Shown here piece by piece: positions 1-64,000 of a stretch of 64,000 nucleotides of DNA (its first letter is position 1; each line of letters starts with the position of its first letter). The notes under the pieces are model-generated. The model worked only from the letters and a program-made list of their open reading frames with translations, ran no database searches and was not told where the DNA came from. The DNA lies in NCBI RefSeq assembly GCF_033153115.1, contig NW_026889803.1, positions 7,626,001 to 7,690,000 on the forward strand. The letters run 5' to 3'. This stretch comes from Saccostrea echinata (lineage: Eukaryota). A program made the translations under genes and the position numbers.

Positions 1-11080: not shown

Positions 11081-13792
11081 CTACGACTCCTGGAGGTACA
11101 TCTTCCGTCTCTGTAACCTAAAAAGTCAAAGGTTTCACTATGTAATGAGCATATTGACTTTGCATGGTAATCAAATTTTTGACAAGGTGCAAAGAACTAA
11201 AGCTAAGTGTCATGTGAATAATTTTTAAAAAATATAAATTAATATACATGTAGTTAAGTGTACATACAAAGACATTTAACAATTCATTTCGGATTTACAC
11301 TTGCATTCATCTAGAAAAATAAAGATTCATGATGTTAGCAAACCGAGATAGTTTAGAATTAGCAGATTAGGATATGACTACCCAGCAAAATAGAGATTTA
11401 GAATAGAAGCGTCCAAAATATCCTCCATAGAGAGTGATAGAGATGTCGTTACATTGTACAACTTATTGATACCATCCTCATGTTTATAAAGAATTTTAGG
11501 AACAAATATAAACAATAAAAGCTTCATTTTGTGAAATTTTAAGCAGACTCTACTTTGTGCACTGTAGAATTCATTTACTGCGTGATGAAGAAAGATATCT
11601 TTATTCTAATAACACTGTACAATATTAAATGGTGTTCTCACAACATCTACAGGTATACCTGACAAACAGTTCTGGTGTAAAATAATCCCTGTGCAAGCAA
11701 TTTAAAATATATAAAATGGAAATGTTAATTACAAGTATGATCAAATTATTAAATGATTAAAAATGATTAGACCTATGTTGAAATCTTATACCATATCTCA
11801 TATTTAAAAAATCGTTTGTGTTTTGCCCCCCCCCCCCAAAAAAAAAAAAACAACAACACTTAATTGTTGTAACATAATGATATCTATGTATCGATAAATA
11901 ACTCATTTCGTCATTTAAATCCGAAAGTTTCATTCAATTCGTTCGTTTGAAACTGTATTTACATTCATATTAAAAACATTAGACTTTCGATGAATTCATT
12001 AGGCCACTCCCAAGTTTTTTTTTCTCTTTTTTTTTAGCGTCCGCCAATTATTCAAGAACCTTACCTACCTATTCACAAATAAACACATACCGAAAATTAA
12101 CACACTTTATACTATAGTTATAAACACGACATCATTCAAAGGATTTGATTTCATTATTCTATTCATTGTTGTAAGAAACATTCCTTTGCAAAATCAGGGT
12201 AGTAAATGCAAACTATATACAAATGTACCTAATTTGACGGTTTCTCAACAAACATGGAAAGTATCACTTTCTGGACCACAGATTTTATTTGCGTTTCTTC
12301 CTCGAGATACTATGGAGCACATGGAAGCTTACGCAACAAATTGATTATATCGCGTTGTGTTTCTTATTTGATGAGGGATGACACTTTGCTAAGAGAAAGA
12401 TCTCTGAAATGGAGAAAAATTACTGTTTTCCTTACAAGTTTTTAGTTTGGGAATAATTCGTTTCAAAATGCCTCAAATTAAACTTGCATATCAGGTAAGA
12501 GAGTGTCATTCTCTCATAAAAAATTTTGAACACAGATTTCTACGTATAAATTTTTTGTTTGGCATATTATGTATCCCTTGGTACATTATTACTAGTATCC
12601 AAAGAAATATCACTCGAGCACTATTGACGATATTTACTTACGTAGTGAGTATTGGAACAGTTTTTGTACGCGCCGCAAATCGATCAGAATACTCTGAGTA
12701 ATAAGGGAATTTATCCTGTCTATCGAGAATTTTGGATTCATTAAATTTTCTAATCTGCTCGTACTCGGCAGATGTCTTTGGATTTATGTCTTGTAAAATC
12801 TGGGTTCTGTTCAGCGGCACCGAGGATCCAAACCACGTTACTGAGTCTGGAAAGAAATAAAGATACTCAAATGAAAAAAAAGTCATAGAAAAGGCAGGAT
12901 TATTTAATTTCACGGACAGATATTTATTGTCAAATACAGCCAATTTTCTCACTTGGATTTCGGAGGGCATAATATCCTTCTGCAGGTCGACCATACGACA
13001 TGTTGATTTGTCCTGGCAAGTTTGTTGGTTGTCTTCGGTAGAGCTCGGTTGTCAAAAATCGATTAGGGTCCTCTGGTTTGTTAAAATGTTGTATCGTCCT
13101 GTTTCCTAAACAAAAAAATGTCAACAATTACTTCAAATACTTGAAAAATAATTACAATTGATTCCTAGATAGAAACAACGTAGTTTTAAAATTTTAAACA
13201 AAATAATTTTTAAAAATCATTATCATTGATGACAATTTTTTTTGAAGACCTACCAACTTTATCTGGACCCCATCTCTCGGAAGCGCCATGTCGACAAGTG
13301 TTATGGAGCTGGGGTGGATCTCGCTGCCATTGGGTGTCTATCCAACAGAAGGGTTCTTTTTGATTGTGTCCCCGGAACAGATTCTGGTTTGTGTTCGTGG
13401 CATATCTGTCTCTGTACCAGCCCTTCTCGGGGTAAGGTTTCTCGGTCTTCGTGAAAAAAAATGCACCGGGATCCTAGAATATCAAGCAAATGTAATCAAG
13501 GGCAATTTCAAGTAGTCATCCAAGGCAATATGAGGTAGCCATCCAGGGCAATTTCAAGTATACTTATAGCTCTAAAGCTTTTTAAAATCATCATCGTTTA
13601 TACGTGCAAAACTGTCCAAGAAGATTGAAAAGGATTTTTATAAAAGGCAAGATTTTTTTTTCAATGAAGCAATTAATGATAAAAAGTAAATACCCTAGGA
13701 ATATTGTTGATTTGTTTGTCTGTTAGAGTTGTGTAAGGATCACGGGGTGTCCGTGGCTTCTTTGTTATCATGTCTATTCCCAGAGAAGCCAT
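11081..13792 (-). CDS. Uncharacterised ~237-aa protein, candidate axonemal/sperm microtubule-associated protein
   Basis: Phase-consistent GT-AG exons 13792-13694 (GCACCATGG Kozak; MASLGIDMITKKPRTPRDPY...), 13473-13254, 13105-12953, 12846-12642, then terminal exon 11117-11081 (T-LQRRKMYLQES*) or 12403-12364 (T-DLSLSKVSSLIK*). Minus-strand AATAAA at 10873-10868. Non-coding first exon probably ends at 15289 or 15255. The function call is inference only. Confidence 0.8.
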
Positions 13793-13984
13793 GGTGCCAG
13801 GCTGTCAAGTAAATAAAATCAGCCGCTAAAGCATTTATAATTTTATCAGATCTACATGGACAAAAATTAAAGGTACATGTATGATGTACATACTGTATCT
13901 AATGTACAGAAGGACAAATCTAATAAAGTTGGTTTTATTTTTTTTTCTTCAAGAAGATGCAAATAGTTCGAAAAATACCATCCC

Positions 13985-14318
13985 CTCCATTTATATTTTT
14001 CAGTCAATTAAAAGTAAATTTCCAAATTTCTCGGCATTAGATGATGAACAAAAAAAACTTTTTTGGTTACTCAGTACTGAAGACAAAGAAACTCTTAATT
14101 CTGTGGGCAAATTCATAAATGATTACATGTAGTAGCCATACACTTTTATATATAGTATTCCCTTTAACTGAAATAGTACAATATTATTGTTGAAATGAGC
14201 AATGTCATTTACAAATTGTTATACTATCCATTGGCATATCTTTTCTTTATTATTGTAATAATTTCATACTTGTCTGTTATGTGCTCTAAATTAGAAAATA
14301 AATGTTCTGTTCTGTTCT
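13985..14318 (+). mobile_element. 5'-truncated CR1/L2-like LINE 3' end
   Basis: ORF tail FPNFSALDDEQKKLFWLLSTED...VGKFI resembles the CR1 ORF2 C-terminus. Ends in AATAAA followed by a (TGTTC)3 tail. Confidence 0.5.
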
Positions 14319-14321
14319 ATA

Positions 14322-14587
14322 CAGGCCCGTAGGAAGCAATTTCAGTTGGGGGGGGGGGGGCACAGCCATATATTTTTAGTTGAGGGGGCACTATCAACCA
14401 AAAATTCCTTGACAAGCAAAAAAAAAAAAAAAAAAAGGTCATCAGACTTTTTTTCTTGAGGGAGCACAAGCATTCGAGTATAGTAGCTATGTTTTCTGCA
14501 GTAATCTATATATCGGCAAAATTATTGGGGGGGGGGGGGGGGCACGGCCCCCCCGTGCCCCCCCCCCCCCCGGTTCCTACGGCCATG
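14322..14587. mobile_element. MITE with poly-G/poly-C tracts
   Basis: TIR CAGGCCCGTAGGAA / TTCCTACGGCCATG; 5-bp TSD CTATA at 14317-14321 and 14588-14592. Confidence 0.75.
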
Positions 14588-14942
14588 CTATAAGGAAGAA
14601 CCATATTTAAAGAATGCAAATACATGTGGAGGGGGTGGTGTATATATGTATATACATGTAATTCGATTTTGGGCTTTATTTGCAACTTATTGTTAAAATA
14701 TCAGGTGGCTTTGCATACATACCACAACTATAAAATGTTACTAAATATAGGGGAAGAAATTATGTTAGAGCTGTAGCTGTGCCAAATTCAAGTGAGTAAA
14801 TCAAATTGTTAAACTGTATACCTAAAAGCATAAAGAAAAGTAAATAGTGATGATCGAATAGTGTATAAAAAACCCATTGATTTCTGATATTATAAAAAAT
14901 CGTAATTTTATCTTTTAATTATAACTAATGTGCTTAGACTAC

Positions 14943-15094
14943 NNNNNNNNNNNNNNNNNNNNNNNNNNNNNNNNNNNNNNNNNNNNNNNNNNNNNNNNNN
15001 NNNNNNNNNNNNNNNNNNNNNNNNNNNNNNNNNNNNNNNNNNNNNNNNNNNNNNNNNNNNNNNNNNNNNNNNNNNNNNNNNNNNNNNNNNNNNN
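14943..15094. other. Assembly gap (N run)
   Basis: 152 consecutive N. Confidence 1.
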
Positions 15095-15302
15095 ACGGGT
15101 CGTGCACGTTCACGCGGCCCGAAGCCGTGAGGTGCTCAACCTTAAAACATGTAATGAAATTATTCAGTTGTATAATCTACTCTATCATATAATAGCGTCT
15201 TTGTTATATATTAATATACATAAATTATCGAGACATTTAACAGTTTCTCCTCACCTGTATCACCGATATCCGAGTGATTATTACGTACCTTGCCCAGCAA
15301 AT

Positions 15303-15784
15303 TGTTTACACCGGAAGTAGTTGGTTGCTACAACGATATTAAGCCAATCTTGGCAACCGTTTGCAGAGAACGTAGAAGGGGGCAAAATCACACAATCAAA
15401 TAACTTTTTAAAGAAATTCTGGCTACAACTAGTGAACAAAAAAATGTTTGTTTTAAACGCGCATCTTTTTTTTATGTAGCTGGTAAAATTAATAACTGAA
15501 TACCGAATAAAATATCAATATAATACTTTGACTTGAGTAAGCTACATCAACATATATAATCATTTACAATAAATACACAAAAAGAGAAAATAATGAAGAG
15601 AAGCAATGTTCATTAAGCTTAGAAGCGAAATAAAAACATGTCTCTGTTTTCATGCAACACAAAATGTAGATCGGGTTCGATATTACATAGGTAGATAAGT
15701 ACGCATGCGTTGAATTCGGAAACTCCAAAATCTCCGCGAAAATTCGGCTGGTTGAAGGTTGCCAGACGTTATACTGATATTGAG
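15303..15784. promoter_or_regulatory. Bidirectional promoter region between the minus-strand gene and GMPS, including GMPS non-coding exon 1 (~15720-15784)
   Basis: Forkhead TGTTTAC 15303-15309, ETS CCGGAAGT 15311-15318, X-box-like GTTGCTACAACGAT 15324-15337, CCAAT 15344-15348, TGGCAAC 15351-15357. NRF1-like ACGCATGCGT 15701-15710 is followed by a CpG-rich segment and donor GAG|GTAAAA at 15784. Confidence 0.55.
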
Positions 15785-16574
15785 GTAAAAATGTAATCTT
15801 AATAGATAATGAGACTTTTATTGGTTGATCTTAATCATTTTTGCTTAGAAAAAGGATGTGCTTACCGATATTTTTCTCGCAGTATAATCTTAGCATGAGC
15901 TCAAACAAATAACAGTACACTATCGTAGTTCGATTATCTACTCCTGTGCACATCCTGCCAAGGGTAGACTTGAGCGTTGTGTCACGCATATTCAATTTTC
16001 TTATTTTTAATCTAACCCACATTAAAACGCCATCTGGATCCTTATTTCACTTGTTTTAGTAAACATGGTAAAAATATAGTTACTGGTAGCTTTACATTGC
16101 CACTGAAGTTCTACAAACAAAACCAACAAAGCAGCTAAATCAGATAATAGACTCGATAGCCCATTCTTTCAACAAAACTTAATTATAATGACTAAGTTTA
16201 GCTAAAGAAAGTATCTTTTTTATTTCACTTCGCTATGTAGCAAAATAGATGACTTTCACATTTACAAAAGTTATTTCCCTTTGAGGGGTTAATCTGGGGT
16301 CAGCCGCCGTTAGACGCTGTTTTCCCACTACACCATTACCAACTTAATGGGACAATGTCTTACAAATGAAATCTGTATGAATATGTTACGTTTTTTATGT
16401 TGCCCCATACTATGGCAATACAGGAACAGATTAAAATTGTTGGATAGCGTTTAAAGGTTGAAAATATTTACAGGTAAGTTACAAAGGTTTTAGTGAGAAA
16501 AATGAGCATTACTCAGACAATGGGAGATAACTCTTACGAATGTGAAATTTGTCTATGCCTAAAGGGATATTAAC

Positions 16575-18174
16575 TAGGCCTGGGACGATATATCGATTCT
16601 GTATGAGGATGATACATCTATCGATTTGTATGAAGAATATCTAAATATCGCCAAAAAATTTTGTCTTATAACAGGTTTAATAGACACAACAAATGAGCCC
16701 TTTTGTATACACAATAAGTACTACGCTTGACCAGGATTGACACCTATGACGTCAGAGCAATGGCGCGTAACATCGGCGATCAAAATATGCATATTGAGAA
16801 ATTCAAACTTTGAATCGCTGAAACATCAAAAATATTAATTTTCTAGCAAAGATTTTTAAATATATGACTTAGCATGTAAACTTTGTCATATCAAAAAATT
16901 TTGAGACGTGATAAAAACCCTTTAACATTTTGGGTTTAACATAAAATAAATATACTAAATATAAATATGAAGTACATAATAATTAACAATAATAAATACA
17001 AATTTGTTTTAGAACAGATATACAACATTTTTGAATAATTTATTCTTATTTGTGAAGAAATTTTTGTTCATTTCAATACAAAAAAATTTTTATAACCAAT
17101 TCAACATGTCGTGATACATTATACATATCTTGTACCATAGGACTGGCGGTAAATTTAGATTTTGCTTTCATGTTGCTGTGGTGTATTTGCCAGAAGAATC
17201 ACAGTTTTTTTTAAGTCACGCCCACCTTTTGGCATCAAGCCATACTGTGTCAAGACCTTGACTAATGAATGAATGATGTCAATTTCAAGACCAAGGCAAT
17301 GGCTGATGAATGAATTAAGTCAACATTTTAAATTTCAAAAATACTAACATTATTTAGCTTGTCGGTGTCCGCTTCATAAATGGTTTTGTATGTTTTCTCC
17401 GCGTATCCTTAATCAGTAAATGATACGTCCTATCTCAAATTCTCATCATTTTCTTTCCCGTCTCCAAATACATATAGCAATTTCACATCAGAAGTCCCCG
17501 CATTTTTTTTACTTCCAATACCATTTCAAACTTTCATTAAAATGTCACAAATCATTTCATTTTTTTCTGTACGCCGATTGCCATAAAGAAAAAGTTCAAT
17601 GCCAATGTTTCCTATATCCATCCCCCCTTTTTTCCAAAAAAAAAAAAAAAAAACCGATCTAGAAAGATAACTTTTCTTTCAGAGTTGACGGCTTGAACAT
17701 AAAAGCATACAATCGCTACCCCTATACCTGTACCTGACAAAAATCATGTTTTCTGCGTCTTCAACATTTCAAAGGTACAATATCTTCACACGTACCATGC
17801 AATTCCGATTTTTTTATCAACAACTTGTAGTAGCAGTGCCGCAGTAAAGTATGATCCTTGCAGATGGAGACAGCTATTTATACAGACTCCGGACCGTGTC
17901 TTGACACCTCGTAGTAGGCGGTGCTATTTATCAACTCGCTTTTCTCTCATTGGTCCTCTGGTACAAGTAACTTACACAATAGATATTAATTGGTTAGCTG
18001 TAAATACACTCACAGTTTTTATTCACTCGGGGCTCCGCCCCTCGTGAATGAAAAACTGTGAGTGTATTTACAGCTAACCAATTAATATCTATAGTGTAAC
18101 TATAACTTATTGTGGCTCAAATATCATGATATGTATCAAATGAATATAGAAAAAGTTGTATCGTCCCAGCCCTA
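16575..18174. mobile_element. hAT-like non-autonomous DNA transposon in a GMPS 5' intron
   Basis: TIR TAGGCCTGGGACGATA / TATCGTCCCAGCCCTA; 8-bp TSD ATATTAAC (16567-16574) vs AAATTAAC (18175-18182), 7/8 match. Confidence 0.75.
17972..18099. repeat. Near-perfect 128-bp palindrome nested in the hAT-like element
   Basis: 42-bp perfect arms (17979-18020 vs 18051-18092) and an inner GGGGC-TCC-GCCCC stem-loop. Confidence 0.9.
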
Positions 18175-19474
18175 AAATTAACTGTAGTGACATGGCTACC
18201 ATAAACACAGCCAAGAATTTTCATTCTTAATGTGACTAAAGTAGCTGAATATAAGTGAGCTAAGTCTTAAGGAACTTAGTTAAATTTTTATTATAGTTGA
18301 GTAATTTTTGTTGGAAGGCACGGACATACTGAAAAAAAAGGTTTTTAATAAATTAACACTTGTGCTGATTGTTCAATGTCGTTTGTTCTTATAAAAGTTC
18401 AATTTCATTATGTAACACTAGTTCTGGAACTATTTTGTATAGATTGTAAGTGAGGGCATGCCTGAGAGTTGTTAGAGTATTGTAACTAGTATACAAGGTG
18501 TTGTCTTATTGCTACTTAATTGTCACATAAAACATTAGTACTTATGACAGCTAGTGCACCTAAAAAATAAAAATCATTGAAAAGGATGCTGAACCAAGAT
18601 TTTGCTCTGCTCTGTGTTTTGATCGCAATTCTATTATCCTTCTGATTTGGCATAAAGATTTTGAATTATATAATTACATGCATCATTATCTTCAAATTTA
18701 CATTTTAAGCAAAATGTGTCAGTTCTGGAACAGAAGAAAATTCAAAGCATTTTATCAAATTTTCATCTCATCAAATTTCAGATAAGTTTTCAGACAAGTT
18801 TTTATCAATAATAGCTTTTTCAAAGAATTTGGCAATGTTTGGAATTGCCTTAATTTCTAATCTGTTGTGCAGTTTCTAATTTGTTGCATAATCCCATTAT
18901 AAGGTACATTGAGCTCTTGCAAATTGCCTAGAGCACTTAACCCAGGTGCCACAGATGTAGATGTGACCCCAGTAACATGTTTATATCCTTGGCAATAACA
19001 TATACATCTTAGTATATGCATGAATTCAAACATGAAACAAAACCAAGGCATAATGTGTGGTTTTATGTGTATATTTTCACTTCTGGGTATATAACTTGGG
19101 CTAAAATTAATTGTAAGAGATAATCTGGTATGTTATAATTCTTTTAGTTTTTCTAATTATATTTTATCAAATGACCAAAGATACAAAAAAATGGGGGTTA
19201 ATGATTTATTTTGTGCATATAGAGTGCACATTGTACGTAGAACAATGGTTTTATAGACAAATTATCCAACTGTGGAAGAGGGCTGTGGGTGTTGAGTTGT
19301 CACTGGGATCAAATTTGTACTCTATTACTACTGGTTTTCAGAATCATTAAGTCTGTTTTGCAACATGAATAATAGGTGAATATAATAAATTTGATCCATT
19401 AGAAAATAGATACATGATATCCATTCCTATGTTTTAGACAGCAGCTGCTGCATGTCAATGATTACTGGAGGGGG

Positions 19475-22400
19475 ATGAAGAGATCAAATGGATGTAATGA
19501 CATCAATGGAGGGGGAGACAACTCAGAGAGGGTGGCAATATTGGATGCAGGGGCCCAGTATGGCAAGGTAGACTATTGTATTGTAGTATATAGATTCCTT
19601 TTCAGATTTATGAAATAAATACTGGATAAAGTCACAAAGGATAAAAAATTCAATTCTTTCACCAAAATGAGTTTAATTTTTTCCTTTTTAAAACAGAATT
19701 TTCATGTCAAATATAGCATGGTGATATTATGTAGATTCAAGATTTTTCAATAGTTGCTTAGTAAAGAAACTATAGAACTTTTTCAACCTGTAAAGAGTAT
19801 TAAACCCTTAGCTGGTGAAAAATTCAAAATGTATTCCTCTCAACTTCGTACTGCCATGTACCAACTTGTAGTTATAGGAACATAAGGTCAAGGATAATCA
19901 ATAATGCATGTACTTTAACATGTAATGAGAAAATTTAGGGCCATTATCATTCTATTTCAGGTGATTGATAGAAGAGTTCGAGAGCTCAACATAGAATCTG
20001 AAATTCTACCGTTAGATACTCCAGCATTTGCACTAAAAGAGGGAGCTTACAAGTATGTAAAAAGAATGATTGTGATCTGTGATATACCTAGTTTATAATA
20101 CATGCACATCTGTGTTTTTCATATGAAATAAAGAAGGAGTGAATTAATCCATAAAAATATTGAGATATTGTTGAGCTGTCATTTTATCCGATTTCAGCAA
20201 ATAGGATGTTTGACTATTTCTTAATGGTATATTTGAGGAAACTTATATGCATAAAGTATACAAGGAAAAAAAGCAAATAACAAAAAAACTATGTATGGAT
20301 TATGTACATAATTATCATTTAATTTTGATAATTAAAGTTGAAATAAAGATGTATCAAATAAATATTATGAGTAAAGAGAACTGTTACAGTTTACATTGTA
20401 CATTGTAGAGCGATTATCATATCAGGGGGACCTAACTCTGTCTATGCTGAGAATGCTCCAAGATATGACCCTGAAATATTTACCTGTGGACTTCCAGTTT
20501 TAGGGATTTGTTATGGAATGCAGGTAAACATAACACTTGTTTGACCCATTGACAAAGTGTTTGGCATTTATAGCCATGTCTGGTACAGGGAGTCTGTCAT
20601 TTTAGAAAGACAACTTTGTACAAAATCTTTCTCTGCTATACCTACAAATACTTTAAAGCTAGATAAAAGTGACTCATTGAATGAAGATAAGTGACAGACC
20701 AAGTTCAAGTTTGTTCTCCTTTGTTCCCCTTATTTTCTTGGAATTGTATATGCAATCCTCAATTTATAAATAATAAATTTAGTAATATATATGTCCTACT
20801 TAAACCAAACTTTCATGGATATTGATCTGGGGATGCTTGTAACAAGAAAAAATTTGATGTGAGATTTGCCTCACTTATAGATAACATTCGTCCAGATGAG
20901 CTTCATTATCTTTGATTACTTATGTTTTATGGATGATAGTACAAATATTACAGGTTTTTTTTATATAAAGATGCAGCATTGAGAGGGGGATTCTATATTT
21001 TAAGACAAAGTGTTTTAAAATGTTGAGATTTGTCCTGAGGGATAGAAATGGATGCATTTAAATCTGAGACATTATGTAGATTTTGTTTCAGAATTGTATT
21101 TTGTCTCTTATTGTTTATCAGATGCTTAATAAAGAATTTGGTGGTACCGTTCATCGTAAAGAAGCAAGAGAAGATGGACAGTTCACTATAACTATTGACA
21201 CAAACTGTTCATTGTTTAGGTAAAGTTTACAGTCATTGCCATAAAGTATTTATTTTTTCAATGTCACTAGTTGTTGACAAAGAAATAATCTGACAATTGT
21301 AAGTCTATTTTGAGTTTTTAATTGTTAGTAATCTTTTTTTTTTCAGGTCCTTGAAGAAAGAACAGAATGTGCTGCTAACACATGGTGACAGTATAGACAC
21401 TCTTGCCAAGGGTTTCACTGCTGTAGCTCACTCAGGAAACATCATTGCAGGTCAGGACTTAAAAAAATTTATTGTGGAAAAAGAGGTGACCGAGTCAAAA
21501 TGTTCAAGGTCATAAAAATGATGTTGATTGTGCACTCTGTCCTGTACCAAACAAGTTGTAACAAATTTACCTAACAAGAAATAAAAAAAAAAAATCATAC
21601 CAGGTAATTGAATTTTTAACGATTTTTTTTTTTTTTTATCTCAGACAAGAATTGCCAACAAAGCAGGTGTTTTTTCTTTTCTTTTGAAATTCAAATTAAA
21701 TAATATTTGTAGGTATTGCCAGTGAAGATAAAAAGTTATATGGAGTTCAATTCCACCCAGAGGTGGATTTAACAGATCAAGGGAAAGAAATGATGAGCCA
21801 CTTCTTGTTTGACATTGCCAAGTGTAAAGGAACATTCACTATGCAGGGAAGGGAAGCAGAATGTCTGAAATATATCAAAGAAGTTACAGGAAACCACAAA
21901 GTCCTGGTATATACAGATTCATCTTATTTCTACCACAAACTTCCTTATGTGTGTCTACATTCATTGTAACACAGTAGGGTCATATAATTGAAAATTTCTA
22001 TTATGATAAATAGAATTGCATGTAAAACCAATTTTGTTGAAGAAGAATCCCCACCTTGTTCATTACTGTTGCAGGTAAAATAAATGGGGACCCAGCATCT
22101 GTGGAACAGATTCCATACAGTTATTACTGTTTTTATTTGCCTCTCAATATTTATATGTGATGCAATGAGTAGAGTACTTCCAATACAAATATTTACTACA
22201 GAGGGAAAGGATGGTTGAGTTGATGAATAAGAACAAAAGGTCAAGATTATTGATGTTTGTCAACTCTTTAATGTAACTTGTTTACATAAGTTCTTCTAAC
22301 CAAATGCCTCTTAATTCAGTACAGACTGGGACATTTTTTTGTGGCTTGATGCCTCAGGCTCTATCTTCTTAACTATTGAAATTATAAATACTATAGAGGA

Positions 22401-33397: not shown

Positions 33398-35563
33398 ATG
33401 CTGTCCCCCGGTATCGTACTGGGGTTCTTGGTGATTTTTGGCTCCTCGATAGGAACCTTTGGGGATTACTACGGTTCCTTTGACGATTATTATTACTATA
33501 ACGATGACGAACCTCGAGAGATTTCAAAGGAGCAAATCAAAGGTGAAAAATAACATACATTAGAAAATTCAGATATAACAGTTTTTTTACTCCGATCTTT
33601 TGCTTGACATTCAAAGATAGTTATTTCATTAGTTAAAATATTTTACTCCACTCATCTTTGTGGAGAATATTATATATTATATTTTTGGCTTCGTTTTCAT
33701 ATTTTTTAGCAATACAGTCCGTTATGAATGCAGTGCTTAATCAAAACATCGAAAGAGCTGATAACAGATCGTCGAAAGCGCTCGAGACTCAGTCGAGGCG
33801 GTGTGTCAACTCGGTGGAAATGTTTTCCAAATCTTGCGAAGCAGTAAATTGCGGAGGGTAAGTACACTACAAAATAAAGGAAATAAAAAGAATGGTAAAG
33901 ATATTAATGAGTCAAATATTCATTTATTAATAATAATAAAAAATATTAGTGATAAGTCTTGAGAAAAAAATATATTTAGCTTTGAACATTTTCACCATTG
34001 TACTCATTTCAGTGGGAATATATTCGATAAAATAAAAGGAGGGATATCGAAACTAACGAAAAAGGTTATTGGAAAGGCCAAAAAATTCTTGAAGAAGGGA
34101 CTGAAGGCGATCCTCGGGTTTAGAGTCCGCCGGGTGTTCAAAGGAATAAGGAAAGGCATCCGAAAACTGACGAGAAAAATTCGCAGAATAGTCCGACTTC
34201 CACGGGTTAGGGTGCGCCGGGCACTCAGAAGGATACGGAGGGGTGTCCGGAAAATCAGTAGGAAGATCCGCAGAATAGTTCGCCGTGTACGGGTGAGAGT
34301 GCGACTACCACGTGTAAGAATCCGAATCCGTAGGAGGTGGCGAAGTATGTTAACTGATGAAATAAATTTGAATCTCAGTATTTTAAAGAAAATGCTATAG
34401 ATCTCCGATATCTAGACCAAAAGATGATAACGTTTAATGAAAGAATAATTACTTGTTATTTCATCGTCATAATGTTTATTTTATTAATTTTCTTTGTGTT
34501 GGATGATGCCAATATTAATTCTTTTAGATAAAAATAATTGCCCATCATTGTACATTAAAATCAATATTGGATAATCCGAAAAACACCTTTCAAATCATTA
34601 TTTTGCAGGATGGGGAAAGAAAAAGAGATCGACATGCAGTGGGTGTAAACAGATGTCCAGCTTGAGTGAGGAACAACTCGTGGAAAGAAGTACTTTGATT
34701 TTATGTGATTTTATTAATATCAAAAATGCATTGCATTCACTGATAAGATCACCGATAAAGTTTGCCCAAAATTATTAAAAAGAAGTGAAACGGAGACAAA
34801 TTTTACATTAGAAAGTGACTGATTTTAGTTTACTCCAGATTGCAACGAAATACACAGAACTGTCACCTTTGAGTGTTGAAGAATTTTATCTAATTTTGAA
34901 CTGTAGGCCAAACATGGTATATTTAAGGTCTTTCGTCTTCTAACGAAGACCTTCTTGTTATTCTTAGGTTTCTTTTTCACTTTTAATATTACTATTATTT
35001 TTTTTTCTTACTGATTTTGTGCACGCGATTTCTCATTATCTATTATTTTTTTTTAAAACAATGTGAGATAAACTGAAATCATTTCCAAGTTCTTATACTT
35101 GTAGTGTGTCCCTATCTGAAGAAAGCTGAGCAGAGAGCGACCAGAACCATGACTTTCCTATCTAAATTGATATCGGAAATGGAAGAAGGATATCCCGCAA
35201 TTCAAAAAGTGGGTATTTGTTTTATAAACACATCTAAACTGGAAGTCATTGAAAATGTTTAATCTTATTACATTCTAAAAAGCTGTTTATATTAATAAAT
35301 CATATTACATGTAGTAAGTTTTTTTTTGTTATTTTTGTCTATACTGAAGAGACATCTTATTTAAAGAAACAATCTTATCGTTGGAGCCTTTTTACTTGCA
35401 GATTTTGCATTATGAAAACACATCAGATGAAGCAAAAGTAACGTTGGCCGTAAAGGAAGGGACAACAAATTATGTGGTACGGAATTTCAGCAGAAAAGGT
35501 AGTAGAGGAGCAGGGGTTATCCTAGGCCAGTACATTTTCAGGAGAGCAACGGCTGGTTCTTAA
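33398..35563 (+). CDS. Secreted 323-aa precursor with a hypercationic Lys/Arg amphipathic insert; putative remote clusterin homologue / antimicrobial-peptide precursor
   Basis: Exons 33398-33542, 33710-33857, 34013-34344, 34609-34689, 35105-35208, 35402-35563 (972 nt, GT-AG, intron phases 1,2,1,1,0, no stops). Signal peptide MLSPGIVLGFLVIFGSSIGTFG, acidic Tyr-rich DYYGSFDDYYYYNDDE, C-x10-C-x4-C, 112-aa K/R insert, W-G-KKKR, C-x2-C-x15-C. AATAAA at 35594. Confidence 0.88.
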
Positions 35564-35774
35564 AGGCAATGTGAAAAAATAGATCTCAAGTAAAATAAAA
35601 ATGAAATTGAATTTCATTCCATGTGTTTATTTGTTTTGGCGATATAAAAAAAACTGATAATTTATACATGTAAGTTAGAAAGTGGTGTTGGGGTGGGGTT
35701 AAAATATGCACCAAGAGACATAGTCTCTTTCTTGATATTAATAATGATAATGAATATGAATAGCTGCGATGTTG

Positions 35775-36115
35775 ATGGATTTATCAAAGGCTTTTGCTTG
35801 CCTTACTCATGATTTGTTGCTTTTAAAACTCAAAGCATATGGCTTGTCCAAACCAGTATTACATTTGCTAAATGGCTATTATCAAGTAAGAAACAATATC
35901 TAAAGATTGGTCCTCATTTAAGTGAAATACTGGATATTCTGAAAGATGCACCATGAGGGTTCTATTCTTGGACCTGTATTTTTCAATATTTTTATTTACG
36001 ACTTGTTCTTCTTTAATTGTATAAAACTGTATCCTCTATGATTATGCAGATGACAATACCCTAGCAAAATCTCATAAACTGCTACAAGGAGTTATAAAAT
36101 CCTTACAGGAGGACA
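35775..36115 (+). mobile_element. Degenerate CR1/L2-type LINE reverse-transcriptase fragment
   Basis: MDLSKAFxCLTHDLLLLKLKAYGLS ... GSILGPVFFNIFIYDLFFF ... LYDYADDNTL, with frameshifts. Confidence 0.8.
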
Positions 36116-36429
36116 GCTTATTTCTCATTAGAAATGAAAATGAGAAATAAAAGCAAAACCTGAAAATATTTAGTTAAAAATACAAGAACAACAAACTGCA
36201 GGAAGATGTTATTATGAAATGTGCGAATGAAGTAAGTTTTAGTAAAAGATTTTGCAGTGTTAAAAAAATTCTCAAAAAATTTAGAAAATTCAGTTAAGAG
36301 CAAGCACGTTTTATTTATAATGATTATAAGACCTTATATGAACCATTCCTGGAAAGATCCAAATTACCCTGTATAAAAAGTAGATGAGTGAGATTACTTG
36401 CATTAGAAACATTTAAAATAATAAATAAA

Positions 36430-36870
36430 ACAAAAGGCCCATGGATCACAACACCCAAATGAGTACTTATGATCCTCCCTGTTCGTCATCAGTAGATTTA
36501 TTTCCCTATATATTCCTATGTAAACTTTGTACCATTGTACCCCTAACCTACCTCCGGGAGTCATGATTTGAATAAACTTGAATCCAAGGGCGGATCCAAC
36601 AGTTCTTAAAAGGGGGGTCCAGGGTGCCCCCCTCCACTCAAACATAGATTCACATGAGTAGGGAAAGATAAAATCATCTTAGACCGTGGTAAATAATTTT
36701 TTAATTTTTTTCCTTTGTAAAACTTTAATTCTACCCGCGGGGGTCATCATTTGAACAGACTTGAATGCTTTCATGTAAATATGACTCATATTGGTATTTT
36801 TTTTCTTAAAGATTTTTCCTATGTGTTCCCATGTAAAATTTTGATTGCCCATAGTTGCCCCATCATGATT
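36430..36870 (+). mobile_element. Decayed Helentron/Cg170-like fragment
   Basis: AAGGCCCATGG start and CATGATTTGAATAAACTTGAATC / GGGGTCATCATTTGAACA motifs matching the 41419-42828 repeat units. Confidence 0.5.
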
Positions 36871-36944
36871 TTCTGTGAAGTCGATATATCTATGGATCAA
36901 CCGAATGAAAGGGTTATATTTAATTATTAATATTAAGAATTTTA

Positions 36945-37790
36945 ATTTTCGATATCTGAAAATGGAATTTTGATATCAGAAAATGAATTTCTGATATAAA
37001 AACATACTTTCAAATTTTTGATATATAAAAAAAATCGTGTTTTGATATCAGAAAATATTAGTGAAATGATGAAATATAGAACTAACATAAATGAATGCTC
37101 CCTTATATCCGTATCCTTCCTGAATACCGATCCAGATGCAGCATTGTAGGTTCTGGTAACTGTCATTAGCATTATCTTTTATTAGTTGTTTGTCTCTCAT
37201 ATTGAAGATATAGATAGCTAAAACCTTGTGTGTGTGTGTATGTGTTTAATTCTTGTATAGTTTAATGCAGAGATTTAAATGTGCACAAATTGATACATGC
37301 AATTGGAATGCTGACAATTAAGTAACTAATTATAAAATGTCCGGTTTCCAAATAAGTATTGAAGCCTCCTTGAATTGTATTAACAACTCAATGGGAAGAG
37401 ATTCGTAAATAATTGTATAAATTAATAAAATAATTAACACTTTATGAATTCAGTAAGGTCTTCTTACATCATCAACAACGAAACTTGTACGTGTAACCTT
37501 CCTTTTCAACACTGTAATATACACAAGTTCGCCGTTCCACTTCCTTATAGAGAAAAGTACAAAACTGTGAAAACAATTTGGGGAGAATTGATTATCTGTA
37601 TGAGCTGAAACACTAATATTTGTTAAATTTCTGATATCAAAAAATTGATTTTGTGATACGAAAAATTCCAACTGAATTTTTGATATAAAAAAAAACTCGT
37701 TTATTTTTTGGTATAAAAATCCATTTTATGATATCAGAAAATCATTTTTGATATCAAAAATGAAATATTTGATATCAGAAAATACCTTTA
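36945..37790. repeat. Two blocks of TTTCTGATATCAGAAAAT-type short palindromic tandem repeats (36945-37060, 37625-37790)
   Basis: Repeated TGATATCA-centred units at ~22-24 bp period. Confidence 0.55.
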
Positions 37791-38417
37791 AAATACTAAA
37801 ATGGCGCATCATAGCTTTCTTTGTTATTTCAGGGTTTTTTTCAATGCTACGTACATGTTTGCGTTGTAGTGCTGTGTTTTGTTTTAAGCATCAACCAATC
37901 TGCATGTGCTGCTAGTTTCTGAACTTTCCTTTATATGACCATTGATGTCACCATAAATGAATACTAAAACATACATGCACGTGTGCTGAAATGGTTAATA
38001 TTTTAATTGCTTCATCCTTCTAGGTTTTCTATAAAACAATAAATTCTTTGAAATTTTAAATGTAACTCTATATTATGACGTAGATAACAAATTTGAAAAA
38101 ACGTACATTCTCTGCGTTGAAATCTGATTGGCTTAAACGGCTATTCACAGATTTGAAGTTTATATTTTCTAATATTTTCAGTATAATATCATGACTTATA
38201 TGTTGCTAGAGCATTTCACATCGAAATATTATAAAAGCGTGTTGAGAAACTTCTATTATCTGGAATTAATCAAATCTACGAATTTTGGGACGCGTTTGAT
38301 TGACGCATCGTTGCACTTACACGAAGTAAACTTTATCCTTAATATTTAAGAAAAATGGAAAAATTGTTGTGTATTAATGATCAATATCAAAACTATAATC
38401 CAGAAAATTCAAAAAAG

Positions 38418-38548
38418 ATCCCTCACTACTCAAAGACCAGTGCCAAGTACAGGTTTAAATTTGCAGCCCTACATCGGCAAGTGGTGGGGTGATAATATGA
38501 GTAAAAAATTCTCGAAGAGATGTAAAACAACTAACCAAAACAAAACAA
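38418..38548 (+). mobile_element. 3' end of bivalve tRNA-derived SINE
   Basis: CCCTCACTACTCAA...TAAATTTGCAGCCCT...TATGAGTAAAAAATTCTCGA followed by a (CAAAA)n-type tail; homologous to 44710-44955. Confidence 0.6.
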
Positions 38549-39944
38549 GTCTTATAAACATAGAGTTAGTGTAACAGTTTTTATTGAAAATGAAATATAT
38601 CATCCGTCCTTAAAAAAGCCCCCCCCCCTCCATCATATACATACATAAATATGTATATATTTGGCTACCTTTCATATGGAAATAAAATCGAACTAAAGTA
38701 CTCGATATATTAAGCCAGTGTTTCTGATTTGGCACCTTCCGTTTTGATTGCGTTCATAAATTTTGTATGTATAAAACAATCGCGTAGATTCTACCTGTAG
38801 TCCTAAGGTGATGTGCCAATATCAACAAAGTACATCAATATTCTAAAGATAGTTATCCTTCAACATATAAATCGTTCTTTGTCCAATTTTAATTGACCTT
38901 TTATTGTTAGACGTGTGATCTTTTACTTTCATAGACAACAATGAAGTCTTAGTATTATTGTGATCAATAAAGTCAACATTAGAAGAAAATATCTGAACTA
39001 CTTTAAAGACACCAATGCTAACCCAAAGAAGAATTAACAATTGGTTGTAGCGACAGAGTATTAATTTTGATGAGTATCAAAATGAAGGTCCATTGCTATG
39101 AACCTGCGCTTCTTTATCTGATATTGATGTTATTTACTGAATGTTATGATAAGTTGATTATAATATTAAATCATTTGTATCTATTCTCTTGTCATACTGT
39201 AAAGAACTACGAACGCTAACTGTCGATTCCCGCCTACATTTTACACCCATTTAATTCAATACTAATGTCAATTTGGCCGTAAAATCTTTGTTAAATGCAA
39301 AGAACAGTTCAATGGTAATTGACTGATAATTTAATGCCAGTGTTAAATAGTTAATTACCCTTAATTCCAGCTCTTTAAACAAGGGGGATAGACGGTATTT
39401 TCCATTGAAATCAGGCTTTAAAGCATCAACACATTTTAAAATATTCTTGGATATGAATAAATGTTCCTTAAATCTTTTCTTATGTTTTACGCATATAAAA
39501 TTAAACATAGATTACTAATAATAAATACAATGTTTTAGTTGTAAAACCCTTTGAAATTGGTGAAAAAAATAAGCATTTTTGTAGTTTTTTGTCTGTAAAC
39601 ATATGCCCCCCCCCCCCGTTAAACACCAAAAGCTTTGTTTTGACAAAAAACTTTGGTATGAATTTGTGAAATGACAGTCCACCTGTAAAAAGGAATTTTT
39701 GTTTCACGGGAGGGGGGATGTTTTAAAAATATTTCCCGTTTTCCGTTGATTTCTATAGTGAAAAAGACAAGTTTTACCAAAATGATAGAGTTATCTCTCT
39801 TTGTTTTTCCAAAGAAGTAATGTTTTTTGAAAATTCATATAAATATCCATATAAATATGAAAAATCATTCAAATGTGTTAACTTTTGAAAAATTGACTTG
39901 GAGGTAGGCGGTATTCCGTATTAGTGCTAAGTATTTTTTAAGCT

Positions 39945-40500
39945 GGAAATTCCAACTTTAAAGTTGGTTTTTCCAACTTACAAGTTTGTAATTACAACTT
40001 TAATCTTGGCTTTTCCACCTTTAAAGTTGTAAAACCCAACTTTAAAGTAGGAATTACCAACTTCAAAAAATATTACATAGCAATGAACAGTCAGTGATCA
40101 TTGTTTATATTCATTGTATTGTACCATTGAACAGTCATTCATATTTGTTTGCATTGTATGATTATTCATTTCACATGTTATATCAAAGTAAAGCCACAAA
40201 AACTGCCAAATCATTGTTGCTTTATTCTATCGGAATAATACGCTTCCTGTGTAAATTATTAAACTAGAGGAAGAAAAACTGAAGCTTTTAGGTGGTTAAA
40301 TTCAACGCGTTTACTATCAGCCGGTAAATTCAAAATTAACAATATGACAATATTACATCATCTTTGGTATTATTCAGGTCAGAAAAATTAAAATCTTTAA
40401 AAAAAAAATCCCAAGACAAAGAGACAAAGGTAATTCCAACTTTAATTTTGGCTTTTCCAACTTTAAAGTTGGTAATTCCAACTTAATCTTGGCTTTTCTT
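39945..40500. repeat. TTCCAACTTTAAAGTTGG palindromic ~22-bp repeats (39945-40070, 40430-40500), probably MITE-borne
   Basis: Repeated CCAACTTTAAAGTTGG units in two blocks. Confidence 0.55.
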
Positions 40501-41418
40501 TTGTACGGCTTTATGTGTTATATTCAGGTCATAAAAATTGAAATGTTTGTTTTCCCAGGACAAAGGCTATATGGATAATACCCTGGTATTACTAGGAAAT
40601 TCACCCCAATGTATTAACAACCAAGGAACTTTTAAATTTTATTTTTATGTGCATGTCTTGTTCATTTACCATATCTTTGATTAATAATTACTATTCACAA
40701 CTGTCCTCTTAATTTCTATCTTGGCCATTATCTCCCTAAAACAAAGTTTTTAGTCCCGAGTCATTAGCATTCTACAGTTTAAATGTTTTCTTGTGCCAAT
40801 TAAACACTAATCATCACGAAATCATTTTGAAACTTTAGCAAACCAATTAAAACTACGATCAGCAAGTTTTATCAAAGTCAATTATATCTAAGTAAATATA
40901 CTGTATTCATACAAAACTGCGTAATGGAATATCATAAGTTGGACAAAATTTAGAAACAAATTTATGCCAAAATTATGGCTTAAATTGAGCTATTCAACTT
41001 AACCTAAAAAAAGATTATCATTAGGAATTTTTAAAACTTGAAACTTAAAACTAGAAATATTAGTTCTGCTTTCAACCTAGGAATGAGTGCCCAGTGGACT
41101 AATCTAACCATTTGGCATATATGTTTATTTTAGGTTGTACAGTCTCCTTTACACAACATGATCGATCACGAATTCCGGTGAGTTTCTATTGGACAGCCAA
41201 CGGATACTCAAAATCGGAATGTGAGAGAGAATGTGCGGCTGATATAGCCTGCGCTGGGTAGGGCTATAGATCATACCAGGGGAATTGCACAAAATCACAG
41301 CACTCAGACTCCATGACGACCAATCTATTCTGTTTTTCGTGTGATTTTTATCATAAAAATTGTGAAACAGGTTTGATTTTACCGTTTTACGTCATTCTGA
41401 AAATCCGTAGTATGATTA

Positions 41419-41419
41419 G

Positions 41420-41452
<33 letters not shown>

Positions 41453-42787
41453 CACATTGACTAGGTGAAAAAGCAAAAATCATTTCAGTATTGAAAAGTT
41501 TACGGGGGGATTGAATTAATTTTAAACTACCTGATGATGCTTTCATATCATTATAACAAATGGCTTTGCTTTTCTAGCAGAAGATTTTTCCCATATATTC
41601 ATTTGTAACAATTTGATGCCCCATTGTGGCCCCACCCTACCCCCGGGGGCCCTCATTTGAACAAATTTCATTCTACACTATCCAAGGATGCCTCCATATC
41701 AATATGACTAATCATGGCTTTTCTGTTCTTGAGAAAAATATTTTTTTCCTATATATTCCTCTGTAAACTTTGATCACCCATTGTGGCCCCACCCTACCTC
41801 CGGGGGTCATGATTTGAACAAATTTGAATCTACACTACCTGAGGATGCTTCCATATAAATATCACCAATCATGGCTGTGCTGTTCTTAAGAAGAAGATTT
41901 TTAAAGATATTTTCCTATATATTTCTATGTTAAACTTTGATCCCCCATTGTGGCCCCACCCTACCCTCGGGGGCCCTCATTTGAACAAATTTCATTCTAC
42001 ACTACCCAAAGATGCCTCCATATCAATATGACTAATCCTGGCTTTTCTGTTCTTGAGAAAAAAATTTTTCCTATATATTCCTCTGTAAAATTTGATCACC
42101 CATTGTGGCCCCAGTCTACCTCCGGGGATCATGATTTGAACAAACTTTAATCTACACTACCTGAGGATGCTTCCATATAAATATCACCAATCATGGCTTT
42201 GTGGTTCTTAAGAAGAAGATTTTTAAAGATATTTTCCTATATATTTCTATGTAAAACTTTGACCCCTCATTATGGCTCCACCTTACCCCCGGGGGTCATG
42301 ATTTGAACAAACTTGAATCTACGCTACCTGAGGATGCTTCCATATAGATATGACCAATCATGGTTTTGCTGTTCTTAAGAAGAAAATTTTTAAAAATATT
42401 TTCCTACATATATCTATGTAAAACTTTGATCCCCCATTGTGGCCCCACCTTACCCCTGGGGGCCATGATTTGAACAAATTTAAATTTACACTACCTGAGG
42501 ATGTTTCCACATTAGTTTCATCTTTCCTGGCCCAGTGGTTCTTGAGAAGAAGATTTTTAAATGATGCCATTATTTTTTCACTAATTCCTAATTATCTCCC
42601 CTTGAAAGAGGGCGTGGTCCTTCATTTGAATTAACTTGAATTCCCCTTACCCAAGGATACTTTGTGGCAAGTTTGGTTGAATTTGGTCAAGTGGTTCTTG
42701 AGAAGAAGTCAAAAATGTGAAAAGTTTACAGACAGACAGACAGACGGACAGCTAGACTGACAGATGGACGCCGGACAAAATGTGATT

Positions 42788-42828
<41 letters not shown>
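41419..42828 (+). mobile_element. Helentron-type non-autonomous element carrying ~6 units of a 156-167-bp Cg170-like satellite
   Basis: 5' CAAGAGGCCCATGGGCCACATCGCTCACCTGAG; units start at ~41620, 41778, 41944, 42100, 42266, 42433; (GACA)n tract; 3' hairpin AGCTCACTTGAGCCTTCGGCTCAGGTGAGCT followed by an A-run. Confidence 0.85.
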
Positions 42829-42899
42829 GGTAAATATGAGAGAATATTTTAACAATAGTTATTGTCCTAGTGTAAAAATAAGCCATCGACTGCAAAAGT

Positions 42900-43450
42900 C
42901 AGCGCTTCTCGCAAAAGTCCATTAATTTCTCTTTCTACTAAAATATCCAAATATGAAACAAATGTGTCAGACTGTGGTATCTTTTATTGCAAGTTCACTG
43001 GGATATATCGAGTCGACATATGATTGTTAATTCATAATGCGTCGTCGATATATCTAAATGTCGAGTAGAAGGCCACAGCAAATGTTTTCTTCTTCTCATG
43101 TATAATTTTCTGAATAAATTATGCTTCATATGAATACAAAAATAGGTCTGCTAATAATTGGGCGCAATTAGCATTCATGGAAATTACGACAAATTGTTGG
43201 AAGACTTGATCTCCAAAAACTACATAGATATTATAAATCAGAAACTCAAGCATCTTTTAAAGTCAACTTCAGAGTACATGTGTGTACAAGCAGAATGTTT
43301 TTTTAACAAAATAATTTTGCAAATGACCAATGACAATGTAAGTAAGTTTACGAGTTCCATTTTAATGAAAAAGTAGCTGCCTATGATGTCAAAAAGCCTG
43401 GACTTAATTTATCGTGGGGAATGTTGTATAAAGTGTTGAAAAGTCGTACC
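42900..43450 (-). mobile_element. Degenerate Penelope-like RT fragment
   Basis: Partly the reverse complement of the 51005-51250 segment (TCGACATTTAGATATATCGACGAC = STFRYIDD; CTGACACATTTGTTTCATATTTGGATATT); the remainder aligns with 57400-57930. Confidence 0.7.
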
Positions 43451-43882
43451 CTTTGATGTTTGATTTTTGTAAAATATTGTGATTTCAAATTTTCTAACAG
43501 TTCCTTGGAGATTTCAAGTATTCATATCTGATTTACACCACTTCTCGAATATATTGTAGTACAGTGTATGTAATTGACTGCTGTGAATAGTAAGGAATAA
43601 AGAAAGAGACTTGGTAAAACATTTACTGGAATATATTATACAGTGAAGTAATACAATATATATTCCCTTTGATAATTAAAGTCAAATATCATCAGATTCA
43701 TTAAAATCTTTACAAATATAGGCCTACATGTGTACTTATCAATTATTAAGACACTTGTGACTATAATTATGAATATAATACAATGCATTTAATTTCTTAA
43801 TTATGTAAATAAAAAGACACATTTTTTTTATGTGTTTCCGATTCCATAATCTATTGTGTTTTCAGTCCGATTCTGATCACTA

Positions 43883-44660
43883 GTCAGACGTCGATGAGAG
43901 CTGAACTTTTAATGCTTTTGTTAGACATTCATAAAACCAGATCTTTTAATGTGTTTGTTAGAAGTCGATAAGACCAAATCTGCTAATGCTTTTGTTAGAA
44001 GTCGATAAGACCAAATCTGCTAATGCTTTTGTTAGAAGTCGATGAGACCAAATCTGCTAATGCTTTTGTTAGAAGTCGATAAGACCAAATCTGCTAATGC
44101 TTTTGTTAGAAGTCGGTAAGACCAAATCTGCTAATGCTTTTGTTAGAAGTCGGTAAGACCAAATCTGCTAATGCTTTTGTTAGAAGTCGATAAGACCAAA
44201 TCTGCTAATGCTTTTGTTAGAAGTCGATAAGACCAAATCTGCTAATGCTTTTGTTAGAAGTCGATAAGACCAAATCTGCTAATGCTTTTGTTAGAAGTTG
44301 GTAAGACCAAATCTGCTAATGCTTTTGTTAGAAGTCGATAAGACCAAATCTGCTAATGCTTTTGTTAGAAGTCGATGAGACCAAATCTGCTAATGCTTTT
44401 GTTAGAAGTCGATGAGACCAAATCTGCTAATGCTTTTGTTAGAAGTCGATAAGACCAAATCTGCTAATGCTTTTGTTAGAAGTCGGTAAGACCAAATCTG
44501 CTAATGCTTTTGTTAGAAGTCGGTAAGACCAAATCTGCTAATGCTTTTGTTAGAAGTCGATGAGACCAGAACTTCTGATTCTTTTATCAGATGTCGTTGA
44601 GACCCGATCTTTAAATGCTTTCGTCAGAAGTCGATGAGATAAGCATTTCTAATGCTGTTT
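43883..44660. repeat. 37-bp minisatellite: 16 near-identical units (43957-44548) plus diverged flanking units
   Basis: Unit GTTAGAAGTCG(A/G)T(A/G)AGACCAAATCTGCTAATGCTTTT, head-to-tail, no spacers. Confidence 0.97.
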
Positions 44661-44709
44661 TTTTTTTTTTTTCAGAGGTCCATGAAATCAGAACAGAAGT
44701 TGCAATGCA

Positions 44710-44955
44710 TTTGATCGAAAGGACGTGGGTTCGCGCTAAGTCAAATGTCAGTCGTTAAAATTGGTAGCAACTGTTCCTACAACTAATGATCGGTAATTTA
44801 ACGTGAAAGTTGCAGGCCCTAAGGATGAGACTTGAAACCCAGAACTCCTAAACGGCAGGCTTTGACACAATAAAGAACTCTCACTGCTCAAAGGCACTGA
44901 GTTCCGAGTAAAGGTCTAAATTTGAAGTCGTTCACCAGCATAGGTGACATCTCAC
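44710..44955 (+). mobile_element. Degenerate bivalve tRNA-derived SINE
   Basis: GGGTTCG (B-box remnant), GTCGTTAAAA.TGGTAG, TAAAGAACTCTCACTGCTCAA, AGGTCTAAATTTGAAG, GGTGACATCTC. Confidence 0.6.
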
Positions 44956-44971
44956 CAGAGATAAGAGTTCT

Positions 44972-44974
<3 letters not shown>

Positions 44975-45009
<35 letters not shown>
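44975..45009. repeat. (CT)n microsatellite
   Basis: Direct reading. Confidence 0.95.

Positions 45010-45011
<2 letters not shown>

Positions 45012-64000: not shown

What the first reader, a model, noticed from the sequence alone, without database searches (positions are those of the whole stretch)
33398..35563. The scaffold around the cationic arm looks like a remote invertebrate clusterin, including intron positions
Comparison with human clusterin recalled from memory. (a) ISKEQIKAIQSVMNAVLNQNIERA aligns ungapped with VSDNELQEMSNQGSKYVNKEIQNA. (b) C-x10-C opens the first Cys cluster in both, and C-x2-C...C closes the second, followed by a long helix. (c) The C-terminus AIQKILHY / AKVTLAV / TNYVV / NFSRKG / GAGVILGQYIFRR has the same strand-strand-strand-helix order as YLRVTTV / TEVVVKL / ITVTV / EVSRKN / METVAEKALQEYRKK. 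(d) Both have a convertase site in the linker between the Cys clusters. (e) The phase-1 intron in QIK-A, the phase-1 intron in the codon before the last Cys, and the phase-0 intron in the first C-terminal strand match my recollection of CLU introns at ELQ-E, SV-D-C and VTT|VAS. Clusterin is usually regarded as chordate-restricted. Inference: an ancient bilaterian clusterin fold with a shorter coiled coil and 3 instead of 5 disulfides, whose cleavable loop has been repurposed as a cationic effector. Sequence identity is low, so this is a hypothesis.
Basis: partly seen in the sequence, partly recalled or inferred. Interest (0 to 1): 0.92.

Follow-up and report, generated by a model that had tools for sequence, protein, structure and literature searches.

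The report
Oyster secreted protein with clusterin-like layout
This is a real, uncharacterised oyster gene for a secreted protein in which a disulfide-stapled helical frame carries a hugely positively charged arm; the frame is laid out like vertebrate clusterin, but no test here shows that the two are related by descent.

Summary
A six-exon GT-AG gene (33398-35563, +) encodes a 323-aa secreted protein. Its parts, in order: signal peptide, acidic Tyr-rich stretch, long helix, three Cys, a +54 arm (one exon), WGKKKR, three Cys, helix, three strands, helix.

It is single-copy here. Uncharacterised homologues exist in Saccostrea, Magallana, Crassostrea and Pinctada.

Descent from clusterin is not shown:
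- The Pfam Clusterin profile hits nothing, in the exons, eight family members or the whole genome.
- A family profile finds no clusterin among PDB sequences.

The layout resemblance is real but statistically weak:
- Both scores lie within the background for helical models.

CLU intron positions could not be checked.

Verdict: a new pteriomorph-bivalve family with clusterin-like architecture and probably a clusterin-like two-chain maturation; homology about 25% likely. The scan noted this same stretch twice (s1-810948, s1-810956), not other DNA.

The parts
33398..33542 (+). Exon 1. It holds the start codon, the signal peptide (about 33398-33454), an acidic Tyr-rich stretch (33455-33526, net charge -6) and the start of the long N-terminal helix.
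   Evidence: for the translation. for segment charges; 37/49 identity to the Saccostrea orthologue P0004.
33543..33709 (+). Intron 1, 167 nt, GT-AG, phase 1, inside the Ala49 codon (QIK-A).
33710..33857 (+). Exon 2: the N-terminal long helix and the first Cys cluster, Cys80, Cys91 and Cys96 (33802-33852; C-x10-C-x4-C).
   Evidence: The equivalent stretch in the AlphaFold2 model of P0004 is helix 41-90 at pLDDT 84-89. The exon is single-copy in the genome.
33858..34012 (+). Intron 2, 155 nt, GT-AG, phase 2, directly after the first Cys cluster.
   Evidence: The partly unspliced Crassostrea-type transcripts P0012 and P0013 diverge from the spliced forms at or within about two residues of the aligned position.
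34013..34344 (+). Exon 3: the polycationic arm. With its flanking residues it has 35 Arg and 20 Lys and a net charge of +54. The first part is a Lys-rich amphipathic helix. The rest is RVRVRLPRV-type repeats.
   Evidence: The arm is unique in the genome. It is modelled as low-confidence helices and coil.
34345..34608 (+). Intron 3, 264 nt, GT-AG, phase 1 (Arg209 codon).
   Evidence: The split Saccostrea gene model P0005 ends at this position.
34609..34689 (+). Exon 4. It holds W-G-KKKR (34611-34628), a Gly amidation donor followed by a polybasic convertase site. It also holds the CxxC that opens the second Cys cluster (Cys218 and Cys221, 34635-34646).
   Evidence: W, G, KKR, S and both Cys are invariant in 8 homologues.
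34690..35104 (+). Intron 4, 415 nt, GT-AG, phase 1, inside the Met236 codon directly before the last Cys.
   Evidence: P0012 and P0013 diverge at the same position.
35105..35208 (+). Exon 5: the last Cys (Cys237, 35107-35109) and the long C-terminal helix.
   Evidence: The equivalent in the model is helix 244-268 of P0004 at pLDDT 82-89.
35209..35401 (+). Intron 5, 193 nt, GT-AG, phase 0, between Lys270 and Ile271, inside the first C-terminal strand.
35402..35563 (+). Exon 6: three beta-strands, the C-terminal helix and the stop codon.
   Evidence: The model has strands 273-280, 286-293 and 296-303 and helix 310-328 of P0004. The exon is single-copy. It is 77% identical to the Saccostrea protein P0001.
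35594..35599 (+). AATAAA polyadenylation signal, 31 nt after the stop codon.

Best explanation
The locus is a genuine single-copy gene of a previously undescribed secreted-protein family of pteriomorph bivalves (true oysters and pearl oysters).

The N-terminal helix and the C-terminal part (short helices, long helix, three-stranded sheet, last helix) fold together into one discontinuous frame. Up to three disulfides between two three-Cys clusters probably staple it.

The +54 arm, encoded by a single exon, is an excursion between the two clusters. Inferred mechanism:
1. A convertase cuts at the invariant KKKR just before the second cluster.
2. The preceding Gly is used to amidate the new C-terminus.
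3. The result is a two-chain, disulfide-linked protein whose cationic tail is free at one end. Internal R-x-R-R sites may release it further.
4. The tail is the active part, most likely membrane-active host defence.

This is the working principle of clusterin: a cut between two Cys clusters, chains held antiparallel by disulfides, and function residing in the liberated tails. The predicted architecture is also laid out like clusterin. However, the family is not demonstrably a member of the clusterin family. The likeness is either convergent or too remote for the tests available here.

Shown: the gene model, family distribution, conserved motifs, predicted fold elements and the ranking of clusterin in fold searches. 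Inferred: disulfide pairing, cleavage, amidation and function.
For: Gene and family:
- Clean GT-AG model with one open frame.
- All six exons are collinear with the 329-aa NCBI protein XP_062621121.1 of Saccostrea cucullata, at 74-91% identity per exon.
- Further homologues occur in Magallana gigas and Crassostrea virginica. There are also ~1.1-1.3 kb Logan contigs that carry the whole ORF, so they are spliced transcripts; one represents 57 member sequences.
- The Pinctada imbricata protein P0014 aligns to the oyster profile at hhalign probability 99.2, E 5.6e-20, across both Cys clusters.
- The invariant columns include all six Cys and the W-G-K-K-R-S residues of the WGKKKRS motif.
- Intron positions 2, 3 and 4 recur in other species.

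Fold:
- In the AlphaFold2 model of P0004 the frame has pLDDT 71-90 and the arm 40-67.
- Confidence of the C-terminal part falls from about 85 to 63 when it is folded without the N-terminal helix. This fits one discontinuous domain.

Clusterin likeness:
- Foldseek ranks clusterin 15-16 of 350,542 chains.
- Clusterin anatomy was taken from PMC12527946.

No family assignment:
- No Pfam family reaches its threshold for any member.
- There is no literature on these proteins.
Against: - Expression here is therefore inferred from relatives.
- Disulfide pairing, cleavage and amidation are motif-based inferences.
- A two-chain complex prediction gave no verdict.
- The arm-to-frame packing in the model is low-confidence.
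Confidence: 0.55

Rival explanations
1. True remote homologue. The family descends from the same ancestral gene as vertebrate clusterin. It kept the three disulfides nearest the long helices, shortened the coiled coil, and replaced the hydrophobic tails with a cationic arm.
For: - Clusterin was named a priori. It then appeared as the top natural end-to-end structural match for the full model, and again for the C-terminal piece.
- The order of elements is collinear: helix, Cys cluster, central excursion with a convertase site, Cys cluster with short helices, long helix, three strands, last helix (against PMC12527946).
- Crassostrea-type members have C-x10-C-x2-C and C-x2-C. By my own knowledge of UniProt P10909 disulfides (102-313, 113-305, 116-302), these equal the spacings of the three outermost clusterin pairs.
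- In both genes an intron falls shortly after the signal peptide and before the first helix (PMC6403191).
Against: - The Pfam Clusterin HMM finds nothing at E <= 10 in the exons, in 8 family members, or in the six-frame genome.
- Neither the family profile nor single members find clusterin among PDB sequences.
- Cys spacings drift inside the family: x10/x12, x2/x4, x11/x15/x16.
- There are six Cys, not ten.
- The cleavage site is at a different place relative to the second cluster.
- Structural scores are within background.
- An intron just after a signal peptide is common in genes for secreted proteins (general knowledge).
- The family was found only in pteriomorph bivalves.
Confidence: 0.25
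2. Ordinary antimicrobial-peptide precursor. The flanks are disposable pro-regions, an acidic N-terminal neutraliser and a C-terminal propeptide. They are removed during maturation and have no role as a frame. The clusterin likeness is coincidence between generic elements: a helical hairpin and a small beta-beta-beta-alpha module.
For: - The arm looks like known cationic peptides. Its best PDB sequence match is LL-37, though not significant (E 0.31).
- It has strong helical amphipathicity and several R-x-[KR]-R sites.
- The N-terminal stretch is acidic.
- Small alpha/beta modules of many unrelated proteins match the C-terminus equally well.
Against: - The flanks are well conserved: six invariant Cys and many invariant residues in the C-terminal 100 aa across oysters.
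- Together they are predicted with pLDDT 71-90, mostly above 80, and lose confidence when separated.
- No conserved dibasic site separates the first Cys cluster from the arm. The arm would therefore stay attached to chain 1 unless cut internally.
Confidence: 0.15
3. Gene-model artefact: the exons do not belong to one expressed gene in this species.
For: No RNA evidence could be obtained for this genome.
Against: - There are five canonical introns, one open frame and a polyA signal.
- The exons are fully collinear with an independently annotated orthologue and with spliced transcript contigs of relatives.
Confidence: 0.02

Closest known systems
Clusterin / apolipoprotein J (Pfam PF01093; PDB 7ZET, 7ZEU)
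   Same: - Both are secreted.
- Both have a long N-terminal helix leading into a Cys cluster.
- Both have a central excursion with a convertase site.
- Both have a second Cys cluster on short helices, then a long return helix.
- Both end in a three-stranded sheet plus a final helix.
- By inference, maturation gives two antiparallel disulfide-linked chains whose freed tail carries the activity.
- Clusterin is the best natural end-to-end structural match.
   Different: - There is no sequence or profile similarity.
- There are 3+3 Cys instead of 5+5.
- The protein is 323 aa against 449, with shorter helices.
- The central region is a +54 Arg/Lys arm rather than Phe-rich hydrophobic tails.
- The cleavage site abuts the second Cys cluster.
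- The window protein has three N-x-S/T sequons, against six N-glycans attached in clusterin.
- The family is known only from pteriomorph bivalves.
Cathelicidin-type host-defence precursors (conserved folded pro-domain plus variable cationic peptide; LL-37)
   Same: - A conserved, disulfide-containing carrier is joined to a fast-evolving, highly cationic amphipathic peptide released by proteolysis.
- The arm gives its best, non-significant, PDB sequence match to LL-37.
   Different: - There is no cathelin (or any other Pfam) domain.
- The cationic part is internal, between two halves of the carrier, not C-terminal.
- The arm is three to four times longer and contains RVRVRLPRV-type repeats.
Small alpha-beta-beta-beta-alpha modules (dsRBD-like; Dicer dsRBD, Mon1-Ccz1 longin-type units)
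   Different: - None of the matches is significant.
- The oyster module is extracellular and follows a Cys-stapled helix.
- No RNA-binding or GEF context exists.

Membership tests
Clusterin (PF01093 / IPR000753) | Significant match to the family profile | tested here: not met
   - hmmscan finds no Clusterin hit at E <= 10 for the six exons, P0004/P0001/P0002 or all 8 members of A1.
- The six-frame search of the whole 923-Mb genome with PF01093 gives no match at E <= 10. That tool's control genomes are prokaryotic, so the search has no positive control.
- HHpred-level profile-profile comparison could not be run, because no clusterin sequences were obtainable by reference.
Clusterin (PF01093 / IPR000753) | Five conserved interchain disulfides from two five-Cys clusters | tested here: not met
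   There are six Cys in two clusters of three. The spacing partly coincides with the three outer clusterin pairs, but it varies within the bivalve family. Five disulfides for clusterin: PMC12527946.
Clusterin (PF01093 / IPR000753) | Discontinuous three-domain fold: coiled-coil bundle, disulfide domain, alpha/beta roll-like domain | tested here: inconclusive
   - The AlphaFold2 model has the same elements in the same order.
- All of this is within the background stated by the tool.
Clusterin (PF01093 / IPR000753) | Furin-type cleavage between the Cys clusters giving two disulfide-linked chains | tested here: met
   Met as a sequence motif only. KKKR is invariant in 8 homologues and lies between the clusters. 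Actual cleavage is not testable here, and its position relative to the second cluster differs from clusterin's 227/228 site.
Clusterin (PF01093 / IPR000753) | Disordered, Phe-rich hydrophobic tails flanking the cleavage site (the client-binding elements) | tested here: not met
   The region is 35 Arg + 20 Lys with net charge +54. Clusterin tails are described in PMC12527946.
Clusterin (PF01093 / IPR000753) | Shared intron positions and phases with CLU/CLUL1 | not testable with these tools
   The window introns are defined. For CLU, only 'nine exons, signal peptide in exon 2, next ATG in exon 3' could be verified (PMC6403191). No annotated vertebrate gene structure is reachable.
Cathelicidin (cathelin pro-domain) | Cathelin-like domain N-terminal to a C-terminal cationic peptide | tested here: not met
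   There is no Pfam hit to a cathelin domain, and the cationic part is internal.

The most novel reading that the evidence does not exclude
The family is a genuine protostome branch of the clusterin superfamily. Clusterin's cut-in-the-middle, disulfide-linked two-chain design would then date back to the bilaterian ancestor. In oysters the liberated tails were converted from hydrophobic client-binding segments into a +54 membrane-active effector.
Probability: 0.22. Interest if true: 0.85.

Novelty: new variant of a known kind. Interest (0 to 1): 0.5.

Why it matters
Clusterin is a major extracellular chaperone with a strong link to Alzheimer disease. To my knowledge it has no accepted invertebrate relatives.

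If the oyster family proved homologous, it would give the family a deep origin. It would also provide a natural experiment in which the functional tails were swapped for a different chemistry.

Even if the likeness is convergent, the finding stands. This is an undescribed, conserved pteriomorph-bivalve family in commercially important oysters. It presents an extreme polycationic peptide from inside a folded, disulfide-stapled carrier, a precursor design unlike known antimicrobial-peptide precursors. Its maturation, tissue expression and activity are directly testable.

Tried and rejected
- Exon-by-exon searches. Pfam gave nothing. PDB sequence searches with exons 2 and 6 gave no clusterin, only chance hits. 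The word-index protein search with exon 6 found no candidate, because its length window excludes full-length kin.
- Exhaustive phmmer with exon 6 gave only P0001 and P0002, plus a bacterial repeat protein (P0003, E 2.2e-5) that I take for a chance or composition hit.
- The search from the Pinctada C-terminal region found only itself.
- Both ESM Atlas look-ups gave no usable feature hit, and their structure hits were unrelated.
- Own-genome searches with exons 2, 3 and 6 and with P0014 found no paralogue, only weak Arg-rich noise.
- Two-chain complex prediction (P0004 33-100 against 222-329) gave no verdict. It is not evidence either way.
- Literature searches for the repeat motif, the locus names and 'clusterin + Crassostrea' found nothing relevant.
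- Joined step left out. The spliced window protein was never sent to any database, fold or family tool. It was only translated, indexed and once compared with the window itself inside local scripts. All full-length searches and folds used the natural orthologue P0004 and its relatives instead.
Full report
**What is there**

Between 33398 and 35563 on the + strand lie six exons joined by five canonical GT-AG introns. They give one open frame of 323 codons (codon coordinates).

The product reads, in order:
- a signal peptide;
- an acidic Tyr-rich stretch (net charge -6);
- a long amphipathic helix ending in three Cys (C-x10-C-x4-C);
- a 110-codon single-exon arm with 35 Arg and 20 Lys (net +54);
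- W-G-KKKR-S;
- three more Cys (C-x2-C-x15-C);
- a second long helix;
- a C-terminal 55 residues.

An AATAAA follows the stop codon by 31 nt. The phase-1 intron lies in the Ala49 codon. The second phase-1 intron lies in the Met236 codon, just before the last Cys. The phase-0 intron lies between Lys270 and Ile271. Two further introns (phase 2 and phase 1) bracket the arm exon.

**Is the gene real, and whose is it?**

Exons 2, 3 and 6 each occur once in the 923-Mb assembly. The window holds no second copy.

An exhaustive phmmer search with exon 6 found a 100-aa Saccostrea cucullata protein. Its 90%-identity cluster also holds the full-length 329-aa XP_062621121.1 (P0004). All six window exons are collinear with P0004 at 74-91% identity. 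The window therefore comes from an oyster related to, but not identical with, S. cucullata.

Searching with P0004 found several homologues, none with a Pfam domain or a name:
- uncharacterised proteins of Magallana gigas and Crassostrea virginica;
- several 1.1-1.3 kb Logan contigs that carry the whole ORF uninterrupted, i.e. spliced mRNAs, one representing 57 member sequences;
- a Pinctada imbricata protein with the same layout.

The Pinctada protein aligns to the oyster profile with hhalign probability 99.2 and E 5.6e-20. The alignment runs across the N-terminal helix, both Cys clusters and the arm. Part of that score must come from the repetitive arm.

By NCBI taxonomy the family thus spans Ostreidae and Pteriidae. 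Two partly unspliced transcripts and one split gene model break off at or within about two residues of the window's introns 2, 4 and 3. Those intron positions are therefore conserved within the family.

**Conservation**

In the eight-sequence alignment, the six Cys, the W-G-K-K-R-S residues of the WGKKKRS motif and scattered frame residues are invariant. Among the seven oyster sequences, much of the C-terminal 100 residues is invariant too.

The arm keeps its character but changes length through gain and loss of RLPRVRV-type repeats. The Cys spacings are not fixed:
- first gap x10 in oysters, x12 in Pinctada;
- second gap x2 in Crassostrea, Magallana and Pinctada, x4 in Saccostrea and this window;
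- last gap x11 to x16.

**Predicted fold**

I did not send the joined window protein to any external tool. I folded the natural orthologue P0004 with the family alignment.

AlphaFold2 gives mean pLDDT 67.7. The frame (residues 33-100 and 222-329) scores 71-90 and the arm 40-67. The elements are:
- helix 41-90, which carries the first two Cys, with the third in the loop just after it;
- two arm helices;
- a disordered Arg/Val repeat region;
- short helices 225-231 and 235-242 around the second cluster;
- helix 244-268;
- strands 273-280, 286-293 and 296-303;
- helix 310-328.

The model aligns over about 140 residues at 4.6 Å to single-chain designed four-helix bundles. In the model, therefore, the frame helices and arm helices form an up-down bundle. 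Folded alone, the C-terminal 100 residues (P0001) drop to pLDDT 63. This fits a domain that needs the N-terminal helix.

**The clusterin question: sequence**

The Pfam Clusterin profile finds nothing at E <= 10 in the exons, in P0004, or in any of the eight members. It also finds nothing in a six-frame scan of the whole genome; that scan has no positive control.

A family HMM and single members find no clusterin chain among 177,635 PDB sequences at E <= 10. The best hit is LL-37 against the arm, at E 0.31.

Roughly 14 bits is expected by chance for proteins of these sizes. At sequence level there is therefore no evidence of relationship.

**The clusterin question: structure**

The published structure describes these features (PMC12527946):
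- a coiled-coil bundle (alpha2, alpha6, alpha10, plus alpha7);
- a disulfide domain in which five interchain bridges tie alpha3 to short helices alpha8, eta3 and alpha9;
- an alpha/beta domain in which a three-stranded antiparallel sheet wraps the last helix and is flanked by alpha1;
- furin cleavage at 227/228, liberating two hydrophobic tails that carry the activity.

The oyster model has the same order of elements.

With the full model:
- Foldseek finds nothing significant, but places 7zet_A and 7zeu_D at ranks 15-16 of 350,542 chains (E 1.8).
- In the second look at Foldseek's shortlist, the two clusterin crystal forms rank 5 and 6, behind four designed bundles. They are the only listed chains aligned over the whole frame, cap included, with so many residues.

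With the C-terminal 100-residue model:
- Clusterin is absent from the top 50 of both broad searches.
- It is level with other helix-sheet-helix modules.

**Points that weaken the specific matches**

- The C-x10-C-x2-C and C-x2-C spacings of Crassostrea-type members equal those of the three outer clusterin disulfides. This rests on my own knowledge of UniProt P10909, not on a tool result. The spacings drift within the bivalve family and differ in this window.
- The convertase site lies two residues before the second cluster. In clusterin, again by my own knowledge of its Cys positions, the cut lies about 57 residues before that cluster.
- The central region is chemically opposite to clusterin's Phe-rich tails.
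- An intron shortly after the signal peptide is common in secreted-protein genes. For CLU I could verify only nine exons, with the signal peptide in exon 2 and the next ATG in exon 3 (PMC6403191). Codon-level comparison remains undone.

**How it most likely works**

Shown: a conserved secreted protein whose two ends are predicted to fold together, while a single-exon polycationic arm loops out between two Cys clusters.

Inferred:
- An antiparallel disulfide ladder forms between the clusters.
- A convertase cuts at the invariant KKKR, and the preceding Gly is used for amidation. This yields a disulfide-linked two-chain protein with the arm attached by its N-terminal end.
- Conserved internal R-x-R-R sites may give further release.
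- The arm is membrane-active in host defence. It has high helical hydrophobic moments in the Lys-rich part and Arg/Val alternation further on.
- The acidic Tyr-rich N-terminus may mask charge during transport.

This is the clusterin principle with a different payload. A two-chain complex prediction returned no verdict and is not used.

**Verdict**

I put true homology at about 0.2-0.25. The robust result is a new, unnamed pteriomorph-bivalve family. No paper in the searchable library mentions these loci or the repeat motif. The same stretch was noted twice by the scan (s1-810948 and s1-810956). The second note concerns the arm, and my numbers agree with it.

Noticed in passing
window 14943-15094: A run of 152 N (assembly gap or masked stretch). 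It sits inside the 130-aa ORF listed at 14928-15320. It was left untouched.
   Followed up: no
window 35769-36100 (+): Just downstream of the gene lie short ORFs that look like a decayed reverse-transcriptase fragment of a non-LTR element. The only support is a weak RVT_1 match (E 0.11).
   Followed up: partly
window 62116-63666 (-): An uninterrupted 516-aa ORF matches the secretin-family 7-transmembrane receptor domain (7tm_2, E 9.3e-11). It is probably a single-exon or terminal-exon GPCR gene.
   Followed up: partly
P0004, P0005 and P0001 (Saccostrea cucullata): S. cucullata carries the gene twice in its assembly. One copy is intact on an 11-kb contig. The other, on a 932-kb contig, is annotated as two separate genes split at intron 3. 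This may be a haplotig plus a mis-split model, or a real duplicate.
   Followed up: partly
P0009 and P0011 versus P0006 and P0010: The RLPRVRV-type repeat block of the arm differs by about 45-50 residues between closely related Crassostrea/Magallana proteins. The arm therefore evolves by repeat gain and loss while the frame stays fixed.
   Followed up: partly
P0002 (JGI/IMG metagenome contig, 1301 bp): A 51-aa ORF is 47% identical to exon 6. It is presumably the last exon of a homologue from bivalve DNA caught in an environmental sample.
   Followed up: no
P0003: A 1420-aa bacterial-type repeat protein matched exon 6 at E 2.2e-5 in five repeats. I treated it as a composition or chance match and did not examine it further.
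   Followed up: no

Follow-up and report, generated by a model that had tools for sequence, protein, structure and literature searches.

A Single-Copy Oyster Gene for a Conserved Bivalve Secreted Protein with a Polycationic Arm between Two Cysteine Clusters

Gene Structure and Protein Layout

The window is the whole 64,000-nucleotide stretch of Saccostrea echinata DNA that was analyzed, and between positions 33398 and 35563 on its + strand six exons join into an open reading frame (ORF) of 972 nt that encodes 323 aa and has its lone stop codon at the end (Table 1). Every intron of this six-exon model has a GT donor and an AG acceptor, all joins are in frame, and GC content climbs at each of the six exons from a background of ~0.28. 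Each exon, by translation, is collinear with full-length homologues of other bivalves, and the exons also match Logan contigs of 1.1-1.5 kb that carry the whole ORF uninterrupted. A sequence-only reading of this DNA had proposed that six exons are spliced into a signal peptide, an acidic segment, a helix, three Cys, the arm, GKKKR, three further Cys, and a C-terminal domain. The splice sites, the rise in GC, and the collinear homologues confirm the splicing with slight corrections to the exon boundaries, and the joined 323-aa model matches the proposed layout. The window protein was queried exon by exon in all searches, and a search of its own genome that included exon 3 found the gene in single copy. 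The locus is a real gene, present in single copy, whose secreted product bears a polycationic arm between two Cys clusters. In the C-terminal domain encoded by exon 6, the sequon N298-F-S is conserved in oysters and a further sequon, N276-T-S, is present.

Table 1. Positions in the window of the exons and other features of the gene
Feature	Coordinates (nt)	Strand	Residues and remarks
Exon 1	33398..33542	+	aa 1-48 and one further base; alignable to the N-terminal ends of S. cucullata P0001 and Crassostrea/Magallana proteins
Signal-type hydrophobic core		+	aa 5-15, exon 1; likely cleavage near G19/T20 (33398-33454)
Acidic Tyr-rich stretch	33464-33511	+	D23-E38, exon 1
Exon 2	33710..33857	+	aa 49-98; predicted helix and N-side Cys cluster; Cys columns conserved
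N-side Cys	33802-04; 33835-37; 33850-52	+	C80; C91; C96; spacing C-x10-C-x4-C
Exon 3	34013..34344	+	aa 98-209, codons split at both ends; nearly all of the polycationic arm
Intron 3	34345..34608	+	264 nt, GTATGT...TTGCAG; interrupts ...RRWR/RWGKKKR at the slash
Exon 4	34609..34689	+	aa 209-236, codons split at both ends; W210, processing motif, C218, C221
Putative processing motif	34614-34628	+	G211-K-K-K-R215, exon 4
CxxC	34635-37; 34644-46	+	C218; C221; exon 4
Exon 5	35105..35208	+	aa 236-270; C237 (35107-09) in conserved CP(F/Y)L, then helix ending E-x-G-(F/Y)-P
Exon 6	35402..35563	+	aa 271-323 plus stop; C-terminal domain ILHY..SDEA.VT...EG...Y...NFS......G.YIF
Polyadenylation-type hexamer	35594..35599	+	AATAAA, 31 nt past the stop codon; pattern match only

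The Polycationic Arm

The arm comprises the 112 residues from aa 99 to 210, with 34 Arg, 17 Lys, and one Asp for a net charge of +50. Since exon 3 encodes aa 99-208, the earlier count of 51 Lys/Arg and one Asp, nearly all from one exon, is borne out. Three modules follow one another in exon 3: a Lys-rich amphipathic segment at aa 99-134, an amphipathic helix rich in Arg over about aa 135-185, and a part built of (RV)n and RLP, in which the RLP module is marked by strand-type alternation. No DNA-level repeats were found within the arm exon. The proposal that the arm is amphipathic also held up. Its alpha-helical mean muH of 0.69, versus 0.34 +/- 0.06, tops all 1000 composition-preserving shuffles, and in eight of the nine family members tested the proximal arm keeps this helical amphipathicity (z 3.8-7.8). 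The ninth, P0040, had been divided at an early RLP, and its periodicity (z 6.2) falls beyond that point.

An Unnamed Family of Pteriomorph Bivalves

Homologues of the window protein occur in Magallana gigas (LOC105329769, with entries XP_011429481 and A0A8W8K9B5, and XP_065935769), M. angulata (LOC128188020), Crassostrea virginica (LOC111134456), and S. cucullata (LOC134253642), and a profile search adds Pinctada imbricata (FSP39_005781) and Mytilus californianus (LOC127738668). The S. cucullata protein is 73% identical over aa 1-210; exon 3 by itself is 83% identical to XP_062592193.1, and the match to the S. cucullata model P0001 has an E-value of 1.7e-31. Identity to Crassostrea proteins is 20-44% by region, and regions of the window protein align with full-length members at z 6 to 40 over shuffles. 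The members are collinear over their full length and share the signal peptide, the 3+3 Cys, the Lys-rich amphipathic helices, (RVRLP)n, the WG-basic motif, and the C-terminal domain. These comparisons show an unnamed family kept among pteriomorph bivalves (oysters, a pearl oyster, and a mussel), with the S. echinata locus as an orthologue. Relatives are also represented among the Logan contigs, which hold complete ORFs of 339-348 aa, one cluster having 57 members. A C. gigas-type genomic ORF, P0036, gives way at either end to unrelated sequence where window introns 2 and 4 lie; its 5' end places intron 2 at the same position in C. gigas. Because this genomic ORF breaks at those introns, the Logan contigs with the whole ORF are probably spliced cDNA, and the relatives are hence probably expressed.

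Throughout the family, the arm has two modules, Lys/Arg amphipathic helices and then (RVRLP)n, and in full-length members its net charge lies between +43 and +57. Arm charge is near constant, and only the copy number of (RVRLP)n varies. The arm of the window protein differs from those of other members in being more Arg-rich, more helical throughout, and limited to two RLP units, and its gene has an extra intron. In every pair compared, the arms align above shuffled-composition controls (z 7-12), so the order of residues is conserved beyond composition. Against Pinctada, the arm reaches z 9-12, whereas the N-terminal flank reaches z 4-6 and the C-terminal flank z 0-6. By these alignments, the arm is the most persistently alignable part of the protein. 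The sequence-only reading had predicted the reverse, a family with conserved flanks and a hypervariable cationic exon, and this prediction is not supported by the alignments or by the single copy of the gene.

The extra intron is intron 3. Its position is uninterrupted in Crassostrea/Magallana-type genomic ORFs (P0036, P0009, and P0037-P0040), which read straight through it. We rejected a mobile element as its source, as the intron is single copy and not a repeat in its own genome. The RefSeq model of S. cucullata, P0001, ends in ...GRWRRT, three codons beyond the point at which intron 3 starts in the window. This model appears to be truncated, and the S. cucullata lineage may make an unspliced, truncated product.

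Comparison with Known Families and Folds

Neither the six window exons nor 12 family proteins came near the cut-off of any Pfam family, and neither a sequence nor a fold assignment for the family was obtained from the PDB. When PDB sequences were searched with two family profiles and with the Pinctada member, P0044, only weak matches of chance level came up (E of 0.02 or worse), from chemoreceptor coiled coils and the prion protein; the ESM Atlas gave no usable match. The structure model of family member P0003 has a pLDDT of 44.7 and is unusable; its C-terminal domain is drawn at low confidence as a hairpin and then a helix, and a Foldseek search with it came back empty. A predicted complex of the N-side with the C-side scaffold of this same member scored 0.02, which counts neither for nor against their contact. 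The model of P0044 (pLDDT 60.5) has its Lys-rich part as a three-helix bundle, and its fold matches are only generic helical bundles, with Foldseek E-values of 0.46 or worse and a best VIA-align Z of 9.0 against the roughly 13 needed for helical folds. Two candidate memberships were also rejected. A saposin-like or swaposin assignment (six Cys, helical) was suggested by Cys spacing alone, and no saposin-type Pfam family appeared at E up to 10. For the exchangeable apolipoproteins (PF01442), where the cut-off is 90, P0044 reaches 12.8 bits and other members score nothing.

The same window exons and 12 family proteins gave no match at cut-off to a Pfam family for defensin, big defensin, mytilin/myticin, Cg-Prp, or myticalin. 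The gene is also single copy in this genome, unlike those multigene, variable families. The sequence-only reading had likewise not recognized the protein as defensin, big defensin, Cg-Prp, molluscidin, or myticalin, and had called it a candidate new host-defense protein. Its relatives are already in RefSeq and UniProt as "uncharacterized protein," so it is not new to databases, but literature searches with the identifiers of genes, proteins, and UniProt entries, and with a short repeat motif, turned up no paper on the family.

Three kinds of known proteins nevertheless share parts of this layout. The precursors of cecropin, magainin, and tachyplesin consist of a signal peptide, a cationic amphipathic segment of 15-40 aa, and Gly followed by basic residues. 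The family would have the same predicted elements of signal peptide, cationic amphipathic helix, and Gly-basic signal, but its arm is 112-170 aa long and lies between conserved Cys clusters instead of being free and Cys-less, and the gene here is single copy and slowly evolving. Basic granule proteins such as eosinophil major basic protein have an acidic pro-piece that may mask charge during transport. An acidic N-terminal stretch also comes before the very basic part here; however, the 8 Asp/Glu of the Tyr-rich stretch in exon 1 cannot neutralize +50, and the stretch is missing in Pinctada. The Pro/Arg-rich peptides Bac5, Bac7, and PR-39, oyster Cg-Prp, and mussel myticalins (PMC5577615, PMC12294457) are built of repeated Arg-hydrophobic-Pro units like the RLPRVRV here, and some of them (Cg-Prp and myticalins) come from a molluscan or mucosal context, as does this protein. 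Such peptides are short, Cys-free when mature, and often members of multigene hypervariable families. In contrast, the repeat here is one module of a Cys-bearing protein of 320-390 aa with no Pfam or sequence match to these peptides.

Predicted Processing and Function

All full-length homologues begin with a hydrophobic core of signal type (maximum Kyte-Doolittle value over 11 residues of 2.6-3.0), in line with the signal peptide that had been predicted. The Cys pattern of C80/C91/C96 before the arm and C218/C221/C237 after it recurs as 3+3 in Pinctada and in all oyster members that cover both clusters. The argument that an odd number of Cys on each side would force a disulfide across the arm stands on this pattern. 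At the end of the arm, W-G-(K/R)3-6 is found in every member reaching that point (WGKKKR at aa 210-215 in the window protein), and WG(K/R)n-S-x-C-x2-C is conserved in all members that reach the exon 4 region. Convertase motifs have the form (K/R)-Xn-(K/R), and Gly followed by basic residues is an amidation signal. The conserved motif is what would be expected of a convertase/carboxypeptidase/amidation site, as had been claimed for GKKKR. The S. echinata genome also holds loci with a convertase P-domain and loci with a type II copper monooxygenase domain, families that include processing enzymes, with the limit that PF03712 is also present in dopamine-beta-hydroxylase-type enzymes and a match to it alone is not proof of an amidating enzyme.

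These features suggest the following path. The protein would enter the ER by way of a cleaved signal peptide, and the helix bearing C80, C91, and C96 would pair through disulfides with the segment bearing C218, C221, and C237, which would make the arm a loop between two tethered helices. The acidic Tyr cluster of oysters may be sulfated. A proprotein convertase would then cut after GKKKR215, a carboxypeptidase would trim the basic residues, and the exposed Gly would be converted to a C-terminal Trp-amide. The product would be two disulfide-linked chains, and chain A would carry at its end a free amphipathic arm of roughly +50. Such an arm could bind polyanionic surfaces electrostatically and insert its hydrophobic face, and its likeliest use would be host defense by coating, aggregating, or permeabilizing microbes. 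For the whole of this reading, in which a disulfide-tethered polycation is cut by a convertase, is probably amidated, binds anionic surfaces, and most likely serves host defense, we estimate a probability of about 0.4. An antimicrobial or host-defense role is plausible and is the leading candidate. A wider joint claim seems doubtful to us, namely that the protein is an ancient, pteriomorph-wide effector of host defense or surface coating with a three-disulfide two-chain scaffold and an amidated, roughly +50 arm of 110-170 residues, a "macro-antimicrobial peptide" that is unrelated to described antimicrobial, clusterin, or apolipoprotein families and has been encoded by a single-copy gene since the last common ancestor of oysters, pearl oysters, and mussels.

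Alternative Explanations

Antimicrobial effectors of bivalves are usually multigene and fast evolving, and the same is true of those of invertebrates. A deeply conserved, single-copy gene whose arm shows conservation of the purifying type would be unusual for such an effector, and this counts against the antimicrobial reading. The protein could instead be a housekeeping extracellular polyanion binder whose Cys scaffold and C-terminal domain anchor or orient the arm, an alternative that we hold to be possible though somewhat improbable. Its ligands would be of the host: sulfated mucins or glycosaminoglycans, acidic shell-matrix proteins, an adhesive, or a gamete coat, which the arm would cross-link or condense. 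The gene is single copy here, and the family is kept across oysters, a pearl oyster, and a mussel, with near-constant arm charge, conserved residue order, and variation just in the copy number of (RVRLP)n; such a pattern is easier to reconcile with a fixed ligand of the host than with an arms race. However, no known family of shell-matrix, mucin-binding, or adhesive proteins was matched in Pfam, and amphipathic helices with a Trp-Gly-basic end are classic for membrane-active peptides.

The sequence-only reading had also raised the release of several peptides. Convertases would in that case cut the arm at internal R-X-K/R-R sites into several short cationic peptides, the first a Lys-rich helix of roughly 40 residues, and the scaffold would be a mere carrier. 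Five such sites lie in the window arm (after aa 138, 167, 174, 205, and 209), and in a first alignment the RVRR after the Lys-rich helix was invariant in six Crassostrea/Magallana/Saccostrea proteins. Across the family, however, the number of sites ranges from 0 to 5, with none in P0008, P0039, and P0041 and two in most Crassostrea proteins, and the terminal WG-basic site alone is universal. RVRR itself is replaced by RVRK in P0008 and by RIRK in P0039, and no such motif is found at the aligned position in Pinctada or Mytilus. Because the internal sites are not conserved, many small peptides would be at most a lineage-specific extra, and we consider the polyprotein explanation improbable.

Clusterin offers a different precedent for the overall architecture. 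It is a secreted protein in which Cys clusters flank an internal basic convertase site, and it matures into two antiparallel, largely helical chains with a flexible tail beside the cut; each chain has five Cys, which form five interchain disulfides. The window protein is laid out analogously: a signal peptide and a long helix lead into a first Cys cluster, which a flexible segment and a putative basic cleavage site separate from a second one, with helices after it. Its conserved GKKKR, a predicted convertase site, lies between C96 and C218. One could imagine a secreted chaperone or lipid binder very remotely akin to clusterin or an apolipoprotein, a helical scaffold of two disulfide-linked chains cut at an internal convertase site, in which a cationic arm has replaced the hydrophobic tails of clusterin. 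The Pinctada member does have sub-threshold scores for families of amphipathic lipid-surface proteins (Apolipoprotein 12.8 bits, Phasin_2 13.8 bits, and Senescence 14 bits), and the modeled bundle of three helices in its Lys-rich part would fit such a role. Against this, none of the window exons and none of the 12 family proteins matched the clusterin family (PF01093), even with E-values up to 10 allowed. It was also absent from a six-frame search of the S. echinata genome, in which the control genomes were equally silent. Literature searches on clusterin brought up only unrelated papers. Profile and single-sequence searches of PDB sequences returned no clusterin, and none is among the Foldseek and VIA-align matches listed, for which the models had pLDDT of only 44.7 and 60.5. 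The Cys count is 3+3 here versus 5+5 in clusterin, the tail is polycationic here and hydrophobic there with no detectable similarity in sequence, nor in fold among the matches listed for those models, and the argument for clusterin from intron position is weakened because intron 3 is lineage-specific. With all sequence tests failed, the protein is not a clusterin on present evidence, and even the remote relationship strikes us as rather improbable.

It is very unlikely that the model is spurious, or that the gene was truncated after exon 3 by an ORF-ending insertion of the 264-nt interval with exons 4-6 left as relics, as might be suggested by the S. cucullata annotation, which runs for only three codons beyond the point matching the end of exon 3. 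Exons 4-6, 347 nt in all, have open reading in the needed frames with canonical splice sites, keep WGKKKRS-x-C-x2-C, CPYL, GYP, SDEA-x-VT, NFS, and YIF at 35-54% identity to another oyster genus, and align over the C-side region at z of about 38-40 over shuffles, and splicing restores the conserved RRWGKKKR exactly.

Outlook

If the arm is the effector, this family would represent an undescribed and unusually large kind of cationic defense molecule in commercially important bivalves. Its deep conservation and single copy would in that case be exceptional next to the fast-evolving multigene antimicrobials of invertebrates. Should the protein bind host polyanions, it would be a conserved and wholly uncharacterized component of bivalve extracellular biology. 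The orthologues in Magallana gigas and Crassostrea virginica make these ideas testable, as expression atlases, infection models, and peptidomics exist for these species. On either reading, the family merits a name and a profile of its own.

Gene Model and Protein Layout

The gene at 33398-35563 (+) is built from six exons (see the table) that, by a scripted reading of the window sequence, join into 972 nt encoding 323 aa, with the sole stop as the last codon. All of its introns are bounded by GT...AG, exon GC content is 0.39-0.54 compared with about 0.25-0.30 in the surroundings, and AATAAA lies 31 nt beyond the stop codon. Database searches were run per exon, whereas reading frame, coordinates, composition, and pairwise comparisons to retrieved proteins were worked out on the joined translation. 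The analysis encountered neither runs of N nor contigs resembling human sequence. Full-length Magallana and Crassostrea proteins align collinearly with all six exons, the alignment spans the junction residues QIK-A-IQS, RRWR-R-WGKKKRS, ER-M-CPYL, and QK-ILHY, and exons 4-6 retain WGKKKRS-x-C-x2-C, CP(F/Y)L, G(F/Y)P, SDEA-x-VT, NFS, and YIF. The six-exon splicing proposed in the sequence-only reading is therefore supported by homology to full-length relatives. In a search of the 923-Mb genome each exon matches itself only, which indicates that the gene is single copy.

Features of the gene, its predicted product, and the rest of the window
Feature	Position	Strand	Remark
Exon 1	33398-33542	+	boundaries set by script
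Exon 2	33710-33857	+	boundaries set by script
Exon 3	34013-34344	+	boundaries set by script
Exon 4	34609-34689	+	boundaries set by script
Exon 5	35105-35208	+	boundaries set by script
Exon 6	35402-35563	+	boundaries set by script
Hydrophobic N-terminus	start of 323-aa product	+	translation
Asp/Tyr-rich stretch	D23-E38	+	translation
N-side Cys cluster	C80, C91, C96	+	translation
Arm	aa 99-210	+	34 R, 17 K, 1 D; net +50
Putative basic processing motif	G211-K-K-K-R215	+	translation
C-side Cys cluster	C218, C221, C237	+	translation
C-terminal exon product	53 aa	+	translation
Broken ORF pieces resembling reverse transcriptase, just 3' of the gene	35769-36041	+	RVT_1 E 0.11, well short of cut-off; probably a decayed retroelement fragment
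516-aa ORF, secretin-family 7-transmembrane receptor domain	62116-63666	-	7tm_2 E 9.3e-11
ORF	45295-45903	+	no Pfam match
ORF	54757-55581	+	no Pfam match

The translation matches the layout first read by eye, namely a signal-type N-terminus, an acidic stretch, three Cys on either side of a cationic arm, GKKKR, and a C-terminal domain. The mean alpha-helical hydrophobic moment of the arm (0.69 vs 0.34 +/- 0.06) lies above 1000/1000 composition-preserving shuffles, and the moment at a 180-degree period does not rise above all of them.

An Uncharacterized Bivalve Family

The window protein belongs to an unnamed, unstudied family deposited as "uncharacterized protein", and our literature search found no paper naming any family gene, protein or UniProt identifier, or repeat motif. 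Among 1.84 billion representative proteins, exon 3 has one clear relative, XP_062592193.1 ("uncharacterized protein LOC134253642") of Saccostrea cucullata (E 1.7e-31, 83% identity), to which the window protein is 73% identical across aa 1-210, a level that points to a Saccostrea-like oyster as the source. This relative (P0001) ends in ...GRWRRT, three codons beyond the equivalent of the exon 3 end, and its RefSeq model, which does not contain the W-G-basic motif, the C-side Cys, or the C-terminal domain, is probably an unspliced read-through annotation. A search seeded with XP_062592193.1 returned 339-388-aa proteins from Magallana and Crassostrea (M. gigas LOC105329769 and a second protein of 388 aa, M. 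angulata LOC128188020, and 341-aa and 387-aa versions of C. virginica LOC111134456) and many Logan contigs of 1.1-1.5 kb carrying the whole ORF unbroken. Because both ends of the genomic read-through ORFs P0036 and P0009, which come from the same species, turn into unrelated sequence at the window intron 2 and 4 positions, these short contigs are most simply read as spliced transcripts, and the family as expressed in Magallana and Crassostrea.

The alignment profile extended the family to Pinctada imbricata FSP39_005781 (382 aa, E 8.5e-14) and Mytilus californianus LOC127738668 (272 aa, E 1.5e-16; the model is short at its N-terminus), and also matched two proteins from one further oyster. In P0048, an ENA protein of 137 aa, some nine PRVRL-type repeats come directly after a signal peptide and lead into a basic Cys-bearing tail; this protein reaches only E 0.31 against the family profile.

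Intron 3 (34345-34608) interrupts ...RRWR/RWGKKKR. Genomic ORFs of Crassostrea/Magallana-type relatives (P0036, P0009, P0037-P0040) continue unbroken across this site, which suggests that only the Saccostrea side has the intron. The genome contains one copy of it, and it is neither a repeat nor an introner.

Pfam gave nothing near cut-off for the window exons or 12 family proteins. A remote relationship to clusterin found no support: PF01093 has no match at E up to 10 in the exons, the 12 family proteins, or the own genome, and clusterin is absent from the matches listed when two family profiles and one protein were searched against PDB sequences. Clusterin has 5+5 Cys, whereas this family has 3+3, and it remains an analogy of architecture only. 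AlphaFold models were weak for P0003, a full-length M. gigas-type relative (pLDDT 44.7), and moderate for the Pinctada member P0044 (60.5, with 70-86 across the Cys-cluster helices and Lys-rich part). With these models, Foldseek and VIA-align listed generic helical bundles only, with no clusterin among the matches listed (best Foldseek E 0.46; best VIA-align Z 9.0, under the level meaningful for helical folds), and the ESM Atlas gave no usable match. The Pinctada member also has weak matches (12.8-14 bits) to profiles for apolipoprotein, phasin, and the senescence domain, which stem from its amphipathic-helix periodicity and do not place it in those families. Positions 27-100 of the family alignment profile, covering the Tyr-rich and first-helix region, drew many weak matches to the mammalian prion protein globular domain (E 0.025-0.8), which we take as compositional chance.

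Conservation of the Arm

Three Cys ahead of the arm and three behind are common to oysters and Pinctada. The arm itself spans 114-170 aa across members with a net charge of +43 to +57 (+31 in the partial mussel model), and in every member extending to the arm end W-G leads into a run of 3-6 Lys/Arg (WGKKKR, WGKKKKR, WGKRRKR, WRGKKRKR, or WGRRRRR; WGKKR in the mussel). The arm portion that precedes the first RLP/RVP unit keeps its helical amphipathicity in 8/9 members tested (z 3.8-7.8 over shuffles); P0040, the one departure, had been divided at an early RLP, and its periodicity (z 6.2) falls beyond that point. The distal (RVRLP)n part has strand-type alternation in most members (z 2-5).

It had been proposed that conserved flanks surround a hypervariable cationic exon, and the opposite was found. 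Arm alignments beat same-composition shuffled arms in all pairs (z 7-12), and in comparisons with Pinctada the arm stands out more clearly (z 9-12) than does either flank (N flank z 4-6; C flank z 0-6). Variation lies in how many RVRLP units a member has, also inside species: the count is unequal between the two C. virginica LOC111134456 versions (P0005/P0007) and between the 339-aa and 388-aa M. gigas proteins (P0003/P0008), which sit on one chromosome under neighbouring accessions and may be tandem paralogues. All oysters have the acidic Tyr-rich stretch, and Pinctada lacks it. Internal R-X-K/R-R sites number 0 to 5 per member, so cutting of the arm into many peptides, an option raised earlier, is not a conserved feature.

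Proposed Maturation and Role

Established knowledge of the secretory pathway suggests how the precursor might mature. The signal peptide would be removed near G19/T20, and the acidic Tyr cluster of oysters may carry sulfation. Since three Cys per side is an odd number, at least one disulfide would have to cross the arm provided that every Cys is paired; in the simplest case, three bridges would join the two Cys-bearing helices. A convertase would cut after K-K-K-R215, the basic residues would be trimmed, and G211 would be converted to an amide on W210. This genome has proprotein-convertase P-domain loci (nine matches) and loci for the type II copper monooxygenase domain, a family that also includes non-amidating enzymes. 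The product would be two disulfide-tethered chains with a free polycationic amphipathic arm, which should attach to anionic surfaces with its hydrophobic face inserting. Conservation of the W-G-basic end and the 3+3 Cys lends real support to the processing site and disulfides predicted in the sequence-only reading.

Host defence would be the most natural role for such an arm protein, at a probability of roughly 0.4. Its main rival, a non-immune role in binding polyanions, is favored by the deep conservation of the family and the single-copy state, and we consider it only somewhat less likely. In design, the window protein varies the familiar theme of cationic-peptide precursors, on an unusual scale and with an unusual tethered architecture.
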